A DNA stretch of 64,000 nt from Asterias rubens (lineage: Eukaryota), in the NCBI RefSeq assembly GCF_902459465.1, contig NC_047069.1, positions 20,088,001-20,152,000 on the forward strand, read 5' to 3'. The stretch's first letter is position 1. Every line of letters starts with the position of its first letter. The notes beneath the pieces were generated by a model, which saw nothing but the letters and a program-made list of their open reading frames with translations, did not search any database and had not been told where the DNA came from. The translations under genes and the position numbers were made by a program. This document shows, piece by piece, positions 1-64,000 of the stretch.

Positions 1-1080
1 TATTGTCCATTGAACATTTTAGGATTGTGAATGGGAACAAAATGAGAATATTTGAAAGAAATCAGTGAAAACAGCAAAAAAAAAAACAGGTTACATTGAA
101 AGGGATTTCGTGTCACTCATAAAACACATTAATTTTGATTACCAAAATCAAGCCGAGTTATAAGTTTTTATCAAATTTGAATCTAAGAAACTTAACCGAC
201 AGGAACGTTTCTCATATTATAGAAGAGTTTGCGGTAACACCATGTAATGACTATCTCTAGATGAGAATGGCCGGTTCAACTCTCAACTCTGGTTTATATG
301 TCAACTTTGTGTTATCCAATTACTGAATTTTATTCCAGCGTGGACATAATAACCGCTCTGGATTTGTTAATATATCTCAAAAATCCAACAAAAACCTTTC
401 GAACTAAACATGTTTACATGTTAGTCTGTTGTATGTCTACATTTATATATGATTAAAACAATCCAACGGTTCCAAACCCAAAGGCTTACTATGGGGTAGC
501 ATTTAGTAGCAAGTAGAGTTTTAGGCAGTTATACATATCCAGCACACGTTTCTCTTTAACGTCCATGCAATCGCGTGCTTGGATCTATTTGTATTAAATC
601 ATTTCAATATGTTGAATTCATTTGATAAATTTTTAAGAAGTCATCAAAAAGAGACGGCACAATATTTGATTGAATTAATTTAAATTTGATAAAGTAACGA
701 ACTAATGTGATTCACTGGGTCATCGTGTGTGTGAGTGTTGGGGCGCTTCTTTATATCGCACCCATGGAAGTTTGGTTGGATTTGTGTAGCCAACCGATAA
801 AGAAATTGTCTCTTTTTTGTTTTTACTCCGAAGAGAAATTCCTCTTAGCAAGTAAACATTCGATGAAACTTTGCATCGGGGATACATTTTACCCTTCACT
901 GAAATTCGACAAGCAGTCTGATATACTCAGTGCTTTCTTGAGTTAGACGGGGGAGGGGAAGACATTTTTTTTTTATATAACTTCGCATTTTGAGTTTATC
1001 GCTCAGTGGGCGTTTTATTCATTTTTATTTTGGCATCGATACAATGCACAATTTGTAATCGTTTGTTCACTATTTTTTCT

Positions 1081-1209
1081 TGTGACCCAGAAGGCCGATC
1101 GATCTCAAAACTTCCACAGGTTTGTCAGTTTATGTAATGGTGGTTAACAAAAACTGCTTACACTGGCAGCAACTGTTTTGTTAGCAAACACCAATTATGT
1201 GTTGTTCCT
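1081..1209 (-). mobile_element. Kolobok-type MITE family G, terminal fragment
   Basis: Reverse complement of the first part of the element at 37020-37370 (gatcgatcggcc, ttgctggcagtgtaag); ends ...gttcct|ttac. Confidence 0.6.
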
Positions 1210-1254
1210 TTACACATTCTAGTTGAAGTACCAATGCTGTAGCACTCAATCAAG

Positions 1255-1460
1255 ACGCGTGTACTACTCAAAATTATATTTTATAGAGTATACTAATCGA
1301 GCAACTCGAATACTATACGAGTAATACTACTACTCGAATACTACTCCAGAAGTGAAGTACTTGATGGTACTCGCACTCAGCAAGAAAAAGACTCATACTC
1401 GAAATCCATTCTGTTACTCGACTGAAAATTGTGTCGGATTCCGATTTTTAAGTACTCGTG
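1255..1460 (-). repeat. GAGTAC/TACTCG-rich degenerate array
   Basis: Many tactcg/tactact motifs; agtacttgatggtactc is the reverse complement of the gagtaccatcaa unit at 15340-15790. Confidence 0.55.
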
Positions 1461-2694
1461 GTAAAAACAGCACTCTCCTTAATCTCTACTTTCCTATAGG
1501 CCTAAGGGATTTACAATAAGTGTGACTCAAAAAAAGTGTGATTCGAAAAAGTGTGACTCGAAAATGGCGGACCACAGTTAAACAGCAGCTGACGTGGGTG
1601 ACGTCAGTGCAGAGGTTCTTCAGGAGCATTTTCTGTAATATCCAATAATCTTGCAGGAAATGTATGTCAAGGTTACCGTAGCAGTGTTCTTTAAATTTAA
1701 TCTCACAGTCTGGCGCTCTCCCTATCGAGAGGAATTCATCGCCTGAAACGTTCTCACCTTCAACAAAAAGTACACCTCAAATCAAATCTTATTTCGTTGG
1801 CTCGAAATGAGAAAGACCCATTTGCCAGTTGTACAAAATAATAAAACATGTATTGTGAAAGTTGGTTATTTTCTCTCAGAAAACCTTGAACGCGAATCCG
1901 AGGTTTCATGACCGTACTTTTTTGTTAAAGTTAATTTATAAAATCACTGAAATGTGCATCTAAGTGGTTTAGATTGCATTCACGAGTGCCAAATGCCAAT
2001 ATTTTGTTTCGATATCATCGGATCTTTCGTAAGCATCGTCTCCAATATAAGGTTAGACGTTTCTATATTGTTCTTATCCTTCAACGTCTTCTTTTTATCT
2101 GCTTCGAGAAGAAATATTTTCTTTAGCGATCAAATTTGTCTTCAGTTGATCACACACCATTGTGGAGTATGCAGCCTCGATTTCAACGTGTCCCTCGGCG
2201 TTTATCCAACGACAGAAGTTGATAATGCTGGCTGGCAGTCCATCGGGAAAAGTCAATATTTCTAATTGCTTTTTATGATCCAGAAAACGACAAGAGATCT
2301 CCCTCTTTCTCTCTTCACGGTTTGGACGTGGACTTGAAATCTACAAATATTAGCAATCGGGTCTCTAGCTTGAGGTAGCTGTAGGCGTGTATGGCTCGCC
2401 TTAGTGTTTGCCAAAGTAGGTCACGAGTTGTGGAATACATCTATCATTAAACAAAAGTAGAAAAGCCCCCCTAATCAGTCAAGACACTCAATAAGAAGAG
2501 AAGGTTTTAAATGTAAAAACAATTCCTAAAATATCTGTGTGGTTTCGTGAGTTATTGCTTTGGCCTGCAAGACCCCACATTCCTTGCTCTATATCCATGC
2601 AGGATTAATGTGTATCGGATCCATGTTAAATGTTGAACTTGCGAGAGAGGTTCCATCGCTCGTTGAGCAGAGAACCAGGTTATTTTATGTTTAA

Positions 2695-3065
2695 AGGATG
2701 TGGGTACTTTTTGTAACACAAAACACAATGTCCACAGATATACATTTAACTTACATTGTTTGAAGATAATGATAGTAGAAAGCGTACCTTAAAATATTAG
2801 TTGCTGAGGTGCTGTAGTTTTTGAAAATTAGTAAAACAATGTCATGAAAATACGTTTTTACATGTGAAAATAATTTTCGTCTCATGATCACTGAGACGAA
2901 AATTATTTCCATGACATTGTTTTACTCATTTCTCAAAAACTACAGCACCTCAGCAACTAATATTTTCAGGGAAGCTTTCTACCATCATTATCTTCAAACG
3001 GTGTAAGTTTAGTGTAAATCTGTAGACATTGTGTTTTTTTGTCCTACAAAAAGTACATGGACCCT
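2695..3065. mobile_element. Fold-back Kolobok-type MITE family B
   Basis: TTAA at 2691-2694 and 3066-3069, AGG...CCT termini, near-palindromic arms of about 170 bp; second copy at 33061-33485. Confidence 0.85.
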
Positions 3066-3069
3066 TTAA

Positions 3070-3390
3070 AGGCACTGGACACTGTTGTAAATTACTCAAA
3101 ATAATTGCTAGCATACAAACTCACTTGGTATAAATGAGCAATGGAGAGCTGTTGATAGTATGCAACCTTGTGAGAGACGGCTTTCTCTGAAGTGACGTAG
3201 TTTTTTTGAGAAAAAGGTAATTTCTCATTCAAAATATGACAAGACTTCCAGGCCCGAGTCCTCTTTTAGGCATCTGAAAGCACAAATTTGTGCAACGAGG
3301 TTGTTTTTTCTTCCATCAGTCTCTTGCAACGTCGATGACCTATTGAGTTTTTTCACAGATTTGTTAAATTTATTTCATGCCTATGTTGGG
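3070..3390 (-). mobile_element. Kolobok-type MITE family A, truncated
   Basis: Begins aggcactggacac directly after the TTAA shared with family B; matches other A copies in reverse. Confidence 0.8.
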
Positions 3391-3972
3391 ATGCAGCAGC
3401 TTTCGTTATTAGGCATATAAAGTATTTTTGAGAAGCGTTTCACTTTGAAGTTGTATGGTTAAGGAATAGTTTGTCAGTTTTTATTCCCGCAATTTGAATC
3501 TGAAAAGCGTTACTTTCAGTGACGTTACTCAGATTGTGAACTCTATGCATTTGCAGATTATTCTTCCCGCGTGGGACATAACAGCTCCAGACTTTCGGCA
3601 AAATGTAAAAAAACACTACCACCTTTCAATTGAAATTTGCACAGTTATGTTTTATAGAATAACAATAAACAGCGGGTTCCTAATACCAAACATAATCGAT
3701 TTCAGTTTAATTGTCTTCATTTCCATATTTCTACTTTATACACCAATAGGCCTGATGAATATTTTAAAACCACTTTCCCCATTTCCCTCGCATGTTCGAC
3801 GCCATCAACTAGGGCACTAAATAACTAAACGCAGACATAAGCCAGCAACGTCTATGACCCGGTAATTCATACCGAATCGACGGTTTGCGTAAACACGGCC
3901 TCTAATAACACACACAACTCCAATAAGCGCCCATTTGTTACTCTACTCCATGTGACGCTCATTCGGATGAGC

Positions 3973-3986
3973 GTAACCATGGCAAC
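3973..3986. promoter_or_regulatory. Candidate RFX X-box
   Basis: GTAACCATGGCAAC matches the GTHNYY-AT-RRNAAC consensus; half-site catggtaac at 4331-4339. Confidence 0.35.
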
Positions 3987-5394
3987 CAGAGTGCATCATT
4001 AATGTCCTAATTCGATAATCTCATAAACATGTTCCGGGTAATTTTTGGTCACGACGAGCTGCACACACCATTCACGAGGTCCCAAATGACATCTCGACAG
4101 AGGATGCAGAAACTCGAAGACGCAATTCAAAATTTGGTCCCTTGGTGGATGAGAAATATTCAAGACCCATTCTTCAACTCTATTTTTAAGAGGCTGAGCC
4201 ATAAATCGTCTTATAATTCCGAGTTCTTGCCTTGATATAATAATTACCCAGTTCAGTTGAAGTTTTGTCCCAGTCGTGCAGCCAATCAAAATGTTAAAGG
4301 CACTGTGTAGTTTGGGTGATAACCTGGGGACATGGTAACGACCATCAGCCACGTCAATAAAACCGTTCCGCTCTGGATAATCTGAAAACGTTTTTGATTT
4401 TGGAGAGAGAAAAAAGGTAATAGGCCTGCAACAGGCAGGTTTATTTTGAAAACTTGTGTCGTAAATCGAGTATGTGCTCGTGAAAGTGTAGCAGGTTTGG
4501 ACGACTTAAAAGGGTAAGCCTCAACTTCAAAGACCGGGATATTAACATTTTCACAGTCTGTGTTTTTGCTAAACCAAACAAGAAGCACATTTTACACATT
4601 TACATTGGTGTTATTTTATCTCTGTGGCTTTATGTATATTATGTGCCAACACCAATGGTGTAGCCTACATTTTAACAACCCAGTTTTTCAAGTGCATGAA
4701 CTCAAACTTTCTTTTAAAATTAAAAAGCACGATCACGTTAAACAGCCATTTCTCGCTTGGCCAATGTATTGCAACCGTTATTACACCGAGTGTATAAGAT
4801 CACCAAACTGCCACCGGGCTCTGATTGCAATTTCCCCCCTTCTTTGATGGTTTGACAGAACCGAGTAAAAAGACGTCCATCACATTCCGAGATTCCTTTC
4901 TTATCATCTCACGAAGTAAAATGACAGTCCTTGTCCCTCTGCAAATTGCATTCCTGGATTGTTTCTCATTGCATTTTGTGGAGAAGCTTTAATCCCAGGT
5001 TTGACGGTAACACATTTCTGTAACCTCTAGAGGTGATGAAAGCCGTAGAGACGCATCATCTCTTACCCCAATTTGACATTTTCTTGTTGACGGGTTATTT
5101 TTTTCCTCAAGGAGATTGGATGGAGAAAAGCTACCACTTATCTCTGACATACCTTGAAAAATACATTTTAAGATTACACATCGTTTAATACAGTTAAAGG
5201 CATAATAACAGCCGAATGGCACAATTAAAGAGTTAATGTAATTCCAAAACGAGCTTTCAGATTGAAACTTTCTAAAGCCCCTTGTTATTTATTATTATTA
5301 GTGTGTGTTTATGAAATCAAGGATGCCTCATAAGTTGACCTAATATCTAAAGCTCGCAAGCCAGAGGGAACCTGTAAACAAGGGGTACTTGCTA

Positions 5395-5545
5395 TGTGAA
5401 CCAAACAGTGGAGTTCACCCCTACTCTTCTACGATAATTTTGTCCATGTTCTTTTACATGCACTACCAATCCTAGTACACGGGACCTACAGTGTAATGTC
5501 CCATCCGAAGGACATAAATATATTATGGTTGTGAAGCTGAGAACA
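5395..5545 (-). mobile_element. SINE fragment with Deu-domain-like core
   Basis: Minus strand ccttcggatgggacattacactgtaggtcccg...gtaaaagaac...atcgtagaagagtaggggtg resembles the DeuSINE/SINE3 core (recalled, not aligned). Confidence 0.6.
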
Positions 5546-5559
5546 CTTTCAAAAGCTTC

Positions 5560-5800
5560 AAATAATGTAATAGTCAATAACCCAAAGAAAGAGAAGACAA
5601 GGAAGAAAGTTTTAAGTTTGAAATACGTAGGAGTAAAAACCCCAGGGAATTATTCCAATGTAAATCACTGTATGGAAAGTCAACGCATCCAGGTAGGGAA
5701 TGTACAGTCAATCCGTGCAGTGTCCCCGGCGTGATTCGAACCGGGGTCTTCGTACAGTGGCGGAAGGCAAGGAAAGATGCCACTACGTCATCCCGACCAC
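5560..5800 (-). mobile_element. tRNA-derived SINE
   Basis: Pol III A-box-like tgacgtagtgg (5780-5790) and B box ggttcgaatc (5733-5742) followed by a non-tRNA body. Confidence 0.7.
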
Positions 5801-5986
5801 CCGACCACTCGACCACCCTACCACCCTTGAAGTCTGACGCTCTTTCACGGCCTCGACACGCCACTTTTAAGGGGTTTCTGATAAAGAATAACACATTATC
5901 TTTGAATTGAATAAAAACACAGAAACATATACATCTTTCATGGCTTATACCATTACGCATTAGATCTGTAACTGCCTGGAACTTAA

Positions 5987-6287
5987 AGGCACTGGACACC
6001 TTTGATAATTGTCAAAAACCAGCCTTCTCACTTGGTGTATCTCAACAAATGCACAAAATAACAATCCTGTGAAAACTTAAACTCAATTGGTCGTCGAAGT
6101 TGCGAGATAATAATGGAAGAAAAACACCTTTGTCACACACGAAGTTGTTTGCTTTCAGATGCTTGATTTCGGGAACTCAAAATCTAATTCGGAGGTCTCA
6201 AAATCGAATTCAAAAGTTTTAGTGAGAACATTACTTCTTTCTCGAAAACTACATTAACTCAGAGGGAGCTGTTTCTCACAATGTTTC
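5987..6287 (+). mobile_element. Kolobok-type MITE family A, 3'-truncated
   Basis: TTAA+aggcactggacacc terminus; body matches family A. Confidence 0.85.
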
Positions 6288-8181
6288 CACTTCGTGGAGT
6301 GTTACCGAGAACGTTTTATGAAAAATTATTTTTAGGTTACCAATAATGTCCAGTGAGACAAGATACGGATGTTGAGATGAAGCCAGGAACGAGATACACT
6401 AATTTTGATTACAAACATTGTCAACCCGAAAAACATCCGAAAATAGGTAACACAGACAGCGTGATCAAACGACAAAGTTACCATTTGCATGAATCTGATG
6501 AGAGATAATAAAGACTGTCGTAAATACACGTCGTGTCGCTAGACCCACTAAAAATACCTGAATTACACAGAATAATGTTCTCGGCTTTCGCATCAAACCC
6601 CTTAAGATATGAATTAGTTTTCATTTAGAATTCCACCGCCATGATGAAACAGTAATGCGACACCAAACCTACCCAGTAACTTAAGTCAATAATTGACATG
6701 ATTGAGGCAGTTTCTTTAGCTACCACAATACACTTCTCCGAGGAAGAAGAAGAAAAAAAGTTAGCACAGGCGTAAGATTTCTATTTTTGCAATTCGGTCC
6801 TCGTCATGCGAGATGCTTCACGAGAAGAAAATCAACAACGGAGAGAGAGACGGCATAGAGAGTCTTTCCTTTAGTGCCTACTGAGGGAATCCCTCAAGGT
6901 TTTGGCCTCGCTAAACAATCCGTAACTATACAACAGAGCCGCAAGGAACTCCCCTGGCTCTGTCTTCGTTGTCATTCCATGTCTTGGGAGACGTCTTCGA
7001 GTGTTTGCTCGGGACTATACGCCGCATCTTCTCTTAATGTTGCATATCGTCTTTGGGGGAGGTAGATTATAAAGAAACACTAGACGACTGTTTAGGGATT
7101 CGGGTGTTAAAGCGACGCGCTGGTGAGCCAAGCAGTTTGGCTTTAGCTTGGAAAAGGAGCTCCTTAATTGACATGTGGATAGTGTATTATCGGAGTAAAC
7201 GGCGTGGAGGCAATTACTGACAATCCTTCGCGATTCAAACTTGTGTTTTTAAACATCCATTTAAAGTGAAATGTCTTGAAACATGCGTTAATTTTCAACT
7301 CGAGGCTTTCAGGGTGAGATGTCTTGAGTTAAACGGTTTTTTTTTTAGCGTTCAAATAGCATGATTAGTCTGTGAAACAGTCGCCTCTCTCATATGATCT
7401 ATTGATATCTATAGTCAAAGTCTCCCCTTAATTATTTTCTAGATTGATGGTCGGTGTTTGTAAACTGGTCGCAAGACTAGTAAATAGTTGGATTTCATCT
7501 TTCTATTTGCACAGATTACCAGTCAGTCGTGGAAAACGTCCTCAAGTCTTTTGGGTTCCCCTTGAGCAAGACGCCACTCTCGAATTTGACGAATCTATTT
7601 GGCTGGACAGCGCCTTGGTAAGAGCGAGGAAATAAGATTGGTTATGAAGCATCGACTCCACAGAGTGCCTCTTTAGCTCCTTAAGTCAACACTCTGAGAC
7701 GTTTTCCAAGACGAACTTTCGCGAGCTTCGCAATTGCACTTTTTTTTGGCGCGCAAATTCCGGATGAGATTAAAACGCGGAGTCTCGAGGGGACATTGTC
7801 AAGGTTTCATTCCAGTCAAGTTGGTTTTTCCTTTATCTCAAACGTCTAAACAGAAAATCATCTTGAAGAAACTTAAAAATAACCGTGAGAGGTTTAAGAC
7901 GTTTGTAAAGTACATACTTAAGAAGCAGGGTAGGTGGTACTTGCGTATACGGTTGAGGATATAGCCAGGAGTCCAGGCTGTTATAGCCTTTATAGGAATA
8001 TTATATCATGGTTTGATAAACATAAACAGACAGATACATTCATGTCAATCGAGTGGAACTGATCGAAGTCATTCGAAAGGGACAATTAGTCACCAAACAA
8101 AGATATAAATATTTGCTTCATGGCCGATGCAAGCTTTTTATGAGATGGAATAATTTCAAATTTCGCACGGCACTGACCCAG

Positions 8182-8506
8182 GGCTCAATTTCATAGAGCT
8201 GCTAAGCACAGCAAGTAAAGCTATGCTCAGCAACTGGTAACCTGCTCATTTCTGCTTAGCAGACAATTGTTAAGCAATACGCTGTGTTTGAGTAGTTCTA
8301 TAAACTTTGGCCCAGGACTAAATTTTATAGATTTTAAGCACAGCAAGTAGCTACAAACACAGCAACATTAGGCTTGCCAGATTTGGTAACTGTTCAAAAT
8401 ATCATGCCACAAGTACAATTTATGACTGGTATCCTGCACAGTTCTGCTTAACAGAACATTTTTTTGTATTTTTTCTGTTTATTAAGCAGCTCTATGAAAT
8501 TAGGCC
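8182..8506. mobile_element. Two tandem Harbinger-like MITEs
   Basis: TIR ggctcaatttcatagagctgct / agcagctctatgaaattaggcc; CAG, CAG and CTG (CWG) at the three junctions. Confidence 0.65.
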
Positions 8507-9519
8507 CTGATGGCAAAATTATATGACCGACAATTAGCCCGGTCATCTCAGCATGTAATATACTATTATTGTCCTTTGTTTTTGTTGTAACATACAGTTT
8601 TCTCGAAAATGGCTTCATTTCACATGAAGACATATTTCACAGAAAACGGGTTATAATATAAGGAACTTTATAATCAGTAAACTTACACACAAATTTTGGT
8701 TGTAATCAGGTGTTTGTGGGGTTTTTCCAGATAAAGTTTTCTCGAAAATGGCTTAATTTGAAAGCCTTTTTTTTTTACAGAAAAATATATTTTAATAACA
8801 TAATTTGAAAATCAGCAAACATAAAGATTAAATCACAATGATTATAATTTGCCAATCCTATACACTACATTGAACTTTTCCCCTAACCATTACCAAAGGA
8901 AGACATTTCATCCCGTTGAAGACCAAAACACAAATCAAGGAAAACGAACCAGATGGTTAGAGACTTAATACTCATCACTATCTTGAAAGATTGGACCGTC
9001 TTCTCGTGACATAAACCCCCGGGCGTTGAACCCACGCAATATCACACCATCCCCTGTTTGCAAAATACTAACTAGAAATTCTTGATGTTTCCACTTTCAA
9101 ATTTGTTGGGACTGGAGCAAAGATAATCTACTCTTCATCTGTGAAATACTGAGGAGACGTTTTACTTGGGCTTTGCTGTGAGGATCGTTTCTTCTACATC
9201 TAGTAACAACGATATCAATGGTGAGATGAGACATCTGCTAAAACTATCTGTGATGAAACAGTACACCTGTCAGAAACGTTGGTGGCGCTGTCGGTAAAGA
9301 TAATGCCAACGCTCTATACCGTTTGGCAATCATGGCATTCATTACTTCAGAGTAAAAACCCTTACTTGAGAGCACTAAAAATCTTCACAGCATCCCTGTT
9401 CAGCAGACATATACCATTCCTCAGTTATCCTCAATTCCCTGTGGCATACAACCTCCCATCACGCTATTTAAGTTGGCGCCACCAGGGATAACCCAACACT
9501 AAACTATTGCCACGCCCCT

Positions 9520-9653
9520 TGCAGGTTCCCATTTAAACACCTGGGCGAAGAGAAGCAATTATGGTTGTAAGCCATGGACTAAGGTGTCATGACCGGGGTT
9601 CAAACTCACATTTCGGTTTTCAACCTTTAAACTTGAGTTCGATGCTCTAGACC
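9520..9653 (-). mobile_element. tRNA-derived SINE fragment
   Basis: Minus strand ggtctagagc...gtttgaaccccggtcatgacac...aaccataattgcttctc...cccaggtgtttaaatggg. Confidence 0.55.
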
Positions 9654-11473
9654 AAACGACAAAAATGTACATTACTAAAAATAATATCATTACAAACCAA
9701 ACTGATTCATCAGGTTAGGCAACTACAACAGATTGGAAACTTGCTCGACAATACAAACTGTTAAACAATATTAGTAAAAATGCCTACGAAACTGCTATTG
9801 GTATTATAAACACTGCTTGTGAACCAGTTTTTCATCAATAGATATTGAATAAAAACCAGCCGTAGCTTGAACCGTCAACAATCATCAACAAAAAAACTCC
9901 CCTTTCCAAAATCAAAGAAGCTCTAATATGCTGTAAAGAGATCCAATCTCCAAAATGTAGCTCTTAATTTTGGAAAGTTTTATTTGCAGAATAAAGTCAT
10001 GAGCTTTCATTTTGGGTTTAACATAATTACGTTTTACCGAAGGTTACTTTTTACTATGTCGGGCTATTATTCTATTATATATGTTGCATTTTTGCATTTA
10101 ATATTTCCCCAGTTTCAGGTTTTTTTTTTATCAAGAATTTGATCTTGCAACTGCTTCTGTTTATTTTTGTATTCATTTTATGGTTATATATTTATATTAC
10201 GTATAGTTGGCACTATACAGTAAATCGTGTTCAAAACAGCTCTTGGCTGCAACGCATGGATATATAAATAAACTATTGTGATGAGTAAAAGAACAATTGA
10301 GTTGTCCTTCCTGGACATGAGTTGCATATTGTGCAGACGTTTTTTTTTTCCTTTTTTTTTTCGTCACAGAAAAATTCGTACAGAGAAAAATACGTTGGTG
10401 TATTTTCGAACGTTCTTACATTAAACATTGTCCCCATGATATTTGATTAAGCAACCCTAAAGCCTGCAAGTAAATCAGAAATGTTAAAGGTCACTTCCGT
10501 GCCTACGTACCAAAGGTTCACCAAGCCTCACACTAAATCGAAGCTTACTGGTCACTTCAAAGCATCCGTACCAAAGGTCCCCCCCCCCACCCCGCTAATA
10601 TTAAACGCCAAATATCCCTCTAGCCATTCGCTAGCAGCGTGATAATTCCTATTTGCCAATAAGCCCGAGAAATGACTCGCAATACAATAAAGGAAATGAA
10701 ATTGGCTAAAAAACATGTCAGCCGTGCCGCGGTTAATAGGGCGATTTATAAGGCCATTACGGTGGCGGCTTCGAGCCAGATCACCGTGCCGACAAAAACC
10801 CCGTTCAACTAGAGCATCGTTTTATATAGTATTCTGACTTTTCCCCTTGTTCCCCTGTGTGAATAATTATTCTGCAGATCTCCTTATATAGTTGTGTTTC
10901 CTCGATTGAGGCTTTCCGTAATGGCGGATTTTGAGGGATTGTCGAATCGCTTTGTCGGGGTTTGAAGCCTTTGATTCTTTGCACAAGTGATATAACTGTA
11001 ATCAGTGATTTGGGATTTAGACTATTTCGCTTCTAATTGTATTTACCTCGTGAGTCTGAACTCCGCAGCAAGGGATTTGCAGCCGATTTCACGAAACGCT
11101 AGGATTAATCCTATCTCGAGTTAGGACGAGTAACCCGTCCTAACCTAGGATGGCTTAAATGAGTTTGATTAGAATTTGTTCAACAGAGTTTGTATCCACC
11201 TGTGCTGTTTACTTGACCAGGTGTTGCCTGGGTTTATTTAGCTGATTGTGTTTGCTTTAATTAGTTAAGTGTTGGAGTTTTATTTTCCTACCATTACAAA
11301 CTGACAGACCGATTAGATTTTGATTTTTTTTTGTCTGAGCCATATTACTTTTCTATTTTTTTTTTTTTGGCAACCCGTCTTGTTCGTGCTGCATGGCCCA
11401 GCTCAAGGCAGCTGACCAGCTTCTAGTGTTGCCTGTGGACTATAATATGGTGTCGTTGTTGACAGAATCTTAA

Positions 11474-11857
11474 AGACAGTGGACACTATTAGTAATTGTC
11501 AAAGACTAGTCTTCTCACTTCGTGTATCATAACATATATGCATAAAATAACAAACCTTTGAAAATTTAAGCTCGATTGGTCGTCGGAGTTGCGAGATAAC
11601 TATGAAAGAAAAAAGTACCCTCGTCACACGAAGTTGTGTGCTTTCTGATGCTTGATTTCGAGACCTCAAATTCTAAATTTGAGGTCTCGAAATCAAATAT
11701 TTTGTGGAAAATTACTTCTTTCTCGAAAACTACGTCAGTTCAGAGGGAGCTGTTTCTCACAAAGCTTTATACTATCAACCTCTCTCCATCACTCATTACC
11801 AAGTAAGGTTTTATGCTGATAATTATTTTGAGTAATTAGCAATAGTGTCCACTGCCT
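11474..11857 (+). mobile_element. Kolobok-type MITE family A, full length
   Basis: TTAA on both sides; TIR agacagtggacactatt...aatagtgtccactgcct. Confidence 0.9.
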
Positions 11858-12481
11858 TTAAACTTGGACAATGGACAACATGCGACATTAGTAGCTGAAG
11901 GTAATTAGCAAAACAAAAGGTAAATGTCCAACATTAACCGAAAACCGAGGGAATTGCAATAATTTTACACGGAATGGTGTGAATGGTTCACCCATTTCGC
12001 ATTTTGCTATGATGTAAACATAATATGGAAGAGGGACAGGGGCCAAATGAAATAATGACTTGAGAAAGATTCAACTTACTCTGGTTTGACGCACATGTTC
12101 TCAAATTGTACTCTTGTCTTCCTTCCTGTGTCCTTGCACTTATTAGTTTCCCAAAGACGTTGTACACACATTTTCTTGTGGAACACACCGTCTTTAGAAT
12201 TTGCACATGGAGGCCGATTGTTTTCCCTTGTTTGTTTAAGAATGCAATGCACCTTTCAAACTTACACTCATCAACCAATGTATTGGCACTCTAAACACAC
12301 GACGCGACCTGACCACGCCCCAAAGAGCCAACAACCCACTAGTTTAAAGCTTTCTCTGCCGAACACTGTACAAACCAAGACTTTAAGAAAGACTTTGTTA
12401 AAAACTGGTCCATACAGCATGTGAATGATGTAACTAAACAAAAGCAAGTATAATTGAGTAGGTGTTACCAAGAGAATCATT

Positions 12482-12835
12482 GTTCCCAGTTCAAAGGAAA
12501 ACCCAACAGAATGTGGTCATACAGGTGATGATTCAATGCTCACTGATTGTCTAAAATAATCCTAGTTCCCAATTCAAAGGAACACCCAAAAGAATGTGAA
12601 AACAGGTGATGATTCAATGTGCACAGATTGATTAATAGAGTCACAGTTCCCAGTTCAAAGGAAAACCCAACAAAATGTAGTAAATACATGTGATGATTCT
12701 AGAATGCTCACTGATTTGGCCAAAAGAATCCCAGTTCCCAGTTCAAAGGAAAACCCAAAATAATGTGTTAAAAACAGATGATTATTCCATGTGTACTGAT
12801 GGTTAAACAAACTAGTTCCAAGTTCAAAGGAAAAA
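12482..12835. repeat. About 83-bp minisatellite, 5 units
   Basis: gttcccagttcaaaggaaaacccaa core at 12482, 12565, 12646, 12734 and 12815; intervening segments are homologous. Confidence 0.9.
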
Positions 12836-24195: not shown

Positions 24196-24859
24196 ACTCA
24201 GAAACATAAAACCCACTTCCTAATTTGAGAAGCAACATTAATGACAGTCCATACTACATACAGAGACAGAATGGAATGGTTAACTAATCGATATTAACGA
24301 TTCACTTACTGCAACACGTGTTCTAATAGTAAGCTATTTCCAATCACAGATGACAGGGGCAAGCCTCAGGTTTTAAATCGTATCCGTCAGTTATTGATCC
24401 AGAAATTTATATCAAAACAATATTTATGCTTATGAAACTTTTTTTTAAAGTATCTTACCAAAGAGGGAGAACGATGTATTGGCGTAAAAATTATTTGGGT
24501 AATTGTTTTGGCGGTTTTAATTTGTTTGTTTTGTGGATGGTTCTATTGATCTCATTTAATTAATTGGTTTGCAGGATTTGATTTGTTTGTTTTATTCAGG
24601 TTTTTTTTTTTTTTTTTTTTTTTTGAATTGGCGTTGTTGTATTTGCTGATGTATATTCATGTATCTTTCATTCAAAATAATAAATCCATACTCATAATAA
24701 TAAAGGTCACAAAAATATGTTTTATAAATCAGCAAGTATCGGTCAATAGCTCCTAGTGAGGGTAAGGGTAAACAAATATTTGTATTGTTTATTTCCGATA
24801 CAATATACTCGTCATCCGAGTGGCATGCCACGGTGGTCTAGCGTTAAGCACATTCAGCT

Positions 24860-24985
24860 TATTAAACACATAATAATATTCATAGCGGCTTCTTATAAAA
24901 TAGCGCACATATCCGTCACCCAGTGACGGTCAAGGCGCTCAAATATACACTATTTCCTACAAGGTATGTGGCACTACGTTTGAAT
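24860..24985 (-). mobile_element. L2-type 3' tail (SINE or LINE remnant)
   Basis: Minus strand ataccttgtaggaaatag...gagcgccttga...gtgacggatatgtgcgctattttataag; related copy on + at about 31660-31745. Confidence 0.55.
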
Positions 24986-26689
24986 ATTTCCGTGTATTGG
25001 TTTACACAGTGTGCTGTTGCGCAAATTGCCATATTGCAGGATGCGTAAACCTATAGAATGCGGGGACCGTTCGAATCCAATCTACTGTATTACGCTCACT
25101 TTCTACAGTGTGACTTTTAAATAATATTTGCAGTTCTCGACTGATATTAAGCTAAACAATTTCCAAAATTGAAATCAGTTGCAGTTGGTATTCCTTAACA
25201 ATCAATTGACTATTGCATTGGTCAAAACGTTCATCCCAGTAAAATATCATTTCGCCTGAAATATCGCAAGTTGACCAAAATAGCTTAGACGCCCCTTAGC
25301 GCAAAATAAGCCCGTTATGACGTGCACAAAATTAGTGACCTCGCTTCTATATATTACTGAAGTTCCAAAAGAATCCCCGGGGAAATTTGGTAAATCTGTT
25401 CACACTTAAATTGCTAACCCCGAGAAATGGTCATTTCCCAGGAAATAGCTATACTCCATGCTTTGGAGTAGGGTTAAGCCACGCAACCCCGGGTCTTTAG
25501 CATACTGAGTGTCATTCTTCCCAGGACTTGCACTGAGTATGAATTGAACATCAAGTGACGTTTGGAGTAGGGTTAAGCCACGCAACCCCGTGTGAATTGA
25601 ACATGAAGTGACGTTTGGGTTATAATTACCCGGGAATTTCCCGGGTTGTATTTGAGAATGTAAAATGATAAAAAGGGCATTACAACTGAATTTGACGACA
25701 AGTTCGGGAAGGTTGGCTGGATTATGCTTTTATTGAAACTTTAGAAGATGAAAACAAATTATTTACGTCCAAAATCCAATGATGCACTATCGCTCATACG
25801 GAATCCATCATGAAATTGACTTTCATCCGCGTATTATAGTGCAGGAAGAGCATCACAGAAGAGTTGAGTAACCTTTTTGTGAGCATCTTAGGAGATATAA
25901 ATGCTTTCAATTATAGTATTCATAGAGTTAAATGAAGGGGATAAATCTCTGTGGAGTCTGATTCGTTAAGTGAAATAATTGGAAATATGATTTATTTGTC
26001 GTATTGCCTATAGGCAAAGTCTTTTACTGTTAGTTGTACTTGTGCTCTGTGCATCCATTTTGTATTGTTGGTTTTTTACCCATTTGCCAGTAAAAATCGA
26101 ATGTTTAAATGTGGATAGTAATTGTTAGGGCTTTCTTATCTTATCTGATCTATTTTTGTCTTTAAAACCTACCAGATTCCTCCTAGAATGCTATCGTGCG
26201 GGATCATGTTTGAAGAAATGCCTAATTTATGGAAGGGAAAAAATAAATAGGAAACTCAAACTCGTCTGCTCAATTCTTTGTGCAAATTGTAACTTTATGG
26301 ATTTCGTAATAAATGCTTTTGCATATTTTGGACCTACTGGTAAATGGGGTTTACATAGTCTATGCAAGCAGTATTTGGTCTATCCCTTCATTGCAACTCA
26401 TGGAGTTTGTAAAGAAAATGGTAAGTCTTAAAGTTCTACCGCTACCTTTCGTGCTTTTTATGAAATAAACTGATCTATTCAAATTATTTCACAAATCGCA
26501 ACTCGCCATCACACGTCGAGCACACCCGGCACTCTTCGTCCAATACTCAACCACAACCTCAGTTTAGTGCTCCCATCTGTGGCTCAATGTGTTTTTATTC
26601 AAAGAGTTTGAAATTTACATCTTGATATTTGCCAGTTAGTCAGTCTGGAATCACATTCATGCAAGGTTTTTGCTTACGAAATAATTTAA

Positions 26690-27008
26690 AGGTACTGGAT
26701 ATATTTTGGTACGTCCAATACCAGTTTTCTTAATTTGTGTATCCCAACACAATAATGCGCAAAATAACACATCTGTAAGGCTTAACGGGTCATCGAGATG
26801 TGGGGCCTTCAGACTGAATTCTTTCTCGTATTAGAGCTATAATTGAGTGAGAAATTATCTCTTTCTCAAAAACAGCGTTACTTCGTTATATCAGAGGGAG
26901 CCATTTCTCCCACTGTTTTATATTATATCAACAGCTCTCAATTGCTCGATGCCAAGTAAGTTTTTATGCTACTATTTTGAGCAATATTACCAAACGTGTC
27001 CAGTGCCT
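26690..27008 (+). mobile_element. Kolobok-type MITE family A, internally deleted
   Basis: TTAA on both sides; aggtactgga...tccagtgcct. Confidence 0.8.
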
Positions 27009-27361
27009 TTAAAACAAGTAATGATATCCAAACAGTGATATGATAACACCGTACTTAAACGAAATTGATATTAAAAATGCATGTTTCATGCCCGCATAAA
27101 TGTAAAATTATCTCTTTGCCAGGGTCGCGGAAGGTCAAGAATGGTTGCTTTGTTTCGAGGTTCGTTCGATCATACAAAAAAACAGTCATAGGTATAATAT
27201 GAATGGTGATGATGTCACCAATAACAAGTAGATCCCACTGTGTATGGGGGATTGGCCATTGATTAGTCTTTGTGATTGCAGCTGCCGACCCTGGGAGTAA
27301 ACCGGTCGGCGTAGATTCGTCCTTATTATGTGAGAAAAGAAACGGGTTCGAACCGTCTTAA

Positions 27362-27739
27362 AGACATTGGACACCTTTGGTTATCGCCAAAGACCAGTGT
27401 TCTCACAGCCTACTTGGTGTATCCCAACTTATGCATAACATAAGAAATCTGTGAACATTTTGGCTCATTTGGTTGACGTTGCGAAATAATATTGAAAGAA
27501 AAAACACCCTTGTTGCTAAGATTTGTGTGTTTTTAGATGAATAATAAAAGGCTCAGCTCTAAGTCTTCTAATATTTGAGTGAAACATTACCTCATCCTCT
27601 AAAACTACTTTACTTCAGAGGGGGCCCTTTTTACAATGTACTTATATATAAGCTTTTAAAAAACTCTACATTGCTCGTTACCAATTCAGTTTTGATGCTA
27701 ACAATTATTTTGAGTAATCACCAATGGTGTCCATGTCCT
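27362..27739 (+). mobile_element. Kolobok-type MITE family A
   Basis: TTAA on both sides; agacattggacacc...ggtgtccatgtcct. Confidence 0.85.
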
Positions 27740-27746
27740 TTAAAAA

Positions 27747-28067
27747 GAAATTCCGGAGCGATTTGTCCACGCGGGAAGACTAATCCCTAATTGGAGTACA
27801 CAATCTGAAAAACGTCTCTGATAGTAACGTTTCGCAGATTCAAATGTTGGCTTTTGGAACCGTTCGATTTGTTTTAATCCTTATGTAGATAATATATTTA
27901 TACAACAAAATTAAAATGTGAACAATTCATTTCAAAAGGAGGTACAGCGTTTTGAGACATCGCCGAAATTCCGGAGCGATTTGTCCACGCGGGAAGACTA
28001 ATCCCTAATTGGAGTACACAATCTGAAAAACGTATATGATAGTAACGTTTCGCAGATTCAAATGTTG
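27747..28067 (+). repeat. 103-bp direct repeat pair
   Basis: 27747-27849 and 27965-28067 differ at 2 positions. Confidence 0.9.
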
Positions 28068-28182
28068 TGGGGCATACAAACTGATATATTCTTTTTAATA
28101 ACCACATTTACATCGAAGTAAACTGATTCTCAATTAATATGCTTTATACTACCGAAAGTAATTTTGTACTGTCATTAGTGAA

Positions 28183-28548
28183 AGCCATTGGACACTTTCG
28201 GTAAACAGTATTGTCCAAAGGCCCACACTTCGTGTATCACAACTGATATAATAAATAACAAACCTGTCAAAATTTAGGCTCAATCGGTCATCGGAGTCGG
28301 GAGAAATAAACGGGGAAAACCCACCATTGTTTCCGCACGTTTCGCCGTATCATGACAGGTGTTTAAAATAAATCCGTAATTTTTCGCTATCGAGAATTGA
28401 TAATTGTTTTAATGTTTTCTCAAAAAGTAAAGTATTTTATGGAATAATATTTCAAGAGAAGTCTTTCACCATTACCTTCTGTAAACCCTGATAGGTTATT
28501 TGTAAATCCGTGAACTTTTTTGTTCTGTTCCGAAAGTGTCCAATGACT
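28183..28548 (+). mobile_element. Kolobok-type MITE family F
   Basis: TIR agccattggacactttcgg / ccgaaagtgtccaatgact; homologous to 47154-47519. Confidence 0.85.
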
Positions 28549-28589
28549 TTAAAGTGATTACTATTATGTATCTTTAATTATGAAACCAC

Positions 28590-29076
28590 CTACTATAGAG
28601 AGGGCTCGTTTTTTAACTCGAGTGAGATACAGTTCATCACTTGATGAACTGTATTTCTCTCGAGTTAAAAAACGAGCACTCTCTATAGTAGATGACCAGT
28701 TTCACCCAGCACATTCCCTCTTTCAGCCCATGCGGTCTAAGAATCGTTTTCGTTCAATTAAATCTGGATCCAACCGTACTTTGCAGAGTTTTTATCCCAC
28801 AGCTGTTCGTGTTCTAAATGACAGGTTTTAATCATGAATGTCTATTTTTGATTTTAATTCTTCCTTCGTACTATTTTTATCTTTCGTATTTCGCCTGTAT
28901 ATTGTAATACTTTTCAGAGTTGTTTATATTATATTTCCATGTATTTTTGTAAATGGTTAATTGTTAGTGTAATTTGTATACAACATAATATTTTTAGACA
29001 CGCAAAACCAAAACGAATTTCACTGTATTAATATTTTTATTTTTTTTTACAGGTGACAATAAAACATTATTCTATT
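28590..29076 (+). mobile_element. Rex1/Babar-clade LINE 3' end with 5' fold-back
   Basis: SLDELYFSRVKKRALSIVDDQFHPAHSLF...SFYPTAVRVLN resembles the Rex1 C-terminus; tail gacaataaaacattattctatt. Confidence 0.75.
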
Positions 29077-29583
29077 TTATATAACACCCAAGCAGATCCT
29101 TGCCATTTGATTGGAGGATTGTCCGTCACGTGATAGCAAATAAAAGTACCATTGCACGCTGAGTCACTCACCGTGCTTTTTCGTTCCATCCGAAAAGTAC
29201 CATTGCACGCTGGCACGCTGCCAGCGTGCAATGGTACTTTTCGGATGGAACGAAAAAGCTGAGTAAAACATCACTGCGTGCGCGTGTCTTTGGTAACGCA
29301 GCAGGTGTTACTGCAAGAAGGCATAGTAAAATTCGGCTTCTACAGTTGAAATTGTTTGTTTTGAAAGTTGTATCTTTCAATCAAAATTACAAAGTTCTAC
29401 TTGGATGTTATATAAAACAAATAATGAATGTTTTTCATTCGTGCAATGGTGCGAATATGTTCATTCGTTGAAAGCTGGAATGTTCCATTCAACTCGGCTC
29501 CGCCTCGTTGAATAGAACATTCCATCTTTCAACTCATGAACATATTCGCACCATTGCACTCATAAACATTCATTATGTGTATA
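29077..29583. mobile_element. Non-coding element with A..A'B..B' ends (Crypton-like, uncertain)
   Basis: See findings; long 3' palindrome centred on ctcggctccgcctcg. Confidence 0.7.
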
Positions 29584-29757
29584 CTATTCTATTCTATTCT
29601 AAGAGCTGCTGCAAGTGGTGGTGATACGTCTCTTTAAATCACGCTAAAATGCAGCGTTGATCATGTAGTCAGCTGTTCAATTCAGTATGATTTGTCCACA
29701 ATATGCACGTTATACAATAAATATAAGGGGCGACATGTTCAGGGGCGACATTGCAAT

Positions 29758-29907
29758 AGACCTTTTCGCAAATACTGGGGCGCGCGCGTAAAGCTTGGAA
29801 TTAGGTGCATTGTGGTCTAGCTGGTATCCAAATTTGATCCATATCTATCCCACAATGCACCTCATTCCACAATCTGCGCTTGCGCATTGGTATTTGCGAT
29901 AAGGTCT
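29758..29907. mobile_element. 150-bp MITE with AT target duplication (ISL2EU-like)
   Basis: TIR agaccttttcgcaaatac / gtatttgcgataaggtct (17/18); sits inside a ggggcgac array (about 29726-29980). Confidence 0.7.
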
Positions 29908-30139
29908 ATGGGCGTCATTGTCAGGGGCGCCATTGCAATGGGCGACTTTGTTGGGGCGAGCTGGCTAGGGGGCGAGATGACCACCCTTAAAAAAAGAAGC
30001 AAACATGCAGTCACTATAACGGTTATAAAGCAACACCAATAAATAAAGTAACAACTTGAGATTGACAATTTACATGCGTGTATAACGATAGGGCAACTGC
30101 TGCTACTGCTTCAAAGTGCCTCGCTCATAAACATTTCTT

Positions 30140-30355
30140 GGTCAGAATTGACCCGCATTGTTGGTCCAAGGGGGCCTGATCATTTCTGGGTCGGCCTGTT
30201 TGACCCAGAAACTGATTACAGTTTGGATTTTGACTCGGATTCTGCATCAGTTGCACATAGTTTTGGGGTCGGTTTGGTAAACAATCAGGGTCACACTGAC
30301 CCATAAATGGTTCGGGCAACCTTTAAATCGAGAACCGGGTCAGTACTGACCCAAA
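30140..30355. repeat. Cluster of gggtca/tgaccc mini-palindromes
   Basis: gggtcggcctgtttgaccc, gggtcacactgaccc and gggtcagtactgaccc; likely a DNA-transposon interior. Confidence 0.5.
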
Positions 30356-32222
30356 GGTATTCAAAATTGGTACATCATTGGCAATGTTGGTTTCCATTGA
30401 CGGCAAAGTTTAAAATAACCGCAGCTTTATTGGTAAGCATGGTCTCGTTGAACCCGATATAAAGTTTACAGTTGTCATGGTTTGTTTCGGTTTGTTTAAT
30501 AATGTCCCCACGTCAATATATAGCATTGATTGTGTATGGTGGATGCTGCTACAAGCTTAGGCTACTCTCTTTGAATAAATATAAGGTTCATAGCTTACGG
30601 TCTACTTGCAGTTGTCATTGTCATTCTTACCAACAATATCCCGATTTGTGATGTGTTTTTAGGTAATATATATTTTTATATTATCTGATTTTTAGTCAGA
30701 AACCACATCTCCCTTCCCGACTTTTTGTTTGTTTGCGTTACGATCCGGTCATGACTTACGTCATCATACACAATGGAGGACATATGTTGCCAGTGTGTAA
30801 AAAACAACGCTTGTGCACGCGTCATCAATTGTTTTTAATTTATACAATATGGAGCGGCACGACTCGATCAAAATGAAGCACTTTAAATATATTTCTAAAA
30901 ATGTCTCAAAACACCCCGCTCTTTATTAAGACAGTCTGACTCTGGCTTGTTGTCGTCTCGGAGACTGCGTCCGTCATTAGAAAACATTCGAAAAATCGAT
31001 TTAAAATTAGTAATTTGAAGCGTCGGCCAAAAGAAGAAGAAAACAACATCATTATAAACGAATCAAAGACTACAGGAGGCTCGGACATTCCAGCCGGGAC
31101 GTAGAGCGTGTACTTCTTAAAGAGTCATTAGCGGATGATCAGAGAATTAGTGGATGCAAAGATGAATAACAAGACAGGTGTCAAGTATCAATGGCTCCTC
31201 GAGTCTAAAGGATTGCAGATATACTCGGAAGACCAGAGTGCTGGTCAACATTGTAACTGTGTAAATATGTTTACTGTATGTATGTGTTTTAAAATAAACT
31301 TGATTAACAAGATGAATTCTGGACTATGCTTTTGGAGTATGGTGTGCTGGTTTGTTTTTGACTGTATATTGCGTCATAGTACATTTTAAGCCATTACACG
31401 GTGATATATTAAAGTTTACACCCATACCAATACGTACAATTTGTTGTTTAATACAAAACAAACATATTTGTGGGTGTTAATGGATTTGCAGATGTCGTGT
31501 CCAACAAAATCAACTTTGTATTCATTAGTAACGATCGAATGTGAATTGATATGCTATCGGTGGTTTTCAAACTGTTGTTCATAAAATGGAAACGAACAAA
31601 ATGTGTACCTATGATTGTGGCATTGCACAAAGAAAAAATATACTAAACTTCAAGAACTACACAATACCTTGTAGGAAAATACTGAATGTTGAAGCGCATC
31701 ACTGAGTGACGGATGTGAGCGCTTAAATAATCCAGTATATGAAACCACTATCATTATAATGGAATGTTGCATGGTGGAGAAAAATCTAAAAACCAATCAA
31801 GAGACTCTGGTTTAAGGCGACACATTACAATCCTCTCATTAGCTTTGGTGATTTGGAAGGCCAACAGATGTAGCAACTTGACATTTCAAACCCAATTCTT
31901 AGTTACCTGATGTTTCGACCCTTGCAGAGTCTTTCTCGAATAATTATGCTTAACAAAATTACATTTCGAAAGGTGCACTGCGAATGTTTTCGAGAAGCCA
32001 AAAGCATGATTTTCAAAAGTTGGACTCGTTCGTACACATAAGCCATTGATCCAACAAATAAAACGTTTGTTATTATATACTTTATTCAGATATAATCCAA
32101 TATGCATACATACAAACAAAATACACATTTTAGTTAAATAATACACATTTGAATGCTACCCATTATATATAATAAGTTGTAAGTCCACAAAATAAAACAA
32201 GGAAACACAAGTAGGTGGAAAC

Positions 32223-32625
32223 GACTAGCCTTCACAGTTGATGTATCTCAACATATGCATAAAATAACAAACCTGTGAAAATTTTAGCTCAATCGGTCAT
32301 CGAACTTGCGCGATAATTAGTAATAAAAGAAGACAAAACCTTGTCACACCATGGAGGAATATTCCTCCACCATGGAGGAATAATTCCTCCATGGACACAC
32401 GAAGTTGTGTGCGTTTAAATGGTTGATTTCGAGACTTCAAGTACTAAATCTGAGGTCTCGAAATCAAATTCGTGGAAAATTACTTCTTTCTCGAAAACTA
32501 TGGCACTTCAGACTGAGCCGTTTCTGAAAATGTTTTATACCATCAACCTCTCCCCATTACTCGTCACAAAGAAAGGTTTTATGCTAATAATTATTTTGAG
32601 TAATTAACAAAAGTGTCCAATGCCT
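32223..32625 (+). mobile_element. Kolobok-type MITE family A, 5'-truncated, with palindromic insert
   Basis: Family A body ending gtgtccaatgcct|TTAA; 46-bp insert at 32349-32394. Confidence 0.85.
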
Positions 32626-33060
32626 TTAACTGTTCAATTGTTTCCGCGTCTTAGTTTCACTTCAAATACTTTTTTTTCAAAATGTTTCATTTTACTAAAA
32701 TGCACATAGACGAGACAGTAAGGCTCCAAATGTCGGTTTGATCAAGAATAATGGGAGTAGGCCTACGTCTATTTATTTAGTATTTTTACTTGAAATCCCC
32801 TTCTAGTTTGATGCTCACTTGTTCTTTACAAATCGGGCAGGTCGGTAATTAGGGGACAGATCAAACGATTTACTGGGATCAAAGAGATTTAGAGCACTGG
32901 TTTGTTGTTAAAATGAATGGAAATCACGTTCTGAACTAATGACCCATTTATTTCATAATGGATTTGCGTTAGATGCCGTCGTAGTCTCCCCAGAACGGCT
33001 CCATTGGGATAATCAACAGCGTCATCTGAACAAAATATCTCAAAAGTACCACCGATTTAC

Positions 33061-33485
33061 AGGGTATATGTACCTTTTCCTAACAAAAAACACAATGTCC
33101 ACAGATTTACATTAAACTTACACAGTTTGAAGATAATGATAGTAGAAAGCTTCCCTTGAAATTGTACTTACTGAGGTGCTGTAGTTTTTGAGAAATGAGT
33201 AAAAGTAATAATTGTCGTCTCATTATTTTTTAACATGTGAAAACGTAATAACCAGTTATGCTATGGTTTTGGTATAATATCAAAGCTGGTTAAGGGGATC
33301 TTACATGCTAAAATCATTTTGGTCTCATGAGACGAAAATGATTTTGTGACTTGTTTTACACATTTCTCAAAAACTATACAACCTTAGTTAGTAATATTTG
33401 AAAGGAAGCTTTCCACTATCATTCTCTTCAAACCCTGTAAGTTTAATGTAAATCTATGGACATTTTAAACAATTACCCGAATCCT
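33061..33485. mobile_element. Fold-back Kolobok-type MITE family B
   Basis: Homologous to 2695-3065; ttac|AGG...CCT|TTAA. Confidence 0.8.
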
Positions 33486-35758
33486 TTAAGGCCTAATTTG
33501 TATACAAACCAATAAGTGTTGTCTACAGATGCATATTCCATCCTGGCTGCTACACTTGTACACATCTTCATGTTTGCTGTGTTGTCACTTAGCAATCATT
33601 CTGCTAGTGTCGAAAGGTCAGGCCATTTAAACTATTGTATACATTTGGGCATGTATGCCATAGGTCCCTTTGATTGGTAAGCTAAGTCTAATTTCTCGCT
33701 TTGTTTTGATACATGTACGCTCTATCAACAGGAAAATGGTTTTATTGCATTATGCCTAAGAAATCAGCGATAGGTTGTTATTATTATGACATAATCATCA
33801 ATTTGTTAACATGGATTTTTTTTCTTCATGTGAATAATATTGGTAACGCTCCTGGGTGCATGTTGATTGTCTAGGGCTAAACAACGCAATGGACTCTCAG
33901 TGCGTGACGTCACAGCGATGCAATGTGCACAACAAAATGGCGCGCACAATAGGCCATCTATCAAGCGGACAAACAATAACACTATACAATATTTACGACA
34001 TTCATTGGATTTTGCGCCACAAACAAACATTTATGCCTCTGCCAAGAATACTGCCACGACCGTAAGTTCATGTAAAGGACACTGGTTAAAAATACATCAA
34101 TATTTCATTAAAATAATACAGGGGAAAACAAATCTTCATTTACGTCATTCAGTTAGCCTAACTGGACAGTTTTTAACTCTTTTTTCTTAGGACGGCTACT
34201 AAAATTCTGCTTTACAACTAGAAAATGTATACATTGACATTTAAATGCGACTTTCATAAACACAATTATGCAGCTAAACTTTGATTGCTTAAGGGCCTTG
34301 AAACGCAAATATACTTAGCATCGCTGACAAGAGTATACATTTGTTTTGAAAGGTGAGTAGTTTCGTCAACGATTCGTCCCTGTCCTTCTAAACATATACA
34401 CGATGAAAAATTAATGTGACTTGATAAACCGCAACTTATTGTCTGGTAAACTTTGCGATTACTTTACCATTGCTAACTTAAAATTGGCTATCGGTTATGA
34501 ATATTATATATATATATATTTTACAGATTTGTTTGTATACCTAATGAAAAAGAATGGATTTGTGTAACGGGGTCAGTTGGATCTTGACAGCTGTGTATAC
34601 TTGGATGTGAACTTCGTACCATGTCATTTTGATTGGTTGGCCACTCCACTACTAATGGCCACACTTAACAAAAACGCCTGCAAGCGAGAGAATCGTTTGC
34701 AAAGTGCACAAGACCCACGCAGCAAACAGGTTTCCTTTAATACTCGTTCTTTCCCCTCTTGTTTCTGTTAATAATCCTCATTAGTCCAGGGGTAAACTTC
34801 GTGTCCAATTTACAACACGAGTAAGATTGAGGATGTAAAGGACCTGGCACTTAGTTGATCGTGAATGTATAGGAGTCCCAAACCTCACCCCCTTCAAACC
34901 CGAGCCCTGGATACAGAGTGACGAATCGCTGAACACACTCATTGCTTCGAGTGTCATGCTTTGCTAGAGAGTGATCAATATCAAACCACACCAGGTTAAT
35001 ATTGGCCACTTCAGTAGCGAACGAGATTCTCCCGCCAAGAAATATAATGAACGTTTCCCGCCATTTATAACAAACTAGCGTTGAACTCAATTTGCTGTAA
35101 ACATTCAACGATACCCTTTTGGATGCAATCGTGTTATTGGATTTATTCGGGTGAAATCCATCAATTTGACAAGATTGGTATGTTTGATTTATAGCTGTGA
35201 TGGATGGATGGTCAGTTTAAGCTGAGGGTGCCGCGAAGGATGGACATTGCAGGGAGCAAGTTTAGGACAATAAATATTATTTTAATCCGGTTAAATCAAT
35301 GCTGTAAGATGAATTATATTTGTTGAGAACTTTTTAGAGAGAAAAGGCTTTGCATGAATGTTATTAACCGAAGGCACGTAGGCCCTACGTCTTCTTTTGT
35401 GTTGATGACCGTAAATGACAAGGCGTAAATATTAAGTTCAATCGTTACAATTTTTAGACGTACCTCCTAAGCCAATTTCACGCGAAAAGTATTTTTATGG
35501 TTCAAATTGAGTTAGTACTCTGGGAAAGTTATTATGTTCTTGTATATCTCAAAATATCACTAGAAATAAAGGCATCTTATTGGGAACACATCCGGCGCAC
35601 CTCAGCTCATCAAAATTGCTGTTTTTTATGGAATTTTTTTATAAAGTTTCCAGATAATAAGCAACACAATGCAAACCCATTTTCCACATTTCCTTTCACA
35701 CATAACAAGAACAAAACCGGAAACCTCAGCTAGTTTGTTGTTTATATCATAACACAGA

Positions 35759-36264
35759 TTATAACACCCCTTGCAAGTATTTGCCTGCTCATTGGTTTAG
35801 AGCGCGTCACATGACATGTCTTAGTTTTGCTAGACGACGGCCGTGTGATAGTGCGTCGGTTTGCCATGCGCTAGTCCGAAGACTAGCACACGGCGTGCAG
35901 CACCCAGACGTCCGTTGCGTGTACCAGGATAATAAATTAATAGTCTGTAACCATTTCGGATTGCACGACACTACATGCAGCACAGTAAAAGTGTTTGCAA
36001 TCTGTATTCGCGTCGTCCGTGGATTGTAGCATTCAGGTCTGTAACTTAATAATAATAGTACAGTATTTACAAATGTTTGGGGTGTTATAAAACAAATATT
36101 GACTGCTTTTACTCGTACAATGGTTAAAAACTATTACTCCCTCGGTGATCCCCGTAGCGTTCTATTTTTCCTCGGCTTCGCCTCGGGAAAATAGAACGCT
36201 CCCGGGGATCACCTCGGGAGTCATAGTTTTAACCATAGCACTCGAAGCAGTCAATATTCGTATA
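35759..36264. mobile_element. Non-coding element with A..A'B..B' ends (Crypton-like, uncertain)
   Basis: ttataacacccc / ggggtgttataa-AACAAA-tattgactgct / agcagtcaata; palindrome centred on ctcggcttcgcctcg. Confidence 0.7.
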
Positions 36265-36576
36265 CTGTCACATCCATCATCACAGCTGCACTACCTTTCC
36301 TTTGACAATTTTAAACAATCCCCTTTTTTATGAGAAAGTGCAATTATATAGGGCTCTAAAGTATAGGGTAGGATTTCTTCAGGTTGCAATTCAGCGCGCC
36401 TTTTTGTCAATTGCCTGCATTTATTATTCACGCGTGATCTCCCGCATTAACAAAATCCAACAATCGATAGCCTACCTGTTAATGAACTGAGTGTCGACTG
36501 TCGAGTATAAGTTATAAGGAACATTACATAATTTACTGTTTTGCAAAATTATTGCTGGCGGTGAATATTTTTTTAA

Positions 36577-36994
36577 AGACACTGGACACCTTTGGAAATT
36601 TTCAAAGACCAGTCTTCTCACTTGGTGTATATCAACATATGCTATGCACAAAATAACAAACTTGTGAAATTTTGAATTCAATTGGTCGTCGAAGTTGCAA
36701 GATAATAATGGAAGAAAAAAAAACTTGTCACACAAAGTTGTGTGCTTTTAGATGCTTGATTTCGAGACCTTAAAATAAAGTTTGGGGGTCTCGAAATCAA
36801 ATTCTGAGGTCTCGCTCGAAATCAAATTCAAATATTTGGGTGGAAAATTATCTCGAAAATTACGTTACTTCAGAGGGAGCCGTTTTTCACAATGTGTTAT
36901 ACTATCACAGCTCTTCATTGTTTATTACCAAGAACGTTTTAATTCTAACAATTATTTTGTGAATTAAATTACCAATTTATAGTGTCCAGAGACT
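36577..36994 (+). mobile_element. Kolobok-type MITE family A
   Basis: TTAA+agacactggacacc; ends agtgtccagagact. Confidence 0.85.
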
Positions 36995-37019
36995 TAAACT
37001 ACGACTGTAAGTTTAATGA

Positions 37020-37370
37020 AAATTACGTATTTTGTGCGGGCAAAACAATTGCTGGCAGTGTAAGTACTTTATTCAATTCACCATATTATTAAATACTGGC
37101 AAACCTAATGTAAGTTTGAGATCGATCGGCCATCTTGGTCACGAGAAAGTAGTAAAAAAAAACTGATTACACATTTCGTGACATAAAACGCTCACTGAGC
37201 GATAAACTCCACACGGGCAATTAGTTTTATTTATATCTCATTAAATATGAAATTTCAGACAGAAATATTTCAAGGAATGTTTTCTATTATCGTCATCGTT
37301 AAACCGTGTCCGTCTTATGTAACTCTGTGATCTTAAACGAGTTATTTTCTTACAATTATATAACGTTCCT
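37020..37370 (+). mobile_element. Kolobok-type MITE family G
   Basis: Ends taacgttcct|TTAA; an aggaacattac start fragment lies at about 36512-36570. Confidence 0.6.
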
Positions 37371-37387
37371 TTAAAGAAACATTATGC

Positions 37388-38010
37388 CTACAACCCTGTA
37401 AACATTTCTATGATTTATCATGAAACCGAAAACTACGAATCTAAACATCAAGATACCAAAACCATGTGTCTCTAATCTTTTTGAAATAGGTTTAGTGCTT
37501 TTGAACCCAATAAGTATCGAGTGTCGGTCGAGTGTAATTTAAAGAAATTACATTACATCCCTGTAAAGCATAAACACTCATGACTTATCATGAAACTGAA
37601 AACTACGTATCTAAACATTCAGAGACAAATACTTTAAAATCGTATACTGTCTTTAAGCTTTTTGTATATAGGTTTTGTGCCTTTGAACCCAATAAGTGTC
37701 GAGTGTCGAGCAAAAGTAAAGACACATTACATCCCTGTAAATATTATTCATGATTTATCAGGAAACCGAAAACTAAAATCTAAACATCCAGAGACCAAAA
37801 CTTTAAAACCATAGGCCTATGGTTTTTAACCTTTTTTTTCCAAATAATGTTCGTGCTTTGAGCACATGAGTGTTGTATTAGTTCAAGGAACATTACATCC
37901 CAGTAAAATTACTCTGATTTGTGATGAAACCGAAAACTATCTATCTAAACATCTATAGAGACCAACATTTGAAACCATCTTTTAAAAAAATAGGGTTCGT
38001 GCTTTGAATC
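37388..38010. repeat. About 165-174-bp satellite, about 3.7 units
   Basis: tacatccctgtaaa...gaaaccgaaaacta..tctaaacat unit at 37388, 37553, 37727 and 37893. Confidence 0.9.
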
Positions 38011-38956
38011 TTGTAATGCTATCAAGGACGTGACAACTGTTGGAAACTCATGGCAATGGTTAGACACGTGCAAGACAAGAGTCCTCGAAGATTAGTTAGC
38101 TTTATACCCTCTATTCACTCCTCATGAAATAGAAATATATACATTCGGCTTAAATTACCCGCTGCCGAGATTGGACGCTTAATGCCCGGCAGTCTCTTCC
38201 TTTTCCTTAATGCCGTCCGGATATCCCGAACAATTCGTGGCAAGACCGAGAAGGCGGTCCTCGTCCGAGAGACAAGAGGGGTCCATGGTGTCAATACGAT
38301 CGGGCAGACCTCATCATCTTCCCCCTCTCATCATTCTGCAAATTACTTTGTTTCAGAGCTCTCGTAAACACCCTCGTCCCAACACTCCAAACTCATCTTC
38401 AGTTTCTACGCCGTGATTAAGTTACCCTTGCTAAAATCCGTAAGAGTATCTCTTACATGTTTGAGGGGGTGTTTTCTGCTTAACCTTAGAACATTTGGCT
38501 CTCTAACATTACGAAAATTTTCCCCCTTTTTACTTTATGTCAATGACCGAGGGTGCATTTCTGGATGACGAGCTCTCCCTCTCTCTCTATGTCGGTGAAT
38601 CATCGTATAAATTTGTCGGCATCCATTAATTTTTTAAAGCAGTTGAAGAGGACAAACTCAGTCTTCTGGTTGAATGAAATTGAAGAGGGAACGTGGTAGA
38701 TGACAGTGGGACTAAAGCAGAGAGAGTAATTTAGTCTTCACGCTGAAGGAAATCAAACTTTAAAGACCACACGGCGGGTTCAATAGTTGACTGGAGAGCA
38801 ACCCCGAAACTTGAGGTGAAATTTGAACTTTTAAAATGGAAAAAAAATCATCATCAAAATTGCTTTCAACATTTTAAGTACAACAGATTTATTTAAATTT
38901 GCCTTTAATACCTCTTTTTTTCATTGAAAATAAATGGTTCTTTTTTCATGATTTTG

Positions 38957-39228
38957 GTGGTGTGTGTGCGTCTGTGTATTTGTCCGTTTGTTTGTTTGTT
39001 TGTTTGTGTTTGTTGTTTGTTTGTTGCTTGTCGGGATGTTGCTGCTGCTGCTGCTATTGTTGCTGCGGCTGCTGCTGCTGTTGCTATCGTTGCTAATGCC
39101 GATGCCGTTGCTGCTGTTGCAGTTGTTGTTAATGCTGTTGCTGTTGTTTTTCGTAGCTGATGCTGTTGTGGTGTTGATGTTGTTGTTTTTGTTCATGCTG
39201 CTGCTGTTGTTGTTGCTGCCGTTGCTGC

Positions 39229-39262
<34 letters not shown>
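38957..39262. repeat. Compound GT/GTTT then (GTT/GCT)n microsatellite
   Basis: Degenerate trinucleotide run; the poly-Q frame on the minus strand contains stops. Confidence 0.9.
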
Positions 39263-40567
39263 TTATCATTCATCAACTCGATATAAAATCTGAAGAATTT
39301 GAAAACAATTTGGTATTTGATCATGATTAGCTAACCGTCGTCTCTTAACATTAACATCCTCAAATTGATTCATGAATACCAACCTACTTTGGAATGCAGC
39401 TTCTCGCTTCTTATTATTTTAGAGTCCCCTTATGATCTTGAATATTACGGGGCTTTGTGGCGAGAAAGCCGCCTCGGACAGCAGCGTTAGCCTTGGCTGA
39501 AGCTTACACTAAAAGACTGTCAAAATCCAATTTATACGCTCAGCAGTTCTTAGCCATGGGCTGTATCATTCAAACTGAGTGATTCCTCTGGCTGCGATCC
39601 GGGGAATGAGTTCCACGCTATTTTATGTAACCTCCAGGGGAAAGTTTAACTTTGAACTGTCTTGGAATGTTTATATGAATCTAGAAATTATTCGGGGTTG
39701 GATGGATATCTTGAAATATTACAGAGAGCATATTAAAATATTAAAGCCAGAACCACTGGGAATTTGTTCCTTATTAATGGTTTTATAGGTTTCCGGGTCA
39801 ATTTCAGCAAAGCTTCATTCGGTTTCATTTTCTGGTATTCGAGTTCACGCATGTTTACCTGATTTATCCAATCTGTTTGGTTTGTTTTCAACTAGCGTTG
39901 CATTTAATTTTGTTTTCGTAGAATGAATTTCGCTCCTTTCCGCGGCTCGTTTTGGTCATCCTATTTTATGGACGGGCATTCAAGACTATATTTTCACCAT
40001 GCCTCGTTTGATTTTGTATGACCTATTTCCAATTAATAAAAATGAATGATTGACCAACCGTCTATTGTTGTTTTTCCGAAATTGACCGGTGAATGCTTAA
40101 CTGATGACATTTACTCATTCATTTGATTAATTTGAATTGCTGAAAGCATAAGCAAGAAATCATTGTGTTAACAAATTGGACGGGAGAAACTATTAATAAT
40201 ATATGTTTTTAAGCTGAGTATTTCCAACCTAGTTTCAAGTGAGCATTGCTCTTGCACAGCTTCCCATAACTTGACTATCTCGGCGATATGAGCCACGAAG
40301 CCTTACTCGGGCTTATGAAAGGTTAGCACAGCATTGTGGAACAAGGGTGTCTCTTCTTTTAATTCTTTTCTTGCAACTTCGATGACCAATTCTGCACCGA
40401 GTGGGTAAACTTGGTCTTTGAAAATTACCTGTCAATGATTTAACCTGTCTTTAATGTCCGGAGTGTCCAGCCATAAATTCGTTAATATTTGTCTATCCAG
40501 AAAGGTTAATCCCTATCGTTTCTCGGATTCAAATATGGAGCATACAAAGTAACTGATATTTGTTTAA

Positions 40568-40945
40568 AGGCGGTGGACACTATTGGTAATTGTCAAAGAC
40601 TAGCCCTCACAGTTGGTGTATCTTAACATATGCATAAAATAACAAACCTGTGCAAATTTGAGCTTAATCGGTCATCGAACATGCGAGATAATAATAAAAG
40701 AAAATACACCCTAGTCACACGAAGTTGTGTGCGTTTAGATGGTTGATTTCGGGACCTCAAGTTCTAAATCTGAGGTCTCGAAATCAAATTCGTGGAAAAT
40801 TACTTCTTTCTCGAAAACTATGGCACTTCAGAGGGAGTCGTTTCTCACAATATTTTATACCATCAACCTCTCCCCATTACTCGTCACTAAGAAAGGTTTT
40901 ATAGTAATAATTATTTTGAGTAATTACCAATAGTGTCCACTGCCT
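40568..40945 (+). mobile_element. Kolobok-type MITE family A, full length
   Basis: TTAA on both sides; about 24-bp TIR. Confidence 0.9.
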
Positions 40946-42684
40946 TTAAAAAACCGCATTACGAAGTGAAATAGTAAAAACAATTGTCCTTAAAATGAAT
41001 ACCTAACGTACACCATCCCTTTCAAGAAAGACACCATCAGATTGTCAAGTGAGTTCTTACCAATAAATAAAAAATAAATTAAAGTTAAACAAAAAAATCA
41101 ATGCAATAAAAAACAATAAACAAGAGTTAACCCGGATCAAAAATCATTTCCATTTAACACCGGTCTCATTTTGAATGCTCCGTTTCATCAGCATCCAACA
41201 GTCAACAGCTTTAGCACTCATTGAACTTCATCGAGTTGCAAAGAACATCTAATTTCATTTATTCAAGACTACACTTTGATAATTCTTAGGTTGAATTTCT
41301 GCTACCTTTTTACTCTGGATAAAAATGGCTATAGCTCTTGGTGGAGACTCTGAAATTGAACGAGTCGTGCAGCCTAATAATTGAATGATCTTATTTGACC
41401 AGTGAAAGCTTAACTGGTGGAATTGAATTACTCCGTTTTGACTGTTGAATGCTGATTCAACAGAGCTTGCTTTTCCAAATGACATTGAGCCGTGTGTTAA
41501 AATGAATAAATTATTGTTGAAGAATGGAAAACCTAATATTGGTTAAATGTCTCCAGCAAAAGTGAGCAGCGAACCATTTATAAATAGGGTATTTTTAGAA
41601 TTTATAAATATGTAAAATGCCTTTTGTCTTTTTTATGTATTTTTTTTTATCATAGGTTTCTAACCCATCTTAGGGACTCCATGACTTTTGTGTTTTTGTA
41701 GGTATTTTTAGCTGCTTTTGTAATTGTTGTGTATTTTATTGCATGTATCCAGGGCCCCCATTGAGATTAGTTCATTGACAACTGATGTGGCTGCCCTGGT
41801 GAAATAAACAAATAAAAAGACATGACAAGACTCAATTACAAGATTTTCCCCTTGTTTCTTAATGTGGGTTCTAGCCGTACTATAAACCATGCGAACTGTA
41901 TTCAAAACAAGTGTTACCTTGTAAATTATGTAGCTAGCCTGGCAGGCAAGATACTGCACTGGCCATAATTATGAGAAAGTTGGCAATTTGTGTCATAGTT
42001 TCCACATAAATCCAACAGTTATGAAAGTAAAAGGTACACTAGTTTTGAGACATGCCCCCTTTCAACATGTCAATAGTTGATAAAAATTGGATAGTGCAAT
42101 CTCCACAAAATATAAAATGTTATGTTTTCTTCCATAAGGCTGTGTACCAATCGTGCCTGTGGGAAGTCCAGGCTTGGTGGCTCCTTTGTTAACAGGACAC
42201 ATCGTCTATATGCAAGCACGGCACTCAAGGCAACATTTACCCACAGAACGAGTACAAAACAACCCGTTCACTTTTGTCCTGTAAAAAAGTACACAATTCA
42301 AAGGGATGTGTTGTTCCTCTCAAATAGTTTTAATATTATGATATCTTTTAATTCTTTAACAGAGGATGAATTTACCAAATATTGTTAAACCACGGGGTGA
42401 ATACGCCTCAACTCCACTCCCTCGGGAAGCGAAACACGAGGCGAGGATCTTCACGGATGTGCCGTAGGATAAAGGCGAATATTGGGTCTGCAATATCGCA
42501 TATCAATTATCTAGTCACAAAGGAGTTCGTTGTCAAAAGCATAGACTCCCTATGAACAATCAACTGGTCTATAAAATATTAAACAAATGGTGGATAGAGG
42601 AATCTTTCAAAACTGCAGATTTTCAATAACAAAAGGAAAGTACAGCACGTCTAGGCAGGCAATTACCAAAGGACCCATGCAGGG

Positions 42685-42945
42685 ATCCTTTGGTAATTGT
42701 CAAAGACCAGTATTCTCACTTGGTGTATCCCAACATAATGGATATAATAAACAAACTGTGGAAACTTGGGCTCAATTGGTCATCGAAGTGGCAAGAAAAT
42801 AATGAAGGAAAAAACACTCATTTAGCATATCATATAGAATTGTGTACCAACATTATGCATGAAATATATGTTGCATAGAATGGTGTGTTTTTCTGATGCC
42901 TGAGAAAGAAGTCACGCCTGAAGTCTTTCCCAGATTTAGATATGA
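42685..42945 (+). mobile_element. Kolobok-type MITE family A fragment
   Basis: cctttggtaattgtcaaagaccag body; left end replaced by a hairpin. Confidence 0.7.
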
Positions 42946-43094
42946 GTGAAACAAAATGGTTTAACTAAATTTGACAATGCTACAAACTTTCAACAAAACA
43001 CCTGTCAATATGGGTTGCATTGGTCCAAACAAATTCAATACTTTTATTGACTAGTTTGCGTTACATACAAACTGTGGCTTTCTGTTTCTATTTT

Positions 43095-43430
43095 GCATTC
43101 ATAAATACCTCAAACAGTTTCGCTATTCCTGTTGGTGGAGAGCGCGTCACGTGGGTGTGTATAAACCTTTATTTATGACCGGTAAAAAGTGTTAATTCAT
43201 GGGCGTGACACGCGACCTTGCACCTGTTCTTACAAGACAGTTTCTTCATTCCTATTGGTCGAGAGCAACGGCTGAAACAGTGATACGCACGACGTGATAC
43301 GCGCGACGCGCACAGCATTCCCTTATAAGGAGTTGTTTACCCGAGGGTGGCGGAGGGCTTTACCATTTCATAGCTGGAGGGGTGTTGTGTTGAAAGAAAT
43401 CATTTAACAATTAAAATTGTTGCATTTATT
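43095..43430 (+). mobile_element. Left part of a third Crypton-like element (tentative)
   Basis: gttggtggagagcgcgtcacgtg resembles the left-end cassette at 35790-35812; followed by the RTE insertion. Confidence 0.4.
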
Positions 43431-43449
43431 TTACTTTTTGACCAAAAAG

Positions 43450-44480
43450 TGATGATGTTTTGTGACCCTGGTTACGATGGAGTTCCACTTCTGCCCAACC
43501 AGTGCAGATCGATATGCATCGATTATTGATAAGCCTGTGAGTTCTTTGATTCCGTCTGTCCAATGAAGTTTTTGACGGCCACGTCGGCGACTACCTGCAA
43601 CACATCCTTGCATAAAAATTTTCTCAAGGTTGTCCCCCCTCTCTTCTGGATATGTGACCAAAGTATTGAAGCTTGTTTTTGTTAATTTTTGAGGACAAGA
43701 TTGGTCTATCTTCTCCTATCAGGTTTCTAACAAAAACATTGGTTTTGTGTTCTTTCCATGATATTCTAAGCATCCCCTCCAGCACCACATCTCGAAAGCG
43801 TTGATCCAGTTCCTGTCTGCTTTTCCCACAGCCCATGTTTCAGACCCATAGGTGGCTATTGGAAAGACGAGAGCGTTCATGAGTCGAATTTTGGTAATTC
43901 TGGAGATCCCTCTGTCCTTCCAGATGTCAGTCAAGGAGATAGCTGATGTTCTGGCCATAGCAAGGCGCCTTCTGATGTCCTTAGAACTCCCACCTTCGTT
44001 GACAATCAAAGAGCCCAGAAAATTGAAGTTATTAACTACTTCAATATCCTCATCATCAGCGTGCAGTGCCTGGTGTTGATCAAGAGTTCCTCCGTAAATC
44101 ATCACTTTCGTCTTCTTTACATTGAGAAACAACCCATAATCTTCGCTGGTGTACTTGACTTTATCAATCAGGTGTTGAAGTTCTGCTGCTGTTCTTGCTA
44201 TCAAGGTGGTGTCATCTGCATATCTTAGATTGGTGAGTTGTCGACCTCCAATTGAGACCCCTCCTGCAAAGCCATGCATCCAAGGCTTTCCGCATAATGT
44301 ATTCAGCGTAAATGTTGAACAAAAAGGGTGAAAGTATGCATCCTTGACGGACTCTTTGACCGATTGAGAACCAACCACTGTCTCCACACTCTGTTCTCAC
44401 TGTGGCTTCCTGTCCTTGGTACAGTGCTCTGATAAGTGCAGTCAGATGTGTAGAGAATCCCTTCTGCTTGAAACGTTCCT
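43450..44480 (-). mobile_element. RTE-clade LINE fragment, frameshifted
   Basis: VRQGCILSPFLFNIYAEYIMR, NLRYADDTTL, FNFLGSLI, TYGSETW..INAFEMWCWR, GSRRRGRQK spread over different frames. Confidence 0.9.
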
Positions 44481-44682
44481 AAGATTGTGTATTCCAACTT
44501 AGGATTTATCTTCCCTGCATGGATATTATATAACCGCTCCAGATTCTCGGCGATATTTCAAAAAAGGTACCACTCGTTGTAGCGAAACTTGCACAGATCA
44601 GTTTTATTGTGTGTGTGTCGTTTTTAACTGATTAAAACAATCGAACGATCCAAAAACATAAAGGTATATACTTTACCTTTAA

Positions 44683-45063
44683 AGGCAGTGGACACTATTG
44701 GTAATTACTAAAAATAATTATTAGCATAAAACCTTTCTTGGTGACGAGTAATGGGGAGAGGTTGATGGAGCTAAAACATCTTGAGAAACGGCTCCCTCTG
44801 AAGTGCCATAGTTTTCGAGAAAGAAGTAATTTTCCACGAATTTGATTTCAAGACATCAAGTTTGGAACTTGAGGTCTCGAAATCAACCATCTAAACGCAC
44901 AGAACTTTGTGTGACAAGGGTGTTTTTCTTGCATTATTATCTCGCAAGTTCGATGACCAATTGAGCTCAAATTTTCACAGGTTTGTTATTTTATGCATAT
45001 GTTGAGATACACCAAGTGAGAAGACTGGTCTTTGACAATTACCATTAATAGTGTCCACTGGCT
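44683..45063 (-). mobile_element. Kolobok-type MITE family A, full length
   Basis: TTAA on both sides. Confidence 0.9.
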
Positions 45064-45496
45064 TTAAAGGAAAAGTCAATTAAGGTAATCGTCAGATTTT
45101 AAATAAACACACTCCCAAGATAACTCTCTACCTTATTAAACAAAAATGAAATTTCGGCGCTCTTGCTTGAGGGGAGAAAAAAACACGAAAATGGTTTATG
45201 TTTTATTTGAATAATCGTGTGCGCCTATTTGGGGCTTAATTTTATTGCAGGCAAATACAATAAGCTTGGATGATTTATGGGATCTTTGACTAGGTTTTTT
45301 TCTCCTAAAGATGTTAATTGACGGGAGGTTTTGCTAACGAAACGTTTGTATGAAGTAATGGTTATGAACTGTTAAATCAGCGAGTTTCCAGAATGAAACG
45401 GAACAACTTTGTTTTGATTATCCCAAAAATAGTTGCCAATATACTAGGAATAATTGTCTTTCAAAACGATTTTCTTTGTGTTGGAGGTGCACTTAA

Positions 45497-45846
45497 AGAC
45501 AGTGAACACTAATGGTAATTGTCAAAGACCAGTCTTCTCACTTGGTGTATCTCAACATATACAAAATAACAAACCTGTGAAAATTTGAGAAAATAATGAA
45601 GAAAAAACACCCTTCTCACACGAAAGTGGGTTCTTTCAATTGCTTGATTACGAGACCTCATATTCTAAATCTGAGGTCTCGAAATCAAATTCGTGGAAAA
45701 TTACTTCTTTCTCAAAAACTACGTTACTTCAGAGGGAGCCATTTCTCACAGTGTTTTATACTGTCAACAGCTCCTCATTACTCATTACCAAATAAAGTTT
45801 TATGCAAATAATTATTTTGAGTAATTACCAATAGTGTCCACTGCCT
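45497..45846 (+). mobile_element. Kolobok-type MITE family A, internal deletion
   Basis: TTAA+agacagtgaacact...gtgtccactgcct. Confidence 0.85.
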
Positions 45847-46448
45847 TAAATTTACAATCAGGGACATTTTGGTACATTATTTGAACTTATCAACGAGCTT
45901 TTGTCGGCCATCTTGCTTCTTATTTTTCTAACTCAATTATTTCTCTAACTTAATTGAATGTAACCGGTCCTAGACTGAAAGTCTGGCGCCTATTTGATAT
46001 TCTGAGAATCAGGGTCTGTTTATTGGTAATGAAGCCTGGGAACATGATGAAGACTTACACAGCCTTGATGAAGTTCTGTACACGGAGTGTGATGATAAGA
46101 GAAGACCAGAAGTCAAAGTGAATCAAAGTAACTCTCAACGAGTCACGAACAATACTGTCCAGTGTTACTTGCAAAATTGCCCTTGGGCTTCTCGTAGACT
46201 GAATCGATTAAATTTATCATAAGAAAAAAAGGATGTTTTAAATGTCTCAATAGTAGTGCGGGGAGCTTGGATTTTAGTGCATTTTGCGTGATGAGGTAAG
46301 CGTGCGTCAAATTATTCTTGCTAGCTGAAGTTTATTCAACTTGACGATATTTTAACCAAAACTGAAAGTTGCTCAAATGGGCACGGATTCGGCAGTTACT
46401 CAATTTTTTAAAACTTAGTCAAGTTGTCGAAATGTAAAGAGCTGTTAA

Positions 46449-46992
46449 AGTCACCAGGAAATAGAATTGTTTTTCTTTCAAACATAAGAGTATATGCTTA
46501 CGAACAATAAAACAATTTTTTTAGTATTTGTTTGTCACGATTTATATGTTAAAAAAATATATAAAGTTGTTTGGGGGGCTGACTCCGCCTACCCCTTTTG
46601 TGACGTCAATCGAGGCAGACTTTGCCTGCAACGCGTATAGTAAACACACGTGCAAAGTACATGTACGTCCAAGTAGTGAGTTGGTACATTTCAACAAGTG
46701 TTTTTCTGCATTCAGCAGCAATACACCTGGTCGGCATTGCCGGGGGACAAAAAATAAAAAAATTGAAACGTACAAACTCACGACTTGGTCCGTACATTGC
46801 AATTGTGTTTACTCTACGCATTACAGGCAAAGTCTGCCTCGATTGACGTCACGAACAGCGCCCTCTCGGGTCGGGGTCTACTCTTAAATTTGTGAATAAC
46901 CTTAGTTAACTGTTAATTCACATTCCACTCATCAAAACACATATATTAGTGACAAAAGCTTTATTTTGAAAAAATACCACTTCCAGGTGACT
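46449..46992 (-). mobile_element. Kolobok-type non-autonomous element family H with THAP relic
   Basis: TTAA on both sides; TIR agtcacc(a/t)ggaa; perfect internal 29-bp IR; MPTRCIAAECRKT on the minus strand from 46737. Confidence 0.75.
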
Positions 46993-47153
46993 TTAAATTT
47001 ACTCATTCAAGAAGCTAAAAGAGTTATTTTAATCGAATGGATATATGGCTATTCAAATTAGAACAAATTTGACAGTTACTTAAATTGGAACAGTTACACA
47101 ATGAGACGTTATGCTGTCCAAAAAGACATTCTTTACCTGCAAGTTTGCTTTAA

Positions 47154-47519
47154 AGCCATTGGACCCTTTCGGTAAACAGTATTGTCCAAGTCCCACACTT
47201 CGTGTATCACAACTTATATATAAAATAACAATCCTGTGGAAATTTAGGCTCAATCGGACATCGGAGTCGGGAGAAAATAACGGGAAAACCAACTCCTGTT
47301 TTCGCGCGTTTCGCCGTGTCATGACATGTGTTTATAACAAATCCGTAATTCTCGTTAACGAGAATTTATATTGTTTTACCGTTTTCTCAAAAAGTAAAGC
47401 ATTTCATGGACTAATATTTCAAGAGAAGTCTTTCACCATTACCTTCTGTAAACCCTGTAAATTATTTGTAAATCTGTGAACTTTTTTTTTTTTTTCTGTA
47501 CCGAAAGGGTCCAATGGCT
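47154..47519 (+). mobile_element. Kolobok-type MITE family F, full length
   Basis: Perfect 21-bp TIR agccattggaccctttcggta; TTAA on both sides. Confidence 0.9.
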
Positions 47520-47758
47520 TTAAGGAAATATCGAGGTATTCGTAGGTCGTGTTACAATGAGTGGACTAACCGGCTGGTTTGAAATTGTTTTTTATAGTTC
47601 GCACGCAGGAGTAGAGAATGATCTCTGGTCGTGGAATGATTGCATCTGATGTTCAGAGAGAGACAATCAAATCATGCAATCTCTAATAGAAATAACAGAC
47701 CAGTGGAATCAGTGGTACCCTGATCCAGCCACTCCAAATACTACAGTATGAATATTAA

Positions 47759-48132
47759 AGGCACTGGACACTATTGGTAATTGTCAAAGATCAGTCTTCT
47801 CACTTGCTGTATCTCAACATATGCATAACAAAATCAAACATGTGCAAATTTGAGCTCGATTGATCGTCAGAGTTGCGAGTTAACTATAAAAGAAAAAACA
47901 CCCTTGTCACACGAAGTTGTGTGCTTTCAGTTGCTTGATTTCGAGACCTCAAGTTCTAAACTTGACGTCTCGAAATCAAAATTCGTGGAAAATTACTTCT
48001 TTCTCGACAACTACGTCACTTCAGAGGGAGCTGTTTCTCACAATGTTTTATGATGTCAACCTCTCCCCGTTACTAATCACCAAGTAATGTTAAATAATTG
48101 TTTTGAGTCGTTACCAATAGTGTCCACTGCCT
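47759..48132 (+). mobile_element. Kolobok-type MITE family A
   Basis: TTAA+aggcactggacactattgg...ccaatagtgtccactgcct. Confidence 0.9.
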
Positions 48133-48707
48133 TTTAATCAAACCAATTTATCCCTAAAACAAAAATTAGTGTGCTGAGCATCAAGTAGTGGGCAGGTAAA
48201 ATAACCGCATGCAAGTCTCACGCGAATTTCAACATTTTGTGGAATCGTCCAAATAGTACAGTCTGAACTATCAAATCAAACCCATTTATCCCTAAAGCAA
48301 ATGTGATCAGCCTTCCTTGGATGGCATCTAAAATAACCACAGCGAGGTCCCGTGCGGATTGACTGGGAAGTCCCGTGCGGATCCCCAGCAGTTTGCTTTA
48401 TTGATGAATGGTGAAATATCGCGCTTGAAAGGATTGAATTATCGCGAGACTTGTACCATAGATCAAGCCATGTGTTATCTAAATGGGCACACAAATTGCT
48501 TAAATCCACCCATCCATTTAAAGCCAGCAAATCATACTATCGTTCATGCCTACACACAATCTTCCTTCATACATTTTTACATCAGCGAGGAATTATAATT
48601 TTAGATTAAGTAACTGTCAAGCAAATAATATATAACCTACTTGAGCAGTGCTTATAGCTTGAATATGAACACACTCATGCATTAGCCAACATGTACTGCT
48701 CCATTAA

Positions 48708-49075
48708 AGGCAGTGGACACTATTGGTAATTACTCAAAAATTGTATTAGGATAAAACATTACTTGGTAACGAGTAATGGGGAGAGGTTGATAGTTTAAAA
48801 CATTGTGAGAAGCGGCTCCCTCTGAAATGACGTAGTTTCTAAGAAAGAAGTATTTTCTCACTAAAATATTTGAATTTGATTCCGAGAGCTCAGAATTAAT
48901 CAAGCATCTAAAAGCACACAACTTCCTGTGACATGGGTATTTTTTCTTTCATAGTTATCTCGCAACTTCGACGACAACTTGAGCTCAAACGTTCACAGGT
49001 TTGTTATTTTATTCTGATGCACCAATAGAAAACTGGTCTTTGACAACTGCCAATACCGAAATTTGTCCAGTGCCT
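48708..49075 (-). mobile_element. Kolobok-type MITE family A
   Basis: TTAA+aggcagtggacactattggtaattactc; reverse body. Confidence 0.85.
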
Positions 49076-49867
49076 TATTTTCTTAAACTCAAAATCAAAA
49101 CAACAGTATTGACAAGATACCCAAGTTTACACCTCGTACAAATAGCAGAGAAAGGTTAAAATTACTTTTCAAAAACAATTTGTGCTCTTGCATAAAAATC
49201 TGTGCTCTTGCATAAAAATGTGACACGGAGTCAAAGAACAATAACGATACTTCTGGCTTACTCGACTGAGTTGACTTGATGTCTTAGAATTCGACACCCA
49301 AGGTAGAATATTCACAATCACGATCTCTGTACACACTCCATCACAAGAAATGATAACCGTCTTCAACCGATTGCAGCCCCCCCCCCCCCACCACTTCACT
49401 GCTCGTGGCATTTTTTCCGTCATTGGCAGACAACAAGTCGTATAGGGGTGGGGAGGGGGTAAAGGATGTGTGTGAACCGAGGGCATCTACAAATTGTTTG
49501 TAGGCCTACTTCACAGTGACTGGTGTGGGAGAATAGCCAGCCTTCTAAACAATATAAATTATAAACATAAAACCACTAACTAAAGTGACACAATAGTTTG
49601 CACGATATATCTTCAAAATATTCCACTGATTAGTGTATGTTTGACCCAACACCAATTTACCCCTTCCTCATGCATCCGATACTGGTAGTTTTACGCGGGA
49701 AAATCAGAGGTGGCAAATTGAACAGAGATGATTGACTACTTTGTATATGCAGTGCCGTACGCGGGGTTATTTCGCCTCCTCGGTCCCATCCGAACGTACA
49801 CGGCCGCAGGGCGAGTCAAAGCACACCGGTGCTCGAGCCGTTCTAAAGCTGCTGTTTTCCTCTTCCT

Positions 49868-49909
49868 TTCTTCTTCTTCTTCTTCTTCTTCTTCTTCTTC
49901 TTCTTCTTC
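49868..49909. repeat. (TTC)14 microsatellite
   Basis: Direct reading. Confidence 0.95.
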
Positions 49910-50572
49910 AAAGTTTCTTCGTTTCCACCGCAGCCAGGATGTTTTCCTTGGCAAGCCCTGCCTGTAATACACCCCCTGGGCATTGCCATGGTTTTTATTT
50001 TACACAAGTATAACACAATCTGCCCCTACTGGGGTTTGGCCACCGCATAGCCTGAAGGGAAAGGCTAGGCGAAGTTCCGCTGTGTGTGAAGCCGGCCGGG
50101 TCAGTTTATAGACGGGGTGTGTCGGACGTAATTGCACTGAACGGCATGGGATTAGCCGCGACATTTTATCCCGGGCCCCGTGGTGAACAGATAACATATT
50201 AATAACATGTCAAATATTATGTATACGGAGGTCTGTTTGTGAACAGGGCTTCTCGCTGCTGCCTGCCTCTGATTATGTTATGAATAAACGCTGATATATT
50301 TATTTTATTTTACACACACAGAACACACACGGAAACCGCCGTTACCGATTCGCAACTGATATATCTTGAAAGATGTTTGTGCAGTTGGGGACAATTGAGT
50401 TTGGTTTAAAGGCAATGGCTTGGAGTTAGGACTAGTTATATATTTAGGACTACTCCTAGGATATATAAAAAAGAAAACGTTTGGCTAGTCCTAAGTTGGG
50501 GCGAGTGACTCGCGACGAGGTCTAGTTTTAATTATTTGAGAAATCCACCCCTTGACACGTTTTGTAATTGTT

Positions 50573-50878
50573 AAAAACCAATTATTATCACTTGTTGTAA
50601 TCCAACATTATGTATAAATTAACAAATCTGAAGAAAACAAATTGGGTTCAATTGGTCATCGAAGTTGCAAGAGAATAAGGAAAGAAAACACCACTGTTGC
50701 ACAATTAATTTGCGTGCTTTCTTATTTGAGTAAGAAAACCACCTCTTTCTCAAAAACTACGTTACTTCAGAGTGAGCCGTTTCCACAATTTTGTATACCG
50801 TCAGCAGCTTCCCATTTTCACATTTAAGTTGTTATGCCTGCAACTGTTTTTAGTAATATCCAAAAGTGCCCAGTGCCT
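50573..50878 (+). mobile_element. Kolobok-type MITE family A, degenerate
   Basis: Family A motifs; ends cccagtgcct|TTAA. Confidence 0.7.
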
Positions 50879-51331
50879 TTAAAGACGCTTTTAAAGTTGG
50901 GGAGAATGAGTTGGGTTTTAACAGGCGTCGGTGTTGTATCTACATGTCTTGTTAGAGGTGAATGAACCAAAAAGGGCCGAATCTGGACTCATCAAACAGA
51001 ATTTAGTGAAATACATCCTATAAAAACCCCGCGGTGTCGCCGTGGAAATCACATTTACACGCTCTATAATCGAATCAGAAACTCTGTAAAGAGGATGGCG
51101 TTACGGTGCTAAACAAAATAAACATGATTAATGTACCAGACAAGAGATACCATTTAGATGGTAGTGTTCAAAGAGTATAGCGAAATATTGTGCCTTGCTT
51201 CTGTGGTTGAACCATGTTCAAACCAAGGATTGTTTTGAAGCTTTGCATGGTGTGGATAAATAGAAAAACATTATAAATAATTCTTGGAAACCTTGCGGTA
51301 ATAACCATTAATGTGTAAATCTCTTCAGTGG

Positions 51332-51540
51332 GAGTGTTGGTCTGAAAAGAGTCGGGGTGGTGGTCTTGACTTTTCGAATGTTTCTGTGGTTTCGACGTTT
51401 CTGCTCGTCTTTATTCTCCTGAAGACGAACAGGGTATACTGTTCGAAACGTCAAGTCTATACCGGCTCTTTTCAGAGCCAACACTCACTAACGAGATTCA
51501 CTCATGGCTGTACACGCAAATGTACTATTTATTTATAGTT
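51332..51540 (+). mobile_element. Penelope-like element terminal-repeat fragment with inverted duplication
   Basis: 51332-51378 is an inverted copy of 51442-51486, flanking a hammerhead motif. Confidence 0.6.
51416..51455 (+). ncRNA. Minimal hammerhead ribozyme motif (Penelope-type)
   Basis: ctc-CUGAAGA-c-gaacag/ggtata/ctgttc-GAAA-C-GUC-aag; palindromic ACGU helix III. Confidence 0.65.
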
Positions 51541-51555
51541 ACTTCCTATGTTTAA

Positions 51556-51936
51556 AGGCAGTGGACACTATTGGTAATTGTCAAAGACTAGCCTTCTCAG
51601 TTGGTGTATCTCAACAAATGCATAAAATAACAAACCTGTGAAAATTTGAGCTCAATCAGTCATCAAACTTGCGAGATAATAATGAAAGAAAAAACACTCT
51701 TGTCACACGAAGTTGTGTGCGTTTAGATGGTTGATTTCGAGACCTCAAGTTCTAAATCTGAGGTCTCGAAAACAAATTCGTGGGAAATTACTTCTTTCTC
51801 AGAAACTATAGCACTTCAGCGGGAGCCGTTTCTCACAATGTTTTATACCATCAACCTCTCCCCATTACTTGTTACCAAGTAAGGTTTTTATATGCTAATA
51901 ATTATTTTGAGTAATTACCAATAGTGTTCACTACCT
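51556..51936 (+). mobile_element. Kolobok-type MITE family A, full length
   Basis: TTAA on both sides. Confidence 0.9.
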
Positions 51937-52009
51937 TTAAACCAAAGGATTAAATTTCACAAATTTAGTTGGCAGCGAATGCATTTGCCCGTAGCACATC
52001 TACGTCAAT

Positions 52010-52472
52010 CATTGGTACCTTTTCGTTTGCAAAAAACTGTGTGCTTCTAGTTGCGTTTACTTGTTTTGTCCGTATATTTGTTTTGTCTGTGAACACAAAG
52101 TCATGTGCACTGTGCAAACGTTTGAAACTGGAGAGACTTATTGGAGGGGATGTCATGACGGATTAAGGCTTGTAGATGGCAGAGGAGGCATTTGCTTGTC
52201 ACAACTTCGACAGAAAAAAAATGCACTTCCCCTATGTGTGTGTGTGCAGAAACAGTGTTTCCATCGGCGTTTTACTTCACAGATTTAGACGACAGAGAAT
52301 GCATTTTCTTAGCACACGACAGACAAGCAAACCAAAATGCACCTTTCCCTGTTTGTTTTGCAGAAACAGTGCTTCCTATTGCGCGTTTACTTGTTTTGTC
52401 CGTGAACACACATGTGCGCCGTGTGAACGTTTGAAACTGATGGACTTGGAGGGGATGCCATGATGGATTAAG
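52010..52472 (+). repeat. Degenerate direct duplication of about 140 bp
   Basis: gcgtttacttgttttgtccgt...aacgtttgaaactg...ggaggggatg.catga.ggattaaggc occurs twice; a partial third copy lies between. Confidence 0.75.
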
Positions 52473-55269
52473 GCAAAGAAAATATCTGCGCTTATTTGGC
52501 GCCAAAAACCGACCCTATATTTCATTCGTGTGGTTAATATAAATAGATAGTTGTCACACGCGCTATTTACATGTACCGGTAGTCGTTCCCGCTGTTATCA
52601 GGCCCAGTTCAAATAAAGCACGGAGTGGCCCATAAACTCCGAAATCATTTATCATAACATTTGTATTATTAACTCAGTGTATTAATTAATTACTAATGCA
52701 CAAGCCTGGCCATGTACGTGTAGGGATCCGGATGGTGGTAAAGTGAATAGTGTAAGGGGGAAAGGGAGTTGAGATGTCAACTTCTGATTGCGATAATTAA
52801 GTCACAATCGCTACCTATTACGCCTAAGGCAAATGCTTAAGTTGCTACCAAATTGTCTGCGAGCTTAAGTCATTTACGATACCATGCCGTAATGTGACAA
52901 ACTGGAGACGGGCAGTGTGTTATATTCACGGTGTCCTAAGGACTGTTCAGTACACAATGTATGTGATGTGTAAGCCCTTAGATTAATTACAGTATGAAGT
53001 TTTGAATGTTCATAATTTGGGCGCCATCGAAATCAATTACTGTTTAATCAATACAGCTTTACGGGACACCGAGTGTTCCTTATTAACAAAAACTGACTGT
53101 GACCCGGGGATTTTTGACTTCCAACTTGACGTATTTTAGATGACACAAAGGCCCTGAAAAAAAATTTTGACGAGAGGTGTAGGGACACTTTTCAAGATTG
53201 ATGTCCGGACGTTTGGACATTTCCCCCGGTGCTGGGGTGTTTCTATATGGAGGGAGAATAACTCGACGGGCCCAGGAACTCCCTATATCAAATTGAGCAG
53301 AGGTTTAAAGTTCAAGAGTTAATGAATAATTTCCCCTTTATTGTAAGAAGCTGCGAGACTTCGGTATTCTGTGTGTATTTTTGAATAATTGGCACATTTC
53401 ACTACTGTATGATAAGGGGGTTTATTTAGCGGGGTGCACACTTAACATGTAATAAATTATGGAACAACATATTCCAGGATGGTGTCTTCCACAAATTCCA
53501 GTATGGTACCTTCCATTGCTTTGATTACCTTGATAAACGTTTTATTCAATGTAGAAACCATACAAAGCATATGCACGCCCACAACACCAATTTAGTTATG
53601 AAGAATAAGCTTGGGATGTGACAGATTCAGTTTTATTCTGAGCTGTAATGGTCGAGAAGATGACGTTTTATGCACATGCGCCTAAGCGTTTCTTGAACAC
53701 GTCAACGTCATTGGTCTAGTTATCACCACACATGACTGAGTAGAAATATGGACACGTGATGCCCATTGCCGTAGCACGACATTAATTTTAATGGTTTTTG
53801 ACCCATTGCGCCATATATGTGCCACATACGTCATCAGTTTGACGTCAGAAAGAAAAAAATACTAGTCTTTACAGAAAATGACATAGTTTAAGTAATTTTA
53901 CCACAACCACAAACTTTAATACGTAATAAGAACGAATAAGGAAAGGATAAACAATATCACTGTTAAATTTTAGTTTGAAATTTAAGTATTATGAAGTTCA
54001 TATATAGAACAATTTTTTTTTCTGTGAAAAATTACCCTTTGAAATGAAGGTATATTCGAGAAAACTGTGCCTTTAAAAGGTAACGCAACAGCTGGTTTCG
54101 GTGGTTAAAACACAAGTATAAGGACAATGTGTTCCATGGTGGAAAATGTGCAAGTTAATTTTACTAATTTATCCTGATTCACACAATGGATTAAGCCCAC
54201 ATGTTCACAGGTTAGGTATGGTTGGTGACATAAATCATAAACACTGCGACTATATCAGCTGCACAAATTCTCTACCTTTAAATGAACAGACGAATGACTC
54301 GTAGAGAAACTGCAATTGATCTCAATAGTTGAAACAAACTGTTTCAGAAAAAGGCATATTCTGTCAAGGGCTTTTGTACTTTTTGTACGACACGAACACA
54401 ACACACGTCCTCAGATTAAAGATAATGATTGCTAAGGTGATGTAGTTTTTAAACAACGAGTACAACAATTTTCACAAAACAAATGTCAGCATGTACAGCA
54501 GATTAACACGACTCTTTCCTGAAGCATATTGCTCTGTGGTTTTTATTTTTTTTCTCTTCTCGAAAATTTGACGACCATGGAGCTAAAATTTCTACAGGTA
54601 AATTATAGTTATTTCATACATCTTCATTCACAGAGATTAGTATGGATTCATGTCATGGCAAAAAACATGATCTATAAAAGGTATCAAAACACTGTAAGAA
54701 ATAAAATCAAACGACGGTATTTATCTCAACAAAAAGATACATTTGTTTTAAAAAACCTCAGGGCCAATACAATCACCTGCTGTCCGAACATTTCCTTTTG
54801 ATTTTAGATCCTGTCAATTATTTTGTACAAGTCGAGAGAATTTGGCAGTTTGTTATTTCAACAGGTGAAAACAGATATCCGAGGTTTCGTGTTGTCCCTT
54901 CTGTTTACTGTTCGCTTGTCATCTATATTTTATGAAAAAGTAAATGGCAGGTGAAAAGGGTGAAAATGAAACATAGGCCAACAAGTAGTTACTAGTTACC
55001 TTTCGGGGGTATCAATCATTTAGATAGTCTCTGATTCAACGACTCTCAAACGATATACTCATATTATATATCACTGCGTTCAGCTTTGTGATGTAGGCCT
55101 GTTACTTATTCATAATTCTGGTTGCCGATTCGCAGGCCTACCTTGCATTTGCTATCCAAATTAAACTGTTTATCTTAGGATTAAGGAGTTGAAAAGCTGG
55201 GCCTCGTCCTCAGTCCTTAGATAATAATCCTAAGTTGGGAATGTGATAATTCAAACAGAAACCAGTTTT

Positions 55270-55537
55270 NNNNNNNNNNNNNNNNNNNNNNNNNNNNNNN
55301 NNNNNNNNNNNNNNNNNNNNNNNNNNNNNNNNNNNNNNNNNNNNNNNNNNNNNNNNNNNNNNNNNNNNNNNNNNNNNNNNNNNNNNNNNNNNNNNNNNNN
55401 NNNNNNNNNNNNNNNNNNNNNNNNNNNNNNNNNNNNNNNNNNNNNNNNNNNNNNNNNNNNNNNNNNNNNNNNNNNNNNNNNNNNNNNNNNNNNNNNNNNN
55501 NNNNNNNNNNNNNNNNNNNNNNNNNNNNNNNNNNNNN
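55270..55537. other. Assembly gap (268 N)
   Basis: N run. Confidence 1.
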
Positions 55538-55559
55538 ATCCATCAAAATGAGGTGCTCA

Positions 55560-55755
55560 AGGCGCACGTTATTCTAAATTTGAGGTCTCGAAATCAAATT
55601 CGGAAAAAATTACTTCTTTCTCGAAAACTATGTTACTTTAGAGGGAGCCATTTCTCACAGTGTTTTATACTATCAACAGCTCCCCATTACTCGTTACCAA
55701 ACAAGGTTTTATGCCAATAATTATTTTGAGTAATTACCAATAGTTTTCACTGCCT
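55560..55755 (+). mobile_element. Kolobok-type MITE family A, right half
   Basis: Begins just after the gap; ends ttcactgcct|TTAA. Confidence 0.85.
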
Positions 55756-57023
55756 TTAATATAATAAATAGGGTTAAAACAACCAAAGGTTCCATAAACC
55801 AAAGTTACACTTAGCCTTTAACAGCCTCAAATCAGGAGCCGCCCACAGTTGATGCCTTCAGGCCTAAACGACCTTCGGTTTATTTAAATCTTAATTTATA
55901 AATTCTGTGTGTCAAGGGAAACTAATGTAATGATTTTACGCCAGGTGTTCAATGAGGTTTGTTGTAATTAGTTCTGACCGAGGAACGAATGATGCAAAGG
56001 TCTGCGACTAAGCTACATCACTCAAAAGAATGCCACACAGTGGCGATTTGGTGAATTTATTTTTCAAAGGTCATTGTGTCAATATTTAATTGTTTTTGTG
56101 GATTAGTTGTTGCTTTTCTCTGGTTTGGGACATGCATCGAATGAATATTTTTAACCTGTAGCACTTAAATGTATTTCGCAAAATATGCAGTTGTCGTAAT
56201 GATATTAAGGTAGTCAAAGAGAAAATAGATGGTTATGAAAAAAATTAAAGTTCTCTGTTGAATGCTTGCAAACAAATATGACATGTCCATATAGTATAAA
56301 CTTGTTTTAACAGTAAATGACCGGAAGTGTGTTGTGTGTTGTCATTTCTTCGAGACAGATTCTGATGGGTCGAAACGTCAGGTCGTCAGCTATTTTTGCA
56401 CAGGTTTTACAGTATTTTAAGGTTTTTGTTTGTGACGATGCATTATTTTATACAATGGTAAAAGTTTACATTTACATTTTGTGTTTCTTTAAGTGACTGC
56501 GTTATTTTATTTTTGGAAAATTTACTTCAAATAAAATATTTGTAAAACTGCTGTTCGGCAGGTAATACCGGAATATATTTGTAGAAGTATGATTGCGTTC
56601 ACGTTCACATGTTAAAAATTAAAGATAAAGCATGAACATGTGGGTGGTAAAATACAATAATTCGTACATTATGTTTAAAAAGCCAACAACCTAGATTTGC
56701 ATTCACCCGATTCAGATGACTCACAATCTGAACATCGCCGCTTGCGTGTAGAATCCATACGTGGCTTCTTGTTTAAATGAATGATTCGATTCACATGCAG
56801 TTTATCCGAAGAAAAACACCGCCTTTGTTTGATAAACAATATTTTGATTACAGTGCCGATATTATTGATCGAACAACCTACGAGCATTGAGGATGAAGAA
56901 ATTGCTACGATCTATCCTTACAGAGCTATAAGCACTGCTTTCTGTAAAGGCCACCTACTTCATTTATGCGCTTTTGGGTTGTAGGAAGTTTCATGCAACG
57001 TGTGTGTGCGGTAGCGACAGGGA

Positions 57024-57054
57024 GGCGCGCATTGTACGTGCGCAGCGCATGCGT
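57024..57054. promoter_or_regulatory. CpG-rich NRF1-like motif cluster upstream of the GPCR
   Basis: gcgcgcattg, tgcgcagcgcatgcg about 0.8 kb upstream of the ATG. Confidence 0.3.
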
Positions 57055-57824
57055 TGTTTGATGCTAGACCACTGCACGCATAACGTGTGTATTCGGTGAT
57101 TGCAAGTTAGTATTTTTTATAACTGACTACCCTGGCTGTGCTGTCACCATACAACGATCGGCTGCTCATCGGCAGTGTGCGTACAGCTCAGCTTCACTCT
57201 CTGCCGCTGCCGTACTCCAATAGTTGCCACTCGGGTTTGTACGTCGTGGTTGCCCTTGTCTGATGGAATGACAGCTAGCTTTGGATGGGATCTAACGGTG
57301 CGGAGACACCCATGGCATAACTGCCCGAGAGGAGTCACAACCACTGTTAGTCGGAGTCAAGAGTGACACTCTTGATGAGCACTTCACAGCTTTTTGACTC
57401 CGGTCTTACGGATGCTGTGTAGCCCTAGCAGCGGGGGTTTGTTTTACAACCTGACATCAGTAGCTAGCTGACGATATTTGTTATCATGCGTGGATGATTC
57501 GTGAGCTTTCAAACGATATCCATGAACTTCATCAGCAGGAATTATGAACTGATTAATTGGTAAGTCCAATCAATAGGACAGCTCCATCGATTTCCATTGT
57601 TTCAAATGACACAGATACAAAACTACAGTATTGATCGAACATTCAGCAGAGTGTAGGGGAGAGAAAACTAGATTTGTAAAAAACAGATGGCCTGCAAAAT
57701 CAGTCCAAAATAACATTCATATATTATAAGGACATGACTGGATCGATTGCTGCACCAGATCAGCTTGCGCCTGTGACACTTGTGTAAGTTTGTTATGTGA
57801 GAGCTCAACAACCCGATTGGGAAG

Positions 57825-59003
57825 ATGAATTTCTCCAATAACAACTCGAATGAATCTTCGATGTGCAAGCCGGTGGCCGAAGACCAGCTTGAGGCCTTGC
57901 TGTACAGCATGGAGTTCGTAACGACCGTAATCACACCTTGTATCCTGGTCTTCGGATTGATCGGGAACATCAGTTTCTTGGTGGTTGTCTTTCGAATCAA
58001 ATGGATGCGGACCGTGGTCAATTGCTACCTGGTCAACCTCGCCGTCACTGATATACTCTTCTTAATTTTCGCTGGTGGTGATCAGATACTCGCGTATTTA
58101 ATAACTCCGGTCCATCGGGATGATAACTTCAGAGGGACGACAGGCTGTGTATTGATCCATCTGATTAAGGACGCCTGTTTCTTTACGTCGCTGTCCCTTA
58201 TAACTCTAGTCACCTTGCAGAAGTTTTACGCCGTGTGTCAACCGTACCAGTACAAGCGCTGCACCGGTAGGCGCCAGCCCACAAAGTTCATCACGGTATC
58301 CTGGTTTCTGTCCATCGTGTTCGGCTGTTTGCTCATTCCCGGGACTGCGCACTTTGCGCAGTACTGCATCATCTGGCCGGATAATGATACCTACAAAGAC
58401 TTCCCGGAGATCATTGCTTTCTGCGTGCCCATGGATGATAACTTCGAGATAGTCGGTAAGATCCTGCAGAGCGTGCCTTTCATGGCTGCGCTCTTCATTA
58501 ACTTCTACCTGTACGGGAAGATCATAGTGGCCCTACACAAGAGGACAACCTCAGGGAAGGGGTCGAACGAGAAGGCTCGCATCCGGACGAGAAATCAGAT
58601 GGCGCGCATGGTCATCACCAACGGAATACTTTTCTTCTTGTTGCTAAGTCCCATACATGTGACATCGTTTATACACGCAATCAACAGATTGACTTCTGCT
58701 TCGCCTTCGTTGAACCCATCCCAAATGACACAGATGAGTAAGATATTCCAAATCATTACGCACTTGAACTCGGCCGTGAATCCAATAGTATACAACGCCA
58801 CCAACCCACGGTACCGCCAGGCGTTCTGCCAGACGTTCTGTTGTTGTAACCTCGCCAAAAGCTCTAAGTACCGATCGGGTGTCCAACTCAGGGAGGTGTC
58901 GGGCACGAAAACGGGGGCCACCATCTCCGGCGATCGAAGCTTCTCGCCGAATTACATCAATAGAACCACGGACACGCAGATATCTAGGAATGACGTCCTT
59001 TAA
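57825..59003 (+). CDS. Class A (rhodopsin-like) GPCR, 392 aa, intronless CDS; GHSR/NMUR/TRHR-like peptide-receptor group (tentative)
   Basis: Seven hydrophobic segments; GN (TM1), NLAVTD (TM2), TM3 Cys, W (TM4), NSAVNPIVY (TM7), N-glycosylation sequons NFS/NNS/NES, C-terminal CCC; AATAAA at 59158-59163. Confidence 0.95.
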   Translation: MNFSNNNSNESSMCKPVAEDQLEALLYSMEFVTTVITPCILVFGLIGNISFLVVVFRIKWMRTVVNCYLVNLAVTDILFLIFAGGDQILAYLITPVHRDDNFRGTTGCVLIHLIKDACFFTSLSLITLVTLQKFYAVCQPYQYKRCTGRRQPTKFITVSWFLSIVFGCLLIPGTAHFAQYCIIWPDNDTYKDFPEIIAFCVPMDDNFEIVGKILQSVPFMAALFINFYLYGKIIVALHKRTTSGKGSNEKARIRTRNQMARMVITNGILFFLLLSPIHVTSFIHAINRLTSASPSLNPSQMTQMSKIFQIITHLNSAVNPIVYNATNPRYRQAFCQTFCCCNLAKSSKYRSGVQLREVSGTKTGATISGDRSFSPNYINRTTDTQISRNDVL

Positions 59004-61013
59004 AATGTGCCACATTGTGACTAATGTCCCGAATGTGACGAATGTCTCGTAGATGAAAGTGCATTGCGCCACAGTGACGATCATTGTCAGTGAATAGTTG
59101 ATGAATGTTCTTCTCGACTTCAAATAATTCGGTTGCTGCGTATACAAAGTGACGTCAAATAAACAAATGGTGCCCTTCGCAAATTTGCAAAATGGTAACA
59201 CATTTTAATTAATGTTTTCAATGTGTAAATATTGTATTTTAAAGAGATATCTTTAAACAGTCATAATCTATTAGGTCTTTTGTCATGTTGCATGAAGTTT
59301 TTATTTATTATGAGTCGCCGGTGATGTCCAGAATGTTAGATATTAAATGTGCGTATAGAGAGTGCTGTCGTTCACTTTATAGCCTGACGCAAATTAACCG
59401 TTGAAAATTCAAACTCCCACGTGGGCCCTTTAAGAATGAACCAATGCAGCGTGCCCCCTCGTTGTGTCCCCTACGTGCCAATTAAACAAATGGTGATAGT
59501 ATGGTTATCGTAAAAGAGCCATACGAGAATATAAATTGACGGCTATGGCCACAGTTACGGCTTTGTCTACGGCTATATCTCTACACTGTTTGTTAATAAT
59601 ACCGCCGTAAATGCAAAGACGCTTTGGGTAACGACAGTGTGTATGCGTGGCAATATTGAGCCCGGTATGGGCTTGGGGTTTGGCTTGGTAACTTTTTGCC
59701 AACTCTTTGCAGAGCACACATCAAGCCATAAGCCAGAAGTCATAGCCAAAACCGCTCGTAAACAAGTGTGCGTTATGCGTAAAAGAAAATAACAAGGAGG
59801 CCCCTTAAAAAGTGATCACAACTTCACATAAGACTGATGGAAGAAAGTACACAGTTTGTCATAGTTTAACTAATTATTTTCACAACATCTCAAGAGGGCA
59901 GGTGCATGACATTTGACCCCTCTTATTAATATCTCAAAAAAGGTTTTACGATGGGGGCGGGGCGGGGGCGTTTGGGACGCATCTGTATTTACAGTGAATC
60001 ATGTTTGTAATGTTACTATAATTAAACAAGTAATTGTTTTTCCCAAACACATGACGCCTCGTATAACTGAGTTACACAATCGAAGCTCATGTGCTAACAT
60101 ATAACGTTGATTTGACTTTAAAAGCAATCTGTAGACCTCCACCTGCTTACCCGCCGTGGGTTGGGACTTCAATTCCCTCTCGATAGTATAGACTACATAA
60201 AAACAGAACCTTCAGATGAAAAACAAAAACCTTCAAACCAAGTCAAATTAAAGTCTCGTTGCCTTATTATCGAAATGCCTGTCTACGTATAAAAATAGGT
60301 TTATTGGTTCACAAAAAAAACTAAACATTAAAATGTATAATATTCTATGTATAGGTTTTTTCTTTCATCCATATTTTGTTCCCTTTTGTCTCTGTGGAAA
60401 TCACTATATTGGTCGATGAAGGTTTTATGGATTGTTATTGAGTGGTTAACATGAAGGCGCTATTTGAAGAGATGCATAGTGTCAGTGTGTGCTTATGCAG
60501 TTTCATTCACAATAACTCAATGACCTTTATTTGGACAGCCTGCTTAGCATAAATCAGTGATGTTCGACTAAGCAAGTCAACCATCCGAATGATATACATC
60601 ACATGGTATTGTGGCTGGTTTACTCATATCTGCTGGGCAACAATGTAAATTCTTAGCAAGAGTCAGTGTTAAGAGCCCCATACAAACTTGCTATCTACCT
60701 TTGCTTTCTAAATAAATGTTATTTTTTATTTTTTATATATTGGATGTATATAAATAAAAGTCGCTTCGAAAACTGAAAACTGGTAACTGTTAAACGATGG
60801 GCATATACAAAACTTTGCCTAAAATTGTAACTGTTTGAACGAACTGAGAGTGAAACACGGTGGTATAACTTACCAAAAAAAACAAATCTGCGAAAACAAT
60901 TAAATCATCAGATATGGTTTATTGGGGAAACAGTATTTTCTGGCCTTGAATTGGGCATTCAGTGCATGTGACATTCAGCTGGCGAAATTAGTAATGGCGT
61001 GAAATTAGCTTAA

Positions 61014-61225
61014 AGGCACTGGACACTATTGGTAACTACTCAAAACATTGTTAAGCATAGAACTTGGTAACGAGCAACGAAGAGCTGTTGAAAGTATAAA
61101 ACATTGTGAGAAACGGCTCCCTCTGAAGTAACGTAGTTTTTGAGAAAGAGGTAATTTTTTACTGAAATATTAAAAGACTTTAGGCATGAAGCCTTTTATT
61201 AGGCATCAGAAAGCACACGCATTTG
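61014..61225 (-). mobile_element. Kolobok-type MITE family A, truncated
   Basis: TTAA+aggcactggacactattggtaactactc. Confidence 0.8.
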
Positions 61226-61449
61226 TATCACGTAAATGCCCCCCCCCACACACACACACAAACACATTACATGTTTACATAAATCAATGTCTATGTATCG
61301 ATACATCCGCCGCAATATTAATTTAAACATTTACTTTCGTTTACGAATGCGTAGGAGTGACGCACGCACATACATGGGGGGGGGGGCGGTTGTCATTTTA
61401 ATTGGAAGTATCTAATTGAGAATCGAGCTAGAGGCGGTAGAGAACATAT

Positions 61450-61812
61450 GACTAGTGCTATGAGTTAGTTAAAATTTAAGGGTAGTCCTAAGTTAGGACG
61501 AGTAACTCGAGATAAAACTAGTCATAATAGGACTAGTCCTTACTTAGGATAGTTATATGAGATTTAAAAAACTTAAGTCTAGTTTTACTCGAGAAAAGAC
61601 AAGTTTAGGAAAGTTCTAGGTTCGGACTTATCCTAACTCGGAACTAGTCCTACCAGATATTATAAAACTTCTGGCTATTCCTAAGTTAGGACGAGTAACT
61701 CGAGATAAGATTAGTCCTACGTTAGGACTAGTCCTTACCTTGAGATATTACAAAATTAAGGCTAGTCTAACTCGAGATAAGACTAGTCTGAAACCTATAT
61801 GAAATCCAACCC
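61450..61812. mobile_element. Harbinger-like MITE family D with internal taggactagtccta palindromes
   Basis: Repeated aggactagtcct and ctcgagataag motifs; end atgaaatccaaccc; related fragments at about 11092-11155, 50425-50570 and 55170-55245. Confidence 0.6.
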
Positions 61813-62260
61813 TGGAGCAAATATTCCTCTTTGGTAAAACAAAAAAATAAAAAATAAAAAGGAAACAAAATCACAGTTTAGAGTTCGATTTTTACAAACG
61901 CTTGTCAAACATCCCCTTAAAGTGTATGGATACGTTTTTTTGTATCGTAAAAAAACCTAACCCACGCGCATTTTCGATCAGATTGGGAGAACTATTACTT
62001 AGGCGCGTTATTTATACAACCTTTACAGTGGTACGTGTTTGTTGAAAATGCGCAAAGGGGTCTCATGAGCTTATTGAATCGATATGAGTGACATTTTGTA
62101 ATGCGCGGTCATTTATCGTGCCCATTGACGCCTTGGAAACTATTTACCGCGAATACAACATATTTTACAAAGTCATGAGCTCAGAAAAATCTGCCTGGAA
62201 ATATCTGGCCCAAAATTGATGCGTTTTTATCTCCAAACAAGTTGAAACTTGCCTTATTAA

Positions 62261-62611
62261 AGGCACTGTGGACATCTTTGGAAGTTGTCGAAGACCAGTC
62301 GTATCACTCCTCGTGTTTCAACATTATGCACAAAAATTGGTAGTCAAAGTTCCGAGAAATCCTGGAACAAAACACTCTTGTCGCACAAGTTGTGTGCTTT
62401 CAGATGCCTTTAATTTGAGACCTCGGCTGAGTTCTCGAATTAAATTCAAATATTTTAGTGGGAAGTTACTTCTTCCTCAAAGACTACGTTACTTCAGAGG
62501 GAGCCGTTTCTCACAATGTTTTATACTATCAACAGCTCTCCATCGGTCATTACCGAGTAAGTTTTTATGCTAACAATTATTTTGAGTAATAACCAATAAG
62601 GTCCAGTGCCT
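62261..62611 (+). mobile_element. Kolobok-type MITE family A
   Basis: TTAA on both sides. Confidence 0.85.
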
Positions 62612-64000
62612 TTAAAGACATTCGTATTTTATATCCTCGTCCAATATTATGCAAACATTGGATGCACATGAGTACAATGACGTAGAATGCAATCACGAGG
62701 TAAAATCTTGACCATTATTATCTACGACAATGAAAGAACGAAATGCATTCAACAATTTGTTTTATATAAGTCAGACCTAGCTCCTTGACATTTGAAGAAA
62801 ATAATATAAAATATAACAATATAAAAAAGACACAGAAACTAGCCCAGGCCACACTGAAGTGGGCGTTTCCCTTTTAACATGCAAACAGTCATGTTTGTAC
62901 ATGGATGGGTGGTCTCGTGCTCCTGACAAATTCGGTTTTGGTTTTAACTCACTACCAATTATCATTGGCAAATTTGCAATACATCAAATGAAAGCATAGT
63001 ATTGTCTACTCCATAAAACAGAATAATAATTAGCAAACCATTAATAGTGGTTATTTCACTTGAAAGGGTTGGTCTGTCAAATAAAGATCGGTATAGAATT
63101 CTATTGGGAAAGAGAGGTGATCGTGGCGCAATTATTTCGAGTCTAAAATAACCCCAGTGGTATATGACTATAGCTTGACACATTTTGTTGCAACATTAAA
63201 AGACAATCCGTTGGTCTATGAAGTATAGTTATGGATAGCATGCTGTAAAAAGAGTGAAATAGTCTTGCCAAAAAATACCCTACAGGTCTACTGGGATTAT
63301 TGCGTTATAGTGTGACATTTTGTTGCAACCTGAAAAGACAATCCGACAAAATTTTACTGTCATTGATGTACCTAAATGATCACCCATGACAGATGAGAGG
63401 GCTTGCATTGCTTCAATGAACACAATCACTTATTTTTTTTTTATAAACTGGGGATTTACAGAAAGCTTTTAGCGCAGTGCGTCAGTACATTTGGCAATTT
63501 GCTGAACACACATTTTGATCTATGAGTACAATGCATTTAAATGGATGCAGTTGCATAATTGCCAGGATGTATTTGAGAACCAATTTTAGCCGCATCATCG
63601 AGTTGTCGAGACTTCCACAGAATATAAACACGATTTACCTTCAGAGGGAATCGTGGGCTAAGGGAAAATGACAGTCACAATCAGTTTTTAGGACTAAAGA
63701 TAAACTCTCTAAGCAATAGCTCAATTTGCGCTTTGACGTGTTTAGCCGACCGTGAAGATAATTGTGGATTAGTAGTTCTCTTTAATGGCTTTGTTTCAAA
63801 TTGTGTATAAGGAATTTTGGTTTTATTTTTAGTGTGGAAATTTAATTCGAAGAACTCGCACATTTGGTAATTGTCAAAAACATTTTTTGAATGACCACAG
63901 CAGTCCAGATGGAAGATCTGTTAGTGGCCCTGGCACGTATCAAAAGTTAATAACATTTTAGAACAAGCCATAAGTGGGATTATGCAATCGTCAAGAAACT

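What the first reader, a model, noticed from the sequence alone, without database searches (positions are those of the whole stretch)
29077..29583. Element whose internal site is complementary to both of its ends (copy 1)
Seen: left end A ttatataacaccca (29077-29090); internal A' tggatgttatataa (29402-29415), then AACAAA, then B taatgaatgttt (from 29422); right end B' aaacattcatta (29564-29575) followed by tgtgtata. B..B' is a long palindrome around ctcggctccgcctcg, and TATA occurs at both boundaries. As a single strand it folds into two hairpins that place the termini side by side across a 6-nt bridge, and the joined ends would recreate an arm-spacer-arm site. Established: DIRS1 uses an internal complementary region to circularise, Cryptons have short terminal direct repeats, and tyrosine recombinase sites are two arms around a 6-8-bp spacer. 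Inference: this is a non-autonomous element mobilised through a self-splinted circle. Crypton versus Helentron-type assignment is unresolved.
Basis: partly seen in the sequence, partly recalled or inferred. Interest (0 to 1): 0.75.

Follow-up and report, generated by a model that had tools for sequence, protein, structure and literature searches.

The report
Hairpin-ended Helentron-type transposon copy

Summary
Its 5' end (TATATAACACCC) pairs with an internal site at 29401-29414. A 164-nt hairpin (29417-29580) follows two bases later and closes four bases before the 3' end (ATAC).

A second, diverged copy lies at 35760-36265. Twelve relatives came from animal-derived metagenome contigs, and all show the same plan. 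Three classes of 5' arm each match their own internal arm, and the hairpin base shows compensatory changes.

The flanks of copy 1 rebuild an in-phase (TATTC)n microsatellite. So the element went in between two T's without a target duplication.

A short terminal inverted repeat with a subterminal 3' copy, a stem-loop right after it and T^T insertion define Helitron2/Helentron elements and their non-coding derivatives (HINE/DINE-1).

- The Crypton/tyrosine-recombinase reading is not supported.
- The "AACAAA bridge" is mostly part of the hairpin stem.
- The "self-splint" geometry is real, but it follows from the known architecture. Its role is unproven.
- The autonomous partner was not found here.
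- The scan had already reached the same verdict for copy 2 (s1-150658).

Verdict: an ordinary kind of element and a new family member. Its distinguishing feature is a hairpin about ten times the usual length.

The parts
29068..29077 (+). Left flank: two microsatellite units, TATTC TATTT, ending in host T29077 (5' half of the T^T target)
   Evidence: It is in phase with the (TATTC)n that resumes at 29585.
29078..29584 (+). Copy 1 of the element, 507 nt, non-coding
   Evidence: Alignment with L006 and L008 starts and stops at these limits. Internal ORFs have no Pfam hit. No Rfam family matches.
29078..29091 (+). 5' terminal inverted repeat (A), TATATAACACCCAA, 0 nt from the 5' end
   Evidence: 13/14 Watson-Crick pairs with 29401-29414. 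Imperfect complementarity runs on to about 29108 (I6).
29142..29212 (+). Central direct repeat: identical 20-nt cores at 29142-29161 and 29193-29212, 51-nt period. It carries the motif ACCATTGCACG, which is also in the terminal hairpin
   Evidence: D5, D2, I15, I16. Also present in L006 and L008.
29175..29259 (+). Perfect inverted duplication (41-nt arms, 3-nt loop) specific to this copy
   Evidence: I5. Its second arm is absent from L006 and L008.
29401..29414 (+). Subterminal 3' inverted repeat (A'), TTGGATGTTATATA, 170 nt from the 3' end
29415..29416 (+). AA linker, the only unpaired bases between the two stems
29417..29580 (+). 3' terminal hairpin, 164 nt. Base stem ACAAA+B (29417-29433) pairs with B'+TGTGT (29564-29580). 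Conserved apex CTCGGCTCCGCCTCG at 29493-29507
   Evidence: MFE -63.9 kcal/mol, z = -19.7. 21 consensus pairs, 6 with double changes.
29581..29584 (+). 3' overhang ATAC, the last four bases of the element (consensus tail TTTGTATAC)
29585..29601 (+). Right flank: host T29585 and the rest of the (TATTC)n microsatellite
35760..36265 (+). Copy 2, a sister subfamily with the same plan: 5' TATAACACCCC, A' at 36079-36089, hairpin, tail TTCGTATAC, host T on both sides

Best explanation
Copy 1 is a non-autonomous Helitron2/Helentron-type rolling-circle transposon (a HINE, the class that includes Drosophila DINE-1). It inserted between two T's of a (TATTC)n microsatellite.

Inferred mechanism:
1. A Rep-helicase supplied in trans by an autonomous Helentron nicks the + strand at T|TATA and unwinds 5'->3'.
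2. As the single strand emerges, the subterminal repeat A' pairs with the 5' end. The long palindrome that follows snaps into a hairpin.
3. Together these mark the end of the element and bring the 3' cleavage site (ATAC|T) next to the Rep-bound 5' end.
4. Strand transfer closes a single-stranded circle, which is then inserted at another T^T.

Shown here: the anatomy, its conservation and covariation across families, the exact limits, and the T^T target without duplication.
Inferred: the enzyme, the order of steps and the role of the pairing.
For: Architecture:
- The 5' repeat is 0 nt from the end. Its partner is subterminal and is followed after 2 nt by a stem-loop. Copy 2 has the same plan.
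- This is the published definition of Helitron2/HLE2/HINE ends.

Relatives:
- Twelve relatives on animal-derived metagenome contigs carry the 3' hairpin and, where the contig end is intact, the TTTGTATAC tail. Neither feature was part of the search pattern.
- The flanks of those contigs encode animal domains.

Covariation:
- Three classes of 5' arm each match their own A' at 11-13 of 14 positions. The most distant class (L007) matches foreign A' arms at only 5-8; between the two closer subfamilies the values are 7-12.
- Hairpin base: 94% of cells paired against 85% in shuffles. Covariation score 0.254 against 0.099 (0 of 500 shuffles reach it) and at most 0.06 when the partners are slid.
- All 11 hairpins fold with z between -3.7 and -19.7.

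Limits and target:
- The alignment with L006 and L008 breaks exactly at 29078 and 29584.
- The flanks rejoin as TATTC TATTT|TATTC TATTC TATTC, in phase.
- The 5' flank ends in T in 7 of 10 copies. The 3' flank starts with T in all 9 scorable copies.

Other:
- No coding capacity.
- Helentron proteins are published for echinoderms, including a sea star.
Against: - No autonomous partner with these ends was found, so Rep-helicase mobilisation is inferred from end structure alone.
- The 3' repeat lies 170 nt from the end, against 20-60 nt in published families. The stem-loop is about ten times longer.
- A 5' hairpin, present in many Helitron2 families, is not clear here.
- Only one empty site could be reconstructed, and only by microsatellite phase.
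- The relatives were retrieved with a pattern covering A'-end/AAACAAA/B. Conservation of that core among them is therefore by construction.
Confidence: 0.85

Rival explanations
1. A non-autonomous element moved by a tyrosine recombinase (Crypton- or DIRS-like). The joined ends would form an arm-spacer-arm site, templated by the internal complementary site.
For: The internal site is nearly the exact reverse complement of the joined ends. This formally resembles the internal complementary region of DIRS1.
Against: - The arms A' and B are not inverted copies of each other.
- The 'spacer' pairs with the 3' tail.
- The outer ends are neither inverted nor direct repeats.
- Insertion is T^T, in phase, without duplication.
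- There is no reverse transcriptase or recombinase nearby.
- Every end feature already has a Helitron2 counterpart.
Confidence: 0.03
2. Two independent palindromic MITEs, one with A/A' ends and one with B/B' ends, that happen to lie side by side.
For: Each half has its own inverted repeat (I6 and I2). TA-rich junctions are reminiscent of TA target sites.
Against: - The junction is identical in copies 1 and 2, although the rest is only 54% identical.
- In all 12 relatives the hairpin starts at the same distance from A'.
- 5' arms found upstream match their own A'.
- Neither half occurs alone in the window.
- The flanks show no TA duplication around either half.
Confidence: 0.04
3. A member of an undescribed single-strand (HUH-type or other) transposon group whose ends converge on the Helitron2 layout, but whose partner is not a Helentron Rep-helicase.
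For: The partner is unknown. The hairpin length and the 4-nt overhang lie outside published Helentron ranges.
Against: - All testable defining features of Helitron2 ends are met.
- Helentron proteins exist in echinoderms and, according to unchecked scan notes, in this genome.
- Replitrons, the other eukaryotic Rep transposons, have direct terminal repeats. In the paper read they are reported only from plants, algae and protists.
Confidence: 0.08

Closest known systems
HINE / DINE-1 (non-autonomous Helentrons; Thomas, Vadnagara and Pritham 2014, PMC4067079)
   Same: - Non-coding and high in copy number.
- 12-15-nt subterminal inverted repeats, with the 5' copy at the very end.
- Palindrome after the 3' copy.
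- Central repeats.
- TT target without duplication.
   Different: - Published palindromes are 5-10 bp and lie 8-35 nt from the 3' end, with the 3' repeat 38-60 nt from the end.
- Here the stem has about 70 pairs and closes 4 nt from the end, and the 3' repeat is 170 nt from the end.
Helitron2 / HLE2 (Bao and Jurka 2013, PMC3627910; HELIANO 2024, PMC11417382)
   Same: - Asymmetric terminal inverted repeats, with the 3' one immediately upstream of the terminal hairpin.
- The 5' end starts with T.
- Compensatory changes keep the repeats paired.
- Pairing of the repeats has been proposed to set the replication endpoint.
   Different: - A 5' hairpin involving the 5' repeat is not evident.
- No autonomous copy is linked yet.
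Canonical Helitron (HLE1, e.g. Helraiser)
   Same: Rolling-circle logic, a 3' hairpin as stop signal and a circular intermediate with joined ends (PMC4778049, PMC5876387; listed but not opened, so this rests on their titles and abstracts and on established knowledge).
   Different: The HLE1 features (5' TC, 3' CTRR, A^T target, no terminal inverted repeat) are absent here. This element has 5' TATA, 3' ATAC and a T^T target.
DIRS1 internal complementary region
   Same: One internal site is complementary to both termini. It could hold them together on a single strand.
   Different: DIRS elements are 4-6-kb retroelements with long inverted terminal repeats, reverse transcriptase and a tyrosine recombinase. 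None of these is present here (established knowledge; not tested beyond the end structure).
IS200/IS605 and IS91 (bacterial HUH transposons)
   Same: Single-strand transposition, subterminal hairpins, no target duplication and a short sequence-specific target.
   Different: These are bacterial elements. The enzymes are single-domain Y1, or Y2 without a fused helicase. No homology was tested.

Membership tests
Helitron2/Helentron (HLE2) and its HINE derivatives | [quoted passage not shown] | tested here: met
   13/14 pairs; the 5' copy is at 0 nt. The 3' copy is 170 nt from the end, beyond the published 20-60 nt.
Helitron2/Helentron (HLE2) and its HINE derivatives | [quoted passage not shown] | tested here: met
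   The hairpin begins 2 nt after A'. z = -19.7. It is present in all 11 modules tested.
Helitron2/Helentron (HLE2) and its HINE derivatives | Insertion between T and T without target-site duplication | tested here: met
   The flanks rebuild an in-phase (TATTC)n. The 5' flank ends in T in 7/10 copies and the 3' flank starts with T in 9/9. There is only one reconstructed empty site.
Helitron2/Helentron (HLE2) and its HINE derivatives | Compensatory changes that keep the terminal repeats and the hairpin paired across related families | tested here: met
   Three A/A' classes. Six hairpin pairs have double changes, and the covariation score is 0.254 against 0.099.
Helitron2/Helentron (HLE2) and its HINE derivatives | 5' hairpin or short inverted repeat involving the 5' terminal repeat (many but not all families) | tested here: inconclusive
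   Only a weak 5+3-bp stem lies 20-45 nt from the 5' end in the fold. It is not conserved in copy 2.
Helitron2/Helentron (HLE2) and its HINE derivatives | Autonomous partner with the same termini that encodes Rep-helicase (plus an AP endonuclease in Helentrons) | not testable with these tools
   There is no such ORF in the window. No query protein was available. The only support is literature and unchecked scan notes.
Canonical Helitron (HLE1) | 5' TC, 3' CTRR and an A^T target | tested here: not met
   5' TATA, 3' ATAC and a T^T target.
Crypton / tyrosine-recombinase site | Core site made of two inverted recombinase-binding arms around a 6-8-bp crossover spacer | tested here: not met
   A' and the reverse complement of B share no similarity. 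The spacer bases pair with the 3' tail.
DIRS-like retroelement derivative | Inverted terminal repeats plus an internal complementary region; reverse transcriptase and tyrosine recombinase genes | tested here: not met
   The outer ends are not inverted copies of each other beyond TATA. There are no such genes.
TA-target MITE (Tc1/mariner-derived) or foldback element | Inverted repeats at the two outermost ends and a duplicated target | tested here: not met
   The outermost ends do not pair with each other. No duplication is seen. The microsatellite phase is kept only if nothing is duplicated.

The most novel reading that the evidence does not exclude
In this family the hairpin closes only 4 nt from the 3' end and starts 2 nt after A'. 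The internal site could therefore act as a built-in splint. On the extruded single strand it would hold the 5' and 3' cleavage sites in one nicked duplex with a small AA/ATAC loop. End recognition, termination and circle closure by the Rep protein would then be structure-guided. The unpaired AA might even read the TT target. If so, this would be a compact, testable substrate for the still unreconstituted Helitron2/Helentron reaction.
Probability: 0.25. Interest if true: 0.6.

Novelty: new member of a known kind. Interest (0 to 1): 0.3.

Why it matters
The finding settles a puzzling-looking structure as a known class of transposon. It gives exact limits, a target and diagnostic end motifs for a sea-star Helentron-derived family, which is useful for repeat annotation.

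The long hairpin and the abutting termini make this family a convenient natural substrate for asking how Helitron2-type Rep proteins recognise and join their ends. No Helitron2/Helentron reconstitution turned up in the literature searches run here.

Tried and rejected
No read-based copy number, polymorphic empty site or circle junction could be sought, and read laying was therefore unusable.
- The look-up of encoding contigs with two nearby ORFs found nothing, so no orthologous empty site was obtained.
- The viral-contig scan found nothing.
- The prokaryote-genome scan gave three chance hits without a hairpin. These serve as a control.
- Two of the 14 metagenome hits (L002, L004) are chance matches inside microbial genes.
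- The scan's own index returned nothing by sequence, which means nothing according to the operators.
- Partner search: there is no Rep-helicase ORF in the window, and no referenced query protein was available. Typing one from memory or from OCR'd supplements was rejected as unreliable.
- The 1985 Tsp paper on sea-urchin DINE-1-like elements is not held.
- No paper contains the family's end motifs.
- Pfam did not confirm that the left flank is a LINE. I therefore describe it only as a microsatellite.
- The 5' ends of L003, L009, L011 and L014 were not found within the contigs.
- Replitron membership was considered and rejected.

Full report
**Observation**

- A (29077-29090) and A' (29402-29415) are 13/14 complementary.
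- AACAAA follows A'.
- B starts at 29422, and B' (29564-29575) is its perfect complement. B' is followed by TGTGTATA.

The repeat finder reports the A arms as a 34-nt, 82% inverted repeat. It reports B..B' as part of a 65-nt-arm, 86% palindrome with a 3-nt centre.

Folded as single-stranded DNA, the stretch gives exactly two stems. The energy is -157 kcal/mol against -57 +/- 5 for dinucleotide shuffles, z = -20.

A second element at 35760-36265 has the same plan and folds with z = -10. The two copies are only about 54% identical overall. They still share four segments:
- the 5' TATAACACCC;
- the segment from the end of A' through AAACAAATA into the hairpin;
- the hairpin apex CTCGGCTYCGCCTCG, found twice against 0.01 expected;
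- the 3' GTATAC.

**Relatives**

One scan of metagenome contigs used the 24-nt core shared by the two copies. It gave 14 contigs.
- Two (L002, L004) are chance hits inside microbial genes.
- The other twelve carry a long palindrome right after the core. Where the end is intact they also carry the tail TTTGTATAC.
- Their flanks encode animal domains, a fibrinogen C-terminal domain and a SCAP-type propeller. They are therefore animal host DNA within metagenomes.
- The same pattern in 596 Gb of prokaryote genomes gave three hits without any palindrome.
- Viral contigs gave none.

One caveat applies. Conservation of the core itself among these contigs is by construction. The hairpin, the tail, B' and the 5' ends are independent of the search pattern.

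**Limits and target**

L006 and L008 belong to copy 1's subfamily. The three-way alignment starts at TATATAAC and stops at GTATAC, with unrelated flanks on both sides.

For copy 1 this gives 29078-29584. Its flanks read ...AACAT TATTC TATTT | TATTC TATTC TATTC TAAG.
- The 5-nt phase of the microsatellite is kept only if T29077 and T29585 are both host bases and nothing was duplicated or lost.
- That is a T^T insertion without target-site duplication.

Across copies, the base before the element is T in 7 of 10. The base after it is T in all 9 that can be scored.

**Covariation**

Three classes of 5' arm occur:
- TATATAACACCC in copy 1, L006 and L008;
- TATAACACCCC in copy 2, L005 and L013, and in degraded form in L001 and L010;
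- TATATACCGATT in L007 and L012.

Each class pairs with its own A' at 11-13 of 14 positions. The most distant class (L007) pairs with foreign A' arms at only 5-8. Between the two closer subfamilies the cross values are 7-12.

At the base of the hairpin, the three positions where B differs between subfamilies are all compensated in B'.
- RNAalifold on eleven 3' modules predicts 21 pairs, six of them with double changes.
- On that structure 94.4% of cells are paired against 84.9% in shuffles.
- The covariation score is 0.254 against 0.099 (0 of 500 shuffles reach it). It is at most 0.06 when partners are slid by 1-3 columns.
- Relatedness of the copies inflates such numbers, but the slid controls keep relatedness.
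- Each of the eleven hairpins folds as one long stem, with z between -3.7 and -19.7.

**A correction to the geometry**

The 'six-base bridge' is not a free spacer.
- In seven of eleven copies ACAAA pairs perfectly with TTTGT of the 3' tail. Copy 1 has TGTGT and copy 2 has TTCGT, one mismatch each.
- What stays unpaired is AA between the stems and ATAC at the 3' end.

I joined the ends in silico. The internal site pairs with this junction as one almost continuous duplex with a small loop at the junction:

| Junction paired with the internal site | Energy (kcal/mol) |
|---|---|
| own subfamily | -19 to -30 |
| other subfamily | -8 to -16 |
| shuffled | about -6.4 +/- 1.6 |

**What it is**

The literature defines Helitron2/HLE2 elements (Helentrons and their non-coding HINE/DINE-1 derivatives) by these features:
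- short inverted repeats, with the 5' one at the very end;
- the 3' one subterminal and immediately upstream of a terminal stem-loop;
- a 5' T;
- TT target sites without duplication.

Bao and Jurka also reported compensatory changes. They proposed that pairing of the two repeats sets the end of rolling-circle synthesis.

All features testable here are met.
- Central repeats, another HINE trait, are present at 29142-29212.
- The element has no coding capacity and no Rfam match.
- Helentron proteins are published for echinoderms, including the sea star Patiria miniata. The sea-urchin Tsp family is listed as DINE-1-like.
- Unchecked notes of this scan also mention Helentron polyproteins elsewhere in this genome.
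- A follow-up of copy 2 reached the same classification (s1-150658).

**What differs**

In published families the 3' repeat lies 20-60 nt from the end. The palindrome is 5-10 bp and lies 8-35 nt from the end. Here the 3' repeat is 170 nt from the end. The stem has about 70 pairs and closes 4 nt from the end. A 5' hairpin is not evident.

**Rivals**

- Tyrosine recombinase (Crypton or DIRS-like). This fails on several counts. The two arms of the internal site are not inverted copies of each other. The 'spacer' is stem. The outer ends are neither inverted nor direct repeats. Insertion is T^T without duplication.
- Two adjacent MITEs. The junction is constant across diverged families, and solo halves are absent from the window.
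- Replitrons. They have direct terminal repeats, and the paper read reports them only from plants, algae and protists.
- Partner of another kind. The partner was not seen, so a small probability remains that it is not a Rep-helicase.

**Mechanism (inferred)**

1. Rep nicks at T|TATA.
2. The helicase unwinds 5'->3'.
3. A' captures the 5' repeat and the palindrome folds.
4. The composite structure stops the enzyme and presents ATAC|T for the second cleavage.
5. Strand transfer closes a single-stranded circle that integrates at T^T.

A very long hairpin would make a strong stop signal. This fits the sharp 3' limits seen in the alignments.

**What could not be done**

No read-based census, polymorphic empty site or junction search was possible.
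- Exact-protein look-ups for nearby ORFs were blank.
- No referenced Rep-helicase query was available for a partner search.

**Verdict**

This is a real mobile element of a known kind and a new family member. Its notable trait is a hypertrophied terminal hairpin.

Noticed in passing
window 29175-29259: A perfect 41-nt-arm palindrome lies inside copy 1. Its second arm is missing from the sister copies L006 and L008. It therefore looks like a recent inverted duplication (a fold-back or template switch) of part of the central repeat.
   Followed up: partly
window 29148, 29199, 29225, 29440, 29550: The motif ACCATTGCACG or its complement occurs five times in copy 1, in the central repeats and on both arms of the terminal hairpin. 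Copy 2 has a variant at 36113 and 36231. It may be a repeated protein-binding site.
   Followed up: no
window 29728-29960: Just right of the element lies a 65-81-nt-arm imperfect palindrome (29756-29909). It is bracketed by direct GGGGCGAC-rich repeats (29728-29757 and 29910-29954). It may be another foldback-type repeat.
   Followed up: no
window 28587-28694: A 53-nt-arm, 92% palindrome lies 380 bp left of the element. Another first-reader note (s1-151048) takes it for a fold-back at a LINE truncation. Pfam gave no significant hit for the adjacent 83-aa ORF.
   Followed up: partly
window 17757-17837 and 24117-24190: Two more long palindromes: one with 35-nt arms at 100% and an 11-nt loop, and one with 35-nt arms at 89%. 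Neither has the A'/AAACAAA context.
   Followed up: no
window 27358-27712 and 36573-36959: Another dispersed repeat, about 73% identical, lies near both element copies.
   Followed up: no
L003, L007, L009, L011, L012, L014 (contigs JAAUXV01...): A second metagenome project holds families with other A' arms and other hairpin interiors. They keep the same hairpin base and the same TTTGTATAC tail, so the end module is shared across several families and perhaps several host species.
   Followed up: partly

What the first reader, a model, noticed from the sequence alone, without database searches (positions are those of the whole stretch)
35759..36264. Same A..A'-AACAAA-B..B' architecture with different arms (copy 2)
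Seen: A ttataacacccc (35759-35770); A' 36079-36090, then AACAAA (36091-36096), then B tattgactgct (36097-36107); B' 36246-36256 followed by ttcgtata; palindrome apex ctcggcttcgcctcg. The body and B arm differ from the 29077 element, but the spacer, apex, TATA boundaries, size (about 506 bp) and geometry are kept. Inference: the architecture rather than the sequence is under selection, so it probably reflects the mobilisation mechanism.
Basis: partly seen in the sequence, partly recalled or inferred. Interest (0 to 1): 0.7.

Follow-up and report, generated by a model that had tools for sequence, protein, structure and literature searches.

The report
Hairpin-ended rolling-circle transposon copy
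This 506-bp stretch is a non-coding, very abundant jumping element of a sea-star genome whose end structure matches the known Helentron (Helitron-like) rolling-circle transposons, so it is a real mobile element of a known kind with an unusually long end hairpin.

Summary
A sister copy at about 29079-29584 has the same plan.

A related organism carries the empty site. Two independent contigs run from 35757 straight on to 36264, so the unit is exactly 506 bp (35759-36264, or one base to the left). It inserted as one piece, without target-site duplication. The same sequence is highly repeated in all four DNA runs examined.

The two copies are not related by architecture alone. They are homologous over their whole length (nhmmer E about 1e-12), and 8 of the 33 hairpin pairs that align in register changed on both sides.

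The plan is a 12-nt repeat at the 5' end, its inverted copy inside, and a stem-loop a few bases later near the 3' end. This is the published signature of Helitron-like elements of group 2 (HLE2: Helentron, Helitron2, DINE-1, HINE).

The most likely mobiliser is therefore a Rep-helicase (HUH) transposase, not a tyrosine recombinase.

Three things are unusual or open:
- The hairpin is about 160 nt long, against stems of 7-11 nt in DINE-1.
- The one testable target reads A^C (or G^A), not T^T.
- No autonomous partner could be searched for.

Notes of this scan describe the same kind of element elsewhere in this genome.

The parts
35759..36264 (+). Whole element, copy 2 (506 bp; boundaries may equally be 35758-36263 because of a 1-nt 'A' ambiguity)
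   Evidence: Empty site in organism C: contigs run 35200-35757 then 36264-36626 with contiguous record positions (table 8, records 17 and 24). Summed depth rises about 4000-fold between 35770 and 36282 (table 2).
35759..35770 (+). 5' terminal inverted repeat (A, 5' subTIR/ATIR) TTATAACACCCC
   Evidence: 12/12 complementary to 36079-36090 (I6). The core TATAACACCC is shared with copy 1 at 29080-29089.
35768..35777 (+). CCCTTGCAAG, containing the palindrome CTTGCAAG just inside the 5' repeat
   Evidence: Identical 10-mer to part of the DINE-1/Helentron-Da-40 subTIR ATACCCTTGCAAG. A match this long to any listed subTIR occurs in 0.09% of random 32-nt windows.
35805..35814 (+). Conserved block CGTCACATGA (copy 1 has CGTCACGTGA, with the palindrome TCACGTGA)
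   Evidence: Conserved in the alignment of the two copies. Function unknown.
35840..35894 (+). Internal body hairpin (13-nt arms)
   Evidence: I7. Copy 1 has a perfect palindrome with 41-nt arms at a similar position (29175-29259, I2).
36079..36090 (+). Internal inverted copy of the 5' end (A', 3' subTIR/ATIR)
36091..36096 (+). Spacer AACAAA between A' and the hairpin; 4 of 6 bases can pair with the 3' tail
   Evidence: Identical in both copies. Pairing with the tail was read from the sequence; in copy 1 the fold forms three such pairs.
36097..36256 (+). 3' terminal hairpin (B...B'), about 160 nt, apex CTCGGCTTCGCCTCG at 36171-36185
   Evidence: Family-majority letters at 36117 (G), 36135 (G) and 36169 (C), and a family-common 1-nt deletion at 36201 (about 35-45% of depth), improve pairing in the stem (tables 3 and 4).
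36257..36264 (+). 3' tail TTCGTATA (copy 1: TGTGTATA)
   Evidence: The end is fixed by the empty site.
29079..29584 (+). Sister element, copy 1, with boundaries placed by homology to copy 2 (also 506 bp). A core 29080-29089, A' 29403-29412, AACAAA 29416-29421, hairpin 29422-29576, apex 29493-29507, tail 29577-29584
   Evidence: No empty site is available, so the 5' boundary is uncertain by a few bases: the repeat extends to 29075 in the T-rich flank.

Best explanation
Copy 2, and its sister at 29079-29584, is a non-autonomous rolling-circle transposon of the Helitron-like group 2 (HLE2: Helentron/Helitron2; non-autonomous members are called HINE or DINE-1-like). Shown here: it is a discrete 506-bp insertion without target-site duplication. 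It is absent from the orthologous site of a related organism. It is non-coding and highly repeated. Inferred from the family: a Rep-helicase transposase encoded elsewhere (HUH nuclease with two tyrosines, fused to a Pif1-type helicase) nicks one strand at the 5' end and peels it off 5' to 3'. It stops at the 3' end, where the hairpin acts as terminator, and joins the two ends into a circle that is later pasted into a nicked target. In the displaced single strand, A pairs with A' and B with B'. The internal segment A'-AACAAA-B then acts as a splint that is complementary to the joined 3' and 5' ends and sets them side by side for cleavage and joining. That explains why this geometry is kept while the stem sequences drift with compensatory changes.
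For: (1) The empty site gives exact ends and no TSD (table 8: X4 record 17 and X7 record 24; the filled junctions lie in X1 records 1 and 5). (2) There is a 12-nt repeat at the 5' end, its inverted copy inside, and a stem-loop 6 nt later near the 3' end. [quoted passage not shown] (3) Of the 33 hairpin pairs in register between the copies, 25 are identical, 8 changed on both sides and none on one side only. (4) Majority or common letters of the family improve pairing in this copy's stem (tables 3 and 4). (5) There is no ORF over 82 aa and no Rfam family at threshold. (6) Summed contig depth over the element is about 4000-7000 times that of the flanks in four runs of three organism labels (table 2). 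(7) The 5' end shares the 10-mer CCCTTGCAAG with a DINE-1/Helentron subTIR, and starts TATA..CCC as all DINE-1 do (empirical p about 0.001). (8) Helentron proteins and HINE-like repeats are already listed for echinoderms, including a bat star (PMC4067079 supplements). (9) In Helraiser the 3' hairpin is the terminator and the intermediates are circles with joined ends (abstracts of PMC4778049 and PMC5876387).
Against: No autonomous Rep-helicase element with these ends was seen, and none could be searched for because no eukaryotic genome collection is on hand. The only testable target reads ...ACAGA^CTGT... (or G^A), not the T^T usual for HLE2; T^T would need an extra substitution at the junction in organism C. 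The hairpin stem is about 70 bp, against 5-11 bp in described HINE and DINE-1 elements. The 5' inverted repeat that folds back on the 5' subTIR, described for Helitron2 and DINE-1, is not evident. Only two copies could be read. Compensatory changes in a DNA palindrome can also arise by templated repair between the arms rather than by selection.
Confidence: 0.7

Rival explanations
1. A different or undescribed HUH-type single-strand element: IS200/IS605-like peel-and-paste, or parvovirus-like rolling-hairpin resolution. The long hairpin would be the protein's binding site and the ends would be chosen by base pairing with an internal guide.
For: There is no TSD. The hairpin is long and conserved, with an asymmetric GC-rich apex kept in both copies. 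An internal segment is complementary to both ends. The target is not T^T.
Against: No such transposase is known in animals. The 12-nt repeat plus adjacent stem-loop is already fully explained by HLE2. The 5' end resembles the DINE-1 subTIR. Both copies carry the apex in the same orientation, so this window shows no flip/flop.
Confidence: 0.1
2. A non-autonomous derivative of a DIRS-like retroelement, or another element moved by a tyrosine recombinase. A'-AACAAA-B would be an 'internal complementary region' matching the joined ends of a circular intermediate.
For: The geometry (an internal segment complementary to both termini) is formally that of the DIRS1 internal complementary region (my own knowledge of DIRS1, not tested here). 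There is no TSD.
Against: There are no long inverted or split direct terminal repeats and no remnant of a reverse transcriptase or recombinase gene. The repeat length of 12 nt, the 5' T and the adjacent stem-loop fit HLE2 exactly. High-copy non-coding DIRS derivatives of 0.5 kb are not a described class, to my knowledge.
Confidence: 0.05
3. A cut-and-paste MITE (35759-36090, perfect 12-bp terminal repeats) that merely lies next to, or has captured, an unrelated palindrome (36097-36256).
For: 35759-36090 taken alone looks like a 332-bp MITE with perfect terminal repeats. Transposon groups without TSD exist (Spy elements, my own knowledge).
Against: The empty site shows that repeat-bounded body and hairpin went in together as one 506-bp unit, with no TSD and no TA or other duplicated target. 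The same two-part unit recurs at 29079-29584. Both parts have similar family depth (table 2).
Confidence: 0.05

Closest known systems
Helentron-associated interspersed elements (HINE) and DINE-1 of Drosophila, mites, mosquitoes and oysters (PMC4067079, PMC2374699, PMC7492417)
   Same: Non-coding and highly repeated. A 12-13-nt subterminal inverted repeat lies 0-2 nt from the 5' end, with an internal 3' copy followed a few nt later by a stem-loop. No TSD. Stems covary between lineages. The 5' end reads TATA..CCC(C)TTGCAAG, against DINE-1 TATACCCTTGCAA/G.
   Different: The stem-loop is about 160 nt (stem about 70 bp) instead of 5-11-bp stems. The 3' repeat lies 174 nt rather than about 20-60 nt from the 3' end. 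There is no microsatellite or central tandem repeat. The one testable target is not T^T. No partner was found.
Helitron2 / HLE2 autonomous elements (Bao and Jurka 2013, PMC3627910; HELIANO, PMC11417382)
   Same: Asymmetric terminal inverted repeats of 8-18 nt. The 3' one lies immediately upstream of the 3' hairpin. A 5' T under one boundary reading. The proposed role of ATIR pairing is to set the replication end point.
   Different: No Rep-helicase ORF (the element is non-autonomous). The 5' hairpin involving the 5' ATIR is not evident. The hairpin is much longer.
Canonical Helitron (HLE1, e.g. Helraiser; PMC4778049, PMC5876387)
   Same: No TSD. A 3' hairpin acts as terminator. Transposition copies the element through circles with joined ends (inferred for this element).
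   Different: No 5' TC, no 3' CTRR and no A^T target. HLE1 has no terminal inverted repeats.
DIRS1-type internal complementary region
   Same: An internal segment is complementary to the two element ends as they would be joined in a circle.
   Different: DIRS are 4-6-kb retroelements with long inverted terminal repeats and RT/YR genes. None of that is present here.

Membership tests
HLE2 (Helentron/Helitron2), non-autonomous HINE/DINE-1-like | Short (about 11-18 nt) inverted repeats: the 5' one 0-4 nt from the end, the 3' one internal | tested here: met
   12/12 repeat at 35759-35770 / 36079-36090, starting at element base 1 or 2. Copy 1 has 11/12, extendable to 34 nt at 82%.
HLE2 (Helentron/Helitron2), non-autonomous HINE/DINE-1-like | Stem-loop directly downstream of the 3' repeat, near the 3' end | tested here: met
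   The hairpin starts 6 nt after A' and ends 8 nt before the 3' end. It is about 10 times longer than in described families.
HLE2 (Helentron/Helitron2), non-autonomous HINE/DINE-1-like | No target-site duplication | tested here: met
   The empty allele in organism C is ...ACACAG(A)CTGTCAC..., and the filled allele adds 506 bp with only a 1-nt ambiguity (table 8).
HLE2 (Helentron/Helitron2), non-autonomous HINE/DINE-1-like | Insertion between T and T (a general preference) | tested here: not met
   Copy 2 reads A^C or G^A. T^T (element 35760-36265) would need one substitution at the junction in organism C. Copy 1 lies in a T-rich (TTCTA)n tract and is compatible with T^T, but it has no empty site. 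n = 1.
HLE2 (Helentron/Helitron2), non-autonomous HINE/DINE-1-like | Autonomous partner with a Rep-helicase (with or without endonuclease) gene and the same termini | not testable with these tools
   No Rep-helicase ORF was seen among the six window ORFs of 150 aa or more. No eukaryotic genome collection can be searched. The metagenome scan gave only chance matches.
HLE2 (Helentron/Helitron2), non-autonomous HINE/DINE-1-like | 5' inverted repeat or hairpin that involves the 5' subTIR | tested here: inconclusive
   There is no partial copy of A' within 40 nt of A. There is only a small palindrome next to it: CTTGCAAG in copy 2 and CAAG-N6-CTTG in copy 1.
HLE2 (Helentron/Helitron2), non-autonomous HINE/DINE-1-like | High copy number, no coding capacity | tested here: met
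   Depth over the element is thousands of times the flank depth in four runs, and 20-117 distinct contigs per run carry the family letter at each variable site listed. The longest ORF is 82 aa.
Canonical Helitron (HLE1) | 5' TC, 3' CTRR after a short hairpin, A^T target | tested here: not met
   The ends are (A)TTATAAC... and ...TTCGTAT(A). The target is A^C or G^A.
Cut-and-paste MITE (DDE transposase) | Inverted repeats at both extreme ends, flanked by a TSD | tested here: not met
   The 3' repeat lies 174 nt inside the element, and there is no TSD.
DIRS-like / tyrosine-recombinase elements | Long inverted or split direct terminal repeats, with RT and YR genes or their remnants | tested here: not met
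   There are no long terminal repeats and no coding remnant. Only the geometry of an internal segment complementary to both ends is shared.
Replitron | Short direct terminal repeats; found in plants, algae and protists | tested here: not met
   The termini are inverted, not direct. Family features are from PMC10288648.

The most novel reading that the evidence does not exclude
These elements may represent a separate echinoderm lineage of HUH-mobilised transposons. In it, the short Helentron terminator would be replaced by a roughly 160-nt hairpin with a conserved asymmetric apex (CTCGGCTYCGCCTCG). The ends would be defined by pairing with an internal splint (A'-AACAAA-B). The target would not be T^T, so end and target recognition would differ from all described Helitron-like groups.
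Probability: 0.15. Interest if true: 0.55.

Novelty: new variant of a known kind. Interest (0 to 1): 0.33.

Why it matters
It turns an apparently puzzling 'architecture without sequence' into a recognisable class. That lets thousands of such repeats in this sea-star genome be annotated correctly, as Helitron-like elements rather than as MITEs or unknowns. The exact ends and the TSD-free empty site give a clean substrate definition for testing how group-2 Helitron-like transposases recognise their ends, which has not been studied biochemically as it has for Helraiser. The very long, covarying hairpin and the non-T^T target are the only features that could extend what is known. They need a genome-wide copy set before they count.

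Tried and rejected
1. The metagenome scan for the A'-spacer-B 20-mer returned 74 loci. None has a downstream hairpin or the apex, and only one shows an upstream 10-mer inverted match, so all are chance matches.

2. The viral-contig scan with a 33-base specific pattern found nothing.

3. A possible third copy on the minus strand near 62655-62790 gave weak nhmmer/blastn hits, and it contains TTATATAAAACAAAT followed by a weak palindrome. It has no matching 5' repeat, and its fold is only -13 kcal/mol. I rejected it as unproven.

4. A descriptor search of the window looked for any long hairpin preceded by a short repeat whose inverted copy lies upstream. It recovered only the two elements. An apparent third case (28181-28694) is a separate 372-bp MITE that happens to lie next to a fold-back; its other copy at 47152-47523 lacks the hairpin.

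5. Rfam gave only sub-threshold matches to microRNA-precursor models, which is what any long hairpin gives.

6. Pfam on the six ORFs of 150 aa or more found reverse transcriptase fragments and one GPCR, and no Rep or helicase.

7. Searching the scan's notes by sequence gave nothing.

8. The 1985 Tsp paper on sea-urchin elements is not held.

9. Replitrons were considered and rejected because they have direct terminal repeats and are not reported from animals.

Full report
**Observation**

- A, TTATAACACCCC, at 35759-35770.
- A', its perfect reverse complement, at 36079-36090 (I6).
- AACAAA at 36091-36096.
- B, TATTGACTGCT, at 36097-36107, and B' at 36246-36256.
- The tail TTCGTATA at 36257-36264.
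- The apex CTCGGCTTCGCCTCG at 36171-36185.

The apex 15-mer, allowing Y at one position and two mismatches, occurs twice in 64 kb, once in each element, against 0.01 expected. Folded as single-stranded DNA, copy 2 has z = -9.7 and copy 1 has z = -22 against dinucleotide shuffles. Both minimum-energy structures contain the A:A' helix closing the body, followed by the long 3' hairpin.

**The unit is a discrete mobile insertion**

I laid Logan contigs of four public DNA runs on window:35200-36900.

In two runs of 'organism C', from different studies, one contig each aligns to 35200-35757 and continues without any intervening letter at 36264-36626 (table 8: X4 record 17, record positions 1858 to 1859; X7 record 24, positions 2239 to 2240). 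The flanks differ from the window by about 3%.

So an orthologous empty site exists, reading ...ACACAG(A)CTGTCAC... The insert is exactly 506 bp. Its boundaries are 35759-36264 or 35758-36263, because an A can be assigned to either side. There is no target-site duplication.

Organism A has both filled junctions (X1 records 1 and 5), though X1 may be the sample the assembly came from. Organism B has at least the 5' junction (X3 record 9).

Over 35770-36282 the summed contig depth is roughly 4000-7000 times that of the single-copy flanks in all four runs (table 2). Between 20 and 117 distinct contigs per run carry the family letter at each variable site listed (table 3). The tool warns that this is not a copy number, so I take it only as 'very many copies in all three organism labels'.

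At 35901, 35925, 35931, 36070, 36117, 36135 and 36169 nearly all family contigs carry a letter different from copy 2. The changes at 36117 (A>G), 36135 (T>G) and 36169 (T>C) restore base pairs in the hairpin. A 1-nt deletion at 36201, seen in about 35-45% of family depth (table 4), also improves the stem. Copy 2 is therefore a slightly decayed copy (about 2%) of a master with a more perfect hairpin.

**Relation of the two copies**

In fact nhmmer aligns the two over positions 5-506 (E 1.5e-12 and 1.4e-10). The alignment shows these conserved blocks:
- TATAACACCC at the 5' end.
- CGTCAC(A/G)TGA.
- GTTATA(TA)AAACAAATA(T/A)TGA.
- TCGT(A/G)CAATGGT and its partner ACCAT(A/T)GCACTC.
- The apex, AATAGAAC, and the final GTATA.

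With boundaries placed by homology, copy 1 (29079-29584) is also 506 bp.

Within the hairpin, 33 base pairs fall in the same alignment columns in both copies. Of these, 25 are identical, 8 differ on both sides and still pair, and none differs on one side only.

They are therefore two diverged subfamilies of one lineage. The ends are conserved in sequence and the stems are conserved in pairing. One caveat: both-sided changes in a DNA palindrome can also arise by copying between the arms.

**What it is**

The element has no ORF over 82 aa, no tandem repeats and no Rfam family at threshold.

Its plan is the one published for Helitron-like elements of group 2:
- Asymmetric terminal inverted repeats, with the 5' one 0-2 bp from the end and the 3' one upstream of the hairpin, their pairing proposed to set the replication end point (PMC3627910).
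- The same in oyster Cg_HINE (PMC7492417).

The 5' end of copy 2 reads TTATAACACCCCTTGCAAG. It shares the 10-mer CCCTTGCAAG with the subTIR of Helentron-Da-40 (ATACCCTTGCAAG), and like all DINE-1 it starts TATA..CCC. A match of 10 or more to any listed subTIR occurs in 0.09% of random 32-nt windows of this sequence. This is suggestive but post hoc.

Helentron proteins are listed for sea urchins and for the bat star, and the sea-urchin Tsp repeats are counted as DINE-1-like (PMC4067079 supplements). Notes of earlier follow-up agents of this scan say the genome is a sea star. I did not verify that myself.

**How it most likely works**

This part is inferred.

A Rep-helicase encoded elsewhere nicks the 5' end and unwinds the strand. 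It terminates at the 3' hairpin and joins the ends into a circle, as shown for Helraiser (PMC4778049 and PMC5876387). The circle is then pasted without duplication.

In the single strand, A:A' and B:B' form. The spacer AACAAA can pair with 4 of the first 6 bases of the 3' tail in both copies, as read from the sequence; the copy 1 fold forms three of these pairs. The segment A'-spacer-B is therefore the reverse complement of the joined 3' and 5' ends, apart from a few central bases. It would act as a splint holding the two ends side by side.

**What does not fit, or is open**

1. The only testable target is A^C or G^A, not T^T. A T^T reading (element 35760-36265) would require one substitution at the junction in organism C. 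Copy 1 sits in a (TTCTA)n tract and is compatible with T^T, but it has no empty site.
2. The hairpin is about 160 nt, against 5-11-bp stems in described families, and A' lies 174 nt from the 3' end.
3. A 5' fold-back on the subTIR is not evident.
4. No autonomous partner could be sought. The window has no Rep or helicase ORF among its six ORFs of 150 aa or more, and no eukaryotic genome collection is available. My single metagenome scan returned only chance hits.

**Rivals**

- An undescribed HUH-type element: 0.10.
- A DIRS-like or tyrosine-recombinase derivative: 0.05. The geometry fits, but no long terminal repeats or gene remnants are present.
- A MITE plus an unrelated palindrome: 0.05. 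This is contradicted by the single 506-bp indel and by the repeat of the same two-part unit at 29 kb.

**Verdict**

The element is real and well delimited. It most likely belongs to a known kind (HLE2/HINE), with an unusually long terminal hairpin. First-reader notes and one follow-up of this scan describe the same kind of element elsewhere in this genome. Those notes are leads, not evidence.

Noticed in passing
window:36568-36990: A second, still more abundant dispersed repeat starts about 300 bp downstream of the element. Its summed depth is about 20 times that of the hairpin element in all four runs. It is related to the 372-bp MITE-like repeat with 21-bp inverted ends at 28181-28552 and 47152-47523 (87.5% identical to each other).
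   Followed up: partly
window:29175-29259: Copy 1 carries a perfect internal palindrome with 41-nt arms. It contains the motif ACCATTGCACG, which also sits in both arms of its 3' hairpin and once more at 29148. This looks like a repeated protein-binding word, or a duplication of part of the terminal hairpin into the body.
   Followed up: partly
window:35805-35814 and 29128-29137: A conserved block is shared by both copies: CGTCACGTGA in copy 1 (an E-box-like palindrome, CACGTG) and CGTCACATGA in copy 2. The difference is a CpG-to-CpA change. It may be a binding site, but this was not tested.
   Followed up: no
window:29756-29909: An imperfect palindrome (65-nt arms, 77% complementary) lies 170 bp downstream of copy 1. 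It is flanked by GGGGCGACAT-type short repeats. It appears to belong to a different repeat family.
   Followed up: no
window:36129-36208: Some family members in three runs lack 78 nt of the inner hairpin (a joint skipping 36130-36207). This suggests that copies with shortened hairpins circulate or arise by palindrome deletion.
   Followed up: no
window:62655-62790 (minus strand): A weak look-alike of the A'-spacer-B segment (TTATATAAAACAAAT) is followed by a poor palindrome. It has no 5' partner repeat. It may be an old decayed relative or chance.
   Followed up: partly
window:57825-59003: An intact single-exon rhodopsin-family GPCR ORF of 392 aa (Pfam 7tm_1, E 3.9e-31).
   Followed up: no
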